Assembly (NCBI GenBank): GCA_965204375.1
Contig: OZ241986.1
Coordinates: forward strand, 1,536,001-1,600,000
Source: Candidatus Latescibacterota bacterium
GTDB taxonomy: Bacteria; Latescibacterota; UBA2968
DNA length: 64,000 nucleotides
Reading direction: 5' to 3'
Shown here: one piece after another, positions 1 through 64,000 of the stretch
Layout of the letters: the number at the start of each line of letters is the position of its first letter
Numbering within the stretch: position 1 is the first letter of the stretch
The notes under the pieces: model-generated
What the model was told of the DNA's origin: nothing
The model's database searches: none
What the model saw: the letters and a program-made list of their open reading frames with translations, nothing else
Made by a program: the position numbers and the translations under genes

Positions 1-786
1 GTTGGCGATATGCAGGCTTTGCTTAGAGATGATTATCTCGTTGACGCAGAAGAATATAAAGGGCTGATTTACCGCGCTTATAACCGCGCCTGGCCCGTGC
101 TATTCGATCCCAACTGGGAGGTTGGCAAGGCTGTTCAAATTCTCAGGGCATGGGATAATCGGGCGAGTTTAGAGAGCGTTGGCACGCTTTTGTTTTCGAT
201 CTGGAAGGCCCGATTCGATTCGTCCTTCGCACAGGTTCCACAAAAGCGAGATATTTTGGTTCGAGAAAAGGTCGCATTGGAGGCATTGCAGCAGGCGGTC
301 GCATATATGACCGCGACTTATGGACGATTGGATGTGCCCTGGGGGCAGGTGCATTACTTGAAGAGGGGAGATCGCACTTTTCCGATGAGCGGTGCGCCTT
401 CTGGCACAGAGGCTTTGCATCAGACACTAACGCAAATAGAAGCAGATGGGACAATGGTTATCGAAGGAGGATCGGCTTTTGGAATGGTGGTTTCGCTGGT
501 GCAGCCAGTGCAGTCGTGGAGTGCGCTGGCTTATGGCAATAGCGAGGATCCCGAGTCTCCCCATTATGACGATCAGGCCGATTTGCAACATCGCAATACA
601 TTTAAGAAAACGGTTTTTACAACTGGCGATTTGCAACCCGTTCTGACGGATCTTACAACAGTTCCTTATGATTCCGAAGAAGCCGAGCGTCAATCGCTGA
701 AAGCTCTCTGGCGTAAGCAGTTGCAAATAGGTGTGGTTGCACCTGATTCTACGAATGCTGAGCCGGAGTCCTCACAAGACGATTAA
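1..786 (+). CDS. Penicillin acylase / AHL acylase family (Ntn-hydrolase), C-terminal part, truncated by window start
   Basis: Frame open from the window edge; LRAWDNR, VPWGQVH and YGNSEDPESPHYDDQA motifs typical of the penicillin amidase beta-subunit C-terminus. Confidence 0.85.
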   Translation, partial: VGDMQALLRDDYLVDAEEYKGLIYRAYNRAWPVLFDPNWEVGKAVQILRAWDNRASLESVGTLLFSIWKARFDSSFAQVPQKRDILVREKVALEALQQAVAYMTATYGRLDVPWGQVHYLKRGDRTFPMSGAPSGTEALHQTLTQIEADGTMVIEGGSAFGMVVSLVQPVQSWSALAYGNSEDPESPHYDDQADLQHRNTFKKTVFTTGDLQPVLTDLTTVPYDSEEAERQSLKALWRKQLQIGVVAPDSTNAEPESSQDD

Positions 787-826
787 AAAGCCGGGATTTG
801 TTTTTTTATCGTATCAGGAGGTGTTC

Positions 827-3250
827 ATGCGTTTTTGGGTATTATTTTGGGCGTTGATAGTAGTTGCTATTCCCAACCATATATATGCACAGGGTACCGT
901 ACAACAGGTGGTGGGTGATCTCGTATATATAGAAGGGCTTTCGGCTGATCTGGATGGCAAATTGCGGGTTGCAGGCGATGATGGTGCAGTTTTGCAGGTG
1001 ATCAAGGTGTTGTCCAATGTGGTGGTTGCACGCGTGGTTGAGGAAAATGGTTCGCCGGTAAAATTCGGGGATCGGACTCAGGTAGATGATGGCACGCTTG
1101 CGGGTTCACCGCGCAGGGTGGTGCATGCAACGCGGGTTGCTGATGCGCCGCGCATTGACGGACGGTTGGACGATGCGGCTTGGCAACAGGCACAGGCCGC
1201 GGTGGGATTTGTTCAGCGCGATCCGAAATACTGGATGCCGGTGACTGAGCGGACAGTTGTGAAAATTATTTATGACAATGAGAAAATTTATTTTGGTTTT
1301 GAATGTTATGACAAAAATCCCGGTCTCATTGTTACCAATAATATGCGCCGAGATTCTCAGCTTTCCGGCGATGACAATATTCAATTGTTGCTCGATCCGT
1401 TTAATGACAAACAGAATGGGGTTTTCTTTTTTGTCAATGCACTCGGCGCGCGGACAGATATGCTTTTGTCAAATGAAGGGCGAACGACGAATGAAGATTG
1501 GGATTGTATCTGGGAAGTGCGGTGTGTACGTCACGAGAGGGGCTGGACTGCCGAAATAGCGATTCCGTTTAATCAACTCCGTTTCAATCCGTCTGATGAG
1601 ATGGAATGGGGGATTAACATGGGGCGTTATATCGGGCATAAGAATGAGGAGACCGCGTTTATTGTCGGGCGGCACACGCCCTCACCCCGGCGGCGGTATC
1701 AGATGACCGATATGGGTGTGTTGCGTGGTTTAAAGGCTGTTGAGAGAAAGCGACTTTTTCAAGTCAAGCCGTATGTGCTGCCGGGAACTTCGCGCAATTT
1801 TACAGGCGATGAAGGTGAAAATCGCACGTTTGAAGCGGGTGCAGATATGCGCTATGGCCTGACGCCCAATCTCGCGCTGGATGTGTCTTATAATACGGAT
1901 TTTGCCCAGGTCGAAGCCGATCAAGAACAGGTGAATTTGACGCAGTTTTCTCAGTTTTTTCCCGAGAAGCGCGAGTTTTTCCTGGAGGGGGCGCAATTGT
2001 TTGATTTTGGCGAGGCAGCGTCAACTCGTGGGGGCGATGTGCGCCCACCAACACTGCTGTTTTACAGCAGGAGAATCGGTCTGGATGGGGGGCAGCCCGT
2101 GCCGATTCTCGCAGGTGGCAAGTTGGCTGGCAAAGCCGGGCGCACGAGCATTGGCGCGTTAAATGTTCTGACGGATTCTGAGACGTTGGACACACAGACG
2201 CTACCGCGCAGGAATTTTTCCGTGCTTCGGATCAAACGCGATGTGTTCGCGCGGTCCAATGTGGGATTTATCTGGGTGAATAAACAAAGCGAAGTATCCG
2301 ATGGCGGGTGGGGCGACTACAATCGCGCAGGGGGGCTGGATTTCAGTTTTTCGCCTTCAACTGCGGTCAATGTGCAGGCTTTTTACGCGCGTACCTGGGA
2401 TAAGGACTCAGAAGAAGTGGATGATGCGCGGTATCTTCGCTTTTCGTATAGCGGTACCAAATACTCGGGTTCGGCAACTGTTCTGGATGTAGAAGATGAT
2501 TTTGAGCCGGAGGCGGGGTTTGTCAACCGTCGGCGTGGCATTCGGGGATTTCGGCGTTACAATGTCAATCTATCCTATTTGCCGCGGCCCAGGGTAGCCA
2601 ATATCCGCAATTTGAGATTCACGCCCGATATTCAGGTGATTGAAGACGACGAAGGCGAAGTGCCGTTCCAGCGGTTCAGACTTGACGGTGTGCTCGCACT
2701 TCAGACGGCTGACCGTTTTTTGGTGCGTGTGGAGAGGACTCGCGATGTCGTCACGCGGCCTTTTAGACCGTCGAGCAAGCGGCCCGATGTCGCCATTCCA
2801 CCGCGCGAATACACTTTTACATCGTTCAGGCTGGGACCGGATACGGCGAGCTATCGCAAATTGCAGTTGGATTTTGATTTTCTGATCGGAACCTATTATA
2901 CGGGACACCTGTATCGGGTGACGGCACAGAATGCCTATCGTCCCAATGGCAGATTGGGTATTGAGCTGATTTACGATGGCAATTGGATTCGCTTGCCACA
3001 GGCCAATCTCAATATTCAGGCGTTGAGTACGCGGTTGATTTACTCGTTTACAACCGATTTCTTTTTTAAAATTTTCGCACAGTGGAATAGTGATAGCGAA
3101 TCCGTAGGCGCAAATTTTTTGCTCAACTACCGTTTCCGCCCGGGTAGCGATATATTCTTTGTCTATGATCACGGGTTTGGAACCGCGGGCGACTTGCACC
3201 AGACTGGCCGTGCGCTACTGCTCAAGGTGTCGTATTTGATTGGGTTGTGA
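827..3250 (+). CDS. Secreted/outer-membrane protein with carbohydrate-binding family 9-like domain and DUF5916-type barrel
   Basis: AGGAGG RBS before ATG 827; signal peptide; APRIDGRLDDAAW, GWTAEIAIPF, NTDFAQVEAD, FPEKREFFLEG, YSRRIG motifs. Confidence 0.85.
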   Translation: MRFWVLFWALIVVAIPNHIYAQGTVQQVVGDLVYIEGLSADLDGKLRVAGDDGAVLQVIKVLSNVVVARVVEENGSPVKFGDRTQVDDGTLAGSPRRVVHATRVADAPRIDGRLDDAAWQQAQAAVGFVQRDPKYWMPVTERTVVKIIYDNEKIYFGFECYDKNPGLIVTNNMRRDSQLSGDDNIQLLLDPFNDKQNGVFFFVNALGARTDMLLSNEGRTTNEDWDCIWEVRCVRHERGWTAEIAIPFNQLRFNPSDEMEWGINMGRYIGHKNEETAFIVGRHTPSPRRRYQMTDMGVLRGLKAVERKRLFQVKPYVLPGTSRNFTGDEGENRTFEAGADMRYGLTPNLALDVSYNTDFAQVEADQEQVNLTQFSQFFPEKREFFLEGAQLFDFGEAASTRGGDVRPPTLLFYSRRIGLDGGQPVPILAGGKLAGKAGRTSIGALNVLTDSETLDTQTLPRRNFSVLRIKRDVFARSNVGFIWVNKQSEVSDGGWGDYNRAGGLDFSFSPSTAVNVQAFYARTWDKDSEEVDDARYLRFSYSGTKYSGSATVLDVEDDFEPEAGFVNRRRGIRGFRRYNVNLSYLPRPRVANIRNLRFTPDIQVIEDDEGEVPFQRFRLDGVLALQTADRFLVRVERTRDVVTRPFRPSSKRPDVAIPPREYTFTSFRLGPDTASYRKLQLDFDFLIGTYYTGHLYRVTAQNAYRPNGRLGIELIYDGNWIRLPQANLNIQALSTRLIYSFTTDFFFKIFAQWNSDSESVGANFLLNYRFRPGSDIFFVYDHGFGTAGDLHQTGRALLLKVSYLIGL

Positions 3251-3267
3251 GACGGGCTTTTTAACTA

Positions 3268-4512
3268 TTACTCTGGTAGCAGTTTGTCGTCGCAAAATTC
3301 CATGAGTTCAATGAGCTTACGGGCAATATCTTGTGCCAGCCGTGCTGTGCGTTCTTCTTCCTCCCATAGTGTTTTTAACTGATTGGGATCCTGGAAATCA
3401 GTTTCTGTTGTATATATCCTGAAAGGCCACCATCTATTCTTGTCGGATTTTAGTTCTATTCCATCCAGTTTCTTTTTGATTTTCTTCCGATTATAGTGTT
3501 TTAGATCAGCAGAAATGCCGTAAAATGATTGCTTATATATGCCTTGCCAATTTACGAGAAGAAGATCCTTTTCGCGAAGATCATTTTTTGTTTTTCTTAA
3601 ATCTGTCTCTATCCACTTTGTATTTCTTATGCACAATCCACCTCCAGATTCATCATATATTTTTATCTTCCAATCGGCAGGACTGCGGGAAAATGGCTCT
3701 TTGCTTTCGATTTCTTCTTTTACCTCTTGAACAAATTTCTTAACGGTTTCTTTGAAGAGGGGGTCATATTTTGAATATATCGCGTGTGCAACCTCTATAT
3801 TTTTCATCATAAGCTTTTGGATGGTCTTCTCCATTTTTTGCATTGTCAAGCCTCCTGTTAGTCCTTTAATGGCAATGATATACTGCTTTATCGTCTCTCT
3901 CAAGATAGGCAGGTCTGCACAATGCTTCTGGCAGGATTCGAGCCAGGGGAGTATATGCTCTTGATAAGAGATAGGGTGATATTTCTTCTTTGTAGAGGCT
4001 TTTTTACCCTCACGGGTCAGAAATAGTACGAGGTTGCTATCAGGCTCGTAGTTGCAATATCGGGTAATCTGATGCTCACCTTCGCCTGCCCCAATTTTGT
4101 TTTCAATTGAAATGTGTCGTGTTCCATCAGTTATGAAGATGTCTATACGCCCGCCTTTTGAATTTTCACCATCTATATGTTTTGGTCCAATGTAGTATTC
4201 CCTGTGCATCTTTGCTTTGCTTTCATCGGGACGAAGTTTACATCCGTTGGACAAACTGTCTGGTAGCAGGGGATCGACAATTTGTTCCAAAAACATCTTC
4301 AAAAACGTTGTTTGCTGGTCGTGGCTGCCTTTAGGGGCGAGCAACTCGGCTATAAAGCGCGAATGCAATTCATCTTCTTTGTATTCAATCTCCAACACGC
4401 GGAACACATTGAAGTTTTCGCCCTTGAGCCGGGCAATTTCCTCATGTTTCTCAATAATTGATCCTGTTGATTGCAGCAGTTGTTTCACTTGCCCAATGAG
4501 TGCTTGTTCCAC
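3268..4512 (-). CDS. PD-(D/E)XK nuclease family protein
   Basis: FNVFRVL, HSRFIAELL, GRIDIFI...IENKIGA...QITRY motifs; AT-rich relative to neighbours. Confidence 0.8.
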   Translation of the reverse strand: MEQALIGQVKQLLQSTGSIIEKHEEIARLKGENFNVFRVLEIEYKEDELHSRFIAELLAPKGSHDQQTTFLKMFLEQIVDPLLPDSLSNGCKLRPDESKAKMHREYYIGPKHIDGENSKGGRIDIFITDGTRHISIENKIGAGEGEHQITRYCNYEPDSNLVLFLTREGKKASTKKKYHPISYQEHILPWLESCQKHCADLPILRETIKQYIIAIKGLTGGLTMQKMEKTIQKLMMKNIEVAHAIYSKYDPLFKETVKKFVQEVKEEIESKEPFSRSPADWKIKIYDESGGGLCIRNTKWIETDLRKTKNDLREKDLLLVNWQGIYKQSFYGISADLKHYNRKKIKKKLDGIELKSDKNRWWPFRIYTTETDFQDPNQLKTLWEEEERTARLAQDIARKLIELMEFCDDKLLPE

Positions 4513-4596
4513 AAAAATAACCCTCTATTCAATCCTCGCGTATCCAACCCCACAAGAGATAATGTATCACCTGTCCATTGCAGTTCATCAATTTAT

Positions 4597-4657
4597 AAAA
4601 AAACAGTCAAGGGGAGACCTTGCTCCCACGGTCCAATAGGTCAGACCTCTCGACTGT
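4597..4657 (-). terminator. Stem-loop plus U-tract directly downstream of promoter P1 (possible short ncRNA)
   Basis: Minus strand ACAGTCGAGAGG...CCCCTTGACTGT stem followed by a T-run. Confidence 0.6.
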
Positions 4658-4664
4658 GCTGACA

Positions 4665-4693
4665 ATTTTACTCAAAACCTATATTCACGTCAA
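4665..4693 (-). promoter_or_regulatory. Sigma70-type promoter P1 (copy 1 of a ~54-bp direct repeat)
   Basis: TTGACG-17 bp-TAAAAT on the minus strand. Confidence 0.65.
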
Positions 4694-4701
4694 GCGTAAT
4701 T

Positions 4702-5022
4702 TTACGAATCAGGTTGCGAAATTTCGTGTAACTTGTTGAGACGGATTGCATCTTGTGACAGGATGGCTTCCAGCCACTCGTCATTGGAGCAGTTCAGGTA
4801 TTGCCACGCCGCTTCATCGCCGGATCGGACGACAAAAAGACGGCTGCCATCGGGCAGGTATTCGCTCAGGTGATGTGCGATCATGTGAGCACTATATTCG
4901 GTCAGCACTGCCCATGTTGAATCGGTAATCTGAGCACAAGCCGCGTAACTTTGGATAGCCTCGTGGAGGGCGTCGCAATCGCCTCCCCAGACCATATCGT
5001 AAGAGATGATGTAGGCTTCCAT
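4702..5022 (-). CDS. Small ferredoxin-like-fold protein (Cas2/VapD-like N-terminus; 'SinR-family'-type annotation)
   Basis: AAGGAG RBS; YIISYD...LHEAIQSY...ITDSTWAV...LFVV...AAW pattern. Confidence 0.6.
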   Translation of the reverse strand: MEAYIISYDMVWGGDCDALHEAIQSYAACAQITDSTWAVLTEYSAHMIAHHLSEYLPDGSRLFVVRSGDEAAWQYLNCSNDEWLEAILSQDAIRLNKLHEISQPDS

Positions 5023-5104
5023 CGTTGTTTCTCCTTCACTTGCGCGGTCTCGTATTGGGAACCGTTGTTCTGATAACCCATTGAATAGACCTCACAAGAA
5101 TCGC

Positions 5105-5347
5105 TTACCCTTTGAAATAGGTCAGTAAACTGATAATGATAACCGCAACTGCAATGAGCAAAGACAACCATTTTATGGTTTGCCCTTCCACGCGGTTGAT
5201 ATCGCTTTTTAAGTTGGTCTCCACACGGTTGATATCGCTTTTTAAGGTGTTTTCGACGCGGTTAATATCGTTTTTTAAGGAGTTTTCCAGGCCATTGAAC
5301 CCCGCGTTCATCTGGTTGATCAGTTGCTGAAAACGGTCATCTGCCAT
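5105..5347 (-). CDS. Small coiled-coil protein with 11-aa repeats and a C-terminal TM helix (DUF1640/Bdr-like)
   Basis: LK(N/S)DINRVE repeated three times, then KWLSLLIAVAVIIISLL. Confidence 0.7.
   Translation of the reverse strand: MADDRFQQLINQMNAGFNGLENSLKNDINRVENTLKSDINRVETNLKSDINRVEGQTIKWLSLLIAVAVIIISLLTYFKG
5188..5280. repeat. About three tandem 33-bp coding repeats
   Basis: Units start at 5188, 5221 and 5254 with core CGGTT(G/A)ATATCG(C/T)TTTTTAAG. Confidence 0.9.
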
Positions 5348-5425
5348 GACAATTCGTTTTCCCTTTTTATTTTAATGCCGCTGATTTGACCACCAGTACA
5401 GATCAGACCTCTTGACTATGTAATA

Positions 5426-5454
5426 ATTTTACTCAAAATCTATGCGTAAATCAA
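5426..5454 (-). promoter_or_regulatory. Sigma70-type promoter P2 (copy 2 of the ~54-bp direct repeat)
   Basis: TTGATT-17 bp-TAAAAT; 5403-5455 aligns with 4641-4694. Confidence 0.6.
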
Positions 5455-5465
5455 GGGCGATTGCG

Positions 5466-5648
5466 GTGACGACTCCCAACCGTGAACATGTTGGGCTTCT
5501 TGGCGATTAACCCCGCCAGAGTACATCGTCCTGGACTCATGGGCAATGCTGTATTACTTGTTCACTGGTGAAAGCATCCCAAAAAGGGGATGACCCCCAG
5601 GTTTTACCTACACAGGAAGGTATGTTTTGTGTAGAACCTCATACCTGT
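5466..5648 (-). ncRNA. Candidate omega/reRNA-like structured RNA inside the element
   Basis: Lies just downstream of the internal promoter; hairpins CTACACA/TGTGTAG, CATCCC/GGGATG, TGGCG/CGCCA, CCCAAC/GTTGGG; ends at the right-end TCAC. Confidence 0.5.
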
Positions 5649-5654
5649 ATGAGC

Positions 5655-5683
5655 AGCATAGTCACACGTCAGACGTATGTCAA
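5655..5683 (-). promoter_or_regulatory. Near-consensus sigma70 promoter inside the IS200/IS605-type element
   Basis: TTGACA-17 bp-TATGCT on the minus strand. Confidence 0.7.
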
Positions 5684-5768
5684 GGTTTATATACGCTAAA
5701 GCTCAAAAAGGAAGCCCTTCGCCATGCGCCCCACGGCTAAAGCTCGTGGGTTTTACGGGCTATTAGAT

Positions 5769-5802
5769 AAAAAAAAGCACCCGAATTTCGTCCGGGTGCT
5801 TT
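5769..5802 (-). terminator. Rho-independent terminator of the exbB-PEGA operon
   Basis: AAAGCACCCG...CGGGTGCTTT hairpin with a T-run on the minus strand. Confidence 0.8.
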
Positions 5803-5824
5803 CTATTTGTTAAAAAAGGTTATT

Positions 5825-5853
5825 ATCTGCGTCTATCTGCGTTCATCTGCGGA
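5825..5853. repeat. Three 10-bp-period ATCTGCG(T/G) repeats
   Basis: ATCTGCGTCT ATCTGCGTTC ATCTGCGG. Confidence 0.75.
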
Positions 5854-5862
5854 TGCTTCTTC

Positions 5863-7563
5863 TCACAGCGCGAGGGCAACGCCTATGCCGACGATGGGAA
5901 TGAGCAGGTATTTGAGAATCCCGCTGCGTTTCCCCTGGATGTTCCCGAGGATGGATGTTTCCAATTTTTTATTTCCTGATTTGTAATACAGGCATTCTGC
6001 ACCAGGAGTCGCGGCAATGGCAGTAACGCCGGGCCAAACGGGTTTGATGCTGCCCGTGGGATAGAGAATGATATTTTCGCGATGGCGTTTGTAATCGCCC
6101 ATTTTGACCAGAAGCGCGTATTCTCGTCCAAAAGTAACTTGATCGGGCTGAACAATAGGGCCAAGTTCGTCCCCGACGACGGTTTGCAAGAGAACCGTAT
6201 CCGACCTGGTTTTAGCGGTAGGCAACCACAGGCTGACGCGCGGTGAGATGGGTAGAAAAGTGGGGGCATCGGAAACTCGGAATGAAATGGGAATGGCCAT
6301 GTTTTGCGTATCTTTGAGCATGTAATGGCCTTTGGGAAGGGTGAGAGAAAACTCTTGCTCCCGATTGGCGATATTCTCGTTCAAGATGTGTTCGGCAAGG
6401 GTAGTGAGGCTATCGTACATGGCCTGTTCGTGCGAGGAGGTGGCCGGGGGCACGGGTGCTTCTCGCGTGAAGCGCACCTGTTCAAAGCGCAGGGTTTTGG
6501 GAGGCAGGTTGCGACTGGCGAGATAGGCCGCATTTACGTTGACATCTAATCGACCGAGGCGCGTGTGCCATTGTTCGGCAAAGCGCGTGAGATCGCCCAA
6601 GCGGGACTCGTTTTCCCCTGGAAGGGGATTGGGTTCTTGTTCAATGGGAAAAGGAGAACGCTCTCGGGCTTCTCGGAAAAGCGCGTGCGCTTCTGAGAAG
6701 CGGCGGTATTTGCCGAGCACAATACCATGGTACACATCAATTTGCGCGAGGGCGCGCAGCACGCCGATATCGCTTTGTCCCAGGCGACTCAGCGTGAGTT
6801 CTAATTCGCGCGTCTGGTGGCTATAGTATTTCAGGTCTTCGATAAAAGGCGTCAGGCGCGGGTCGCTGAGGCAGATAGACGCATTGGTTTCAACCGCGGG
6901 GACTGTTTCGCCAATGGCCAGGGCAGCGGTGAGGAGTTGCGCGCTTTCGGCGAGGTATTGGTCTGCGATATCCACGAGACCGGGGATGGACAATTCCGTG
7001 AGTGGTAGCGGATTGCGGGTAAGCCTAATTTCTATGAGTTTGCCACGCGGGGGCAGAAAGAGGTCTTGTTCGATGAGGTTAAAACCGGTTTTGCTGATTT
7101 CGAGGCGGTATTTGCCCACAAAAAGGTCTGACTCATAAGCCACATTGCCGCGTCCGATATTGATAAACCCGGTGATGGTCGTGTCTTGATCTGCAAACCG
7201 AAGGTGGATTTCTGCGCCTAAGGCCGCGAGTTGATCGGATCGTATCTCCAGATGCGCTTTCTGACGTATGAGCGCGATATGCACCGTATCTGCCAAAACG
7301 GTTGTCGTAAATGTGCGCGTCCAGGGCTGGTAGCCGTGTGCATACGCCTGAATTTTATCGCCAATATCCAGTAGCTTTTCTGTGACAAATGGCGTATAAC
7401 CCGCTTCCTGCCCATTGATGAAGACCTGGGCACCTGTGGGTTCTGAGCGAATGTGGATTTTCGTCTTGAAAAGCATCCTCGGCGCAGGCTCTGTTTCTTG
7501 AGCCTGGATGTGGAGCGGTGTGGTCAGCAGGATGCAAAATAAAATGAATCTCAGGGTGTTCAT
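5863..7563 (-). CDS. Exported PEGA-domain protein with helical region and C-terminal hydrophobic anchor
   Basis: Likely start MNTLRFILF at 7563 (ATGA overlap with upstream stop); signal peptide; IRSEPTGAQVFINGQEAGYTP PEGA motif; C-terminal YLLIPIVGIGVALAL. Confidence 0.75.
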   Translation of the reverse strand: MNTLRFILFCILLTTPLHIQAQETEPAPRMLFKTKIHIRSEPTGAQVFINGQEAGYTPFVTEKLLDIGDKIQAYAHGYQPWTRTFTTTVLADTVHIALIRQKAHLEIRSDQLAALGAEIHLRFADQDTTITGFINIGRGNVAYESDLFVGKYRLEISKTGFNLIEQDLFLPPRGKLIEIRLTRNPLPLTELSIPGLVDIADQYLAESAQLLTAALAIGETVPAVETNASICLSDPRLTPFIEDLKYYSHQTRELELTLSRLGQSDIGVLRALAQIDVYHGIVLGKYRRFSEAHALFREARERSPFPIEQEPNPLPGENESRLGDLTRFAEQWHTRLGRLDVNVNAAYLASRNLPPKTLRFEQVRFTREAPVPPATSSHEQAMYDSLTTLAEHILNENIANREQEFSLTLPKGHYMLKDTQNMAIPISFRVSDAPTFLPISPRVSLWLPTAKTRSDTVLLQTVVGDELGPIVQPDQVTFGREYALLVKMGDYKRHRENIILYPTGSIKPVWPGVTAIAATPGAECLYYKSGNKKLETSILGNIQGKRSGILKYLLIPIVGIGVALAL

Positions 7564-8948
7564 GGGGAGGTGTCCTGTTTTTTGCTGAGCAACGCGCTGC
7601 TGTGCTTTTCTTCGAGTTGACGCGCTTGCACATAGTTGCCCTGACTTTTGGCGATGCGATGAAATTCTTTCCAGTAGCGTTCTGGCGCAATGCGATAGGC
7701 CATTTCCGCGGCCTGGTATGCTCTCGCTCCCACATTTTGCAGGTCGGAGTTGAAATAGGCAATCGCCAGGGTGATCAGGGCTTCGCCGCGGTCTTGCCAT
7801 CCAAAGGATGTCACGGGATAAATGGTTGAAATCGCCTCGCGGTACGCGCCTTCTTTGAGTCTTACACTCGCCAAACTGAGCGAAAGCCCGCCATAGGTAT
7901 CGCACACTCTCGGTTCGTATTGGTTGTGCGCGTATGCGTACTTGGCATATTCAACGGCTCTGGGCAAGTCGTCTCGGTACGCGGTGAAGGCCATGTCGAG
8001 ATAGAGGGCGGCGCGAGAGGTGTCGGATCTCGCATAGACCAAGGCGCGTTGCATGGCGTGGATTGCGCGGTTGGCTTCTTCTTCTTTGCTGTGGCGCAAT
8101 CCCTTGAGGCGGTAGATGGCACAGCGCATGTTATAGCCGCCGTCAAAGCGCGCGGCAGCGAGCACTTGATTGAACCAGTCGGGGTTATCGCCCAAAACGC
8201 CGCGGGAAGATGCGGCGGCAATTTTGGGGATGTAAAAATCGGGTTCTATGCCTTCAAAATTGGCCTGTCCGGCGATCTCGATCAGGTTCAGGCTGTTTTC
8301 GATATAGACGCTTAAATAAGCCTGAAGGGTGTCACTCATGGTGCTGCGTTGCGGCGCGGCATAGACAATTTCCTTTTGCGTTCTGCCGAGAATCGCCATC
8401 CAAATGTCGCGCAGACCACCCTCTGCGAGATGCCATATTCGGTGCAGGGAGTCAATTGTTGCGGGTTGAAAGCGCGTGGGTATCCAGGTGCTGTCTCGCA
8501 ATACTGGCGGGGGCAAATCCAGCGGCAGAGGTTGGCGATTGTTTTCGCGCTCAAGCACGAAGTTGGCACGCGCCATCGCATATTTGACGGTGAGACGTCC
8601 CAATTCGTAGCGAATATCGGGGTCTTGCTCGCGGTCGAGCGCCGTGCGGTAGGCGTCGGCACTTTTTCTGAGCAGGTCCAATCGGTTGGGCACCTCTTGA
8701 CCCGTGTCGTAGGCACGCTCGCCTGCCGTGCCCAGCCAGATATAATAGGCACTGGTAAAGATGAGGGCCTGGTTGCACGCACGCTCAAAATGTGCGACGG
8801 CTTCAATATATCGCCCAAGCGCGTAAGCACTGCGGCCCTGCTCAAAAGACTGATAGGCGAGGCTGTCATCCTTTCCCTGCGCAAAAGAAAGGGCTGGCAA
8901 AATCAAAAAAGCGAAGATAAGGAAGATTTTTTTCATAAGCGACCTCAC
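7560..8948 (-). CDS. Exported TPR-repeat protein
   Basis: Signal peptide MKKIFLIFAFLILPALSFAQ; TPR-like helices (FEQGRSAYALGRYIEAVAHFERA; GAYREAI). Confidence 0.75.
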   Translation of the reverse strand: MRSLMKKIFLIFAFLILPALSFAQGKDDSLAYQSFEQGRSAYALGRYIEAVAHFERACNQALIFTSAYYIWLGTAGERAYDTGQEVPNRLDLLRKSADAYRTALDREQDPDIRYELGRLTVKYAMARANFVLERENNRQPLPLDLPPPVLRDSTWIPTRFQPATIDSLHRIWHLAEGGLRDIWMAILGRTQKEIVYAAPQRSTMSDTLQAYLSVYIENSLNLIEIAGQANFEGIEPDFYIPKIAAASSRGVLGDNPDWFNQVLAAARFDGGYNMRCAIYRLKGLRHSKEEEANRAIHAMQRALVYARSDTSRAALYLDMAFTAYRDDLPRAVEYAKYAYAHNQYEPRVCDTYGGLSLSLASVRLKEGAYREAISTIYPVTSFGWQDRGEALITLAIAYFNSDLQNVGARAYQAAEMAYRIAPERYWKEFHRIAKSQGNYVQARQLEEKHSSALLSKKQDTSP

Positions 8949-10312
8949 GAATTGCTCAGGGCGCGGTTGAGAAAGCGGATGCCCCTGCGCACTTCGGTTT
9001 CTATGTGAAGGGCTTTGTCTATGCCCGAGCGTGCAAAAATCTGAATGTCGTCGAGTTGGCCCAGCCGAAATGTGAGAACAAATGCAACACCGTCGGCAAA
9101 TTGTATTCTGGCTTTGTCTGGAGCCAATGTGAGTTGGGCATTTTCATATATTCTGCTTTGAGGCGTTTTCAGGCGAGAAAGTGCGCGCTGGATACGGGTC
9201 AGGCGCACGAGTTCTGCCGAGAGACCAGCCGATGTATGAAAGTTGGAAAAACCAATGCGTCCAGCAGGCCGGTAGCCTTTGAGATCGGTGGATTCTGCTT
9301 GTTGCTCGGGCTGATCTTTGCCTGCGCTCGAGCCAGTTGATGGCAATGTGGCAGGGGCGGGCATACTCATAGTGGCGCGAGCGACATGGACTTCTGGCCG
9401 CGAACCAAAAAACGACGATGGGTTCGCACCTCTGTCCATGTTGGGTGTCGAGACGCGAGGCGGTGTTTTCAATCCACCGAGCGACATGCCGAGCGGCTTA
9501 TCGAGTTGGCGCGGGATATCGGGTAGTGATGCAAGTGCCAGTTTCGGTTTGTCCGGTAGCGCGATTTTGGGACGCGGCGCAGGCTCTGGGGCAGCCTGTA
9601 CCCGGGGTTCTGGATCCGGTTTTGTTACGCTGGCGTCCTCCCGCGTGTTTTTGCTCATGTCAAAGATGCCCTGCGCGCTAACGAGCATTTCTTCAAAATT
9701 TGTGACAATGGCTTTGAATGCCCGCCCCTCCTGAGGGGGACTGAGTGCCAATAGCAAGACGATGCCCAGTGCAAACGCACCGGCCAATGCGGGCAAAAAA
9801 CGTTGTTGTGTGCGTTGAATAGGGGCATAGGATAAGCGAATGGACTGCGGTTGAGAAGCTGGCACCTGGACAGGGACAAGGGCGATGGCGATTTCTATTT
9901 CATGTCGGCGATTGGGGTAATGCGTCCAAAGTTTGGAAAGCCCCAGATAATTCTGCTTGGTCACAAGCGCGCATGCTTCGTGGAAGATATGGCCCTTGTA
10001 GAAGCGGTTGATAATTTCGCGTGAGGGCAACTTGAAATGGCTCGATGGCGAAATCTGTCCTATGCGCTCCTCGATGCTGTCAGTTTCCGATGGAGGGACA
10101 TACCCCAGGTCTCGCAACTGTTTGAAGAGGTGTTCGATGGCCCGATGATAGTCGCTTGTAAAGTCTTCGGACGAGGGATAATTACATGCTCGGCGCGCCT
10201 CAGATAAGTTGCGAGCGCGCAGTGTGGCAGATAACACGCCAAAGAGTTTGGGATGATCCCGTCGCATGCTTTCAGCAGCACTCTGAATCAAATTTTTTTC
10301 ACGGGGAGACAT
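8945..10312 (-). CDS. Single-pass membrane protein with Pro-rich linker (TonB/TolA-like architecture)
   Basis: ~170-aa N-terminal domain, TM segment FLPALAGAFALGIVLLLAL, KPDPEPRVQAAPEPAPRPK linker, C-terminal beta-rich domain; follows exbD-like gene. Confidence 0.55.
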   Translation of the reverse strand: MSPREKNLIQSAAESMRRDHPKLFGVLSATLRARNLSEARRACNYPSSEDFTSDYHRAIEHLFKQLRDLGYVPPSETDSIEERIGQISPSSHFKLPSREIINRFYKGHIFHEACALVTKQNYLGLSKLWTHYPNRRHEIEIAIALVPVQVPASQPQSIRLSYAPIQRTQQRFLPALAGAFALGIVLLLALSPPQEGRAFKAIVTNFEEMLVSAQGIFDMSKNTREDASVTKPDPEPRVQAAPEPAPRPKIALPDKPKLALASLPDIPRQLDKPLGMSLGGLKTPPRVSTPNMDRGANPSSFFGSRPEVHVARATMSMPAPATLPSTGSSAGKDQPEQQAESTDLKGYRPAGRIGFSNFHTSAGLSAELVRLTRIQRALSRLKTPQSRIYENAQLTLAPDKARIQFADGVAFVLTFRLGQLDDIQIFARSGIDKALHIETEVRRGIRFLNRALSNS

Positions 10313-10320
10313 ATTCTATT

Positions 10321-10851
10321 TTACAACTTTCTTTTTTGACTTTCAAGCCCCCATTGCACAGTCTTAAATCCGCTGTTGTTGAGGGCGTCGTACACACCAA
10401 CGGTATAAGTCACGGTTGCATCGCGTTCAAAATAGAGGCGCACCAAAATGTCATTGGGCGCAAATCCATGTTGCGCTTGTAGTGTGAGTAAAGCTTTTTT
10501 TACGGACAAAAATACAGCGCGTTCAATGCCGATCTGGTCGTTGTCTGCGCGGTCTTGAAAGACCATGTGTTCTTCGGTGGCAACGCCGCCTTTGTCAAAT
10601 TGCACATAGGACTTCCCGATGATGATCTGTAAAAATCGTTCATCTGTGGGGTGGGGAGCAGAGCCTTTTTCATCGGGTGCTTTGATAAAATTGAGTTTTT
10701 GTGCGTGAACAAAGCGGTTGTGCAAATTGGCGAGATGGGTTTGCCATACGTTCTGTATAATAAAAAATGTAAGCAACAAAAACAAGACGTCAATAAACCC
10801 TTCCCCAGTGTCTAAAAGTGCTGCCAAAGGTCGCCTATTGCGATGTCTCAC
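10321..10851 (-). CDS. ExbD/TolR family biopolymer transport protein
   Basis: GFIDVLFLLLTFFII with the conserved TM Asp; C-terminal VYDALNNSGFKTV. Confidence 0.8.
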   Translation of the reverse strand: MRHRNRRPLAALLDTGEGFIDVLFLLLTFFIIQNVWQTHLANLHNRFVHAQKLNFIKAPDEKGSAPHPTDERFLQIIIGKSYVQFDKGGVATEEHMVFQDRADNDQIGIERAVFLSVKKALLTLQAQHGFAPNDILVRLYFERDATVTYTVGVYDALNNSGFKTVQWGLESQKRKL

Positions 10852-10852
10852 G

Positions 10853-12127
10853 TCAATCTCCTATTTCTTTCTTTTCGTCTGTATCTATCTGATAAAAGTG
10901 CTGAATCAGGTTGAGCATGCGCGCCCGATGTTGCAGACTGCGGGCTTTGGTTTTGCGTATGAGGATCATGGATAGAATGCGCCCGAGAAACCCAATGGCT
11001 GTGGTAACGAGGGCAAAGTTGATATAATGCGCCATTTTGAGCTGGGTTTGAGCTGGGCCTTCACCGACTTTCATGGTGTCTTCTAAAATTTTGAAGGCGT
11101 CTATCATGCCAACAACCGTGCCCAAAAGACCCATGGAGAGCGATAAAAGCCCCAACATGCCAAATCCTTCGGATAGGCGATCTTCAATTTCATCAAAGAG
11201 AAGATAGATTTTGTCGGTGCATCGCTCGACCAATCGCGCCTGGTCAGATGCGATTTCAGATTCGACAGATGTGAGAATGGCATAGAGTTCTGTATTTTCA
11301 GACAGGGCATAATCGGCGTTGTATTGCCCGCCCCATAGCAGGTTAATGCCCTGCTTCTGAACGATTTGCGCGTCGGAATTCGTAAAGAAACGGTCGGGGG
11401 ATAAGTCGTGAGATAAGACCTGAGCATAGCGCACAACCATATAGAAGGGCAGGGCAATCAAGAGCAGGATCAAAACAGTAGAAAGTGGACCGCTGATGTT
11501 GGAGATATATCGTCCGATAGATTCGGCCAGATCACCGCCGCGAACAACTGTGGGTACGGCATTGTCGGCTGCAAACGCGATTTGGATGTCCTCAAACTTG
11601 TATTCGACCATCTGCGTATTAGGCGCAATGGGACCATCGGCTGTCTGGTCAAAGTCCATCGCATAGCTTCGGTTGTTGTACTGAAAGCTCAAATCGTCGA
11701 TCACGGCGCTGTGGCTGGCGTTGCGCGTGCGGATGACGAGGCTATCGACGGACAGGTCGGGTATTGCGATCCATTCGCGTTGCGTACCAGCGTGATAGGT
11801 CGAATCACGCCCCTGTGTGTGTACGATCACGGCGATGGGTAAAAAGCGATCTACATTCTTGAAGCGAATGTCCGCGACTGCAATTTTTTGTTCGGGATTG
11901 TCAGGTTGTTGGAATGTGACGGTAAGTGCTTTCCAAAAAGTTCCCCCCTGAAGGACTTGCCCGCCTTGCAGCCCAGTGATGGCTCCATCGAGCCAGATTG
12001 CCGCTTTTGTGCAGATATAGAGGCCGACAAAGAGGGTAGCGAGATAGAGTGCTACCTGGGCAATGGGACTTTTTTTTAGAATGGGATGATTTAGAATCTG
12101 TGCCATGTATTCTCGGTATTTGGACAT
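10853..12127 (-). CDS. MotA/TolQ/ExbB proton channel family protein with long N-terminal extension
   Basis: MGLLGTVVGMIDAF and ALVTTAIG signature motifs. Confidence 0.85.
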   Translation of the reverse strand: MSKYREYMAQILNHPILKKSPIAQVALYLATLFVGLYICTKAAIWLDGAITGLQGGQVLQGGTFWKALTVTFQQPDNPEQKIAVADIRFKNVDRFLPIAVIVHTQGRDSTYHAGTQREWIAIPDLSVDSLVIRTRNASHSAVIDDLSFQYNNRSYAMDFDQTADGPIAPNTQMVEYKFEDIQIAFAADNAVPTVVRGGDLAESIGRYISNISGPLSTVLILLLIALPFYMVVRYAQVLSHDLSPDRFFTNSDAQIVQKQGINLLWGGQYNADYALSENTELYAILTSVESEIASDQARLVERCTDKIYLLFDEIEDRLSEGFGMLGLLSLSMGLLGTVVGMIDAFKILEDTMKVGEGPAQTQLKMAHYINFALVTTAIGFLGRILSMILIRKTKARSLQHRARMLNLIQHFYQIDTDEKKEIGD

Positions 12128-12253
12128 TTAATAGGGAATCTCCGCGTATTAGTATTAGAAACTAATTTGCGAAATTTAAGGCTTTATTCCGAAATTATCC
12201 ACCAAAACTTTTAACCATACGGGGTGAAATTGATTCGCTTCTGACAACTGAAA

Positions 12254-12301
12254 GAAGCCCCATCTGAAATTGCTTGCACGATCTCGGATGGGGCTTTTTT
12301 T
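12254..12301. terminator. Hairpin terminator downstream of the cupin gene
   Basis: AAGCCCCATCTGA...TCGGATGGGGCTTT inverted repeat. Confidence 0.7.
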
Positions 12302-12318
12302 ATACTCATCATTTCTTT

Positions 12319-13050
12319 TTATGCAGCGATAATCATATAGCTCAACCATTCGCTGTGGGGATTTTTGATGTGATAGGATGTGCCGGAGGGTATGTGGACC
12401 ACGTCGCCTTCTGTGATGTGCTGTTCGCCATCGGCTGTGACGAGAATACCCTGGTTTTCGAGAATCCAGAAGCCGAGTTCTATCTCGTCGTAACATCGCT
12501 GAATACTTTGCTGGCCGGGTTGCACGGCTTCGCGGTCGATGAAGGCGATGGATTTTAAGCATCCCGTGTTTTCTTCGCCGACAGGGCCGAGTTGATGCCA
12601 GCGAATCGCGCCCGCGCCATCGCTTACGGGTAAAACGTCTTCCCAGTTGCGAATAACACATTCGCCTCCGGGTGCAGTGTCGATATTTTTGCTGAGGACG
12701 AGGTGCTCGAGCCATTCGTCATTCATGTCGTTGAACATCTGATGGTAAATATCGGCGGGCAAATACACGGCGTCGCCAGGGCGCACGGTAAAGCGGTCCT
12801 CCCCAACGAGGACTTCACCGCTGCCGCTGATGATATAATACGCCTGTTCGGTTTTGGGGTGTTTGTGGTGGTCAGAGGTTTTACGCCCTTGAAGTCCGTG
12901 TTTGACGATGCCCTGAATGTTGTGCAACTGCGGTGAGTCGTCTTCATCGTGTTTGGGTGTCGCATTTCTCTGTCTTAATCCCGGCCAGCGAATCGCGCTC
13001 AGGTGCGCCACTTCGGGTTGCTGGTCTCGCCAGTTTTTGATGTATGCCAT
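12319..13050 (-). CDS. Bicupin-domain protein
   Basis: HKHPKTEQAYYIISGSG...GDAVYLPADIYH; second degenerate cupin GDVVHIPSGTSYH. Confidence 0.85.
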   Translation of the reverse strand: MAYIKNWRDQQPEVAHLSAIRWPGLRQRNATPKHDEDDSPQLHNIQGIVKHGLQGRKTSDHHKHPKTEQAYYIISGSGEVLVGEDRFTVRPGDAVYLPADIYHQMFNDMNDEWLEHLVLSKNIDTAPGGECVIRNWEDVLPVSDGAGAIRWHQLGPVGEENTGCLKSIAFIDREAVQPGQQSIQRCYDEIELGFWILENQGILVTADGEQHITEGDVVHIPSGTSYHIKNPHSEWLSYMIIAA

Positions 13051-13148
13051 ACTTGCCTCTCATAAGATTGGAAGGATTTGCGGGCTACTTAAGTTAATAC
13101 GATTGTCTTATGTCGCAATTTAAAAATTTGCACAGGAGGAGATTGACG

Positions 13149-14609
13149 ATGCATGATCCCTATTCACTGATTGGCGTACGTTCATTTATCAATTGCTGTG
13201 GTACGCGAACAATTCACGGAGGGACGCTGATGTTGCCGCAGGTGCGCGAAGCGATGATGGCTGCTTCGCGTTTTTTTGTCAATATGGATGAACTCATGGC
13301 GGGGGCAGGTAAGCGTTTATCCACGCTCACGGGAGCGGAGTGGGGGATGGTAGCCTCAGGCGCGGCGGCATGCCTGTGTCACGCAACAGCGGCCTGTGTG
13401 ACGGGTGGTGATCCTGAGTTGATGTTTCGGTTGCCCAATACGAGTGGGATGAAGCGCGAGGTCGTCATACCCAGAGAAAGTCGATTTACCTATGATCACG
13501 CCATTCGTTCGGTGGGCGTGACAATCGTAGAGGTGGATAATCTCAAGGAAATGGACGCGGCACTCGATCGAGAACAGGTGGCTATGGTTGCTTTGTTGGG
13601 GACCTGGGAAGCGGATATGACGCTCGAAGCGATTGTTGACATGGCGCGCCCGAGAGGTATCCCCGTGCTGGTCGATGCAGCGTCGGAGCATCTCCAATCT
13701 CCTGAACCATATACCAGTCGCGGGGCGAATTTGGTCGCTTATAGTGGGGGCAAATACCTGCGCGGACCTCAGCCTACGGGATTGTTATTAGGCGATCGCG
13801 ACCTCGTCGAGGCCGCCTGGGTACACGCTGCACCGCATCACACGCTTGGGCGCGCGATGAAGATCGGCAAAGAGGAGGTTATGGGCATTTTGGCGGCTGT
13901 GGAATATCTGCTGGCGGAACGCGATCTCGAGCGGGAACTGGAGGGCTGGATTGCCGATCTCGAGATGATTGCGCGGCATGTGATGCGCGTATCGGGTGTA
14001 GAAGCTGAAATTCTCGCACCTGATCAGTTAGATGTTCCCCGGTTGGAAATCCGTTGGGATGGAGATCGCATTGGTCTGACAGGTCTTGAATTGCGCGAAC
14101 AACTTTTGTGTGGTGATCCACGCATTGTGCTGGATGATCGCGGGGCAACGAATACATCTATTTTTATTTTGCCGTTTTCGCTACAACCCGAGGAAGCAGA
14201 TATTGTTGGCAGACACATTCGCGACGCGTTATCCCACGCGCCTTTGCCCTCAAAAGAAAAGGCGCGAAAATCCGTTGATGTGTCGGGTGCATGGGAAATT
14301 GAAATTGCGCTGGTGAGAAAAACAGCGCGTCATCGCGTGGATATCGAGGAGCTTGCTGGCGTTTTAACGGGTACTCACCAGACGCGATGGCTAAAAAATT
14401 CGCTGAACGGCTCGGTGAATGGAGATGAAATCGCATTTACGAGCCAGCATCGTTTTGAGGGAACCCATCTATCTTATCGATTTGTGGGAACAGTGTCGGG
14501 TGACGAAATGCGCGGCGAAGTTGAAATGGGCAGTTCGGGGCAGTCTGCCCCCGGGCCGTTGAATCAGCGGGAATATGGCACTGCGAGATGGCGGGCGGTG
14601 AAGCGATAG
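13149..14609 (+). CDS. SelA-like/DgaE-like PLP-dependent enzyme with extra C-terminal beta domain
   Basis: AGGAGG RBS; FINCCGTRTIHGG, VLVDAA, YSGGKYLRGPQ (PLP lysine), GRAMKIGKEE. Confidence 0.8.
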   Translation: MHDPYSLIGVRSFINCCGTRTIHGGTLMLPQVREAMMAASRFFVNMDELMAGAGKRLSTLTGAEWGMVASGAAACLCHATAACVTGGDPELMFRLPNTSGMKREVVIPRESRFTYDHAIRSVGVTIVEVDNLKEMDAALDREQVAMVALLGTWEADMTLEAIVDMARPRGIPVLVDAASEHLQSPEPYTSRGANLVAYSGGKYLRGPQPTGLLLGDRDLVEAAWVHAAPHHTLGRAMKIGKEEVMGILAAVEYLLAERDLERELEGWIADLEMIARHVMRVSGVEAEILAPDQLDVPRLEIRWDGDRIGLTGLELREQLLCGDPRIVLDDRGATNTSIFILPFSLQPEEADIVGRHIRDALSHAPLPSKEKARKSVDVSGAWEIEIALVRKTARHRVDIEELAGVLTGTHQTRWLKNSLNGSVNGDEIAFTSQHRFEGTHLSYRFVGTVSGDEMRGEVEMGSSGQSAPGPLNQREYGTARWRAVKR

Positions 14610-14627
14610 GCCACTTGAGGACTGGGG

Positions 14628-15620
14628 TTATCTGGAAACAGATACGGTTTTCCCAGTTTTACCCGATTCCATTGCCGCAAAAATGAGTGCCATTGTTTTG
14701 CGTACATCACGAGCTGATGCTTGCGCGAGGGGGCGGTTGTCGCAGATGGCGGTGAGAAATTCGAGGTGAATAGTGGGTTCGCCAGCAAGGTGAACGGTTT
14801 CGGGTATGTGCTGTTCTTTGCCATTGAGCAATAAAGGTCCGCTGGTGCTGTTGAGGTGAATGACGCCTTCATCGCCCATTACGGTCCATTCCGTGCCTGC
14901 ACGATGATGAAATGAGAGGGCGCAGTTGAGGATGGCATTACTTTCTGTTGTGGCGATGAGGGAGACTTCGTCTTCGATGTCGATATCGGGGTGTGGATCG
15001 ATATTTTGCACGATTGCCGAGACGGATACGGCTTTTTCATCCATCCACCACAAGAGTACATCGAGCGAGTGAACGCCAATGCCGGGGAGAATGCCGCCCG
15101 ACAATTCCTGGCGCGCAAACCAGCTATTTTCGTCGCCGCCGCGTCCCGACCCAAGTCTGCGGTGGATGACGTGGCGAATTTTTCCCACAGCTTTTTCTTC
15201 GAGGAGCTTTTTGACCTGTCGAATCGCTGTTGAAAAACGCTGGCTCTGTCCAGACATGAGCAATTTGCCTCTGGCTTCGGCTGTAGCGATCATGTCATCG
15301 ACATCTGCGAGGGTAAGCGCCATGGGTTTTTCAATGAGGGTGTGCAATCCCTTTTCCAGACAGGCAATGGTGTAATCGCGGTGCAGGAAGTTGGGTACGG
15401 CAATGATTGCAGCATCTGCTTCCACGTTTGTAAGCGCGTCGTCGAGGCTGTCAAAGGTAGTTGACACACCATATTGGGTTTTTAGATTATTGCGTGCGTC
15501 TTCGGATGAATCAACACCGGCGACAATGATGCCGAGTTCTCCCAGGGATTCTAAACCGCTGGCATGGCCCAAAGCCATGCGTCCGCAACCGACGAGCAAA
15601 ATGCGAATAGGGGTTTTCAT
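14628..15620 (-). CDS. Gfo/Idh/MocA family oxidoreductase
   Basis: LVGCGRM Rossmann motif, IEKPMA, GGILPGIGVHSLD. Confidence 0.9.
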   Translation of the reverse strand: MKTPIRILLVGCGRMALGHASGLESLGELGIIVAGVDSSEDARNNLKTQYGVSTTFDSLDDALTNVEADAAIIAVPNFLHRDYTIACLEKGLHTLIEKPMALTLADVDDMIATAEARGKLLMSGQSQRFSTAIRQVKKLLEEKAVGKIRHVIHRRLGSGRGGDENSWFARQELSGGILPGIGVHSLDVLLWWMDEKAVSVSAIVQNIDPHPDIDIEDEVSLIATTESNAILNCALSFHHRAGTEWTVMGDEGVIHLNSTSGPLLLNGKEQHIPETVHLAGEPTIHLEFLTAICDNRPLAQASARDVRKTMALIFAAMESGKTGKTVSVSR

Positions 15621-15648
15621 CGCGTTCTCCGTTTACTGAATGGGTTGA

Positions 15649-16161
15649 TCAGGTGTCTTCGGTTTTTGGAGTGATGCGAAAGCCCAGGCGTTTGTAGAGG
15701 CGCACGGCGGGTTCACGCCAGAGGGCTGTATTGAGATAGGCGTCGGCATATCCTCGGGCAACGAGTTCTTTGAGGGCGCGGAGTGAGATGACATAACCGA
15801 GCCCATTTCCCCGGTATTTGGGATCGGTGCCAACCCAGTGTATGAGGCCAACTGCTTTTCCTCCGTAATGGGCTTCCCACGCACTGGCGGTTGCGACCAT
15901 AAAATCTCCTTTGAGCGCGACAAAAATGCGCTTGTAATCGCAGCACGGTTCACGGGTAAATGTGGCGTGAAAATTGTCGATGGTCCAGGGTTTTCCGCCT
16001 TCTTCGCCAAAAGCCTCATTTTTCATGCGAATCCATTCTTCTTCTTCGCCGGGCTGAAGCGTGCGAATTGTGAAGCCTTCAGGAACTTTGTATTCGGGAA
16101 GCGGATCGCTGAGAGAGCGGTGCATGCGGATGCTGCTTGTGCGATTAGGTGCAGTATTCAT
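15649..16161 (-). CDS. GNAT family N-acetyltransferase
   Basis: WVGTDPKYRGNGLG, AVRLYKRLGF. Confidence 0.9.
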   Translation of the reverse strand: MNTAPNRTSSIRMHRSLSDPLPEYKVPEGFTIRTLQPGEEEEWIRMKNEAFGEEGGKPWTIDNFHATFTREPCCDYKRIFVALKGDFMVATASAWEAHYGGKAVGLIHWVGTDPKYRGNGLGYVISLRALKELVARGYADAYLNTALWREPAVRLYKRLGFRITPKTEDT

Positions 16162-16164
16162 AGT

Positions 16165-17175
16165 CTAAAAATCCAGAAAGACAGTTGCCGGACGATTGTT
16201 TTCAATGGATTCGATTATGGCACAGCATACGGCGACGGACCGCGCACCATCAACCGCGTCGATCAGCGGTTTTTCGCCGCGTTCAATGCAGGTCAAAAAG
16301 TGGTCGAGTTCCTGGGGACACGTATGGTCTTCTGCGCGAATTTCAATTGGGAGTTCAGACCATTCTTCGACGTGGGGCATACCGCCGATGAAGAGTTTGT
16401 TGTTGTGAATGGAGCCTCTGGTGCCGTGGTAGCTGAAGTTGAGATTATAGGGAATTTCTGCGCCACAGGAGACCAGGCATTTGCCCAGGGCGCCGGATTC
16501 AAATTTTAAGCCTGCGATAACCGTGTCGTACCAGGGGGCATCGGGAATATTTTTGTTTGTGCCATACGCGCTGACTTCAACGATTTCTCCGGCGAGCCAT
16601 CGCATGAGGTCCAGGGGATGGCAGGCCCCGCCGATAATGGGCAGTTGGCCTTCTTTTTCCGTGTCCATCCACCAGTCGTGACCGGGCAGTGGCAGGAAGG
16701 GTTTGAGGTCGTGGATGTAGTCGCCTTCCACAAAACAGGCTTCTCCCAGCGTGCCGTTGAGAACGAGGTGGTAAATGGTTTCAAATATGTTGCTGAATCG
16801 CGCGCCGTGACCAACCATGACTTGTCGCCCGGATCGTTTGGCTGCATCGACGATTTTTTGACAGTCTTCAACTGTAACCGCGAGGGGTTTTTCCACAAAG
16901 ACGTGCTTGCCCGCGCCGAGCGCGTCGATGGCTTGATCTACGTGTTGTGAGTTGGGCGTGCAGAGATAAATGATGTCGATTTCGGAGTCGGATAGGACGC
17001 TATCGTACTCTGTCGATATTTTATCTGCGCCATATGTCACTTGCAAATCTCTCGCTATCTGTTCGCTGCGCGGCGTTGTACATATCGTTCGCAAATGTGC
17101 ATTGGGATGCGCTGAGATGGCTTTGATGTGCTCGCCACCGATATAGCCCGTTCCTATCACGGCAATCGCGTTCAT
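16165..17175 (-). CDS. Gfo/Idh/MocA family oxidoreductase
   Basis: AGGAGG RBS before ATG 17175; VIGTGYIG, VEKPLA, GACHPLD. Confidence 0.9.
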   Translation of the reverse strand: MNAIAVIGTGYIGGEHIKAISAHPNAHLRTICTTPRSEQIARDLQVTYGADKISTEYDSVLSDSEIDIIYLCTPNSQHVDQAIDALGAGKHVFVEKPLAVTVEDCQKIVDAAKRSGRQVMVGHGARFSNIFETIYHLVLNGTLGEACFVEGDYIHDLKPFLPLPGHDWWMDTEKEGQLPIIGGACHPLDLMRWLAGEIVEVSAYGTNKNIPDAPWYDTVIAGLKFESGALGKCLVSCGAEIPYNLNFSYHGTRGSIHNNKLFIGGMPHVEEWSELPIEIRAEDHTCPQELDHFLTCIERGEKPLIDAVDGARSVAVCCAIIESIENNRPATVFLDF

Positions 17176-17288
17176 CGGAGGACCTCCTGTAGTTTGTCCA
17201 ACAAGGCGCAAAAATGTAAGATTGAAAATGTAAAATAAAAAATTAAAAATTGGGTGGTATGTTAAACTAATATGCGAGAGGTGAGACT

Positions 17289-18665
17289 ATGGTACAAGAA
17301 AATCGGTCAAATGTGTTGTTCATTTCGTTTGATGATTTAAATCACTATGTGGGATTTTTGGATCGTGCCCCAAATGCTGTGACCCCTCATTTTAATCGGT
17401 TGGCCGAGCGATGTACAGTATTTGAACGCGCGTATTGTCAGGCGCCGATTTGCAATCCGTCGCGGGCGAGTTTAATGAGTGGGTTGCGACCATCCACTAC
17501 GGGTGTTTATAACAATCGACAGCCGCTCAGATTTTCGGAAGCGGGAAAAAATTGCGTGACACTGCCGCAGCACTTTCGACAAAATGGCTATTTCACAACG
17601 GGCAGTGGCAAGGTATATCACGGAAAATTTCCCGATCCAATGTCGTGGGATTCTTATGTGCCGAGTTTGTTTAATCAATCGCATTCCGGCGCAGGGCCAG
17701 ATCATCATCCCGTAAATGGCATGGCGGGTATGGGCAATCTGGACTGGGGACCGATGGATGTTGCCGATGAAGATATGCAGGATTACAAGGCTGTGAGTTA
17801 TTGTGTTGAGCAATTGCAGGCAAGTCATGAAAAACCCTTCTTCTTGACGTGTGGATTTAAGCTGCCGCATCTGATGTGGCATGTGCCGAGGAAATATATA
17901 GAGGCTTATGATCTGAATGATTTCCATCTGCCCGAGACGTTGGCAAATGATCTGGACGATGTTCCCGAGGTCGCACAACGATGGGCGAATCAAAAGCCGC
18001 ATGCGCGTATCGTAGAAGGAGGTCAATGGAAGGAAGCGATTCGGTGTTATCTGGCGTGTATCAGTTTTGTCGATACGCAAATTGGGCGATTGATAGATGC
18101 ACTGGATGCAAGTGCTTATGCAGAGGATACAGCAATTGTTTTGTGGGCAGATCACGGGTGGCATTTGGGCGAAAAAAGTCACTGGAAAAAGAGTACGTTG
18201 TGGGAAGAAGCCACGCGCGTGCCCTTGCTTATTTCAGCACCGGGTTATTCGCCCGGCACCTGTTCAAAGCCTGTGGGATTGATCGATATTTATCCCACGC
18301 TAATTGCGTTGTGCGGTCTGCCTGGTCGCAGTGGATTGGAAGGACGAAGCCTGGTACCTTTAATGGAAAATCCCAATCGCAACTGGCCCTTTCCCGCAAT
18401 CACCACACACGGGCGAGGCAATCATGCCATACGGTCTGAGCGATGGCGATATATCCGTTATGCAGATGGATCAGAAGAGCTTTACGATCACAGACATGAC
18501 GAGATGGAATGGGACAATCTGGCGCATAGCCCAGAACAGCACGAGGTCAAAGAACTTCTGGCACAATGGTTGCCCGAAAACAATGCGCCGGATGCTGAGA
18601 TTGTCGAATGGCCTGAAGAGAATGAGAGTTATCGGGCGAGGATAGAGGCGATGATGGAAGTGTGA
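17289..18665 (+). CDS. Formylglycine-type sulfatase (iduronate/choline sulfatase-like)
   Basis: FDDL, CNPSRASLMSG, GKVYH, ADHGWHLGEK motifs. Confidence 0.92.
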   Translation: MVQENRSNVLFISFDDLNHYVGFLDRAPNAVTPHFNRLAERCTVFERAYCQAPICNPSRASLMSGLRPSTTGVYNNRQPLRFSEAGKNCVTLPQHFRQNGYFTTGSGKVYHGKFPDPMSWDSYVPSLFNQSHSGAGPDHHPVNGMAGMGNLDWGPMDVADEDMQDYKAVSYCVEQLQASHEKPFFLTCGFKLPHLMWHVPRKYIEAYDLNDFHLPETLANDLDDVPEVAQRWANQKPHARIVEGGQWKEAIRCYLACISFVDTQIGRLIDALDASAYAEDTAIVLWADHGWHLGEKSHWKKSTLWEEATRVPLLISAPGYSPGTCSKPVGLIDIYPTLIALCGLPGRSGLEGRSLVPLMENPNRNWPFPAITTHGRGNHAIRSERWRYIRYADGSEELYDHRHDEMEWDNLAHSPEQHEVKELLAQWLPENNAPDAEIVEWPEENESYRARIEAMMEV

Positions 18666-18760
18666 AGGATGAAGTGTGAAGGATGAAGTGTGAAGTGTGA
18701 AGAAGTACCCGTCTTGGGGTGGTTGAGTGGGGCCTTCTTACTTCTTACTTCTCACTTCTT
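18657..18760. repeat. Heptamer-based tandem repeat plus inverted copy between convergent genes
   Basis: (GAAGTGT GAAGGAT)x2 GAAGTGT GAAGTGT, then CTTCTTA CTTCTTA CTTCTCA CTTC. Confidence 0.85.
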
Positions 18761-18761
18761 T

Positions 18762-20741
18762 TCACCATCCATGCACAATATGGCCTGCGTCGGGAAACCA
18801 GATGGCATCAACGCCTGTAGAGATGCCAACGCCAAGCAAGTAGCCGATCATGAGGCCGTACCAGAAGGGCAGAGATTTGCGATAGAGTGCGACACCGCCA
18901 AAGCGCATGATAAGTGCTTTGGTCGCCCATACAACGAGCAGGCTAAAACCATAGCGGCGGGTGGGAAAGGCGATGGCTACGGGATTAAAGGGCCACCATG
19001 AAAAGCGCGTGCGTATGTAAGTCAAAAAACCGGCTATCGCAAATCCCCAGAGCCACACACCCAATTTTTCGATGTCGAAGTAGAGTATTGTCGAGCCTTC
19101 TACATAAGGCACCAGGCGCACGAGATGGTTCCAGTCGCCCAAATAGAGTGGTCCGTTCATTCCGCCGTCCATGTAGCTGCGATACAGCGAATCGGTCGCA
19201 GTTGTGATACAGCCAGTGATGTAGGCGATGGGGATAATGGCCCAGACCATGGGATGTCGCTTGAAGTGGTTGCCCAGCATGCGAAAGTAGTGGGGAACAG
19301 ACATGGTGCCGGTGAGGCGAATGGGCATGCCGGCAAAGCCATTGCGGTTGATCATCCAGATTGTCGTGAGTGTTCCGGGCGACATGTTGGCCGTGCCACC
19401 CATCTGCATCCACACATTGCCTCCCTTATCGGCACCCAGACCGCCGGTACTTCCGGGGGATAAAAAGGTGAATCCGGTTGCTGCGGCGTATTTGGCAACG
19501 CCGAATAGCGCGATAAACATCAAGATGAGCTGCACTATGGTTGCCCACAATTCCATGCCTGCTGCCAGACACCAGCCCGCGAGGAATATGGCCGAAGCCG
19601 CGAGGCCGAGCCAGGCTGTTCGATAGGTGACCGGTGTTCCATCGTCTGAGGCGCGGTTGCTCATCAGCGCACATTCGAGGGTGTTTTTGAGGTGGTTGCG
19701 CGATACCCATAATGACCAGGCCACGAGAAAAACGAGTGCGCCGTGGGATTCGAAGCTGAGTATTTCTGCCGGTGTTGCTTGTTGTCCCTGTAACCCCACT
19801 GTAATGCCAGTCTGGTTCATCAGACCTTCTTTGAGGATGTTGAGGACATTGTAAAACCAGAAGCTGAAGAGCAAGTCGAGCGGGCATAAATAGGCCAGGC
19901 CCATTATCAGGGGTTGCATGCGTAAAAAATATCTCGGATAGTGATAGCCGATGTTTATAGCCATTTGTCCAGCGAGGTCGTAGATGGGAATATGGGGCAG
20001 GGTGTGGACAAAATAACCCGCGATATTCCAGCATATTACAAAGACCGAAATGCCAAATCCCACCCAAAATAGGGGGGCGTGAAAGACGACAGGCAGGCGA
20101 TAGCCGGGTTCTTCGCGCAACATTTCGGTGGGGAAGGTGGCCATCGGAAAGGTGAGACGCTCTTTTTCGTGCCACTGTTTAAAGAATAAGACACTACAAA
20201 AAAAACCAGCCATGACCACGGATAAGCAGGCGGCGGTCCACCAGAAGAGAGGGCGGATCCACGGTTGCCAGGGAATAGCTGTGTTGGGTTCTAATCCCCC
20301 GTAGAGTTGTCCGATGACCACGGGCGATTTTTGCATAAAGAGCCAGTCTGGCAGAAAGGGGGCAATGACATCGCCCACGCGGTTTTCCGGCGATGCGAGG
20401 TGTACCGGGGCAGAAATGTTGGCCAGAAGATAGCCCGCCCAACCCGTGGTGGGCAGGTTGCCCACGAGCCAGACCATGAAGAAGATGGTCAACATTTCCG
20501 TGCGCGATAAGGCGCGTTTTGGCGCGACGAGTTTGAGTATGGCATTGATGCCGACCCAGGCGACAAAGGGAATCAGAGCCGATACGGGCATGTAGTTTTT
20601 GATCATATTCCACGCAAAATGCGTGATGTAGATCGTCATGAGGGCAATGGTCAAGATACCGAGCATGACCGCGCGTACCGTGATCCCTCGATCCTGCACA
20701 TCGGGATGGGTTTCAGGAGATATGTCTGTTTGTATGGCCAT
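18762..20741 (-). CDS. DUF6785/DUF6784-like multipass membrane protein (putative transporter)
   Basis: Many TM helices; ASPEN, IPWQPWIRPLFWW, KQWHEKERLTFP, RFSWWPFNPV, PFWYGLMIG. Confidence 0.75.
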   Translation of the reverse strand: MAIQTDISPETHPDVQDRGITVRAVMLGILTIALMTIYITHFAWNMIKNYMPVSALIPFVAWVGINAILKLVAPKRALSRTEMLTIFFMVWLVGNLPTTGWAGYLLANISAPVHLASPENRVGDVIAPFLPDWLFMQKSPVVIGQLYGGLEPNTAIPWQPWIRPLFWWTAACLSVVMAGFFCSVLFFKQWHEKERLTFPMATFPTEMLREEPGYRLPVVFHAPLFWVGFGISVFVICWNIAGYFVHTLPHIPIYDLAGQMAINIGYHYPRYFLRMQPLIMGLAYLCPLDLLFSFWFYNVLNILKEGLMNQTGITVGLQGQQATPAEILSFESHGALVFLVAWSLWVSRNHLKNTLECALMSNRASDDGTPVTYRTAWLGLAASAIFLAGWCLAAGMELWATIVQLILMFIALFGVAKYAAATGFTFLSPGSTGGLGADKGGNVWMQMGGTANMSPGTLTTIWMINRNGFAGMPIRLTGTMSVPHYFRMLGNHFKRHPMVWAIIPIAYITGCITTATDSLYRSYMDGGMNGPLYLGDWNHLVRLVPYVEGSTILYFDIEKLGVWLWGFAIAGFLTYIRTRFSWWPFNPVAIAFPTRRYGFSLLVVWATKALIMRFGGVALYRKSLPFWYGLMIGYLLGVGISTGVDAIWFPDAGHIVHGW

Positions 20742-20765
20742 TTGTAAAATCGGAACGAATGTTTG

Positions 20766-22265
20766 TCAGTCCCGAACTTCGTAACCCAGTGATCTGAGTT
20801 TGTCTTCCTGTCCTACGGGTGTATGCAAGGTAGTGTAGAATTTGTCGAGCAGTGCTTTGGGTTGTTGGGGTGTGGATAGGCTTACGATAATGGTGAGGAG
20901 TACACCCGTACTGAGATACCAGACCACCTGGTCCATGAACTCCAGATGGAAATAGTTGCGGGTAATCCACCACACGAGGGCAGAACCGATCAGGCCAGCC
21001 CACGCGCCGTACCCATTGCACCGTCGCCACAAGATACCTCCCCATACTGCGATGCCCCAGAAGGCGGGGAGTGCCGAGAGAAAGCGCCACAATTCGACCA
21101 CGCTGCCAAAAATTTCCGTCACGACAATGCCTGCGATGACCATGAGGATGCCCATAATCCGTCCCGCATTGAGATAGTGGTGGTCGTCTTTTTCTCTCGC
21201 AAAATAGGGTTTGTAAATATTTTCGACAAAGAGTGCCGATCCGGCGACCATAAACGAGTCGCAAGAAGACATAACGGCGGCGAGCATAGATGCCAGCATG
21301 ACACCGACGAGGCCAACGGGTAGCAGGTCGCGTGTTGCCATGCCAAAGACGAGTTCGGGATCGTCTATGTTGGGATAGATAACCATGGCACCCACGCCGA
21401 TGAACGCCCAAGCAATGGTGCAAAAGCGTTTGATCATGTTGCCATAGGTAAATCCTACACGGCCTTCCCATTCTGTTTTGCCAGATCCGCCCATTTCCAT
21501 GCAGTGGGGTTGTCCGGGGATGTTGAACAGGGTATTGATAGTGAGTATAATGACAAATGCGAGGGAGATGCGGTCATAGCCAGGCGGCGGATCATCTGGC
21601 GCGGTGAGTCCAAACACATCCTGTGGTAGTGTTTGATGCAGCCCGGTAAAGCCACCGACTTGATCGAGCAGAAATGGGCAGAGCAGAAAAGACAGAACAA
21701 TGACGAATATGCCCTGGATAAAGTCCGTGATTACAGCCGCTTGCAGGCCGCCTAACAGACCATAGGATACAAATAAAATTGTCATGACAATGATGCAGGT
21801 TTCCGTACTGAGCACACCGCCGGTAATCCCGCTTGCCATTTTTCCCGTGCCTTCGAGCATAATACCCATGGCGAGCACGTAAAAGATGACGCCAAAGATC
21901 GTATATGCCGGGCCGAGGCCTTTGCCAAAACGCTCGTCAAAAAAGTCGCCCGTGGTGATATAGCGCATGCGCCGAAAAAGGGGCATCATGATCCAGTAAA
22001 ACGGGGTGCAAAACAGGGGTAGCCACGCATACCATATCCCGCGCATCCCCATTTTGTAAGAGGCACCGACGACATTAACGGCTGCGTCGGTATGGGTTCC
22101 AGTGCCAAAGGCATGCATGATGAGCACGGCTTTGCCAAATTTGCGCCCGCCCATAAAATAATCGAGTGTGCCTTTGACTCCTCGAGATGCAACGAGGCCA
22201 ATGGTGGTGATGCCCACGAGATAAATGCCAAGTGTGATCACGTCGTAGATGTGCAGACCAAACAT
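20766..22265 (-). CDS. Sodium:solute symporter family protein
   Basis: GGAGG RBS before ATG 22265; DYFMGGRKFG, GGLQAAVITDFIQG, LAAVMSSCDS. Confidence 0.92.
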   Translation of the reverse strand: MFGLHIYDVITLGIYLVGITTIGLVASRGVKGTLDYFMGGRKFGKAVLIMHAFGTGTHTDAAVNVVGASYKMGMRGIWYAWLPLFCTPFYWIMMPLFRRMRYITTGDFFDERFGKGLGPAYTIFGVIFYVLAMGIMLEGTGKMASGITGGVLSTETCIIVMTILFVSYGLLGGLQAAVITDFIQGIFVIVLSFLLCPFLLDQVGGFTGLHQTLPQDVFGLTAPDDPPPGYDRISLAFVIILTINTLFNIPGQPHCMEMGGSGKTEWEGRVGFTYGNMIKRFCTIAWAFIGVGAMVIYPNIDDPELVFGMATRDLLPVGLVGVMLASMLAAVMSSCDSFMVAGSALFVENIYKPYFAREKDDHHYLNAGRIMGILMVIAGIVVTEIFGSVVELWRFLSALPAFWGIAVWGGILWRRCNGYGAWAGLIGSALVWWITRNYFHLEFMDQVVWYLSTGVLLTIIVSLSTPQQPKALLDKFYTTLHTPVGQEDKLRSLGYEVRD

Positions 22266-22374
22266 GAATCCTCCAGTGAAAAGCATTTTTATGACGGGGC
22301 AAAATAGGGCGAAGGTTTGAAAATTTCAACTTAAAATTTATATATTTTCTGGTGAATCTAGAAAGGAGGCTGTT

Positions 22375-23232
22375 ATGGACATTTATGAGAAGTATTTTTT
22401 TGATGTAAATGGATATCTGGTTGTGGAGGATATTTTGTCTGCCGAGCAAGTCGCAGCACTCAACGAGGCGATTGATCACAATCGGGATAGGGTTCGAATT
22501 CGAGAAGGGGAGGAGAGGTTGTCGGGTGGTGCGGGTGCCGGTGAGGTTTCTGTTGCACTGGAAGGCACACATGGGCGAGGGGATATCGGGAGTATTTTGA
22601 GATGGCCGAAACCGTGGTGTCAACCCTTCCGCGATTTGTTATCTCATTTGCCAACGATGCACTATATGCTCGATATGATCGGGAATGGGTTCCGCTATGG
22701 CAATGCCAATGGGATTAGCATGACCAGAGGGGCAGAAGGGCATTTGCTTCACGGTGGGGGCGGATTTTTAGGCGGGCATATGTATTTTTGCAAAGACGGG
22801 AAGATGTGGAATAATCTGATTGCCGTGTGTTACCAGCTTGCCGATGTCAATCCCGGCGAAGGTGGGTTTGTGTGTATTCCCGGCAGTCACAAGGCAAATT
22901 TTGAATGTCCGACGGATGTGCGCCGAATGGAACGAGATTTGGGGTGTTTTAAGCATATTCCCATGAAGGCGGGTTCTGCAGTGATTTTTACCGAGGCACT
23001 GACGCATGGCGCGATGCCGTGGACCGCAGATCACGAGCGACGGACCCTGTTGTATCGCTATGCCGCGGGGGGATATGTCAACCCACCCAGTGGCAATGAT
23101 CCCGCGAAATACGCGCCATTTATGGATGAGTTGACACCACTTCAGCAGGCTATTATGCAACCCCCGCACAATGCGGGGCGCCTGGATGTCGCCGCGCTGA
23201 TCAAGGCGGAGGAAAAAGCAAGTGTAAAATAG
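22375..23232 (+). CDS. Phytanoyl-CoA dioxygenase (PhyH) family Fe/2OG enzyme, copy 1
   Basis: FDVNGYLVVEDIL, LHGG, GGFVCIPGSHK, FTEALTHG, RRTLLYRY. Confidence 0.88.
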   Translation: MDIYEKYFFDVNGYLVVEDILSAEQVAALNEAIDHNRDRVRIREGEERLSGGAGAGEVSVALEGTHGRGDIGSILRWPKPWCQPFRDLLSHLPTMHYMLDMIGNGFRYGNANGISMTRGAEGHLLHGGGGFLGGHMYFCKDGKMWNNLIAVCYQLADVNPGEGGFVCIPGSHKANFECPTDVRRMERDLGCFKHIPMKAGSAVIFTEALTHGAMPWTADHERRTLLYRYAAGGYVNPPSGNDPAKYAPFMDELTPLQQAIMQPPHNAGRLDVAALIKAEEKASVK

Positions 23233-23236
23233 TGGG

Positions 23237-23327
23237 CACGTCGTAGGTGTGCAGGTCAAACATGAATCCTCCTGAGCAAAGCGTTTTAATGAGGGAAGAA
23301 ATAGAGTGAAGGCAGAATATTTTCAAC
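23237..23327 (-). repeat. Diverged duplicate of the symporter start and symporter/PhyH intergenic region
   Basis: Aligns with 22239-22330; ATG 23263 encodes MFDLHTYDV versus MFGLHIYDV. Confidence 0.8.
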
Positions 23328-23405
23328 CCATAATTCGCTTGACAGAGTGTTTTTTCCTGTCTATATGTTCAATGATACATTTATAGACCAAAGGAGACTA
23401 TAAAC

Positions 23406-23672
23406 ATGGCAAACACGATCAAACTATCTGTGGAATTTCCCGAGTCCTTAGTCGCGGACCTTTGGATAGATGAGGCTACAGTTTCTGCAAAAATGAAAGA
23501 AGCCGTGGTGCTAGATCTTTTTCGCCAAAAGCGCATCTCGATTCGCAAAGGTGCCGAACTATTGGGTCTCTCCTATCGCGAATTTTTGGATCTCCTCTCC
23601 CGTCGCCAAGTCCCGGTCACTGATTACGAAGAGGGTGAGATTGATTGCGATTTGCTTCAACGCGCTATATGA
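23406..23672 (+). CDS. UPF0175 family protein (putative antitoxin), orphan
   Basis: AAGGAG RBS; LFRQKRISIRKGAELLGLSYREFLDLL. Confidence 0.85.
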   Translation: MANTIKLSVEFPESLVADLWIDEATVSAKMKEAVVLDLFRQKRISIRKGAELLGLSYREFLDLLSRRQVPVTDYEEGEIDCDLLQRAI

Positions 23673-23700
23673 ACTTGTAAATACGTTGTGTAGCGGATGG

Positions 23701-23793
23701 GTGGTATTGATAGGGTATTGGAGGATCGAAAGGAATACAAAACGAGTAATTAGACAGGAGGAGGTTTTATGAATACAAATTTCTCCCGCGAGG
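23701..23793 (+). repeat. Diverged duplicate of the leader and first codons of the 2Fe-2S gene at 26013
   Basis: Aligns with 25945-26036; ATG 23769 encodes MNTNFSREAV versus MNTNFSQEVV. Confidence 0.85.
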
Positions 23794-23800
23794 CGGTAAT

Positions 23801-23837
23801 GGTAGGCGCGGTGGATTAGTTATCCATCGCGCCTACC
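23801..23837. repeat. GTAG-type REP-like palindrome
   Basis: GGTAGGCGCGGTGGA-TTAGTTA-TCCATCGCGCCTACC. Confidence 0.7.
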
Positions 23838-23943
23838 TATTTTTAATGCGAGGCAAATAGGGCGGAAATGAGATATTTGCAACTTTAAATTTGCGCTGTC
23901 ATTTTTCAATGCATCCACGGGATAATCCTGTAAGGAGGTTGTG

Positions 23944-24801
23944 ATGGACATTTATGAGAAGTATTTTTTTGATGTAAATGGATATCTGGTTGTGGAGGAT
24001 ATTTTGTCTGCCGAGCAAGTCGCAGCACTCAACGAGGCGATTGATCACAATCGGGATAGGGTTCGAATTCGAGAAGGGGAGGAGAGGTTGTCGGGTGGTG
24101 CGGGTGCCGGTGAGGTTTCTGTTGCACTGGAAGGCACACATGGGCGAGGGGATATCGGGAGTATTTTGAGATGGCCGAAAACGTGGTGTCAACCCTTCCG
24201 CGATTTGTTATCTCATTTGCCAACGATGCGCTATATGCTCGATATGATCGGCAATGGGTTCCGCTATGGCAATGCCAATGGAATTAGCATGACCAAAGGC
24301 GCAGAAGGCTGTTTGCTTCATGGTGGCGGTGGATTTTTGGGTGGTCATATGTATTTTTGCAGGGATGGAAAGATGTGGAATAATCTGATTGCCGTGTGTT
24401 ATCAACTCGCCGACGTCAATCCCGGCGACGGTGGATTTGTATGTATTCCCGGCAGTCATAAGGCAAATTTTGAATGTCCGACGGATGTGCGCCGAATGGA
24501 GCGGGATTTGGGGTGTTTTAAGCATATTCCCCTGAAGGCGGGATCAGCGGTGATATTTACCGAGGCACTGACGCATGGCGCGATGCCGTGGACTGCGGAT
24601 CACGAGCGACGAACCCTGTTGTATCGCTATGCCGCGGGGGGATATGTCAACCCGCCCAGTGGCAATGATCCCACAAAGTACGCGCCATTTATGGATGAGT
24701 TGACACCACTTCAGCAGGCTATTATGCAACCCCCGCACAATGCGGGGCGCCTGGATGTCGCCGCGTTGATTGAAGCGGAGGAAAAAACAGGTGTTCAATA
24801 A
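23944..24801 (+). CDS. PhyH family Fe/2OG enzyme, copy 2
   Basis: 12 aa differences from copy 1 over 285 aa by manual comparison; AAGGAGG RBS. Confidence 0.88.
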   Translation: MDIYEKYFFDVNGYLVVEDILSAEQVAALNEAIDHNRDRVRIREGEERLSGGAGAGEVSVALEGTHGRGDIGSILRWPKTWCQPFRDLLSHLPTMRYMLDMIGNGFRYGNANGISMTKGAEGCLLHGGGGFLGGHMYFCRDGKMWNNLIAVCYQLADVNPGDGGFVCIPGSHKANFECPTDVRRMERDLGCFKHIPLKAGSAVIFTEALTHGAMPWTADHERRTLLYRYAAGGYVNPPSGNDPTKYAPFMDELTPLQQAIMQPPHNAGRLDVAALIEAEEKTGVQ

Positions 24802-25070
24802 ATGCCAGACAAGGGTGCAAAAGCGTTTGATTTACAGGATTTTCTGTTGACAGGCTGTTTTTTTCTATCTATCCTGAATAATTCATGAATTTGCTAAAAA
24901 TTTTCATAATTTTTTGCAGAACAATCAGTTATGTCATGAGTGCCAAAAATTTTTGTTTTGGGGCAATAACTGAAAAGTCCAGTATTTACACAGATTTCTC
25001 AGATTTTATGAATTAGTCGGGCTATATGTTTAATGTAGATTTGACAATGGTCTATCAATGAAAGAAAAGA

Positions 25071-25940
25071 ATGCAAAAATTGCTGTTTAGTGACAAAGAA
25101 GAACCCTTAAAGGCGGTCAACGTCGCCTCGGTTCCTCAGCGCAGTCCATTTCGATATCCCGGAGGTAAGACATGGTTTGTGCCTCGTCTTCGAGAATGGC
25201 TCATCTCGCAACCAAAACGCCCCAGGCTCATGGTTGAGCCTTTTGTTGGAGGCGGTATTATTTCTTTAACAGCAATTTTTGAGAGCCTGGTCAAAACTGC
25301 GTTGATGGTTGAACTCGATGAGGATGTCGCGGCTGTATGGCAGACGATTATTGATGGTGATGCAGAATGGCTTGCTAAGAGAATACTAAACTTTGAAATG
25401 TCGAGGGAAAACGCTATTGCCGAGATCAATATCCATAGAAGATTAACCAAAGAAAAAGCATTTCAAACTATCATAAAAAACCGCACGTTTCACAGTGGAA
25501 TTTTGGCGGCGGGAGCCGGATTTCTGAAGAATGGCGAATCGGGCAAAGGTGTGCTCTCTCGCTGGTATCCCACCACACTTGCCAAGCGTCTGCGAGCTAT
25601 TAACCTGATGCGAGACAAATTGCGTTTCGAGCATGGTGATGCGTTTGATGTATTGGAGCGATACAAAAATGATGAAGAGGTGGTGTTTTTTATTGATCCC
25701 CCTTATACTGCTGGTGGCAAGAAAGCAGGTAGTCGCCTTTATACGCACTTTGAATTAGACCACGAAGCTCTTTTTGCGGCCTGTAGAAGTCTAAAAGGCG
25801 ACTTTATAATGACTTATGACAATGCTGAAGAAGTTAAAAATCTTGCGCGAAAGCATCATTTAATGGCTAAGCCTATACCCATGAAGAATACACACCACGC
25901 CGCAATGACAGAGCTTGTTATTGGAAGGGACCTGTCGTAG
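25071..25940 (+). CDS. Dam-family (D12-class) N6-adenine DNA methyltransferase, no adjacent endonuclease
   Basis: SPFRYPGGK, VEPFVGGG, FIDPPY motifs. Confidence 0.9.
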   Translation: MQKLLFSDKEEPLKAVNVASVPQRSPFRYPGGKTWFVPRLREWLISQPKRPRLMVEPFVGGGIISLTAIFESLVKTALMVELDEDVAAVWQTIIDGDAEWLAKRILNFEMSRENAIAEINIHRRLTKEKAFQTIIKNRTFHSGILAAGAGFLKNGESGKGVLSRWYPTTLAKRLRAINLMRDKLRFEHGDAFDVLERYKNDEEVVFFIDPPYTAGGKKAGSRLYTHFELDHEALFAACRSLKGDFIMTYDNAEEVKNLARKHHLMAKPIPMKNTHHAAMTELVIGRDLS

Positions 25941-26012
25941 ATGCGTGGCGTTGATAGGGTGTTGGAGGATCGAAGGGAATACAAAACGAGTAATTGATCA
26001 GGAGGAGGTTTT

Positions 26013-26657
26013 ATGAATACAAATTTTTCCCAAGAGGTCGTTTTTTCAGATGACGCGGCAATGGGGCGGGCGGGGATGTCGAGGCGCGATTTTATCAAAG
26101 GGATTATTGCCACTGGCGCGTCTATTTCTGCAATGGGATATGTGTTTGGAGGCTGTGCGGGTGATATGGGTAGCGCGCCGGGCGCGGTTGAGCGGCTCAT
26201 TTCTCTAAATGTAAATGGTCGCGTGCGTCGCGTTGATGTTTTGCCACAGGAAACACTGGCGATGACGTTGCGGTATAAGCTGGGGCTTACGGGCACAAAG
26301 CTGGGATGCGATCGGGGTGAATGCGGTGCGTGTACGGTGCTGGTTGACGATGTGGCGATGTATTCGTGTTCGACTTTAACCCACCGCGTACGGGGCCGTT
26401 CGGTTGTGACTGTTGAGGGCCTTGAAGGTGAAGATGGCGCGCTACATCCGGTGCAGCGAGCATTTATTGAAGAACTGGGGCCTCAGTGCGGATTTTGCAC
26501 GCCGGGGCAGGTGATGTCTGCTGTAGCGCTGCTCAAGATCAACCCGAGTCCAACCCGCGAAGAAGCGAGGGTTGCCATGTCTGGAAACCTTTGTCGCTGT
26601 GGTGCTTACGACAATTATCTAAACTCAGTGATGCGCGCAGCAAAGGAGGCTTCTTAA
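26013..26657 (+). CDS. Tat-exported (2Fe-2S) subunit of a xanthine dehydrogenase-family oxidoreductase (PaoA/YagT-like)
   Basis: SRRDFIK twin-arginine motif; GCDRGECGAC, QCGFCTPG, NLCRC. Confidence 0.9.
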   Translation: MNTNFSQEVVFSDDAAMGRAGMSRRDFIKGIIATGASISAMGYVFGGCAGDMGSAPGAVERLISLNVNGRVRRVDVLPQETLAMTLRYKLGLTGTKLGCDRGECGACTVLVDDVAMYSCSTLTHRVRGRSVVTVEGLEGEDGALHPVQRAFIEELGPQCGFCTPGQVMSAVALLKINPSPTREEARVAMSGNLCRCGAYDNYLNSVMRAAKEAS

Positions 26658-29054
26658 ATGGCATATCAATTGATTGGCAAGGATTTTACGCCGCCAGATG
26701 TGGCGGCAAAGGTTACGGGTAAGGCAAAATACGCCGAGGATTTTCGCGCTGAGGGCATGGTGTTTTGTCGCTTGCTTTTGAGTACAATGCCCCATGCGCG
26801 CGTTCGCAACATCGATATGTCTGAAGCGATGATGATGGAAGGCGTTTTGGGTATTTTGACGGCTGATGAGGTGCCCGAGCAAAGAGCGCCGAACAATCCC
26901 ATTTTGACAAATAATCCCCATTATGTGGGGGATCCGATTCTGGCGGTTGCCGCGCTCGACGAGCAGACTGCACAGGATGCGATTGACAAAATTGCGATTG
27001 ATTATGAACCCCTGCCCTTTACGCTCGATCCCCTGGAGAGTCTTTATCCCGGTGGCACAAATGCCCGAGAAGAAGGCAATATTCGCAACCGGCGTTCGGG
27101 AAGCGAGACAATCAAATGGACTGCTGGAGATTTTGTCGATAAGGATGTGTGTCCAACGGGCAAACCCGCAACTGAGTGGTCTTATGGCGAGGTTGATCGG
27201 GGGTTTGAAAATGCAAAATTGATCGTGGATGAGAGCTTTGTCACGGCAAATAATCCGCATCATTCGATGGAACCCCGGTCATGCATGGCTTTATGGCAAA
27301 ACGGCAAGTGTTTCGTGTATGGTGCAACGCAAAGCCAGAGCCGTCCCACGCGCGACCTGGCCCGTCTCCTGGGGATGGATTCTGAAAATCTGGTTTATAT
27401 CGCGGAATACTGCGGAGGCGGTTTTGGTTCCAAAGGCACGGCGTATCCCGTGATGGCTATTCCGCCGCTTATGTCCAAAAAAGTCGGACGCCCCGTGATG
27501 ATGCGTATCAGTCGCGCGGAAGAGTATTTTATCGGGTCTGCGCGTCACGGCTTTCAGGGGCGAATAAAAATTGGTTTTCGCGACAATGGGCGGATCAGTG
27601 CGCTGGATATGTACATAATTCAGGAGAATGGCGCCTATCGCGGCGGTGGTGATTGGACCGCTGCTGGCGATGCGGTTTCGCTGGTTTATACACCCGAGGC
27701 GATGCGCTTTCGAGGAATTCCCGTATATACCAATACACCAATCAGGGGGGCACAGCGTGGTCCCGGACAAAATCAGATCGCCTGTGTGGTCGAGCCTTTG
27801 CTCGACAAGGCAGCCGAGGAATTGGGCATTGATCAACTGGCGATTCGGCGCACCAATGCACCCGATAACGATTCGAAATACGGGCGCAGACAAGGACCTG
27901 TTACGAGCGTTTATATGCGCGAGGCACTGGAGAAAGGCGGCAGAGCTTTTGATTGGGCAGGGAAAAAGCAAAAAAGCCGTCAGAAGAGTGGCTCAAAGGT
28001 TATTGGTGTGGGGATTGGACAGGCTTATCACTCGGCGGGTTCAAGTAAGTTTGATGGTCTGGTGCGCTTGACGCCAGAGGGCAAGTTGCACATTCATTCG
28101 GGCGTTGGCAATCTCGGCACGTTTTCGCACACTGCAACCTCTCTCGCAGCCGCCGAAGTGTTGACGTGTAAATGGGAAAATTGCGTGATTGAGCGGGGCG
28201 ATAGCCGCCGTCATTTGCCGTGGAACCACGCACAGTGGGGGAGCAATACCTCGTTTACGATGACGCGCACGAATTATGTTGCGGCTGTAGATGCGAAGAA
28301 CAAATTGCTGGAGATTGCGGCAAAGGACCTGGGTGGCTCTCCCGGTGATTACGATCTGGCTGATGAGCGTGTTGTGCATAGAACGGACAAATCTAAAAGT
28401 ATGGGATTTGCAGATGCTGCAAAACGCGCAATTGAACTGGGGGGCAAGTACGATGGACATGAAGCCCCTGAGGATATTCACGACATGACAAAAACCGCGG
28501 TTGCCGCGCTGGCGGGCACGGGTTTGATCGGTGTTGCGAAAGACAATCTGAAGCACGAGGGCGTTGTGCCGGCCATGGCTGTTGGATTTATCGAGATTGA
28601 ATTGGATACCGAAACCGGAAAGTACGAGATTTTGGATTACGTGGGAGTTGCAGAATGCGGTACGGTGCTACATCCACAGGGATTGGAGACGCAGATCAAA
28701 GGCGGAGCAGTTATGGGATTTGGTCTGGCTGCGCTGGAGCGATACGTATATGATCCGCAAAACGGCCTTCCCGCAAATATGGGACTTTATCAGTGCAAGC
28801 CGCCGTCTTATCTCGATGTTCCATCTGAGATGAAAACAGAGGTGGTCGATATCGCTGATCCTCAAAATCCAGTCGGTGCTAAGGGGATTGGTGAGCCTGT
28901 GCAAGGGTGTGCCGCTGCCGCACTTTTGTGCGCGATTTCAGATGCGCTGGGCGGGCATTATTTTAATCGCATGCCTGTGACGACTGATCATATTGTCAAT
29001 GCAGCCGCAGGACGCGAGCAGTCGTATAAGGCGCTGCAGGTGAATACGGTATGA
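26658..29054 (+). CDS. Xanthine dehydrogenase family molybdopterin-binding subunit
   Basis: KVTGKAKYAED, GGGFGSK, AQRGPG, GAKGIGE. Confidence 0.92.
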   Translation: MAYQLIGKDFTPPDVAAKVTGKAKYAEDFRAEGMVFCRLLLSTMPHARVRNIDMSEAMMMEGVLGILTADEVPEQRAPNNPILTNNPHYVGDPILAVAALDEQTAQDAIDKIAIDYEPLPFTLDPLESLYPGGTNAREEGNIRNRRSGSETIKWTAGDFVDKDVCPTGKPATEWSYGEVDRGFENAKLIVDESFVTANNPHHSMEPRSCMALWQNGKCFVYGATQSQSRPTRDLARLLGMDSENLVYIAEYCGGGFGSKGTAYPVMAIPPLMSKKVGRPVMMRISRAEEYFIGSARHGFQGRIKIGFRDNGRISALDMYIIQENGAYRGGGDWTAAGDAVSLVYTPEAMRFRGIPVYTNTPIRGAQRGPGQNQIACVVEPLLDKAAEELGIDQLAIRRTNAPDNDSKYGRRQGPVTSVYMREALEKGGRAFDWAGKKQKSRQKSGSKVIGVGIGQAYHSAGSSKFDGLVRLTPEGKLHIHSGVGNLGTFSHTATSLAAAEVLTCKWENCVIERGDSRRHLPWNHAQWGSNTSFTMTRTNYVAAVDAKNKLLEIAAKDLGGSPGDYDLADERVVHRTDKSKSMGFADAAKRAIELGGKYDGHEAPEDIHDMTKTAVAALAGTGLIGVAKDNLKHEGVVPAMAVGFIEIELDTETGKYEILDYVGVAECGTVLHPQGLETQIKGGAVMGFGLAALERYVYDPQNGLPANMGLYQCKPPSYLDVPSEMKTEVVDIADPQNPVGAKGIGEPVQGCAAAALLCAISDALGGHYFNRMPVTTDHIVNAAAGREQSYKALQVNTV

Positions 29055-29069
29055 GTAGGGGGAAATAAG

Positions 29070-30059
29070 ATGCTCAGAGATATGATGGCTAATTTTGAAT
29101 TGTACCAGCCCACGGCGATAGACCACGCGCTGAATTTAATGGATCGCTATGGCGATGATGGTTGGGTTCTGGCAGGCGGTCAGGATAGTTTTGACTGGTT
29201 TAAGGACCGCGCCAAGAAACCCCAAGCAGTTATCGATATTAATGGTATTGATGATTTGCATGGGATTCGCGAAACAGCCGATGGGGTTGAGATTGGTGCG
29301 CTGACCACGCTGACAGAGATTGAGACAAGTGCGCTGATTAAAGAGAAATACGGCGTGTTGGCCGATGCTGCACGGCATGTTGCAAGCCCGCAAATTCGCA
29401 ATGTGGGAACGATTGGGGGCAATGTCTGTCAGGATGCACGGTGCTGGTATTATCGGTATGGACTGGATTGTTATCGCGCGGGTGGAAATACGTGTTATGC
29501 CGATACGCCCGAGGGAATTGACCGCGAACATTGCCTTTTTGGGGCGGATCGGTGTATTGCCGTGTCGCCTTCAGATACCGCACCCGCACTTGTTGCCCTC
29601 GATGCGCGTATGGTGGTTGTAAATAGCGATGGGGAAAAAGAGGTGCAGGCAGAGGACTTTTTCATTGGTCCAGATGTGGATATTATGCGCATGACGATTT
29701 TGCAACCGGGTGATTTGCTCAAGTCGATTGTGATTCCCAACACCTGGGCAGGTGCACGTTTTTATTTTGAAAAGGTGGCCGAAAGGAACACCTGGGATTT
29801 CGCGCTGGTCAATATTGCCTCTGCGATGAAGGTGGATAACGACGCGATTGCCGATATCCGAATAGCATGCGGCAGTGTTGCCTGTGTGCCGCTGCGCTTG
29901 ACGGTTGTGGAAGAGGTGGTCAAGGGCAGTCCCCAAAATGGTGCGTCTGCCGATCTCGCTGCGAGTGCGGCAACCCGGGGCGCCACACCGCTGAATTACA
30001 ATGGGTTTAAAATTCCCCTTATGGAAAGTCTGGTCAAACGGGCAATACGAGAGAGTTGA
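29070..30059 (+). CDS. FAD-binding subunit (PaoB/YagS-like, with Cys-rich 4Fe-4S-type insertion)
   Basis: LAGGQD, ASPQIRNVGTIGGN, CWYYR...CY...C...C, SPSDTAPAL. Confidence 0.9.
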   Translation: MLRDMMANFELYQPTAIDHALNLMDRYGDDGWVLAGGQDSFDWFKDRAKKPQAVIDINGIDDLHGIRETADGVEIGALTTLTEIETSALIKEKYGVLADAARHVASPQIRNVGTIGGNVCQDARCWYYRYGLDCYRAGGNTCYADTPEGIDREHCLFGADRCIAVSPSDTAPALVALDARMVVVNSDGEKEVQAEDFFIGPDVDIMRMTILQPGDLLKSIVIPNTWAGARFYFEKVAERNTWDFALVNIASAMKVDNDAIADIRIACGSVACVPLRLTVVEEVVKGSPQNGASADLAASAATRGATPLNYNGFKIPLMESLVKRAIRES

Positions 30060-30214
30060 TGGATATTTTTCGATATACCAGCGATGCCTGGGGACAGCGG
30101 GTTTTAGAAGGTCTTTCGTGGGATTTGATCGGGTATTTTGTAGGTGCTGGCGTTGTGTTTATTGTTTTGCATGCGGGTTATATGCACTTTTTGGTGAAAA
30201 AAAACGGTCAATGA
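30059..30214 (+). CDS. 51-aa membrane peptide not in ORF track; probably the N-terminal part of, or a partner to, the cytochrome b subunit
   Basis: MDIFRYTSDAWGQRVLEGLSWDLIGYFVGAGVVFIVLHAGYMHFLVKKNGQ; TGATG overlap upstream and ATGA overlap downstream. Confidence 0.65.
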   Translation: MDIFRYTSDAWGQRVLEGLSWDLIGYFVGAGVVFIVLHAGYMHFLVKKNGQ

Positions 30215-30834
30215 ATGCTCTGCTGAGACATACGCTCGCTACCCGAATCAATCACTGGTTGATGGCTGCGTGTATGATTGCCCTGTTGTTGACTGGTTTT
30301 TTGCCAATTTTGGGAATCAAGTTTGCATGGGTGACGCTGCACTGGGTTTCTGGGGTGATTTTTACTGCTTCTGTTTTGTTTCACATTATTTACGCCCTGA
30401 CCCGACAAGACTGGCGGTCTATGTGGATTGCGCGAGGAGAATTTGCAGATGTTCTTTCCTCGCTGTCGGGTTCGATCAAGGCTTTGAAAGTGTCCCCCGG
30501 CAAATACTGGCTGATGCAAAAGGTTTATCACCATATCGTGGCGATTATGAGTCTGGTTGCTATTGTGACGGGTATTTTGATGTTGCTTAAAATTGATTCG
30601 CCTTTCTGGACGCGCGATCCTTATGTTTTTTCAGGCAAGAGCTGGGGGATTATTTATGTTTTGCACGATTTTTCGGGTCTGTGTTTTATTCCACTGATTA
30701 TGATGCATGTTTATTTTGCAATACGGCCGGAGAAACTTTTTTATACGCGCTCGATGATTAAAGGGTGGATTACAGACGAGGAATATCGCGCACATCACGA
30801 TCCAGAGAAGTGGGTTGTAAAAAGAAAGGGCTGA
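30211..30834 (+). CDS. Cytochrome b/b6-domain (FdnI-like) membrane subunit
   Basis: Likely start MNALLRH; RINHW, LHWVSG, PGKY..MQKVYH, LHD...MHVYFA heme-His pattern. Confidence 0.8.
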   Translation: MNALLRHTLATRINHWLMAACMIALLLTGFLPILGIKFAWVTLHWVSGVIFTASVLFHIIYALTRQDWRSMWIARGEFADVLSSLSGSIKALKVSPGKYWLMQKVYHHIVAIMSLVAIVTGILMLLKIDSPFWTRDPYVFSGKSWGIIYVLHDFSGLCFIPLIMMHVYFAIRPEKLFYTRSMIKGWITDEEYRAHHDPEKWVVKRKG

Positions 30835-30841
30835 TCAACGA

Positions 30842-31222
30842 ATGGCAGATGTTTTCTCAGAGTGGGCACAACATATTGAAGCGATAGAGTCGGGCTATGA
30901 ATTGATGCTGGCTTATGCCGCGCAGGGTATAGAAGGAGATGACGCGCCAGACTCTCAGATTCGACACGCGCTAAAAGAGATGAATAACGCACTCGATAAT
31001 CTGGGAGAATCTGCAGCACTTATCGCAAGAGAAAAGGGACTTGCGGATTATCGAGATTTTTTGGACGCAATGAATGCCGATGCGAAAAGAGCACAGGCGG
31101 GCATTCATCTCGTGCTGGGCAAGTCCGCCCTCAGTTCCCAGTTGATCGATAACTTAAATGCCTCTATCCATTTACGCGCACTGCTGACCGATTTGTTTTT
31201 GATTGATGAGGCTTTGAAATGA
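30842..31222 (+). CDS. Small all-helical hypothetical protein closing the oxidoreductase operon
   Basis: 7 bp after upstream stop; IEAIESGYELMLAYAAQG and SQLIDNLNASIHLRALLTDLFL amphipathic helices. Confidence 0.7.
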   Translation: MADVFSEWAQHIEAIESGYELMLAYAAQGIEGDDAPDSQIRHALKEMNNALDNLGESAALIAREKGLADYRDFLDAMNADAKRAQAGIHLVLGKSALSSQLIDNLNASIHLRALLTDLFLIDEALK

Positions 31223-31247
31223 GATTGTAGATTTTATGTTTTGTATC

Positions 31248-31280
31248 AAAAGGTCGTGAATATGACTCACGGCCTTTTTT
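31248..31280. terminator. Bidirectional rho-independent terminator
   Basis: AAAAGGTCGTGA...TCACGGCCTTTTTT between convergent genes. Confidence 0.8.
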
Positions 31281-31292
31281 GAGTATTACGTA

Positions 31293-32123
31293 TCAGGGAC
31301 ACTCGCCGCGTGTAAGTCTGCTCTGGATGTCGTCCAATACAGCCGGTACATCCCAGATACCATCGACGACATAGTGTGCGCCAGACTGATGCATGCGCTG
31401 ATATACAGCCTCGAGTTGTGTTTGCAGTACTTCGGGATCAAGGCGGTTGATTTCTTCTTCGTTTAGACCGATTTCATTTCCCGTTTTTGCAAGTCCAATA
31501 GTCCACATGCCTGCATTGAGACCTTCTTCGATGCCGGGGATCGTGTCATCGACTTTGACACAGGCTGAAAAGGGGTACACGCCCAGTTGCATGGCATTTT
31601 GCACACACATCCACGGTGCTGGACGGCCTTCGGGAACGTCGGTTGCACATACAGTTGCATCGGGTTCATAACCGCGCTTTTTGGCTTCTTCCTGCAAGAG
31701 TGCCATCATTTCACCTGTATATCCGGTGGTTGATCCTATTTTTAATCCGCGCTTGCGAAACTCGGCAACGGCTTCCAGTGTACCGGGAATCAAATCGGCG
31801 TATTCAGCCAGGCAACTCAGTTGAAGGGGCACAAATGCTTCAAACATCGCATCGATATCCGATTCCTGCGGCGGTCGATTGTAGGTCTCTTCCCAGCGCT
31901 GGTGTACAGATGCGATTTGAGATATCTTGCGGATGTGGACTTTTTTATGCGCTCCCATTGGCGCACGCGCCTCGGCCATGCTGATGGGTACTCGCATGCG
32001 TTCGTACACCTGGCGAAAGACCACAGCAGGCGCATAACATCCGTAATCCATTGTGGTTCCCGCCCAATCTAACAAAATGGCTTTTAGTTCACCGCGGTAT
32101 GTACGTCGAAAATTAAAATCCAT
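31293..32123 (-). CDS. phnX: Phosphonoacetaldehyde hydrolase (phosphonatase)
   Basis: DWAGTTMDYG, PMGAHKKVHI (Schiff-base Lys), GRPAPWM, VKVDDT, EGLNAGMW. Confidence 0.95.
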   Translation of the reverse strand: MDFNFRRTYRGELKAILLDWAGTTMDYGCYAPAVVFRQVYERMRVPISMAEARAPMGAHKKVHIRKISQIASVHQRWEETYNRPPQESDIDAMFEAFVPLQLSCLAEYADLIPGTLEAVAEFRKRGLKIGSTTGYTGEMMALLQEEAKKRGYEPDATVCATDVPEGRPAPWMCVQNAMQLGVYPFSACVKVDDTIPGIEEGLNAGMWTIGLAKTGNEIGLNEEEINRLDPEVLQTQLEAVYQRMHQSGAHYVVDGIWDVPAVLDDIQSRLTRGECP

Positions 32124-32166
32124 TTTCTGTCCTTTCTGATTTATTGGCAAAAAAGCGAATCGTCTT

Positions 32167-33303
32167 GTGGAACAGATTACCTACATGGCATCCGGAGCCA
32201 TTGAGACTGTCCAGTCTTTGTTAGATGACAGATCCGTGCGGTCTGTTTTTGTTGTGGCTGATCGCACAGCCTACGATGAATCCGGTGCCAAAATGCATAT
32301 AGAGTCCGCATTACAGGGGCGCGTCCAGGTCACCTTTGATGATTTTGCGCCCAATCCCAAATACGCCGATGTGATACGCGGTGTCAAGTTCTGGCACGCA
32401 CATCCATGTGATATGATGATTGCCATAGGTGGTGGGTCTGCAATTGATATGGCCAAGCTCGTTGGCATTTGCGGTACACATCGCGGGCAATACCGCGATC
32501 TTCTTACAGGAAATATACCGATTCGAGATAAAGTCGCACCGTTAATCGCCATACCCACCACAGCGGGTACGGGAAGTGAAGCGACGCATTTTGCTGTGGT
32601 TTATGTCGAGGAACAAAAATATTCCGTTGCACACGCCAATGTGTTGCCAGAATACGCAATTATCGATCCCAATCTGACAGACAATTTGCCACCTTCTATT
32701 ACCGCACATACTGGCCTGGACGCACTGTCACAGGCTGTTGAATCTTTGTGGAGTGTGAATGCAACCGCGCAATCGCGCGTTTTTGCAAGCGAAGCTCTCA
32801 CACTGGTGCTCGATAATCTCGTGGCCGCTGTTCACCGTCCCACGCCCGATGCGCGCGCCAATATGTGTCGCGCTGCCCATCTATCTGGTAAGGCGATCAA
32901 TATCAGCAAGACCACCGCACCTCACGCGATTTCCTATACGCTCACATCTCAATTTGGCGTGCCTCACGGTTTGGCTGTGGCTCTGACATTGGGTGCAGTT
33001 TTAATATACAACAATGGCGTAACCAGTGGTGATTGTTGGCATCCCAAAGGTGTTGCTCAAGTTCAGAAAGATATCAGAGAGATCAACAGGCTGATAGGGG
33101 TTGCGAGTTCTGAAGAAGCTCGAAAACACATTGACGATCTCATCAGCACCATTGGTTGCCCAACTCGTCTTCGACAGGTTGGCGTGGATACCGACGCAGA
33201 TCTGGAAACACTTGTGCAGAATGTCAATACGGAACGTCTAAAAAACAATCCGCGCGCCCTGTCGCAGTTTGAGTTAAGACGAATACTCAAAGAAATCCAT
33301 TAG
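32167..33303 (+). CDS. Iron-containing alcohol dehydrogenase, phosphonoacetaldehyde reductase (PhpC/FomC)-like
   Basis: NPKY, GGGSAIDMAK, PTTAGTGSEATHFAV, DALSQAVES, AINISKTTAPHAISY, PHG, RLKNNP. Confidence 0.85.
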   Translation: MEQITYMASGAIETVQSLLDDRSVRSVFVVADRTAYDESGAKMHIESALQGRVQVTFDDFAPNPKYADVIRGVKFWHAHPCDMMIAIGGGSAIDMAKLVGICGTHRGQYRDLLTGNIPIRDKVAPLIAIPTTAGTGSEATHFAVVYVEEQKYSVAHANVLPEYAIIDPNLTDNLPPSITAHTGLDALSQAVESLWSVNATAQSRVFASEALTLVLDNLVAAVHRPTPDARANMCRAAHLSGKAINISKTTAPHAISYTLTSQFGVPHGLAVALTLGAVLIYNNGVTSGDCWHPKGVAQVQKDIREINRLIGVASSEEARKHIDDLISTIGCPTRLRQVGVDTDADLETLVQNVNTERLKNNPRALSQFELRRILKEIH

Positions 33304-33310
33304 AGGTATT

Positions 33311-35269
33311 ATGGCAGAGGCTTTGAGAGAGATTGAGACAACACGCGATCATCAGATCCGGTCACCGATTTCGGTGTGGTCGCTGTCGATTGGTATTGTA
33401 TTGACGGTGCTGGCGACGAATGCGGGGTCTTACGCGCGATTTATTTTGCACGCGACTCGTCTGGATCAAAATCACCTGTCGATGGCGGCGGTCGTGCCTT
33501 TGATGGTGCTGGTGTTGTTTGCAAACCGATTCTTAAAGTTGAGCCGGGGTGAATTGATTGTCATTTTTGTGATGCCATTGATCGGTGCCACGATGCCGAC
33601 GTATTTTATCGGTAAGATGGTCGCCAATTTTACAGTGCCCCATTATCTGTCTTCGCCGGAAAACCAGTGGACGGTGTATTACGAGACGCTTTTGCCAGCG
33701 TGGACCGTGGTGCCGGGCGGCGAGGGTTTGCGGTGGTTTTTTGAAGGGTTGCCGCGCGGTGCGTCTATTCCGTGGACAATATGGCTGGTACCGGTTTTCT
33801 GGTGGATGACGGTGATTGTCGCCTATTATGGGTGCGCTTTGTGTTTGATGGTAATTTTGCGAAAGCAATGGGTGGAGAACGAGCGCATTGAATATCCTTT
33901 GATGGAGGTGCCACTGGCGGTGCTGGAAGAGCCTAAAGAGAAGGGCTTTTTTCGTATTCCGATCCTAAATCTACCGCTTTTCTGGATTGGTTTTGGATTG
34001 ACGTTTTTCTGGGTGCTGTGGAATGTGATCAATCATTTTAATCCTTCGTTCCCCCAGATCCCCTGGCGTTATCCCAATGTGGTGTTCGACCGGGCTTTCC
34101 CACCTATTTCGATGCGTATGTATCCAGTTGTGGCAGGATTTGCCTATTTTATCAAGCTGGATATTTTATTTAGTCTGTGGTTTTTTAACTTTTTTACCAC
34201 TATGGAAATGGGCCTTTTCAACCGATTGGGGTATAAGGAGGCCATTTTTGACGAATATTCTACAAATCCGCTTTCGATTGGGGCGCAATCGCACGGTGCA
34301 ATCATTGTGATTGTTCTCGTTGGATTCTGGATGGGCCGAGAACATTTGAAAAATGTGTTTCGCAAGACGTTTTACAATGATCCAGAAGTAGATGACTCGG
34401 GCGAGATTATGTCTTATCGCGCTGCCATGTTTGGATTGATTGGAAGTGCGATTTACCTTGCGGTGTGGCATTATAAGACGGGGATGGAGTTGAAGTTTAT
34501 CCCGCTGTTCCTCTTTGGCGTGCTGGTGATGTATTTGGGACAAACCCGTCTGATTGCAGAGGCAGGACTGATTTCTCTGCGTGCAGCGATGTGTCCGCAA
34601 ATTTTTTCATCGGTCATTCTGGGTATTGACTCCCTGGCACCGCGCACGCTTGTTTCTGTTGCTGTCTCCCACTCGTGGTGTAGCGATATCAAGACGACAA
34701 TTATGCCCGCGCTGGGGCATTCGACCAAGTTATTCGATACCATCCAGACGAATAGGCGGCGCTTGCTCTGGGTACTAATTTTGGCGATGGGTGTGGGCGT
34801 GTTTGCCACGTTTTTGTACACGATTTATATGGGCTATGTAAATGGTGCCGCCAATTACGGCGGGATTTTTACCGGTGAACTGGCGCGCTGGCCCTGGGAT
34901 GATCTGGTCAAGAAGTCAAAGGATCCATGGAGCAGAAATTGGGAGTTGATCGGTTTTTTGTCGGGCGGGGCGGCATTTACCTTGCTCCTGATGTTTGTGC
35001 GCTATCGCTTTCCCGGTTTTCCCTTTCACCCCATTGGATTTGCCGCCGGACCAGTGGGCCCCGTGCGATATGTCGTTCTTCCGATTTTTCTGGCGTGGTT
35101 TGCCAAATCTATTATTCTCAGAATTGGTGGCGCACAGGCGTATCGGACAGCGCGACCCTTTTTTATAGGTCTGATTCTCGGGCATTTTATGGGGGCAGGT
35201 ACTTCGTTTGTCATCGATATGATCTGGTTTCCCGGACAGGGACACAATATTCCATTTTCAGATTGGTAA
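33311..35269 (+). CDS. DUF6785/DUF6784-like multipass membrane protein, paralog of 18762-20741
   Basis: SPENQW, IPWTIWLVPVFWW, RKQWVENERIEYPL, FPFHPIGF, RPFFIGLILG. Confidence 0.75.
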   Translation: MAEALREIETTRDHQIRSPISVWSLSIGIVLTVLATNAGSYARFILHATRLDQNHLSMAAVVPLMVLVLFANRFLKLSRGELIVIFVMPLIGATMPTYFIGKMVANFTVPHYLSSPENQWTVYYETLLPAWTVVPGGEGLRWFFEGLPRGASIPWTIWLVPVFWWMTVIVAYYGCALCLMVILRKQWVENERIEYPLMEVPLAVLEEPKEKGFFRIPILNLPLFWIGFGLTFFWVLWNVINHFNPSFPQIPWRYPNVVFDRAFPPISMRMYPVVAGFAYFIKLDILFSLWFFNFFTTMEMGLFNRLGYKEAIFDEYSTNPLSIGAQSHGAIIVIVLVGFWMGREHLKNVFRKTFYNDPEVDDSGEIMSYRAAMFGLIGSAIYLAVWHYKTGMELKFIPLFLFGVLVMYLGQTRLIAEAGLISLRAAMCPQIFSSVILGIDSLAPRTLVSVAVSHSWCSDIKTTIMPALGHSTKLFDTIQTNRRRLLWVLILAMGVGVFATFLYTIYMGYVNGAANYGGIFTGELARWPWDDLVKKSKDPWSRNWELIGFLSGGAAFTLLLMFVRYRFPGFPFHPIGFAAGPVGPVRYVVLPIFLAWFAKSIILRIGGAQAYRTARPFFIGLILGHFMGAGTSFVIDMIWFPGQGHNIPFSDW

Positions 35270-35283
35270 CATTTATAGAACCC

Positions 35284-36687
35284 TCATACAGTAAATTCTG
35301 GCCGACCGAGGGCGTCGGTGGTTTTTTGGCGCTGGTAGATGGGAATTTCGCCGCTGGCATCTTCGAGAATACGACGTTTTGCCCGTTCGATTCTATCTGC
35401 GGCTCGTTCGGCGATGTTCTGGGTGCAGTCCGGGTCTGATTCCAAATCGAAGACGCGCGGGCCAGAAAAGTCCGCCTGAGAAAAGAACCAGGAGGTATGG
35501 TCTTTGTACCAGACGGAATTGCCGTAGCGGCATGTTAGATAGTCTCGCTCGCTGAACGTGTCTGAGGATTCAACGATGGGTAGCAGGCTCTTTCCATCGA
35601 TTTGTCCGATTGGTGAGACACCGGAAATGTCGAGCACTGTTGCGGGTATATCGAGGGTATAGACAAAGGTGTCGGAGATGGTTCCGGCGCCTTTGTTTTG
35701 TGGGTGTCGCAGAATCATCGGGATGCACATGGTGCCGGGATACATGTAGTCTGCTGGTTTGCCGATTATGCCCTCGGCATTGTCGGCGAAATTTGTGCCG
35801 TGGTCGCTGAGAAAAATAACCATGGTATTGTCCCGCAGACCCACTCTGTCGATTGTATCGACCAGTCGTCCAAACCAGGTATCCACCATTGTGACGAGTC
35901 CGGCGTAGTTGGCGCGAATAGAAGTGAGCCGATCTTCATAGTCGGGATTGGCGCTCAAGGGACCATAAGGCACATTGAGACAAATGGGTACTCTGTCTTC
36001 TCGGGTACCATACAGATCGTAGTAGTGGAGTGGGGCTTCCCAGGTTTCGTGGGGGGTAAAGCTATCGACATAGAGGTAAAAAGGCGCGGTTGAAGCATTT
36101 TGCTCGAGGAACTCAATGGCGGCGCGAAACGTCCGCGCAGCGGGCCAGGTCTCTTCGGGACGCTGGGGTTGCACATTGACCAGATGGGCACGGATCAGAT
36201 TCTCGGTCTGTCCTTTTCGGAGTTTATAGCATTCGATCAGTGCCGGGTCTGCTGCAGCTATGGCACGATAGCGGTCCTCTGCCTGGCCGCGAATGAATTG
36301 CCATTGGCGGAAGCCTCGCGTAAAATTCATTCCAGGAACAAAGTAATGGGGTACATCGGCAAAGAAACCGGTGTGATAACCTCCCTGCGCAAGTGCTTCG
36401 GCGATCGTGCCCTCATCAGATGACATAGGTTGCCATCCGGCAAGATACACATTGTCCCAGGGAACGGGACGATAGTCTTTGAAAGGGAAGGCTCGTCGCC
36501 CGGTGTGAAGGGTTCGCCGCGTTGGGATGGTGGGCAAACACTCGGGGTGGGCATTGGTGAAGCGCACGCCTTCTTTGGCAAATTGGTCGAGATTTGGCGT
36601 GTGGATCCAGTCGTTTCCATAAGCACCCAGGAATGACGTGCGAAATGTATCGGCCACGACAACAACGATGTTCATAGGGTCTGACAT
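35284..36687 (-). CDS. Sulfatase/alkaline-phosphatase superfamily hydrolase with TIPTR at the nucleophile motif
   Basis: ADTFR, TPNLD, CLPTIPTRRTLHTG, PHETW, SDHG. Confidence 0.85.
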   Translation of the reverse strand: MSDPMNIVVVVADTFRTSFLGAYGNDWIHTPNLDQFAKEGVRFTNAHPECLPTIPTRRTLHTGRRAFPFKDYRPVPWDNVYLAGWQPMSSDEGTIAEALAQGGYHTGFFADVPHYFVPGMNFTRGFRQWQFIRGQAEDRYRAIAAADPALIECYKLRKGQTENLIRAHLVNVQPQRPEETWPAARTFRAAIEFLEQNASTAPFYLYVDSFTPHETWEAPLHYYDLYGTREDRVPICLNVPYGPLSANPDYEDRLTSIRANYAGLVTMVDTWFGRLVDTIDRVGLRDNTMVIFLSDHGTNFADNAEGIIGKPADYMYPGTMCIPMILRHPQNKGAGTISDTFVYTLDIPATVLDISGVSPIGQIDGKSLLPIVESSDTFSERDYLTCRYGNSVWYKDHTSWFFSQADFSGPRVFDLESDPDCTQNIAERAADRIERAKRRILEDASGEIPIYQRQKTTDALGRPEFTV

Positions 36688-36737
36688 TGAGGATCTCCTT
36701 TAGAAAGAGCAGTATGCAAGTGTATTAAAACTATGGT

Positions 36738-37781
36738 TTATCCAGGAGCGCTCTGAGGCTGTTCATTGCCCCAGGGGAATGATTGCACTCTCAAAGAGCG
36801 ATCCACCTTCGACAGGGCGATTTTCACGCCCCCTTGCTTTGAGGAATGGTGGATGGCAAATCCGATCTCTGTCGCTCTGCGTGCATGATTGATGTCACAG
36901 GCCGTGCGACCACCCGTTTTGATAGCTTGTACGAGATCGCGCACCATTGCAGGTCCTGTAGGCCACGGGTCTTCGTCTGTGGGAAGACTGAGGCGTTGGT
37001 AAATATTTTCTCGATAGAGATGGACATGCGTTGCGTCAGAGAGGATGGATAGATGACCTTTTGTTCCCGTGATTTGAAAACTGGGGCCTTTGCCGCCATC
37101 TATTGTGATGTAGGCGACTACGCCGTTGTCCAGACCAATTTGAGCACGCGAAGGCGGATCGAGATTGCGGCGTTCATCGTCTGAATCGCCGTGGTCAATC
37201 AGGCCGCTGACCCATAAGGGTTCGGGATCGCCCAATAACCCCAGCAAGGCGTCGTACCAATGACAGCCATGGTTGATGGTGTTGGGCAGGCCATAAGCGA
37301 CGAGACTCGTGATGGTTCCGATGAGGCCGCTCATGTTCTCGCGAAGGTGGCGATAGGGGAGAGACCAGCGTCGGTCAAGGCCAAAGCAGAGAGGGATGTT
37401 TGCACATGCAGAGATGATACGATCCATCTCTTCAAGGGTTGTAGCCAGAGGCTTGTCACAGAGGATACCCCGAACGCCTGCTGCGGTAGCGGCCTCAATC
37501 TGGTCGGCGTGCATGGTCTGGCGCGTGGCAATGCAGAGTACATCTGGTTTGATCTCTTTGAGCATGTGTTCATAGTCACCAAAGATTGGGATATCGCCCC
37601 AAACGTCCTGCCAGCAGGTAACAAATTCCGCTCGCGTTTCTGCGCCGTAATCGAATACACCGACGATTTCAGTTTCAGGAATGGCCCGAAAAGCCGCGGC
37701 AAAATTGTGATGGGTCAAATCGCGCAGTAGCATGCGATGGCAACCCGCAATGGCGACCCTCAGTATGTTTTCTTTAGCCAT
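36738..37781 (-). CDS. Gfo/Idh/MocA family oxidoreductase
   Basis: AGGAGG RBS; VAIAGC, CDKPLA, HGCHWYD. Confidence 0.85.
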   Translation of the reverse strand: MAKENILRVAIAGCHRMLLRDLTHHNFAAAFRAIPETEIVGVFDYGAETRAEFVTCWQDVWGDIPIFGDYEHMLKEIKPDVLCIATRQTMHADQIEAATAAGVRGILCDKPLATTLEEMDRIISACANIPLCFGLDRRWSLPYRHLRENMSGLIGTITSLVAYGLPNTINHGCHWYDALLGLLGDPEPLWVSGLIDHGDSDDERRNLDPPSRAQIGLDNGVVAYITIDGGKGPSFQITGTKGHLSILSDATHVHLYRENIYQRLSLPTDEDPWPTGPAMVRDLVQAIKTGGRTACDINHARRATEIGFAIHHSSKQGGVKIALSKVDRSLRVQSFPWGNEQPQSAPG

Positions 37782-37966
37782 CTCGTGGTCCTCCTATAAA
37801 CTATCTTACGTATTGAAACCCAAAGTAATATATACAGTAACAAGAGTAAAGAACTGAAACACCGCGCATGTCCAAAATGAGATTCAGGACTTGCCCCACC
37901 CATGATTTTGCTTATTTTGTAAGCAATATATTCCAGAAGTAATCATCTCAATATTGGAGTGTTAAT

Positions 37967-38407
37967 ATGGCGATCAAACAGCTTGAACCAGGAGAAGCAA
38001 AAGCCGCAATGGATGAGGCAGAAAATTCGGTTTATCTCGATGTGCGCACAGAAATGGAGTTTGCCCAGGGACATCCCGAAGGCGCTATCAATATCCCCAT
38101 TGCAGTTCCCGGCCCGGCGGGCATGGTGCCAAATCCCGATTTTTTGACTATTGTGCAAAAAACATTATCCGATAAAGAACAGCCCATTTTTTGTGGGTGT
38201 CAGAGTGGGATGCGTTCTCAGATGGCCGCGGACTTGATGGCGCGGTTGGGGTATTCGAATCTGGCCAATGTTCAGGGCGGCTTTGGTGGAAAAGTCGAAA
38301 ATGGCGTTCTCGTAGTGGTGGGATGGCGCGATTCGAATTTGCCTGTCGAAGCCGATGTTAATGATTCCAATTCTTATGCGAGTATCAAGGCGCGGGCAGA
38401 GTCTTAG
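37967..38407 (+). CDS. Rhodanese-like domain protein
   Basis: LDVRTEMEFAQGHPEGAINIP, CQSGMRS, VQGGF. Confidence 0.92.
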   Translation: MAIKQLEPGEAKAAMDEAENSVYLDVRTEMEFAQGHPEGAINIPIAVPGPAGMVPNPDFLTIVQKTLSDKEQPIFCGCQSGMRSQMAADLMARLGYSNLANVQGGFGGKVENGVLVVVGWRDSNLPVEADVNDSNSYASIKARAES

Positions 38408-38436
38408 GAAAGAGGGACATAGCCTGATTATTTCAT

Positions 38437-39531
38437 TTGAAGGAAAAAAAATATAATTCTCCTTTTGTATTGTGGCAGAGTGAGTTACGAGTGATTAAAG
38501 CAAAATATAAAAAAGCGCGTGAAGCATTTGTTGACGCGGCAGATGTAGAGGTCGGTAGCCGAGTGCTGGATCTCGGCTGGGAGGGAGACTGTCTCGAATG
38601 CTTGCGGGAAACAGGTGCTCGAGTGACTTTTGTGGGGGAGGATATTCGCGCCGTGCAAAAGGCAGAAGCACTTCGAGTAAATGGGGTGCTTAGTGCAATG
38701 CCGGCACAGGTAATTTCCGACGCGCGTGTCGTATTTTACAAACCCGCACAGAGATCTGCCAAAGGTCAAGTATTTGAATGGATTGATCAGGGCTTTCAGG
38801 CGCTTGAAATAGGCGGCGCGCTTTATCTGGCGGGTCAGCGAAATCGCGGCATTAGAAGTTATGCCGCGTATTTGCATGCGGTTTTTAGCAATAGCAGACG
38901 CGCAGGGCGCGTGGGCAGAGTGGAAGTTTACAGCGCGAAAAAGGAGCAGAATGATCCTCATAAAGCACCTGTTGACAATCGAATCACATTTGAATTGCGC
39001 GATTTGCCGGGCAGTCCATACAGCGTTGAAACCCGTGCGGGCGTTTTTTCACGGGATGGACTCGATGACGGGACGAGATTTTTGATCGACTGCATGGAAG
39101 TTCGCCCCACCGACCATATACTGGACTGGGGGTGTGGCTGGGGCGCACTCGGCATGGTTGCTGCGCGTCTATCTGCAAAAGGCAATGCAACGCTCGTCGA
39201 TTCAAATATTCGCGCGGTTTCCTGCGCAGAGGAAAATTTGAGGCGAAATCGGATTTGCAATGCAGTGGTGCATGTGGGAGATGCCCGCGTTTTTGATCGA
39301 CGCGAAAAATTTGATCTTATCGTTTCCAACCCGCCCTTTCACGATGGTAATGCTGCGGCCCATCCCCTTATAGAAGGTGCTTTTCGGGCACTGAGACCGG
39401 GAGGTCGTTTAATGCTTGTTGTGATGCGTCCAGAATCGTATCTGAGACACATTCGCAGAGTTTTTGGACAAGGGGAGATCATGGCGCAAAAAGACGGATA
39501 TGTCGTTCTTGAGGCCCATATTGGGAACTAA
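38437..39531 (+). CDS. Class I SAM methyltransferase, RsmC-like two-domain
   Basis: GVFSRDGLDDGT, LDWGCGWG, SNPPFH; degenerate N-terminal MTase domain; start uncertain. Confidence 0.85.
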   Translation: MKEKKYNSPFVLWQSELRVIKAKYKKAREAFVDAADVEVGSRVLDLGWEGDCLECLRETGARVTFVGEDIRAVQKAEALRVNGVLSAMPAQVISDARVVFYKPAQRSAKGQVFEWIDQGFQALEIGGALYLAGQRNRGIRSYAAYLHAVFSNSRRAGRVGRVEVYSAKKEQNDPHKAPVDNRITFELRDLPGSPYSVETRAGVFSRDGLDDGTRFLIDCMEVRPTDHILDWGCGWGALGMVAARLSAKGNATLVDSNIRAVSCAEENLRRNRICNAVVHVGDARVFDRREKFDLIVSNPPFHDGNAAAHPLIEGAFRALRPGGRLMLVVMRPESYLRHIRRVFGQGEIMAQKDGYVVLEAHIGN

Positions 39532-39584
39532 TGTATCACACAGGCGTTTATCGCAATGAAGTATAAGGTCTGATAGTTAGTCTT

Positions 39585-39653
39585 GGGCTTCCGCAAGTGT
39601 TCGGTCTGGTCCCCTCCCACCAGATTGGGCGTCTCGCGGAAGCCCGCTTTTTT
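39585..39653 (+). terminator. Long hairpin plus U-tract with a CCCCTCCC loop
   Basis: GGGCTTCCGC...GCGGAAGCCC outer stem, TCTGGT/ACCAGA inner stem. Confidence 0.7.
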
Positions 39654-39703
39654 GTAGTTGACACATCCATTTTCAGAGCGTTAATTTTCTCCCGGCAAAA
39701 GGC

Positions 39704-39732
39704 TTGACAGTCCGGAACTTCGGTTGTATCCT
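39704..39732 (+). promoter_or_regulatory. Sigma70-type promoter of the second XDH-family operon
   Basis: TTGACA-17 bp-TATCCT; a second TTGACA at 39658. Confidence 0.6.
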
Positions 39733-39831
39733 TAGCATCTTAGAAAAATTCAAAAACATCCGCAGATGGTCCCTGTGAAAATGTAATAAACGCAGACAAA
39801 ATCTGTGGTTTTAATAAAGAGGAGGAAAATT

Positions 39832-40707
39832 TTGAACGCATTTGATTATGAAGCGCCCCAGTCTGTAGATGAGGCTATTTCTCTACTCAGCGCGGGAAAT
39901 GGCAATGTCGGCATTTTGGCGGGCGGCACAGACTTGATCGCGCAGTTGAAGGAGGGGCGCAAGATCGATTTGATGCTCGACCTCAAGCGGATCCCCGAAG
40001 CAACTGCGTTGAGTTTTGATGAGGACAGCGGTTTGAGTATTGGCGCGGCAACACCGTGTTCCCAAATTTACGGTTACGATGTTGTCCAAAGCCGTTATCC
40101 CGCGCTTGTAGATTGTACTTCGCTCATCGGTTCTATTCAGATTCAAAACCGCGGATCTATTGGAGGCAATTTCTGCAATGCCTCACCCGCGGCGGACACC
40201 CCACCTGCTGTCATTGTTCTGGGCGGCACCTGTCGTATTGCGGGACCAAATGGCACGCGCGAAGTCGCCGCGGAGGATTTCTTTACCGGTCCTGGGCAAA
40301 GTGTTCTTCAGTCCGGCGAGTTTCTCATTTCTATTCAGGTGCCAACTCCGGCTGCCAATTCGGGGGCGTTTTTCCTGCGATTTATTCCACGCAACGAAAT
40401 GGATATTGCTGTGGCCAATGCCGCGGCATCCGTGGTTTTAGACAGCGATAAAACGACTATTCAAGAGGCGCGGGTGTCAATTGGAGCCGTTGCCCCCACA
40501 CCCTTGCTCGTTGCCGATGCGGGCGCAGCACTTGAGGGCAAATCGGTGGATGATGAAGACGCAATAGAAGCGGCGTGTGCGGCATCGCGCGCAGCAGCCA
40601 AACCAATTAGCGATATGCGGGGAACTATCGAACAGCGGATTCACCTGTCCGGCGTTTTGACGCGCCGCGCCATTCAAGGAGCCATTCAAAGAGCAAAGGA
40701 GTCTTAA
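39832..40707 (+). CDS. Xanthine dehydrogenase family FAD subunit (CoxM-like)
   Basis: GAGGAGG RBS and TTG start; LAGGTDL, QIQNRGSIGGN, ASPAAD, PISDMRG. Confidence 0.9.
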   Translation: MNAFDYEAPQSVDEAISLLSAGNGNVGILAGGTDLIAQLKEGRKIDLMLDLKRIPEATALSFDEDSGLSIGAATPCSQIYGYDVVQSRYPALVDCTSLIGSIQIQNRGSIGGNFCNASPAADTPPAVIVLGGTCRIAGPNGTREVAAEDFFTGPGQSVLQSGEFLISIQVPTPAANSGAFFLRFIPRNEMDIAVANAAASVVLDSDKTTIQEARVSIGAVAPTPLLVADAGAALEGKSVDDEDAIEAACAASRAAAKPISDMRGTIEQRIHLSGVLTRRAIQGAIQRAKES

Positions 40708-40711
40708 TCGC

Positions 40712-41188
40712 ATGCCAGGAAAAGTTCACGTTACAACGACAATTAATGGAGAATCGGCCGAGTTTTTGTGCGAACCTCGGCAGACAATTCTCGAAGTTTT
40801 GCGGGATCAACTCGATCTTACGGGTACGAAAGAGGGTTGCAGCAATGGCAACTGCGGCGCGTGTAGCATACTGGTCAATGGAGAGGTTATCGATTCCTGC
40901 CTGATGATGGCTGTCGAAGCCGAAGGGCAGGAACTCACGACTATCGAAGGCGTTGCAAGTGCCGATGGCTTACATCCTCTTCAGCAGAAATTTCTCGAAC
41001 ACGCAGCTCTTCAGTGCGGCATTTGTACGCCGGGCTTTATTGTGGCCGCCAAAGCATTGCTCGATCAAGAGTCTGATCCTTCGGAAGAACGCATTCGGTT
41101 ATACTTAGCGGGGAATCTGTGCCGTTGCACGGGGTATGACAAAATCGTCCGCGCGGTACAAGACGCCGCGTCTGAAATGGCCGAATAG
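40712..41188 (+). CDS. (2Fe-2S) subunit (CoxS-like)
   Basis: GCSNGNCGAC, QCGICTPG, NLCRCTGY. Confidence 0.93.
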   Translation: MPGKVHVTTTINGESAEFLCEPRQTILEVLRDQLDLTGTKEGCSNGNCGACSILVNGEVIDSCLMMAVEAEGQELTTIEGVASADGLHPLQQKFLEHAALQCGICTPGFIVAAKALLDQESDPSEERIRLYLAGNLCRCTGYDKIVRAVQDAASEMAE

Positions 41189-41203
41189 GGAGGTGATCCC
41201 ATA

Positions 41204-43498
41204 ATGGCGACAAAAACAGAAGATTATCTGGGCATTACGGATTACAAAGTTATTGGCACCCGTCCGATACGGCACGATGGCGTCGATAAAGTCGTCGGTC
41301 GAGCAAAATACGGTGCAGATATCGATATGGCAGGCATGTTGCATGGAGCAGTTGTGCGCAGCCCACACGCGCATGCGCGAATCAAATCGATAGACACGAG
41401 CAAGGCAGAAGCGCTTGCAGGTGTAAAAGCCGTGATTACGGTTGGCGATCTGCCATTGCAAGAAGACAAAATTGAAGACCTGGGTGAAGGTGCTGCCAAT
41501 CTTCAGCATCTGCGCGCAAACGTGCTGGCCGATGGCAAGGTATTATATCACGGCCATGCAGTTGCAGCGGTTGCCGCAACAGATATTCACACAGCGCAAG
41601 AAGCCGTTGATTTGATCGATGTCGAATACGAGGTGTTGCAACCCGTTTTGACTGTCCACGAAGCCATGGAAGAGGACGCGCCTTTGCTTCTGGAAGACCA
41701 GACCACGCAGTCGTTGGGCGAAGATACGGGACAAAAGAGCAATGTTTGTACCCATTTTCGCCACGAATTAGGCGACGTGGAGAAGGGATTTGCAGAGGCG
41801 GACCTCGTCATTGAGCGAGAATTTGATACTGCGACGGTTCACCAGGGGTATATTGAACCCCAAAATGCCACGGCTTTGTGGGGTGCCGATGATCAGATCA
41901 CGGTGTGGTGCAGCACGCAGGGCGCATTTACCGTGCGCGAACAGACTGCGCAGATATTAGATGTACCGGTTTCGCAGGTCAAAGTCGTTCCCATGGAAAT
42001 TGGCGGTGGATTTGGGGGCAAAATTCGGATTTATCTCGAACCTCTGGCCGCGGTTCTGTCGAGAAAGACGGGACGCCCCGTCAAGATGGTCATGAGCCGC
42101 ACAGAAGTTTTGCAGGCTACTGGACCAACCGCTGGCTCTTTTATAAAGTGCAAAATGGGGGTTGACAAAGCGGGGAAGATTGTCGCTGCATATGCGTATA
42201 TGGCGTATGAGTCGGGTGGTTTTCCCGGCAGTTGGGCAGCACCAGGTGCCATGTGCATTTTCGCGCCCTACAATATCCCCAATGTGCTGATTGATGGATA
42301 CGAGGTGCTGGTCAATAAACCTCAGACCATGGCCTATCGGGCGCCAGGCGCGACCAATGCCGCTTTTGCTTCAGAAACGATTATCGACGAGATTTGCGAG
42401 CAATTGGATGTTGATCCACTCGATTTTCGGCTCGAGAATTCTGCCAGAGAAGGCACGCGACGCGCAGATGGTCCGGTTTATCCACGAATTGGTAACGAGG
42501 AATGTGTCAAAACGGCTCTTTCTTCAGAGCACTACGCGACGCAACTCAGTGGTAAAAACCGCGGGCGCGGGATTGCTTCGGGTTTCTGGTTCAACGTGGG
42601 TTTGAAGTCGAGTGCCGCTGCCAGTGTAAATTCCGATGGTACGGTCAGTCTGGTCGAGGGTTCTACGGATATTGGCGGAACCCGAACGTCTATTGCGATG
42701 CAATTGGCCGAAGTGCTCGGCATCAGGGCCGAAGATGTCAAGCCACAGGTCGTTGATACGGATTCTATCGGCGATACAGATGTGACTGGGGGAAGTCGCA
42801 CCACATTTGCAACCGGATGGGCGGCCTATCAGTGCGCTCTGGATATCAAGGAGCAGTTGATTGAGCGCGCGGCAAAATTGTGGGAGATCTCGACTGATGA
42901 TGTGGTTTTTGACGATGGCACATTTTCTTCATCTGATTCTTCTAAGACCATATCGTTCAAAGAGTTGTCAGGAATGCTTGACGAAACCGGTGGTCCCGTT
43001 ATGGGCAGGGCAACCGTAAATCCGTCCGGCGTGGGCGGAGCTTTTGCGGTAATGATTGTCGATATTGAGGTCGATACTGAAACGGGCAAAGTGGAGATTT
43101 TGCGCGTCTCTATGATTCAAGATGCTGGCAAAGCTGTTTACCCCGGTTATGTCGAGGGACAAATGCAAGGAGGCACAGCACAGGGCATTGGCTGGGCACT
43201 CAACGAAGAATACGCCTATAATGGAGATGGACTTTTGACCAATGCGAGTTTGCTCGATTATCGGATGCCCACATGTCTCGATTTGCCCATGATTGAAACC
43301 CATATCGTCGAAGTGCCAAACCCCGGCCACCCCTATGGTGTGCGAGGGGTGGGAGAAGTGCCAATTGTTCCACCTGCTGCGGCAGTTGCAAATGCGATTT
43401 ACGATGCTGTGGGTGTGAGAATGACAAATTTGCCCATGTCACCGGGCGAAGTTCTCAAGGCATTGTGGGCAAAAAATGGGGGAAATGGGACAGGCTGA
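41204..43498 (+). CDS. Xanthine dehydrogenase family molybdopterin-binding subunit (CoxL-like, not CODH form I)
   Basis: GGGFGGK, AYRAPG active-site loop, GVRGVGE. Confidence 0.92.
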   Translation: MATKTEDYLGITDYKVIGTRPIRHDGVDKVVGRAKYGADIDMAGMLHGAVVRSPHAHARIKSIDTSKAEALAGVKAVITVGDLPLQEDKIEDLGEGAANLQHLRANVLADGKVLYHGHAVAAVAATDIHTAQEAVDLIDVEYEVLQPVLTVHEAMEEDAPLLLEDQTTQSLGEDTGQKSNVCTHFRHELGDVEKGFAEADLVIEREFDTATVHQGYIEPQNATALWGADDQITVWCSTQGAFTVREQTAQILDVPVSQVKVVPMEIGGGFGGKIRIYLEPLAAVLSRKTGRPVKMVMSRTEVLQATGPTAGSFIKCKMGVDKAGKIVAAYAYMAYESGGFPGSWAAPGAMCIFAPYNIPNVLIDGYEVLVNKPQTMAYRAPGATNAAFASETIIDEICEQLDVDPLDFRLENSAREGTRRADGPVYPRIGNEECVKTALSSEHYATQLSGKNRGRGIASGFWFNVGLKSSAAASVNSDGTVSLVEGSTDIGGTRTSIAMQLAEVLGIRAEDVKPQVVDTDSIGDTDVTGGSRTTFATGWAAYQCALDIKEQLIERAAKLWEISTDDVVFDDGTFSSSDSSKTISFKELSGMLDETGGPVMGRATVNPSGVGGAFAVMIVDIEVDTETGKVEILRVSMIQDAGKAVYPGYVEGQMQGGTAQGIGWALNEEYAYNGDGLLTNASLLDYRMPTCLDLPMIETHIVEVPNPGHPYGVRGVGEVPIVPPAAAVANAIYDAVGVRMTNLPMSPGEVLKALWAKNGGNGTG

Positions 43499-43545
43499 TT
43501 TGTAAGGAATTGAATAGACATCCAATCCAAAGGAAAGGGGGTAAC

Positions 43546-44133
43546 ATGAATCGAGTGATTTCAATATTCGCTGCCTGGGGACTGGCAGTTCTGATGGTGC
43601 TGTGTGTTCCTCAGATGTCCGATGCCCTGGGGTTGCATGTCAAAGCGGGGGTGAGTCTGACGCGCGAACCTCAGTTTGATACCTTTTACGGCATGGGTGG
43701 GCAGTTTGACTCTCACCGATGGATGATCGGGGGCAATCTCGATCTGGGATCTGTTATGTTGCCCAAATTGCATCTGCTTCCAGGCCTGGATATCGCGGCA
43801 CAGGAGAATTTGCGCGTTTATGCCGTCAATCTGGATGTCGTTTACTTTTTTCATCAAACGCCAGTCGGACGAGCCTATTTCGGTGGTGGTTTTGGAACCC
43901 ACTTCTTTCGCCCCCAAATAGCATCTGGTGCTATAGAATCTGAGTCAGCGGTAGAAGAGTCGGTAGATGGCCCCCAAAACGATACCAAAATCAGCTTGAA
44001 TTTGCCATTGGGGTATCAGCGCAAATTGAGTCCGATGCTGGCCTGGTTTGGCGAGATGAAACTCATCATTGCCGACGATGAAAAAGACAGTGCATTGCAA
44101 TTCACAATTGGTTTTCGCTTTGGTAATGAATAG
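43546..44133 (+). CDS. Small outer-membrane beta-barrel protein
   Basis: Signal peptide; alternating beta strands; YFGGGFG; C-terminal FTIGFRF. Confidence 0.7.
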   Translation: MNRVISIFAAWGLAVLMVLCVPQMSDALGLHVKAGVSLTREPQFDTFYGMGGQFDSHRWMIGGNLDLGSVMLPKLHLLPGLDIAAQENLRVYAVNLDVVYFFHQTPVGRAYFGGGFGTHFFRPQIASGAIESESAVEESVDGPQNDTKISLNLPLGYQRKLSPMLAWFGEMKLIIADDEKDSALQFTIGFRFGNE

Positions 44134-44142
44134 GAAGGATTT

Positions 44143-44241
44143 ATGGCGGGTAGTGAACGCAGAAAAGAGCTTCGCCGAAGGCGACAGAGGCGAAAAAAAC
44201 GCCTTAAAGCGCGCCGTCGAGAAGGAAGAAGTGGGAAGTAA
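44143..44241 (+). CDS. 32-aa Arg/Lys-rich small protein (DUF6800-like), not in ORF track
   Basis: GGAAGGA RBS; MAGSERRKELRRRRQRRKKRLKARRREGRSGK. Confidence 0.65.
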   Translation: MAGSERRKELRRRRQRRKKRLKARRREGRSGK

Positions 44242-44244
44242 GAA

Positions 44245-45191
44245 GTGAAAAGTGTTCTTATTATTTTTGCCATCACATCTCTAATTGAAGCCAGTGAATC
44301 CACAGGTAATCTCGTCGTTGAAGTGCATCAATCTCATAGTGGAACGGATTTGTGGTATCGTGTTGGCATTGTAAACTCAACAGCGATTGATTGGGGAGAG
44401 AACCACAAATACGACAATGGGCGATTGCCCATGTGCGACCTCAACAGCGATACGATTGTAGAAGTTCACGAGGGTCACGGCGATTTGACCCTGTGGTATC
44501 GCGTGGGATCGATTGAGAAAAAAACGCGGACGATTAACTGGGGAAGTAGCGTTAGTTACGAAGATAGGGGCAGAAGCCCGGTTGTCGCCATGCAGGGCAA
44601 TATTGTTGTTGAGATGCACCAGTCTCACGATGGAACAGAGTTGTGGTATCACGTTGGGATTTTGGATCGTTCAACCCGGGTTATCAACTGGGGCGCAAGC
44701 AGAAAATTTGATCGGGGGCAGTTTCCGAGTATTGGATTTTCCAAAGGAGAATTGAATACTATCGTCGAAGTGCATCAATCTCATAAAGGGGCGAATTTGT
44801 GGTACCATGTTGGTATTGTAAACCCGACTACGCGAGCGATTGATTGGGGGGAAAGCCACAAATACGACAATGGGCGATTGCCTATGTGCGACCTCAACGG
44901 CGATACGGTTGTGGAAGTTCATCAAGGGCATGATGACTTGCAATTGTGGTATCGTGTGGGAACGGTAAAAAAAAAACGCGGACCATTGTGTGGGGTACAA
45001 GCGTGAATTACGGCAAGGGCAAAGTGCCTACCGTAGCGATTAAAAACAATATTGTCGTGGAGATGCACCAGTCTTATAATGGAATTGATTTGTGGTATAA
45101 TGTTGGCATTTTAGACAAAACAACCGGGACGATTAAATGGGGAAAGAGCCGCAAATTAGATACAGGTCGGGTCCCAAGTGTGGGATTTTGA
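44245..45191 (+). pseudogene. Six-repeat beta-propeller-like exported protein, frameshifted at an A10 run (44967-44976)
   Basis: Repeats VVE(V/M)HQ...LWY(R/H/N)VG...I.WG...(Y/F)D.G..P continue in the -1 frame; A11 would restore GTVKKKTRTIVWG, matching GSIEKKTRTINWG of repeat 2. Confidence 0.8.
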
Positions 45192-45289
45192 TCAATAGAC
45201 AATAAGAACCCTTGCCATATATGCGATTTTTTGTACATTAGTAGAGAATAAGATCAGACCCGTAGTATCATTTTTCAGGAGGTTTTTCA

Positions 45290-45655
45290 ATGGCTAATCC
45301 CAAAGTCATCGCCTATTTAAAGCCAGTTTGTGGTTGGAGCGGTGGTGTGCGCGCTGTTCTGGCAAAATATGGGCTGGAGTACGAAGACCGCGATATCATT
45401 AACAATCCCGACAACTATCGCGAGATGGTTATAAAGAGCGGGCAACCCTTACAGCCCTGTGTGCAGATTGGGGATACGATGCTGGCCGATATCAGCGGTG
45501 ATGAGTTAGAAGGTTGGTTAATCCAAAATGGGTACCAGCCCGGAGGCCCAGATCCCTCGGTTCCAACGGATCGTTCCTGTACGGATGAAGAGCATGAAGC
45601 AATGGCCCGTGCAGCACAGCAACCGACTATTGCCAACCCTCACTTTGGTCGATAA
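45290..45655 (+). CDS. Monothiol glutaredoxin family protein
   Basis: AGGAGG RBS; CGWS, SGQPLQPCV. Confidence 0.85.
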   Translation: MANPKVIAYLKPVCGWSGGVRAVLAKYGLEYEDRDIINNPDNYREMVIKSGQPLQPCVQIGDTMLADISGDELEGWLIQNGYQPGGPDPSVPTDRSCTDEEHEAMARAAQQPTIANPHFGR

Positions 45656-45681
45656 AAATAAGGTGGTGGTTTTTGATAGCG

Positions 45682-45712
45682 AGGCGATCCGTTAAGGGTC
45701 GCCTTTTTTTTT
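45682..45712 (+). terminator. Rho-independent terminator
   Basis: AGGCGATCC-GTTAA-GGGTCGCCT followed by a T-run. Confidence 0.8.
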
Positions 45713-45748
45713 CCATAAGAGCCATTTGCAAATACTTTTATATTTATT

Positions 45749-46429
45749 ATGCAGACGCGCGTTCTCGAAAAAGAGATTGCTGAATGCACCCTGTGCAAAC
45801 GCCTGGTCGATTATTGCCGCACCTTTAAGTTGGCGGAAAATCGCAAAATTGGCGATTGCGATTACTGGGCAAAACCCGTTCCGGGCTTTGGAGATATCAA
45901 CGCACAATTGCTCATTATTGGTCTGGCTCCCGGCGCACACGGAGCCAACCGCACGGGCAGGCCATTTACAGGCGATGGCGCTGGGGAGGTGCTGTACCGC
46001 GCGCTCTTTCGGCACGGTTTTGCCAACCGGGAAACAGCGGTTGATCTCCACGACGGCATGCGTCTGGACAATGTGTATATCACGAATGCCGTCAAATGCG
46101 TTCCGCCCCAGAATCGCCCCAGGTCCAAAGAAAAGCGCGCGTGTCTCGACTGGCTGGCGCAGGAGATGACGTTCTTGCGTCGCGTAAAAATCGTTCTGGC
46201 GATGGGTAGGGATGCGTTTGACAGTTATATAAGGCTGGAGAGGTCAGCAGGGCGCGTGACGAGGCTAAACGCCTATCGTTTTCAGCACGGTGGCGTGTAC
46301 CGGTTGGACGATAAAATCCTCGTAGCGACCTACCATTTTAGTCGCTACAATATGAATACAGGCGTCCTGACAGAAGATATGATCAATGTGTTGTTTCAGC
46401 GCGTACGCGCATTGCTGTGTGAAGTGTGA
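45749..46429 (+). CDS. Uracil-DNA glycosylase family 5 (UdgB-like, 4Fe-4S)
   Basis: CTLCKRL, GLAPGAHGANRTGRPFTGD, NAVKCVPPQNRP, YHFS..N.NTG. Confidence 0.92.
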   Translation: MQTRVLEKEIAECTLCKRLVDYCRTFKLAENRKIGDCDYWAKPVPGFGDINAQLLIIGLAPGAHGANRTGRPFTGDGAGEVLYRALFRHGFANRETAVDLHDGMRLDNVYITNAVKCVPPQNRPRSKEKRACLDWLAQEMTFLRRVKIVLAMGRDAFDSYIRLERSAGRVTRLNAYRFQHGGVYRLDDKILVATYHFSRYNMNTGVLTEDMINVLFQRVRALLCEV

Positions 46430-46585
46430 AGGAGGAAGTGTGAAGGAGGAAGTGTGAAGGAGGAAGTGTGAAGGAGGGAACGGTGTACAACTGGTCGCAG
46501 TCCAGACCAGTTCACTGTGATGAAGCACCAGCTTTGGGGCGGTGTTGGGTGGATTTCTCCCTTCTTACTTCTTACTTCTCACTTC
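46421..46585. repeat. Heptamer-based tandem repeat plus inverted copy overlapping both convergent stop codons
   Basis: (GAAGTGT GAAGGAG)x4, then CTTCTTA CTTCTTA CTTCTCA CTTC. Confidence 0.9.
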
Positions 46586-47112
46586 GGCGGGTCCAGCACA
46601 GCTATGTAGGGAAGGTTGCGGTAGGCCTGATTGTAGTCGAGACCATAACCCACTACAAACTGGTCCGGGATGGTGAAACCGCAGTGATGGATGGAGACGG
46701 GTACGATTCTGCGGTCGGGTTTGTCCAGAAGGGTGCAGATACCGAGGCTGCGTGGGTTTCTGTCCTTTAATAATGTGAGAAGTGCAGAGATCGTGCGCCC
46801 GGTATCGACAATATCTTCGACAACGAGCACATGACGGTCATCAATTTCACGACTGAGGTCTTTTTTGAATGTCACTGTGCCCGAACTACTTGTACCGACA
46901 TAACTCGAAATCGCAATGAGATCAATTTCAATGGGACAGCTTATCGCACGCGAAAGATCGACTAAAAAGAAGAGGGCACCCGTTAGAATGCCCAGGAGAA
47001 CAACACCGTCTGGGTACTGTGCGGAAATTTCGGCGCCGAGTTCACGAACGCGGTTCTGAATCGTTTTTTCATCAATTAATATAGAATCGGGATGAAGGAT
47101 AAACTCCTGCAC
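46579..47112 (-). CDS. hpt: Hypoxanthine phosphoribosyltransferase
   Basis: AAGGAGG RBS; VLVVEDIVDTGRT PRPP motif, LLDKP, FVVGYGLDY, RNLPYI. Confidence 0.95.
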   Translation of the reverse strand: MQEFILHPDSILIDEKTIQNRVRELGAEISAQYPDGVVLLGILTGALFFLVDLSRAISCPIEIDLIAISSYVGTSSSGTVTFKKDLSREIDDRHVLVVEDIVDTGRTISALLTLLKDRNPRSLGICTLLDKPDRRIVPVSIHHCGFTIPDQFVVGYGLDYNQAYRNLPYIAVLDPPK

Positions 47113-47259
47113 TGGAAAAACCTCCTTGTGATGGTAGATGATATAACTTAAAGAATTTATTTTTTAAGTCAAACCCCATTGGGGCTAACTCATTCCCATC
47201 AAAATGCGCGTTCTCATTGCGTTAGCGCGCATATCTTCTGCGGTATTTGAAGGAATCCC

Positions 47260-47288
47260 TTGATTCAGATTTGTAAAAATGCTATATT
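47260..47288 (+). promoter_or_regulatory. Sigma70-type promoter upstream of mutL
   Basis: TTGATT-17 bp-TATATT with extended TG. Confidence 0.55.
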
Positions 47289-47310
47289 TGCGTCGAAGCT
47301 TATGCTTCAC

Positions 47311-47419
47311 AAAAAAACGCCTTGAATCTGCATGAGGGTAGCCCCGCAGGAAGTTTTCCGCTGTTTTAACACCGGGACTTCGACAACCTTTTCGGCACCC
47401 GGCGGGTTAGGCGTTTTTT
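47311..47419. ncRNA. Candidate ~110-nt rod-shaped structured RNA or attenuator
   Basis: AAAAAACGCCT/AGGCGTTTTTT closing stem; nested AATCTGC/GCGGGTT, GGGT/ACCC and GAAGT/ACTTC stems. Confidence 0.45.
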
Positions 47420-47449
47420 GTTTTCTTTTTTTTAACATCTATCCTCAAT

Positions 47450-49243
47450 ATGCCCAATCAAATTCGCATACTCCCGGATGAGATTGCCAACCGCATCGCC
47501 GCTGGAGAAGTGGTTGAGCGGCCGGCGTCTGTCGCAAAAGAACTGATTGAGAACTCAGTGGATGCGGGATCGGATCGCATTGTCGTTGAAGTTACTGCTG
47601 GCGGCAAGGAAAGCCTGCGGGTCAGTGATAATGGATGCGGGATGTCGCGCGATGACGCGCTTTTGGCACTTGAACGACACGCGACGAGCAAAATTCAAAG
47701 TCTGGACGATCTAAAAGGGTTGCTCACACACGGATTCAGGGGTGAGGCATTGCCCAGTATTGCCGCTGTTTCGCGCATGACCCTTGAAACTCGTCTGGTA
47801 GATGCGGTTGAAGGAACGCGAATCTCCGTGGTGGGCGGGCGCGTACAGGATGTATCCGCGATTGGTCGCGGACAGGGTACGGCAGTTACATTGCACGGCC
47901 TATTTTTTAATGTGCCCGCCAGGCGAAAATTTCTCAAAAGTGTCGATACGGAATTTCGGCATATTGTGAACGCGGTGACAGCCATGGCCATGGCGTACCC
48001 CGAGATCGGATTTGACCTCAAGCACAATGGACGCCAGGTGCTACAACTGGGCAGGTCGCGCTTTGATCGGCGGGCAGAGCAAATTTTTGGCGTGCGATAT
48101 GGCGCAGATGCCATTGGTGTTGAGAGCAAGGCGAGCGGAATTGAGGTTCGAGGCTTTGTGGGCAAGCCCGAGTCCGCGCGAAAATCCGGTGCCCAACAGG
48201 TTTTGATTGTCAATAACCGATGGGTGCAGCACAAAGCCATCGCTTTCGCAGTTTACGAAGGATACGGCGGGCTTTTACCCAAGGGGCTTGCGCCATCGTA
48301 TTGCCTTTGTCTGAACATTGATCCGGCGCGTGTGGATGTCAATGTCCATCCTTCAAAGCGCGAGGTTCGCTTTGCCGATGAGCGAACAATTTACGGCCTG
48401 ATCACCCAGGCGGTTCAGAAATCACTGCGCGGCGCAGACCTGATCCCGGAAATGGACGATGCTATTATGCCCGTGGCAGATACGCCTGTGAGCATCGCAG
48501 AATCCCCCGAGATCACCTATCAGCCCGGGCAGCCCAAAGTTGGCGGACAACCCCAGATGGCATTGCCGCTAACGATGAGAATGTCGTCGGGCAAGACAAA
48601 GCGGGGAACCGGGGTTAATACCGATGATCTCGATGAAGAGGATTTTGCCCGGGTTTCCGTATGGCAATTGCACAGCAAGTACATTTTGGCGCATATTAAA
48701 AATGGTTTGATTGCGATTGACCAGCAGGTTGCCCATCAGAGGATTTTGTACGAACGCGCCATTGACAATATGCATACCCGTCCCGCGACGAGTCAGCGGC
48801 TGTTGTTTCCACTTACGCTCGATTTTAGTGTCAAAGAAATTCTTATTGTGCGCGAGGCCATGCCCCTGTTGGAAAAAATGGGATTTGGCATTCGCGATTT
48901 TGGGGGGCATACGGTTGTTGTCGATGCCATTCCCATGGGGCTGAGAACGTGGCAAGATGGACAGCTTTTGAGAGATATGGTTCGCGATATGGCCGAAGCC
49001 GAGCAAGCGACTTCTGTTTCGCCTTCCGGGCAAGCGCGGCAGATTGCACCCGAGGAACATCGGCTCGCATCGGTTTATGCCTGGCATACGTCGATTCGCA
49101 CAGGTGAGGATTTATCGACAGAGGAAATGCGCGCGCTTATAGATCAATTGTTCGCAACGCGAGAACCTTTCGTCAGCCCTTATGGCAGGCCAACGCTTGT
49201 TAAGATCGGGCTGGATGAAATTGACAATCGGTTTAAGCGATAG
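47450..49243 (+). CDS. mutL: DNA mismatch repair protein MutL with degenerate endonuclease motifs
   Basis: IAAGEVVERPAS, ELIENSVDAG, DNGCGM, GFRGEAL, VDVNVHPSKREV; C-terminal domain DQQVAHQRILYE and SPYGRP. Confidence 0.95.
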   Translation: MPNQIRILPDEIANRIAAGEVVERPASVAKELIENSVDAGSDRIVVEVTAGGKESLRVSDNGCGMSRDDALLALERHATSKIQSLDDLKGLLTHGFRGEALPSIAAVSRMTLETRLVDAVEGTRISVVGGRVQDVSAIGRGQGTAVTLHGLFFNVPARRKFLKSVDTEFRHIVNAVTAMAMAYPEIGFDLKHNGRQVLQLGRSRFDRRAEQIFGVRYGADAIGVESKASGIEVRGFVGKPESARKSGAQQVLIVNNRWVQHKAIAFAVYEGYGGLLPKGLAPSYCLCLNIDPARVDVNVHPSKREVRFADERTIYGLITQAVQKSLRGADLIPEMDDAIMPVADTPVSIAESPEITYQPGQPKVGGQPQMALPLTMRMSSGKTKRGTGVNTDDLDEEDFARVSVWQLHSKYILAHIKNGLIAIDQQVAHQRILYERAIDNMHTRPATSQRLLFPLTLDFSVKEILIVREAMPLLEKMGFGIRDFGGHTVVVDAIPMGLRTWQDGQLLRDMVRDMAEAEQATSVSPSGQARQIAPEEHRLASVYAWHTSIRTGEDLSTEEMRALIDQLFATREPFVSPYGRPTLVKIGLDEIDNRFKR

Positions 49244-49245
49244 TC

Positions 49246-50166
49246 ATGACCTCATTCCCATATATTCTGGTGATTGCTGGGCCGACGGCATCGGGCAAAA
49301 CGGCTGTGGGCATTGAACTCGCGCAGAGGATAGATGGCGAGATTATATCGGCAGATGCGCGTCAGATTTATCGTTTTATGGATATTGGGACGGCAAAGCC
49401 GACAACTGAAGAACGGGCTGCTGCACGCCATCACCTCATCGATTTTATTAATCCCGACAAAGACTATAGCGCCGGACAATTTGCCGAAGATGCATCTGCG
49501 GTGATTGGGAATATTCTGCGTCGCGGCAAGATGCCCATTGTCGTCGGAGGAGCGGGGCTGTATATTCGCGCGTTGTTCGATGGCTTTTCACCTATGCCGA
49601 AAATTCCGATAGAGGTTCGCACGCGATTGCAGGAAGAGGGGAGAGATTGTCTTTCCTCCCTGTACAAAAGGCTGTGCGAGGTTGATCCGGAATGGGCTGA
49701 AAAAATTCAGGCAACCGATACACAACGCATTCTGCGCGGTCTGGAAGTCTATGAAGCATCGGGCAAACCGCTTTCTGAACATCAGAAGGTGCCGCCAACG
49801 CCGCCGATTCGCCATACTGCATCTTATTGGGGTTTGTACTGGGAGCGCGAAGTACTCTATGACCGAATCAATGCGCGTGCTTGCTTTATGTTCGAGAATG
49901 GCCTGATTGAGGAAGCAAAAAGTCTCCGCGATAGAGGTTATTCTCCCGATCTAAACGCGCTCAATGCGTTTGGGTACCGGGAAATATTTCAATATCTCGA
50001 TGGTGAGACGACGCTTGATCGCGCGCTTGCCGATTTGCAACAGGGTACGCGACGCTATGCCAAACGACAGATGACTTTTTTTCGCAAAAATGAACGTATA
50101 CAGTGGGTAGATGGTAGCGATGACGGTGTGACAGATGTCATCTTGCAAAACCTTGAAACATGTTGA
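49246..50166 (+). CDS. miaA: tRNA dimethylallyltransferase
   Basis: GPTASGKT, SADARQIY, DIGTAKP, TRRYAKRQMTFFR. Confidence 0.95.
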   Translation: MTSFPYILVIAGPTASGKTAVGIELAQRIDGEIISADARQIYRFMDIGTAKPTTEERAAARHHLIDFINPDKDYSAGQFAEDASAVIGNILRRGKMPIVVGGAGLYIRALFDGFSPMPKIPIEVRTRLQEEGRDCLSSLYKRLCEVDPEWAEKIQATDTQRILRGLEVYEASGKPLSEHQKVPPTPPIRHTASYWGLYWEREVLYDRINARACFMFENGLIEEAKSLRDRGYSPDLNALNAFGYREIFQYLDGETTLDRALADLQQGTRRYAKRQMTFFRKNERIQWVDGSDDGVTDVILQNLETC

Positions 50167-50191
50167 CACCAAAGATGAACCCCTGTAAATT
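50163..50191 (+). promoter_or_regulatory. Promoter of tRNA-Gly
   Basis: TTGACA-17 bp-TAAATT. Confidence 0.7.
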
Positions 50192-50207
50192 GGCTATTCC
50201 TTGCGGA

Positions 50208-50283
50208 GCGGGAATAACTCAGTTGGTAGAGTGCAAGCTTCCCAAGCTTGATGTCGCGGGTTCGAGTCCCGTTTCCCGCTCCA
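50208..50283 (+). tRNA. tRNA-Gly (anticodon CCC)
   Basis: 76 nt; GCGGGAA/TTCCCGC acceptor stem, CAAGC-TTCCCAA-GCTTG anticodon arm, GGTTCGAGTCC T-arm, encoded CCA. Confidence 0.97.
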
Positions 50284-50301
50284 AAAAAATAATGAAAAAT
50301 C

Positions 50302-50341
50302 ACGGGCAATCTCAAATCGGGTTGTCCGTTCTTTTTGTTTT
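50302..50341 (+). terminator. Terminator after the tRNA
   Basis: ACGGGCAATCT...GGGTTGTCCGT followed by a T-rich tail. Confidence 0.7.
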
Positions 50342-50393
50342 ATGTATTGAATAAACCCAATCGGTGCAATATACTGCGTCCGAAGGAGTTTTG

Positions 50394-51140
50394 ATGGATA
50401 ATGAAATTCGCATTCACTATGTCAGCCATTTTCTCAAGCTGAGTTTGTGGTATGCGCGGTTTCTGATGGCGCGGGAGGGGATTGCGTTTGAAGATGCGAT
50501 TACTTCCCGGGCTAATGTGTATCGCAATACAGATTTTTTTGATGGCGAAAACCATCCAGCGCGGGGGTATGAAGACCCGGATTGGGATGCCTATCTGATG
50601 GGTTTGAAGACCATTTTTGATCGCTACGAGGGCGCGGCATGGGAGGAAGAGGGGCTGGCCTATTTGTGGCCCCGCGTAAAAAAGGGTTATAGCAGACCTT
50701 CTACAAAATGCCGTCCGTACGAATGCTGGACGTATGACGATGGCGACGATTATATCGCAATCCACATTGGCAATGTGTATCAGCCCAAATCGCCTCTGAG
50801 CGAAATGCGAGATGCATTTATGGGCACATTGCTGCAATTGTTAAAGGATACGCAGCAGCGACGCTCCGATGTGAAGACTGTGAGGTGTGGCAGTTGGCTC
50901 AATTCTGCGCCGCCATTTCAAGATCTGTTTCCCAAAAGCTGGCGCGAGAGCGCGATAGTGAGTCCTAAAGCGGGATATACGATGGGGCATTGGGGACAGT
51001 TTATGGATCGCACAGGACGTTTTCATATAAAAAATGGGGCGCATTTGCGGGCAACAGGGGAATTTCTCTATCCCTGTTCGACCTGTTATGCACCGATTGA
51101 TGAGATTGTGGCACACCTGGAGGCTATGGTGGAGGGGTGA
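50394..51140 (+). CDS. Hypothetical protein
   Basis: AAGGAG RBS; long ORF; aromatic-rich motifs CGSWLN and WGQFMDRTG. Confidence 0.7.
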   Translation: MDNEIRIHYVSHFLKLSLWYARFLMAREGIAFEDAITSRANVYRNTDFFDGENHPARGYEDPDWDAYLMGLKTIFDRYEGAAWEEEGLAYLWPRVKKGYSRPSTKCRPYECWTYDDGDDYIAIHIGNVYQPKSPLSEMRDAFMGTLLQLLKDTQQRRSDVKTVRCGSWLNSAPPFQDLFPKSWRESAIVSPKAGYTMGHWGQFMDRTGRFHIKNGAHLRATGEFLYPCSTCYAPIDEIVAHLEAMVEG

Positions 51141-51141
51141 A

Positions 51142-51173
51142 CGAATCAGCGAATCTACGAATCTACGAATCGA
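51142..51173. repeat. Octamer-period CGAATC(AG/TA) tandem repeat
   Basis: CGAATCAG CGAATCTA CGAATCTA CGAATC, with inverted GATTCG at about 51200. Confidence 0.75.
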
Positions 51174-51234
51174 AGCACATAGCGATTTTGGGTGGTGGGA
51201 TTCGTCTATGAACTGGTCTGGGAAACGACCAGTT

Positions 51235-52485
51235 TTACCCCGCTCCGTCTATTCGTCTTTCCAAAGTCTCGGGGACGAGGAAGAGGAAGATCCCCGCTGC
51301 GGAAAGACCAATGCCTGCAATAGCCAGAGCCGCGGGCGATAGGCCGAGGAAGTCGGCGACATAACCGACGCATACGGGTCCAGACATGCGCCCGCCATCC
51401 CCGATGAGGCGCCAGAGGCCCAGAAATTCGCTCAGGGCTTCGCGGGGTGCAAGGTCGGCACCCAGGGTCATCATGGCTCCCGAACTGAGGCCATTGCCAA
51501 ATCCGAGCAGACTGGCGGGGAACAAGAGAGCGATAAATTCTCCTGTAATGAAGTCGAGAAAGAAAAAGGGCAGATTCAGATCGGCGGCAAAGGCTTCTGT
51601 GAGCGGGATAAGTGCCATACCAATAGCCTGTAGCGCGAAGCTGGGAACATTGGCGAATTTGCGTCCAAAACGATCCATGATGACCCCAGCGGGATAAAAC
51701 ATCATCATGTCGATAAAGCCCGAGACCGTCATGATGAGGCCGATTTGCTCATATCCCAGATTGAGGACTTCGGCGCCGTAAAGCGGTATGATGATGTAGC
51801 GACCACTGCGAATGGTTTGGGCAAAGAGTTGACCTGTACCTGCGGTGATCAGATTTTTGCTGTTGGTACGAAAGATGTTGGCGAAGTGGCGCACAAGGCC
51901 GTGTTGCGGTGGTGATACGCGCTTGCGAAAGGCTTCAACGGCGATTGCCGCAACCACTGCGGCTAAGAGTGAGATGCCGCCATAAACGAGGAATGGATAT
52001 CTTACGGAGGCGACAGAGGCAATATAGCCGCCAATGACAGGTCCCAAAAAGGTGCCGATGCGGCTAATGCCACCAAATACAGAGAGGGCACGACCCCTCT
52101 GGTGGACGGCTGTGGCATCGGCCAGATAAGCATACCGCGAGATGTCCCACAGTGCGCCGCCGATCCCGCCCACAAAGCGCAACAGGAAGACCACAAAGAT
52201 AGAGGGCGCAAAAAAGAGGCCCGCGCCGCACAATGCAACTGTAAGTACTCCCAATAGCATTGCTGATTTGCGACCGATGCGGTTGAGTACCATGGCAGCG
52301 GGCAGGTCGCCAACGAGGTGACCGATACCCTCGGCAGCGAGCACGAGACCGACGAGGCCGTAGGAAATGTCAAACGATTTGGCGTAGAGTGGCAATATGG
52401 GGACGAGCAGGCCACTGCCGAGTCTGAGGAGAAAAGTGGGGATAAAGACGGGGAGAATAAGGGGGTTGCGGATAATGGCGTTCAT
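51235..52485 (-). CDS. MFS transporter
   Basis: About 12 TM helices; NRIGRK and DRFGRK motif-A loops. Confidence 0.92.
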   Translation of the reverse strand: MNAIIRNPLILPVFIPTFLLRLGSGLLVPILPLYAKSFDISYGLVGLVLAAEGIGHLVGDLPAAMVLNRIGRKSAMLLGVLTVALCGAGLFFAPSIFVVFLLRFVGGIGGALWDISRYAYLADATAVHQRGRALSVFGGISRIGTFLGPVIGGYIASVASVRYPFLVYGGISLLAAVVAAIAVEAFRKRVSPPQHGLVRHFANIFRTNSKNLITAGTGQLFAQTIRSGRYIIIPLYGAEVLNLGYEQIGLIMTVSGFIDMMMFYPAGVIMDRFGRKFANVPSFALQAIGMALIPLTEAFAADLNLPFFFLDFITGEFIALLFPASLLGFGNGLSSGAMMTLGADLAPREALSEFLGLWRLIGDGGRMSGPVCVGYVADFLGLSPAALAIAGIGLSAAGIFLFLVPETLERRIDGAG

Positions 52486-52488
52486 TTA

Positions 52489-52538
52489 GTGAAGTAGGAA
52501 GTGTGAAGTAGGAAGTGTGAAGTAGGAAGTGTGAAGTA
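52489..52538. repeat. 14-bp tandem repeat (GTGAAGTAGGAAGT)n
   Basis: Three and a half units directly upstream of the MFS start codon. Confidence 0.9.
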
Positions 52539-52622
52539 AAAAACAAAAAGCAAAAGCAAAAAGCAACCATAACACAGGCACCTGAACTAAGAATTAAGGG
52601 TTGGGTGGTCGTCTCACGTCTT

Positions 52623-54008
52623 GAGATATTGTCAAATGTTGTGGATGGGTTTAGAACGCATCCTTTATGATTATGCAGCGATTTTGCGTTCACCATCTAC
52701 GAATTTCACCCCGTCAATGACGAGGGGTATGAGCTTGTAACCGCGTAATCTGACCCATGTTTTTTCAGCTTCAAGAGCCAGTTTATACACCATCGCCATT
52801 GTGGCTTTGACCGATCCGCAGCCTTTTGTCTGCCTCGTGCGATGCCTGACGGTAGCAAAAGTCGATTCAATCGGGTTGGTGGTGCGTAAATGGATCCAGT
52901 GTTTGGCAGGAAAATCATAAAAGGTGAAGAGCACCTCAAAATCTTTGGTGAGGCAGTCACAGGCTTTTTCATAGCGATCCTGATACAGACTCAAGAAGTG
53001 GTCATAGACCTTGTGCGCGGCCTCTTTTGTCGGCGACTGATACATATCTTGAAGGAGTCTCTTGGCATCCGGCTGCACAGATTTGGGTAGCTTATCCAAC
53101 ACATTAGCACTCTTATGCACCCAGCAGCGCTGATGTTTCGTGGCAGGGAATGTCTCTTCCAATGCGTGCCAGAAGCCCATTGCCCCATCGCCTATGGCAA
53201 GAGCAGGGGCAAGGCGCAACCCGCGTGCTTTGACATCCAGTAAGAGGGTTTTCCAAGATAAGGTGCTCTCACGCTGTCCCTGCTCTATGGCAAGGACTTC
53301 CTTTTTACCTTCTGCTGTGGCACCAATGAGCACGAGAACACAGGGGCGATCATCAGACAGGCGTACGTTAAAATAGATACCGTCTGCCCAGATATAGACA
53401 TAGGCTTTATCGTGCAAGTCGCGCTTTTGCCATTGTTTATACTCGTCTTCCCAAATACGCTTTAAGCGCGTGATATTGGCTGGTGAAAGCCCTGGTGCGC
53501 CTTTGCCTAAGATCGCTTCGAGTGCTTGTGGGAAGGCCGAGGTAGAGACCCCTTTCAGATACAGTGTGGGGATCAATGTATCAATGCTCGGACTGCGACG
53601 GGCATATTTAGGCAGGATCGCACTGGTGAAGTGCTCCCCGTCTCGACGATCGTGAACGCGGGGTTGTTTGACGGGTATTTTACCAATACCAGTGGTGACT
53701 TCTCGGGCAGGATGATACCCATTTTTGACCACCTCACGATGACCCTTTTCATCCACCTGATCAGCAAATCGGGCTATGTATTCATTCACTTCATACCGCA
53801 AGGCGGCACATAACATCTTACGCGCACCATTTCTTATGACTTCCTCGAGGCTCTCGGCCAGTGTATCTTGCACTATGCTTTCCACTTCAAATGGGGTATA
53901 TTCTTTCACGAGCGTGTCCTTTCTCCCTCCTGGAGGGATTTTAGGTTTTTGTGATACTATAGGATACGCTCTTTTCTTTTACTCATCCACAACTTTTGAA
54001 TATACCTC
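52623..54008 (-). mobile_element. IS256-family insertion sequence, 1386 bp
   Basis: 28-bp imperfect terminal inverted repeats (23/28); flanking direct repeat CTCACGTCTT at 52613-52622 and 54009-54018. Confidence 0.92.
52671..53909 (-). CDS. IS256 family (Mutator-like) transposase
   Basis: KNGY, YLKGVST, WADGIY, IGDGAMGF, QRCWVH, RTTNPIES. Confidence 0.95.
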   Translation of the reverse strand: MKEYTPFEVESIVQDTLAESLEEVIRNGARKMLCAALRYEVNEYIARFADQVDEKGHREVVKNGYHPAREVTTGIGKIPVKQPRVHDRRDGEHFTSAILPKYARRSPSIDTLIPTLYLKGVSTSAFPQALEAILGKGAPGLSPANITRLKRIWEDEYKQWQKRDLHDKAYVYIWADGIYFNVRLSDDRPCVLVLIGATAEGKKEVLAIEQGQRESTLSWKTLLLDVKARGLRLAPALAIGDGAMGFWHALEETFPATKHQRCWVHKSANVLDKLPKSVQPDAKRLLQDMYQSPTKEAAHKVYDHFLSLYQDRYEKACDCLTKDFEVLFTFYDFPAKHWIHLRTTNPIESTFATVRHRTRQTKGCGSVKATMAMVYKLALEAEKTWVRLRGYKLIPLVIDGVKFVDGERKIAA

Positions 54009-54034
54009 CTCACGTCTTACGTCTCACCGACTTT

Positions 54035-54766
54035 ATGGATTTTCCTATACGCGAAATATGCTATGCGAGCGGTATTTTCTGGCTTGCGGGCAGCTTGCAG
54101 GGGTTGACGGGATTTGGGTTTAATCTGCTTTCTATACCGGCGATGGTCTTGTGGTTTCCCGCACAGGTGGTTGTGCCCGGGGTTTTGATGTCTTATTTGC
54201 CTTTGGGTACAGGACAGTTTATCCAACTGCGGCGGGATGTGGATTGGAAGGTGCTGGGGATAATTGTGGGGAGCGCGATTGTGGGCATGCCTGTCGGCGC
54301 ATTTATTTTACGCGATACAGATGCAGAGGTGATGAAGCGCGCCATTGGTTTGGCAATGGTGGTATTGGCAATTGTTTTGCAATTGCGACCAGGTAATCCT
54401 TTTCGACATGATGCACTGACCTGTGGGGGAGTGGGTATGTTCAGCGGTTTCTTGTCGTCCAGTATCGGTGTATCTGGACCGCCTATCGTTCTGTTTGGGC
54501 TGAAACAGCGCTGGCCGCAGGCGATGATGCGCGCAACGCTTTTGACCTGTTTTTTGTGTACTTCTACGTTGAGTCTCTGTGTGTTGTGGGCAGTAGGGGT
54601 GTTGACGCACGAGAGTTTGCAATTCGTCCTCTGGGGTGCGCCGGGTTTGATTTTGGGATTTTTAACCGCGACCTATCTCCGCGCACGGGTTCACCAGGTG
54701 GCGGTGTTTCGCTGGATTTCGATTGGGATGGTGATGGCCGGCGGATTGGCCGCGGCGATTTTTTGA
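54035..54766 (+). CDS. TauE/SafE (TSUP) family sulfite exporter
   Basis: QGLTGFGF and GVSGPP repeats; about 8 TM helices; upstream track start lies inside the IS. Confidence 0.88.
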   Translation: MDFPIREICYASGIFWLAGSLQGLTGFGFNLLSIPAMVLWFPAQVVVPGVLMSYLPLGTGQFIQLRRDVDWKVLGIIVGSAIVGMPVGAFILRDTDAEVMKRAIGLAMVVLAIVLQLRPGNPFRHDALTCGGVGMFSGFLSSSIGVSGPPIVLFGLKQRWPQAMMRATLLTCFLCTSTLSLCVLWAVGVLTHESLQFVLWGAPGLILGFLTATYLRARVHQVAVFRWISIGMVMAGGLAAAIF

Positions 54767-54889
54767 TGATGGGCAAATGCGTGCCTGCCAGTTGATTAAA
54801 CTCAACGGCCTGTTGATTGGTCAGACACGCTATTTATTTTATCTTTGTCCTCGACTTTTTCCTGTTCAACCGAATAAGAGAAAAGATGT

Positions 54890-57800
54890 ATGCGCGATAT
54901 AGATACAACCATTCGCAACTTGATGTCAGAACGCATTTTGCTGCTCGATGGGGCGATGGCTACGGTGATCCAGGCTTATGATCTGGACGAGCGAGCGTTT
55001 CGAGGTGATGGCTTTGTCGATCATCCCATTGATGTGAAGGATGGAAGTGGGTGTGGGGCCGCGTGCGAGTGCCGTGGTGATGAATTTACCGACCATCCCA
55101 TTGATGTGAAGGGGTGTATCGATCTCTTGTGCCTGACACAGCCGCATTTGATTGCAGATGTCCATCGGCGATTTTTGGATGCTGGAGCAGATATTATTGA
55201 GACGAATACGTTTAATGCCACGCCGATCTCAATGGCGGAGTATCAGCTTCAGGACCGGGTTTACGATCTCAATGTGGCAGCCGCACAGGTTGCGCGAAAA
55301 GTAGCGGATAAGGTGACAGTGCAAAATCCGGATAAGCCGCGATTTGTTGCGGGTGCTCTGGGACCAACGAGTTGTACGCTTACGCTGTCGCCCAATGTGA
55401 ATGACCCGGCTTTTCGCACGCACACCTTTGAAGATGTGGTCAATGGGTATTACGCGCAGATCGAGGGTTTGATGGCCGGCGGTGTAGATATAATCATGGT
55501 GGAGACGGTGTTCGATACGCTCACGGCCAAAGCCGCGCTATTTGCCATATCGCGTTATTTTCTGGATCACGGTGTGAAAGTACCCGTGATGATTTCCGGC
55601 ACAGTGACCGATCAAAGTGGACGCACATTGTCCGGACAGACGATAGAGGCATTCTGGTTGTCGGTGGCGCATGCACAGCCCTTGAGTGTGGGGATTAACT
55701 GCGCCCTCGGTGCGCGAGAAATGCGGCCTTATGTGGAGGCTTTGTCGCATTTTGCACCGGCATTTATGAGTTGTTATCCCAATGCGGGTTTGCCCAATGA
55801 GTTTGGGGAATACGACGATTCTCCGGGGCACATGGCGGGTGTTTTGGGCGATTTTGCCGCGCAGGGTTGGCTCAATATTGTGGGCGGATGTTGTGGCACT
55901 ACGCCCGAACATATCGCTGCGATTGCCGAGGCTGTATCCGATAAGGCACCGAGAAAAATTCCCGAGCGTTCTTCTGTGTCGCGCTTTAGCGGTTTGGAGC
56001 CGATGATTATTTATCCGGATTCCAATTTTATTATGATTGGCGAGCGCACCAATGTGACGGGATCGCGACGGTTTGCGCGGTTGATCAAAACGGGTGATTA
56101 TGCGGCGGCACTGGCAGTTGCGCGGGAACAGGTGGTCGGTGGCGCGAATATGATCGATATCAATATGGACGAGGGATTGCTCGATTCAAAAGACGCTATG
56201 GCGACGTTTTTAAAGCTGATTGCGGGCGAACCCGATATTGCGCGCGTGCCAATTGTGATTGACAGTTCCGATTTTGAAGTGATCGAGGCCGGGTTAAAAT
56301 GTGTGCAGGGCAAGGCGATTGTCAATTCCATAAGTTTGAAAGAGGGCGAGGCGGTTTTTAAGTCGCAGGCAGAAAACGTGTTGCGCTATGGCGCTGCGGT
56401 TGTGGTGATGGCGTTTGATGAGAAGGGGCAGGCGACGTCGATTGAAGATAAGGTGCGGATTTGCCAGCGCGCATATCGCATTTTGACCGAAGATGTGGGG
56501 ATGGATGCATCGGATATTATTTTTGATCCGAATATTCTGACCGTTGCAACGGGTATTGAGGAACACAACGATTATGCAGTCAATTTTATCGAGGCTGTGA
56601 AGCAGATCAAAGATCTGTGTCCAGGCGCGAAAACGAGTGGTGGTGTGAGCAATATTTCATTCTCTTTTCGGGGCAATGATTATGTGCGGGAGGCGATTCA
56701 CGCGGCTTTTTTATATCACGCCATTCAAGCGGGTCTGGATATGGGCATTGTCAATGCCGGGCAGTTGATGGTGTATGAAGAAATCCCCGAGAAGTTGCGC
56801 GTGCTGATTGAAGATGTGTTGTTTAACAGGCGGGAAGATGCAACGGAACGGCTGGTGGATTTTGCCGAGTCTGTGCGGTCAGAGGGCAAGAGGCGAGAAA
56901 AAGACGATGCATGGCGGCAGGGGACGGTTGAAGATCGTTTGAAGCACGCGCTGTTGCACGGGCAGTCAGAGCATCTGGAAGAGGATTTGGAGGAGGCACT
57001 TGGGAAGTACAAACCGCTGGAGATGATCGAAGGTCCCTTGATGGATGGGATGAATGTGGTGGGTGATTTGTTTGGCGCAGGTAAAATGTTTTTGCCCCAG
57101 GTGGTCAAAACAGCGCGCGTGATGAAGCAGGCGGTGGCGTATCTCGAGCCTTTGATGGAAGATGAGAAAGCGGGCGGTAGAGCACGGGGCAAAATTCTGA
57201 TGGCGACGGTAAAGGGCGATGTTCACGATATTGGCAAGAATATTGTGGGCGTGGTTTTGGGGTGCAATAATTACGAGGTGATCGATTTGGGTGTTATGGT
57301 GCCCGCGGATCGCATTTTGAGAGTTGCGCGAGAAAAAGAGGTCGATATTATCGGGCTGAGCGGTTTGATTACGCCGTCGCTCAATGAGATGGTCCATGTT
57401 GCGGGGGAGATGCAGCGCGAAGCGTTTGACGTGCCCCTTTTAATTGGGGGAGCGACCACGAGCCGCAAGCATACGGCGGTAAAAATTGCGCCGGTTTACG
57501 ATTATGCAACCGTGCATGTGAAGGATGCTTCGCGCGCAACAGGTGTAGTGGGCACGCTGTTAAACGCAGAGCAGCGCGAAGAGTATGTGCGGGCAAATCG
57601 CGAGTCTCAGCAGCGGGCATTGGCGGAGTTTAATATTTCCCAAAGACCACTTATTTCATACTCAGATGCACTGGCGCGTAGCCAGACGTTTGATTGGGCA
57701 CAGATTGATCTTCCCAGACCCAGTTTTACAGGTGTTCAGGCTTTGCGCGATTTCCCAATTTCCCAACTGGTCGATTTTATCGATTGGGGACCGTTTTTCC

Positions 57801-58618
57801 ACGCCTGGGAACTGCGGGGCAGCTATCCGAAGATATTGAATGATCCGAACAAGGGGGCGGAGGCGCGCAAATTATTCGACGACGCGCAGGCAATGCTCAA
57901 GGCGATTGTGGATGAGGGATGGATCCAGGCACAGGCTGTGTACGGATTTTTCCCGGCAAATGCCGATGGGGATGATATTGTCGTGTTTGAAGATGAGCGC
58001 AGAGATGCCGAGCGGGCGCGGTTGCCGATGTTGCGCCAGCAGCAGGAAAAGCGCGCGGGAGGACCGTATTTTTCACTGGCCGATTTTGTCGCACCTGCCG
58101 GATACGCAGATTATATCGGGGCATTTGCCGTGACTGCGGGATTGGGCGTTGACGCAAAAGCAACGGCGTTTAAGCACGCATTGGACGATTACAATGCCAT
58201 TTTGCTTCAGGCTTTAGCGGATCGTCTGGCTGAGGCGTTTGCCGAACGTTTGCACGCAAAGGCGCGGAGAGATTGGGGCTATGGTCTGGATGAAACGCTG
58301 AGCAATGAGGATTTGATCAGGGAGAGATATCGCGGTATTCGCCCCGCGCCCGGTTATCCGGCTTGCCCGGATCACACGGAGAAGCAGACTTTGTTTGATT
58401 TGCTCGGGGTTGAGCGAGAGACGGATATTCGATTGACGGAGAATTTTGCGATGTCCCCAGCGGCTTCTGTCAGTGGCTGGTATCTCGCACATCCCGATGC
58501 GCGCTATTTTGCCGTGGGCAAGATCGACGCCGATCAAGTGACCGATTACGCACGGCGGAAGGGAATGCAGATGGCAGAGATGGAACGCTGGTTAGCGCCA
58601 AATTTGGGGTATAAGTAG
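54890..58618 (+). CDS. metH: Cobalamin-dependent methionine synthase
   Basis: [52 protein letters not shown]. Confidence 0.97.
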
Positions 58619-58619
58619 G

Positions 58620-58643
58620 GAAGTGTGAAGGAAGAAGTGTGAA
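58620..58643. repeat. Short GAAGTGT heptamer repeat after the metH stop
   Basis: GAAGTGT GAAGGAA GAAGTGT GAA. Confidence 0.7.
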
Positions 58644-58701
58644 AATTACGTCGTTGGAGCGGCATCCCTGCCGCGAATGTGGAAAGTGGAAAAACGAGAA
58701 C

Positions 58702-58766
58702 ATGAACAAGGCTTATGTTGAATGGCGAGATGAAGGCTATTGGATTGCGAATAGTCGTGTCTCTCT
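58702..58766 (+). pseudogene. 5' fragment of a DUF433-family gene cut by the IS3 element
   Basis: MNKAYVEWRDEGYWIANSRVS resembles the DUF433 N-terminus; no continuation after the IS. Confidence 0.6.
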
Positions 58767-60165
58767 TGTTATGCTTCAGATAAAACTGGACTTTTGCGGA
58801 TCTTTGATAAGCTATAAATTGGGCTCAGACAAAGGAGGAGTCCATGTCGAAGAAGCGTAAGCAATATACCCCTGAGGAGAAGGTGTCGATTTTGCGTCGT
58901 CATCTGTTAGATGGCGTACCCGTGTCAGATTTGTGCGATGCCCATGGGATTCACCCGACGATGTTCTACAAGTGGCAGAAGGTGTTTTTCGAGCAAGGTG
59001 CCTCAGCCTTTGCGCCAAAGCAGAGTGTGCACGAGAAACAGCAAGCCAAAAAGATTGCGGTCCTACAGGCCAAATTGACCACAAAGAACGAAGTGTTGTC
59101 AGAACTGATGGAAGAGCACATTTTTCTAAAAAAAAGTCTTGGGGAGACCTGAGTCCGCGCAAGGTATCGCGTGCCATTCGCGATGCGGTGATTGATTTTG
59201 TCGTCCATTGGCACAAGCAAACTGGTATCTGCATCGGTCAGTTTTTATCCTTATTAGAGTTATCCAAAAGCACATACTATGACTGGAAAGCCCGGTATGG
59301 TGTGCCCAATGTCTCTTATGCATCACTGCCCAAGACATCCTGGCTCTTAGACTGGGAGAAGCAAGCCATTATCACTTATGCCTTATCGCATCCCGACTTG
59401 GGGTATCGTCGTCTTTCGTATCAGATGATAGATGAAGATGTGGTCGCCGTTTCGCCCAGCAGCGTGTATCGCGTGCTCAAAAGGGCCGATTTGCTTGGTC
59501 GAACTTTAAAAGAGGTCTCAAAGAAGGGGACAGGATTTGACCAGCCAACAGGCGCACACCAGCATTGGCATGTGGATGTATCCTATCTGAATATCTGCGG
59601 GACCTTCTACTACTTATGTGCCCTTTTAGATGGCTATAGTCGATACCTCGTCCATTTTGAGATCCGAGAAGCGATGCGAGAAGCAGATGTCGAGATCATT
59701 ATTCAAAGAGGTAGAGAAAAGTTCCCGAAGGCTACACCGCGTATCATCTCGGATAACGGCCCGCAGTTTATCGCGCACGCCTTCAAGTCCTTTATTAGAC
59801 ACTGCGGGATGACCCATGTGCGAACCTCGCCGTTTTATCCGCAATCCAATGGCAAGATCGAGCGGTGGCACCAGTCGCTCAAGCGCGAGTGCATTCGTCC
59901 CAAAACACCGACGAATTTGGAGGAGGCGCGAGAGGTCGTTGCCAGATTTGTCGCGCATTACAACCACAGGAGATACCACGCCGGGATTGGGTATATCGCA
60001 CCTGTTGATAAATTGTGTGGTCGAGCACCGATTATTGTTAAAGAACGAAAACGCAAGTTGGCGCAGGCAAAATGCCTGCGTGCCCAACTCAGAGCCGTCA
60101 AACCCGTTGCCTATTTGTAGCTTAACTATAACACGCAAAATTCCACTTTACTTTGAACCATTACA
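58767..60165 (+). mobile_element. IS3-family insertion sequence, 1399 bp
   Basis: TG...CA ends; 32-bp imperfect inverted repeats (25/32); orfA/orfB; no target duplication. Confidence 0.9.
58844..60120 (+). CDS. IS3 transposase OrfA (58844-59152) and OrfB, joined by -1 programmed frameshift
   Basis: OrfA HTH (YTPEEKVSIL...FYKWQK); A8G run at 59128-59136; OrfB DDE motifs WHVDVSY, ISDNGPQF, QSNGKIER. Confidence 0.9.
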
Positions 60166-60240
60166 GTATGATTTCCGTATTAGGCTGAACGATGAGGTCA
60201 TCGAGGAATTCGAGGAAGATACAGAGGGTCTTGACGTACT

Positions 60241-60597
60241 GTGCAGAAAGATTGCCAATTTGAAGACCAAGAAGGGAATAGAGTTATAACGAAAATAAAT
60301 AAGCATATACTTTGGAGCCACATTGAGTCTCGTCTCAATTCGTCGCTTCCGAAATGGGAGGATTACATTGACAACTTCGGCCAAGTAGCAGCTATTGAAG
60401 AGAGAATTGCTGGCAGGACATGGAATGACGACGAAGTTTTCGAGGGATTATTGATGGCTGTGCTGTCCAGTGGTATTGATTGGTCCAAGGTCGAAAAGAT
60501 TCGTCAGGAACTTAAGGATGTATTTTGCAATTTCAGCCTTGAGGAATACGCTGCGTTGCCAGATACCAAAATAACCAATTGTATCGTACCCTACTGA
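60241..60597 (+). pseudogene. Truncated fragment resembling DNA-3-methyladenine glycosylase I-type helical proteins
   Basis: DDEVFEGLLMAVLSSGIDWSKV...VFCNF resembles Tag-like motifs; abrupt end, uncertain start. Confidence 0.4.
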
Positions 60598-60730
60598 CCG
60601 TGTGTTTCAAAACCTGCTCTTTAGTCATTGCAGCGGCTCCTCAAGTCTTTCCAATAGATTTTGGCGCGTTCATTTTCGGAATGTAGCGTACACGCTACAA
60701 AAAGCAAATAAAAAGTAGGAGGAAAACAGT

Positions 60731-60916
60731 ATGCCTATTTATGTCGTATTTGCTCATCCGACTAAGAGATCTTTTACGGGTGATGTTCTGGCAGAATTTT
60801 GTCGTGGGTTGGAGGATGGGGGCCACTCGTATGAGATAGGCGATTTGTACGAAATGTATTTCAGGACTGATATGAGTTTGGATAAATACAATCGGGAGTT
60901 GACTTTACCGAGGTGA
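60731..60916 (+). pseudogene. N-terminal fragment of an NAD(P)H-dependent flavodoxin-like oxidoreductase
   Basis: AGGAGG RBS; VVFAHP...SFT...DLY then stop at 61 aa. Confidence 0.75.
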
Positions 60917-60919
60917 CTT

Positions 60920-62113
60920 ATGGCTGATCCCATTCTACGTCGGTTGGTACTGCACCGTTTCCGTAGCCTTCAGTTGGAACAAGTAGAATTCGACAACCCG
61001 ACCTTTCTCGTCGGTCAGAATGGCTCTGGCAAGAGCAACTTCGCCGATGCCTTTGCGTTTCTCGCAGAGGCAATGGCCTTTCCGCTGCGAGCCCTTATTG
61101 AGCAACGCAGGGGATTTTCCGCGGTTTCCTATCAAGACTCCGAAGAGGACTGTCTGTCAAACCTGGGTCTGTCGGTGATGCTGGAAAATCTGGATGATAC
61201 GCCACGAGCTCGATATGGATTCGAGTTGCGCGCCCGGGCAGGCTACGGCTTTGAGGTTGTTCGTGAGCAATGCATCGTGCAGAGGTCTGATGGATCGCGT
61301 GATTGGTTTGATCGCTCCACATCGGAATGGGATAGTAGCGCGGATTTTCCGTATCGTATGGAACCTGACGCACTTGCTATGCCCTTGATCGGTGGTGATG
61401 AACGCTTTCAGGCGGTTCCGCGATTCCTCTCGGAAATGTGCGCGTATCGGATTGACCCGGCGGCCCTGCGAACAATGCAAGATTTGGACGGGGGTGTGCG
61501 ATTGCTTTCTCATGGCAGCAATGCAGCCAGTGTACTGCGCGAGATTCAACGCGAATCCCCAGATACCTGGAAGCGAATTCTTGAGCTTCTCGAAAGTATT
61601 GTCCCCGGGACCATCGGTGTCCAGCCCCAAAAGTACGGTAACAAGCTGATGCTGGAGTTCACACAGGATTGGGCGCAGCCGAGGCCCGTCAAGTTCGAAG
61701 CCTTCAATATGTCTGACGGCACGTTGCGGACGCTTGGGCTGCTCGCAGCGATCTTTCAGCATCCAGCACCCTCGCTACTCGTCATTGAAGAACCGGAAGC
61801 CACAATCCACCCTGGAGCTCTTGGCTCGATTTTGGATGTACTACGGCATGCTGGGCGTTTTATGCAGGTCGTAGTGACAACGCACAGTCCAGATGTTCTC
61901 AATGCCAAATGGATTGAGGACCGCCACTTGAGGATTGTGAACTGCGATAAAGGAGCGACGCGGATCAGTCAGGTTTCACCAGCGACACGGGAGGCCCTGA
62001 ACGAGCATCTGATGGGTGCAGGAGAGTTGCTCCGCTCAAACGCGCTGACGCCCGCCGATTTGTTCGACCATAATCCGAGTCAACTCGGGTTGTTCGAGGA
62101 TGACCTCTCATGA
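60920..62113 (+). CDS. AAA_21/ABC-type ATPase of defence or TA-associated type
   Basis: GQNGSGKSN Walker A, MSDGTLR signature, IEEPE...HP, TTHSP. Confidence 0.9.
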   Translation: MADPILRRLVLHRFRSLQLEQVEFDNPTFLVGQNGSGKSNFADAFAFLAEAMAFPLRALIEQRRGFSAVSYQDSEEDCLSNLGLSVMLENLDDTPRARYGFELRARAGYGFEVVREQCIVQRSDGSRDWFDRSTSEWDSSADFPYRMEPDALAMPLIGGDERFQAVPRFLSEMCAYRIDPAALRTMQDLDGGVRLLSHGSNAASVLREIQRESPDTWKRILELLESIVPGTIGVQPQKYGNKLMLEFTQDWAQPRPVKFEAFNMSDGTLRTLGLLAAIFQHPAPSLLVIEEPEATIHPGALGSILDVLRHAGRFMQVVVTTHSPDVLNAKWIEDRHLRIVNCDKGATRISQVSPATREALNEHLMGAGELLRSNALTPADLFDHNPSQLGLFEDDLS

Positions 62114-62342
62114 TAATCCAGCCAATCTATATAACTGTCCACCAGCTATTTAGCCCCACAACTTCAATTGATTTTGTGGGGATTTTTTTATTTTTTAGCA
62201 GTCTATTTTCTATATTGCCGAATAACCTTATATTTGAAAAGCGTTTGGTGTGTTTGACTGAGCGTTGTATTATTGAAAATGAATATGTGAGAGATAAAAA
62301 CGAATTAACAACTGCAAGGTAGCATGGATAAGGAGGTGACCC

Positions 62343-62543
62343 GTGTCAAATGTAGAAGCTATCAAGTCAGCTATTGAAGCTCTGCCCGAATCAGATTACA
62401 TCAAGTTGAGGCAATGGTTCAATGAAAAAGACTGGGAAAAATGGGATAAACAGATTGAGGAGGACTCAAAATCGGGGAAATTGGATTTTTTAATTGCTGA
62501 CGCGCTGAAAGAGAAAGAGAAGGGAACACTCAAGGAGCTTTAA
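62343..62543 (+). CDS. Putative antitoxin
   Basis: AAGGAGG RBS, GTG start; WFNEKDWEKWDKQIEEDSKSGKLDFL; TAATG overlap with next gene. Confidence 0.7.
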   Translation: MSNVEAIKSAIEALPESDYIKLRQWFNEKDWEKWDKQIEEDSKSGKLDFLIADALKEKEKGTLKEL

Positions 62544-62797
62544 TGCATCGGACAACAACACGCTTCTGGAGATACTTTGAGAAACTTCCTGAATCAGTTC
62601 AAGAGGTCGCAAGACAAAATTTCCAGTTGCTCAAAATGAACCGAAGACATCCCTCCCTAAATTTTAAGAAGATTGGTAGGTTTTGGTCTGTTCGCACTGG
62701 TATCGCTCACAGAGCACTTGCCATAGAAGACGGTGAAGACTTCATCTGGGTTTGGATCGGTCATCATGACGAATACCAGCGGATAATCGAATCCTGA
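62543..62797 (+). CDS. RelE/ParE-like toxin
   Basis: HRTTTRFW...LP...HPSLNFKK...WSVR...HRALA...WIGHHDEY. Confidence 0.8.
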   Translation: MHRTTTRFWRYFEKLPESVQEVARQNFQLLKMNRRHPSLNFKKIGRFWSVRTGIAHRALAIEDGEDFIWVWIGHHDEYQRIIES

Positions 62798-62814
62798 CCT
62801 TTGAAAGGTAAAAC

Positions 62815-64000
62815 ATGCGCAGAGCGAAAATAGTGAGTACACTGGGTCCTGCGAGTTCGTCGGAGCGCGTGATAGAGCAACTAATTGGGGCGGGGGTGGA
62901 TGTTTTTCGGCTCAATTTTTCACACGGCACGCGGGACGAACACGCCGAGAATGTTGGGCGCATTTGGCAGATTGCGGATAACATGCAGCGCAGTGTTGCC
63001 ATTTTGCAGGATTTGCAGGGGCCAAAAATGCGAGTGGGGAAACTCGCAGAGGATCCGGTTGAGTTGGAGGAAGGCAGCAGGCTGACGGTGACGACCCGCG
63101 AAGTTCCGGGCGATGCCGAGTGTGTATCGACAACTTATGCGAGATTGCCTCGAGATGTGAAGCCCGCGGATCGCATTTTGCTCGATGACGGGCATATTGA
63201 GTTGCTGGTACGCGAGGTCTATCGTTCGGATGTCGTATGTGAAGTTGTGGTGGGTGGGCTGTTAAAATCCAATAAGGGTATCAATTTGCCCGGTGTACAG
63301 GTCAGCGCGCCTTCTCTGACGACCAAAGATCGAGAGGATCTGGATCTGGGTATCGAATTGGGCGTGGATTATATTGCCCTGTCTTTTGTGCGGGAACCCG
63401 ACGATGTGCGAGAGGTTCAACATATTATTGAACGGGCAGAGAAAGAGATCCCCGTTATTGCAAAGCTGGAACGCGCCGAAGCCGTCGATCACCTCGAAGA
63501 TATTCTCGATGTTGCCGATGGCGTGATGGTTGCGCGGGGCGATCTGGGTGTGGAATTATCACCTGAAGACGTGCCGGTGATCCAGAAGCGCGTGATTTCG
63601 GCGGCCAATCGCGCGGGGGTATTCGTGATTACGGCCACGCAGATGTTAGAGTCGATGACCGATCACCCGCGGCCCACGCGCGCCGAGGCGTCAGATGTGG
63701 CCAATGCGATTTTCGACGGCACCGATGCAGTGATGTTGTCTGGCGAGACTGCAATTGGCAAATATCCCGTTCAAACCGTGCAAATGATGGCGCGGATTAT
63801 TGAGAAGGCAGAAGCGAGTGTGGAACTGGCTCCGCCAATTTTGAATCTGGATTCATCGCTCTCTTTTCCCGATGCGATTGGGCAAGCTGCCGCTGCGGTA
63901 TCAACGGCAGTATCTCCCAAAGCCATTGTCGCATTTACCCAATCGGGATCTACAGCGCGTCTGATTTCAAAGCGCAGACCGCGCACGCCGATTATTGCAT
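62815..64000 (+). CDS. pyk: Pyruvate kinase, truncated by window end (not in ORF track)
   Basis: MRRAKIVSTLGPA, RLNFSHG, QDLQGPK, IAKLE, MVARGDLG, TATQMLESM, DAVMLSGET. Confidence 0.96.
   Translation, partial: MRRAKIVSTLGPASSSERVIEQLIGAGVDVFRLNFSHGTRDEHAENVGRIWQIADNMQRSVAILQDLQGPKMRVGKLAEDPVELEEGSRLTVTTREVPGDAECVSTTYARLPRDVKPADRILLDDGHIELLVREVYRSDVVCEVVVGGLLKSNKGINLPGVQVSAPSLTTKDREDLDLGIELGVDYIALSFVREPDDVREVQHIIERAEKEIPVIAKLERAEAVDHLEDILDVADGVMVARGDLGVELSPEDVPVIQKRVISAANRAGVFVITATQMLESMTDHPRPTRAEASDVANAIFDGTDAVMLSGETAIGKYPVQTVQMMARIIEKAEASVELAPPILNLDSSLSFPDAIGQAAAAVSTAVSPKAIVAFTQSGSTARLISKRRPRTPIIA

Follow-up and report, generated by a model that had tools for sequence, protein, structure and literature searches.

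The ORF-less element and its ends

We analysed a window of 64,000 nucleotides from the genome of a Candidatus Latescibacterota bacterium (contig OZ241986.1, positions 1,536,001 to 1,600,000), and the features described here lie on its minus strand (Table 1). A gene encoding a 680-aa protein stops at position 5863 and is followed by an intrinsic-terminator-like hairpin. Downstream of this hairpin there is a 301-bp element of the IS200/IS605 type, and an 80-aa gene lies beyond it. The TTAT in front of the element is the tail of the T-run of the terminator-like hairpin. On the other side, the promoter-like site of the 80-aa gene is kept in the empty alleles of relatives, and the flank CGCAATCGCCCTTGATTTAC overlaps its −35 hexamer, as the preliminary description of this DNA had noted when it proposed that the guide covers the −35 box of the next promoter.

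Table 1. Features of the element and its surroundings (positions are those of the window)
Feature	Position	Strand	Basis
Intrinsic-terminator-like hairpin of the upstream 680-aa gene	5772..5804	-	14 pairs and T-run
TTAT target / transposon-adjacent motif, directly 5′ of the left end	5767..5770	-	Reverse complement of the forward strand
ORF-less IS200/IS605 element, 301 bp	5766 to 5466	-	Alignment with resident tnpB elements and empty alleles
Left end (LE), starts CTAATAGCCCGT	5690..5766	-	Contains sequence shared with LE of resident tnpB elements
LE guide tetranucleotide AAAA at hairpin foot	5754-5751	-	Alignment
LE hairpin CCCAC/GTGGG	5750-5730	-	DNA fold and alignment
Sigma-70-type promoter TTGACA-17-TATGCT (−35 5683-5678, −10 5660-5655)	5655..5683	-	Consensus match, 10 of 12
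Conserved structured RNA region, 180 nt (omegaRNA-like scaffold)	5466..5645	-	Alignment A1 and pair counts
Stem A	5635-5629/5613-5607	-	Covariation
Stem B	5592-5587/5580-5575	-	Covariation
Long-range pairing GTGAAC/GTTCAC	5565-5560/5487-5482	-	Pair counts
Hairpin D	5539-5532/5525-5518	-	Pair counts
Hairpin E	5517-5514/5505-5502	-	Pair counts
Right end (RE)	5466..5513	-	BlastN, alignment, DNA fold
RE guide tetranucleotide GAAG at hairpin foot	5499-5496	-	Alignment
RE hairpin CCCAAC/GTTGGG	5495-5490/5480-5475	-	DNA fold and alignment
Terminal TCAC	5469-5466	-	Alignment
Flank as putative guide, CGCAATCGCCCTTGATTTAC	5446..5465	-	Position relative to RE; guide role inferred
Promoter-like site TTGATT-17-TAAAAT upstream of the 80-aa gene	5426..5454	-	9 of 12, consensus match only
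80-aa gene	5347-5105	-	ORF downstream of the element

The alignment of the ends included, besides the window element, six resident tnpB elements of full length, three members of a second tnpB family and another element without an ORF. On the left, their similarity to each other begins precisely behind the TTAT or TTAC side of the flank, that motif being the outermost shared sequence, and on the right it ends with the last letter of TCAC or TCAA. Because all of the aligned elements diverge at these sites, the boundaries were set at 5766 and 5466. Folding of the DNA gave a hairpin of 6-8 bp at each end, which was only modestly better than in shuffled sequences (z = −1.3 and −1.4), and the RE hairpin showed a compensatory change among the elements (CCCAAC/GTTGGG versus CCCACG/CGTGGG). 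The element, both hairpins, TTAT, TCAC, AAAA and GAAG are all found on the minus strand where the preliminary description had placed them. It had also stated that no target duplication was made, and this agrees with the empty alleles of congeners, in which TTAT is joined directly to the flank.

Inside the element there are only frames of 27-43 codons. No ORF was common to all copies, except for a 27-codon frame that coincides with conserved RNA stems, and the small ORFs were rejected as genes because they are not conserved among the copies. The element is an ORF-less derivative of the IS200/IS605 family, a PATE, with both ends and no protein gene. The name reportedly comes from a paper on Haloquadratum walsbyi, where the haloarchaeal PATEs are said to be ORF-less palindrome-associated elements related to IS200/IS605 ends; they were reportedly described before omegaRNAs were known.

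The ends resemble those of IS608 of Helicobacter pylori. In the passages on IS608 in PMC5934647, the element has subterminal imperfect palindromes with guide tetranucleotides 5′ of the hairpins and inserts 3′ of a tetranucleotide without duplication, and all of this is the same in the window element. According to the same passages, the left cleavage site TTAC goes with the guide AAAG and the right cleavage site TCAA with the guide GAAT. These IS608 combinations occur in sister elements, whereas the window element has AAAA/TTAT and GAAG/TCAC. In addition, IS608 is autonomous, with tnpA and tnpB, whereas the window element carries neither. The end patterns were scanned over the genome and all fetched loci with loose patterns, so that offsets and chance matches are included in the counts. 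Among 32 left-end instances there were 17 of TTAT/AAAA and 2 of TTAC/AAAG. Among 66 right-end instances, GAAG/TCAC was found 35 times, GAAT/TCAA five times, and AAAG/TCAC and GAAG/TCAT once each; the crossed combinations GAAG/TCAA and GAAT/TCAC were absent from these 66. The covariation of TTAT/AAAA versus TTAC/AAAG, and of GAAG/TCAC versus GAAT/TCAA, backs the earlier proposal that the ends obey the guide and cleavage rule of IS608.

The internal promoter TTGACA-17-TATGCT, predicted in the preliminary description, is present and conserved. Its hexamers and a spacing of 16-17 nt are retained in 9 of the 11 copies (TTGNCN-16/17-TANNNT), while the spacer and the next few bases vary, and in these nine copies the conserved part of the RNA region begins 6-14 nt downstream of the promoter. 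The two copies lacking it are the truncated copy of G004 and the copy of G020, which has a long left end. Between positions 5050 and 5900, five promoter-like sites were counted versus 1.3 expected from shuffles. The position of the promoter predicts a transcription start at about 5650-5647. Furthermore, it corresponds to the position of the TTGACA promoter that precedes tnpB in the LE of full elements. The tnpB promoter would here be re-used to make the guide RNA directly.

Copies, empty sites and resident tnpB elements

The middle of the element (window 5500-5700) was found at 11 places in 10 of the 21 genomes of the genus, this genome included, and there was no match to it in 20 sampled genomes outside the genus. 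A covariance model, R1, was built from an alignment (A1) of ten copies of the 180-nt stretch from the promoter to the right end; outside the genus, it gave no match at E ≤ 1e-5 in a sample of 32 genomes of the same order. Most species have one copy per genome, which gives no sign of a burst of activity. In the alignment with 40-nt flanks, the copies occupy eight distinct flanks: the window site, a site common to G018, G005, G012 and G006, and the sites of G010, G016a, G016b, G015, G020 and G004. With its longer left end, the copy of G020 measures 467 bp, and that of G004 is truncated at its 5′ end. All nine copies that retain a left end are preceded by TTAT. The eight full-length copies with a short left end show 13-29% sequence divergence and retain the structure; those of G020 and G004 diverge more.

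The window site is empty in the three congeners G005, G012 and G015, where TTAT is joined to CGCAATCG (that is, ...ATATTTAT is followed directly by CGCAATCGCCCTTGATTTGC...). This is the empty allele that the preliminary description had predicted, and the same junction is found in a contig of the RNA library X5. Meanwhile, the site of the G018 group is exactly empty in this genome, with ...CCATTTTAT followed directly by CGCCTGAACTCC..., and so is the site of G010, with ...CCCCTTAT followed directly by GACTTGACAGAC...; in short form, the two junctions join ...TTTTAT to CGCC... and ...CCTTAT to GACT..., respectively. In the empty alleles of relatives, 13 nt (TTCAAATATTTAT) lie between the T-run of the terminator and TTAT, and these are absent from the window. 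Their absence would be accounted for by a short deletion between two TTTAT repeats, which leaves the proposed target untouched. The element was mobile within its genus in the past. In the RNA part, copies at different sites in different species share 97% (G018 and G016b) or 93% (G010 and G016a) identity, whereas positional orthologues share only 82-86%.

The genome consists of one contig of 6.34 Mb. There are 12 matches to the zinc-ribbon domain of TnpB, 11 of them in open frames of 375-414 aa and one in a remnant. In BlastN searches, window positions 5711-5772 match sequences upstream of tnpB starts and positions 5464-5513 match sequences just after tnpB stops; the LE is 83-88% identical to that of seven other elements in the genome. 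The preliminary description had suggested a genome-wide BlastN search both for a tnpA/tnpB element with the same ends and for further copies with different flanks. The resident tnpB elements do share both ends, and copies with other flanks exist in the genus. Within this genome, however, the element is a single copy: no further copy with the same middle was found, and only the ends of other elements were matched.

Three nearly identical resident copies of the 377-aa type use TTAT and TCAC, like the window element. The 377-aa protein has all three Pfam domains of TnpB (HTH_OrfB_IS605, OrfB_IS605 and the Cas12f1-like TNB domain), and it matches the TnpB of ISDra2 (8h1j_A) with an E value of 2.5e-54 over residues 5-368. 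Its GIDVGL, ATEKLD and TDRDHNAA, which resemble RuvC motifs and are aligned between the two proteins, presumably contain the catalytic residues. Judged by this similarity, the resident TnpB is a protein of the ISDra2 type, and it is a candidate partner of the RNA of the window element. One of the resident 377-aa tnpB genes occupies genome positions 623094-624227. In addition, the second ORF-less element of the genome (genome positions 1010372-1010771, 399 bp) derives from a tnpB element of the 377-aa type by simple internal deletion, and the tnpB element at 5019310 has lost its LE hairpin by deletion, as has the copy G016b.

The supply of TnpA is different. No Y1 TnpA was found in this genome with PF01797 (0 matches, the control being positive in 6 of 14 genomes), and TBlastN of the genome with three TnpAs of congeners gave a best E value of 0.18. 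Y1 TnpA was matched in 13 of the 21 genomes of the genus. The full-length TnpAs of the congeners lie in tnpA-tnpB elements of the other tnpB family, whose hairpin is related, whereas their target is TTGAC and their end TCAA. The movement by TnpA in trans that was proposed in the preliminary description is therefore plausible in the congeners and lacks its enzyme in this genome.

A conserved structured RNA region

The RNAalifold consensus of A1 was curated into a structure of seven helices, one of which forms a pseudoknot, with 36 pairs. In this structure, 96.3% of 352 cells are paired and 16 of the 36 pairs changed on both sides; these figures are inflated, since the structure was partly derived from the same, related sequences, and the compensatory changes are plain nonetheless. 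None of 500 shuffles reached the observed value on four of five measures, and 36 of 500 did so for the count of further pair types. When the partners were slid by 1-3 columns as a control, 27-42% of cells were paired and 1-3 pairs changed on both sides. For instance, stem B occurs as CATCCC/GGGATG, CAGACC/GGTCTG and CAGAGC/GCTCTG, and stem A as CTACACA/TGTGTAG versus CCGTGC/GCACGG. The loop of the RE hairpin takes part in the long-range pairing GTGAAC/GTTCAC, which has two covarying pairs, both from the lineage of G020 and G004. The fold of the single sequence was unremarkable (z = −1.8).

It had been proposed from the sequence of the window that about 180 nt of multi-hairpin sequence run through the right end with no obvious terminator. 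The region is indeed conserved and covarying, and it abuts the RE. The part of the claim concerning the terminator did not fully hold, as a weak hairpin followed by a T-run, similar to a terminator, lies within the RNA of the window copy (5598-5586). This hairpin is specific to the window copy and G016b and is not conserved in most copies.

The preliminary description had also related the element to the right-end RNAs of TnpB, and the alignment of the 3′ part of the RNA to tnpB 3′ ends is in line with this. R1 gave 203.7 bits on the window copy. Across the genus, 11 places in 10 genomes scored 136-220 bits, and one further place reached 66 bits. In contrast, the eight right ends of the 377-aa type in this genome, which belong to six tnpB genes, a remnant and the 399-bp derivative, scored 31-41 bits. 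Many tnpB ends across the genus scored 45 bits or less, with 28-45 bits at true tnpB ends; the scaffold has therefore diverged far from the omegaRNA regions of the resident elements, and its compatibility with a resident TnpB is putative. In the alignments of R1 to tnpB ends, the parts placed with high posterior probability are hairpins D and E, GAAG, the RE hairpin and the tail. Because R1 aligns these parts, the last ~75 nt of the RNA can be regarded as homologous to the region that encodes omegaRNAs, namely the 3′ end of tnpB together with the RE.

The 5′ 105 nt showed no detectable similarity to the tnpB coding sequence (137 of 500 and 296 of 500 shuffles scored as high). We dropped the idea of the RNA being, over its full length, a decayed 3′ end of tnpB, since this 5′ part does not rise above shuffles. 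By eye, CCAGTGAACAAG...TTGCC looks similar to the codons for TTDRDHNAA, and the two are also aligned by R1; we offer this as a suggestion only. No tnpB was found within ~1.5 kb of the copies at the 12 loci of the genus, nor was a parent element with this scaffold. In Rfam, the window gave only weak sub-threshold matches, to the neighbouring terminator hairpin alone. This is uninformative, because the full tnpB elements of this genome and of a congener, used as a control, match nothing either, and Rfam has no model for this lineage.

The RNA can be compared with the omegaRNA of ISDra2. As described in passages of Nakagawa et al. 2023 (PMC10097598), the scaffold of the latter is 116 nt long and comprises four stems, and a pseudoknot joins its positions −5 to −3 to positions −103 to −105; this omegaRNA overlaps tnpB and is made from the transcript of its own element, whereas the window element has no tnpB. 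The window RNA is of a similar size class and also has several stems. In addition, a GUGA ~100 nt upstream (RNA positions 81-84; −100 to −97) could pair with the terminal UCAC, the last four nt before the guide, as in the ISDra2 pseudoknot. This pairing is compatible in 95% of cases and shows no covariation, and a slide of −3 is also 90% compatible, whereas the covarying long-range pairing found here uses the loop of the RE hairpin. The transposon-adjacent motif is TTGAT in ISDra2 versus TTAT here. Another pairing, from the loop to the upstream sequence in tnpB-type ends (GCGMTAAA with TTTAKCG), was rejected; it is kept in some of 22 distinct ends and broken in others.

Contigs of RNA libraries gave a weak hint of transcription. 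In X1, a 347-nt contig covers 5526-5852; the contigs may be derived from DNA and carry neither strand nor ends. In X2, a 200-nt contig lies over 5466-5622 with ~95% identity and then runs 27 nt past the RE into a different flank, and here too a DNA origin is possible. X4 covers only 5712-5761 of the element, in a contig that continues into the LE of another element. The gaps in cover (5441-5502 in X1 and 5472-5688 in X4) are uninformative on transcription.

Probable origin of the element and possible use of its RNA as a guide

Taken from sequence comparison, the explanation that we consider probable is that the element is an omegaRNA-only PATE of the resident tnpB elements, and that its RNA would be used in trans by a resident TnpB on the vacated site. 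The element keeps both ends recognized by TnpA, the promoter of the LE, the 180-nt RNA and the junction to the flank. From the promoter at 5683-5655, an RNA of ~185 nt would be transcribed across the right end into the flank, and an omegaRNA with the guide CGCAATCGCCCTTGAT... would arise from it. A TnpB from a resident ISDra2-like element of the 377-aa type, which has the same TTAT and TCAC ends, might then bind this RNA in trans. After excision, TnpB would cut the vacated site, TTAT followed by CGCAATCG..., and recombination would restore the element. Movement itself would require a Y1 TnpA in trans, and the window copy would presently be stranded because this genome has no Y1 TnpA.

The same lack of TnpA also speaks for another reading, in which the window copy is a stranded relic, that is, a decaying deletion derivative that is inactive here and whose structure and promoter reflect selection in ancestors or other species that still had TnpA and a fitting TnpB. 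It is a single copy in this genome, and its internal terminator-like hairpin is specific to it and to G016b. Its putative guide is unique in the genome at up to two mismatches over 20 nt, and no second target next to TTAT was found in this genome. Moreover, decaying derivatives do exist (G016b, the element at 5019310, G004 and the 399-bp element at 1010372-1010771). However, the LE hairpin, AAAA, the promoter, the stems, GAAG, the RE hairpin and TCAC are all intact in the window copy, and the family has retained its structure through 13-29% divergence with compensatory changes. We regard the relic as rather unlikely, and it differs from the omegaRNA-only PATE only on the present activity in this one genome. 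A quite improbable reading is that the element is a domesticated or incidental regulator, either a mobile promoter, whose read-through from 5683-5655 would drive or modulate the 80-aa gene, or a small RNA independent of TnpB. The promoter does face the downstream gene with no strong terminator from 5466 to 5347 on the minus strand, the insertion is directly on the promoter-like site of the 80-aa gene, and one orthologous site is occupied in four species. Nevertheless, the flanks at the eight sites are unrelated, so there is no common neighbour gene; the conserved part stops exactly at the transposon end; and the features used by TnpA, needless for a host regulator, are conserved too.

It is also conceivable that the conserved pairings are structures of the single-stranded DNA of transposition and not of RNA, which we regard as very improbable. 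For the IS608 TnpA, only the subterminal hairpins and the guide tetranucleotides are needed, whereas the window element has five further helices between the conserved promoter and the RE. In addition, G-U pairs, which are stable in RNA and weak in DNA, are common; for example, pair 12-41 of stem A is U-G in 8 of 9 sequences. On the other side, DNA and RNA structures are indistinguishable by covariation, and the passages on IS200/IS605 elements in PMC5934647 and PMC10055086 describe that these elements move as single-stranded DNA and that TnpA reads DNA hairpins.

The idea of a PATE omegaRNA used in trans is right in kind and already in print. In main-text passages of the preprint of Meers et al. 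2023 (PMC10055086), PATEs are described as often encoding omegaRNAs, for which the TnpB has to be supplied in trans by other IS copies, and the PATEs of Geobacillus stearothermophilus consist of a minimal LE and RE without a protein gene and are mobilised by TnpA in trans; these passages give such elements no more than a mention. A later preprint shows a PATE with IStron ends. The window element is the same as the Geobacillus PATEs in having LE and RE, no protein gene and a putative omegaRNA that would be used in trans. As far as those main-text passages describe the Geobacillus elements, the present case differs in forming a genus-wide family with precise reciprocal empty sites, in having a dedicated promoter that is conserved and an RNA that covaries over its whole structure, in a scaffold far removed from the 3′ ends of the resident tnpB genes, and in a host that has lost TnpA. 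The new points are thus the discrete genus-wide lineage, the reciprocal empty sites, the dedicated promoter, the covariation of the whole RNA and the TnpA-less host. We found no experimental test of a PATE omegaRNA in the literature outside subscription journals and supplements.

A further reading concerns the family as a whole. Because copies at different sites are 93-97% identical versus 82-86% for positional orthologues, the elements may form an independently evolving mobile guide-RNA lineage, a hyperparasite that borrows both TnpA and TnpB and that persisted through the speciation of the genus by TnpB-driven homing while still moving between species. We hold this to be unlikely. If it were true, the unit of selection would be a selfish element that is RNA-guided and protein-free.

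For this genome alone, the element is an ordinary mobile-element remnant. It is most likely a well-defined, non-autonomous element of the IS605 family that carries only an omegaRNA, and the family provides a natural case that brings together a single small element, its dedicated promoter, a covarying structure, defined empty sites and, within the same genome, candidate TnpB partners. This family could show whether a guide RNA that has diverged and is supplied in trans is accepted by TnpB, which share of the omegaRNA scaffold is needed, and whether homing maintains elements that consist of a guide RNA only.

Identity of the copies and orthology of their sites

Copies of the element were compared among genomes of the same genus (congeners). 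Over the conserved structured RNA part, the G018 copy (L036) shared 97% identity with the G016b copy (L039), which lies at a different site, and only 82-86% with the copies of G005 (L040) and G006 (L038) at the orthologous site. Furthermore, the whole elements at the orthologous site were 78-84% identical, and their flanks were 86-93% identical. As judged from these sequences, this pattern suggests that the element was recently transferred or replaced.

At the G016b site, G016 reads CTCC-TTAT-[element]-GCTTC, and the corresponding allele of the source genome reads CTCC-TCAC-GCTTC. The TCAC of this allele has the same four bases as the element terminus, and it could be due to chance or could be a footprint.

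Locations of the features described in this part
Feature	Location	Strand	Source
Allele of the G016b site	source genome 5417770-5417805		
(C/T)TCGCAG insert	L038 (G006), right end		end alignments
(C/T)TCGCAG insert	L042 (G015), right end		end alignments
(C/T)TCGCAG insert	genome, 2012063 region		end alignments
(C/T)TCGCAG insert	genome, 1400837 region		end alignments
Second ORF-less element, 399 bp	genome 1010372-1010771		
tnpB element with deleted left-end hairpin	genome 5019310	minus	
Interspersed repeat, ~30 nt	window 5825-5854		blastn-short
Similar stretches, 45 nt	window 5400-5443 and 4638-4682		blastn
80-aa protein gene	window 5105-5347	minus	
Related genes, several matches	G017:C1:5484472-5489737		

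Sequences flanking the element

An interspersed repeat was observed between the stop codon of the upstream 680-aa PEGA-domain gene and the terminator of that gene. This repeat had 82 matches in the source genome, and a sequence search found it at many congener loci with 93-100% identity. In addition, its summed depth was very high in the contigs of the RNA-library runs X1 and X4.

Downstream of the element, two stretches of the window are 84% alike, and each is located upstream of a small minus-strand gene. From the sequence, this likeness may reflect a common promoter or operator. The downstream 80-aa protein contains DINRVE-type repeats and a hydrophobic segment at its C-terminus, and it had only a sub-threshold match in Pfam. 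Related genes are multi-copy in the congeners.

Hairpin inserts and deletion derivatives

An identical 7-nt insert, (C/T)TCGCAG, was found within the hairpin loops of transposon ends that otherwise differ, namely the right ends of two ORF-less copies, the right end of one tnpB element, and the left end of another. The insert was present in the G006 copy but absent from its positional orthologues in G005 and G012.

A second ORF-less IS605-type element was also observed in the genome. In this element, the tnpB promoter lies within the long left end, the initial tnpB codons are joined to the last ~70 nt of tnpB, and the right end is present. The left-end hairpin was lost by an internal deletion, with the promoter retained, in one tnpB element of the genome and also in the G016b copy. 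These two elements should no longer be mobilisable.
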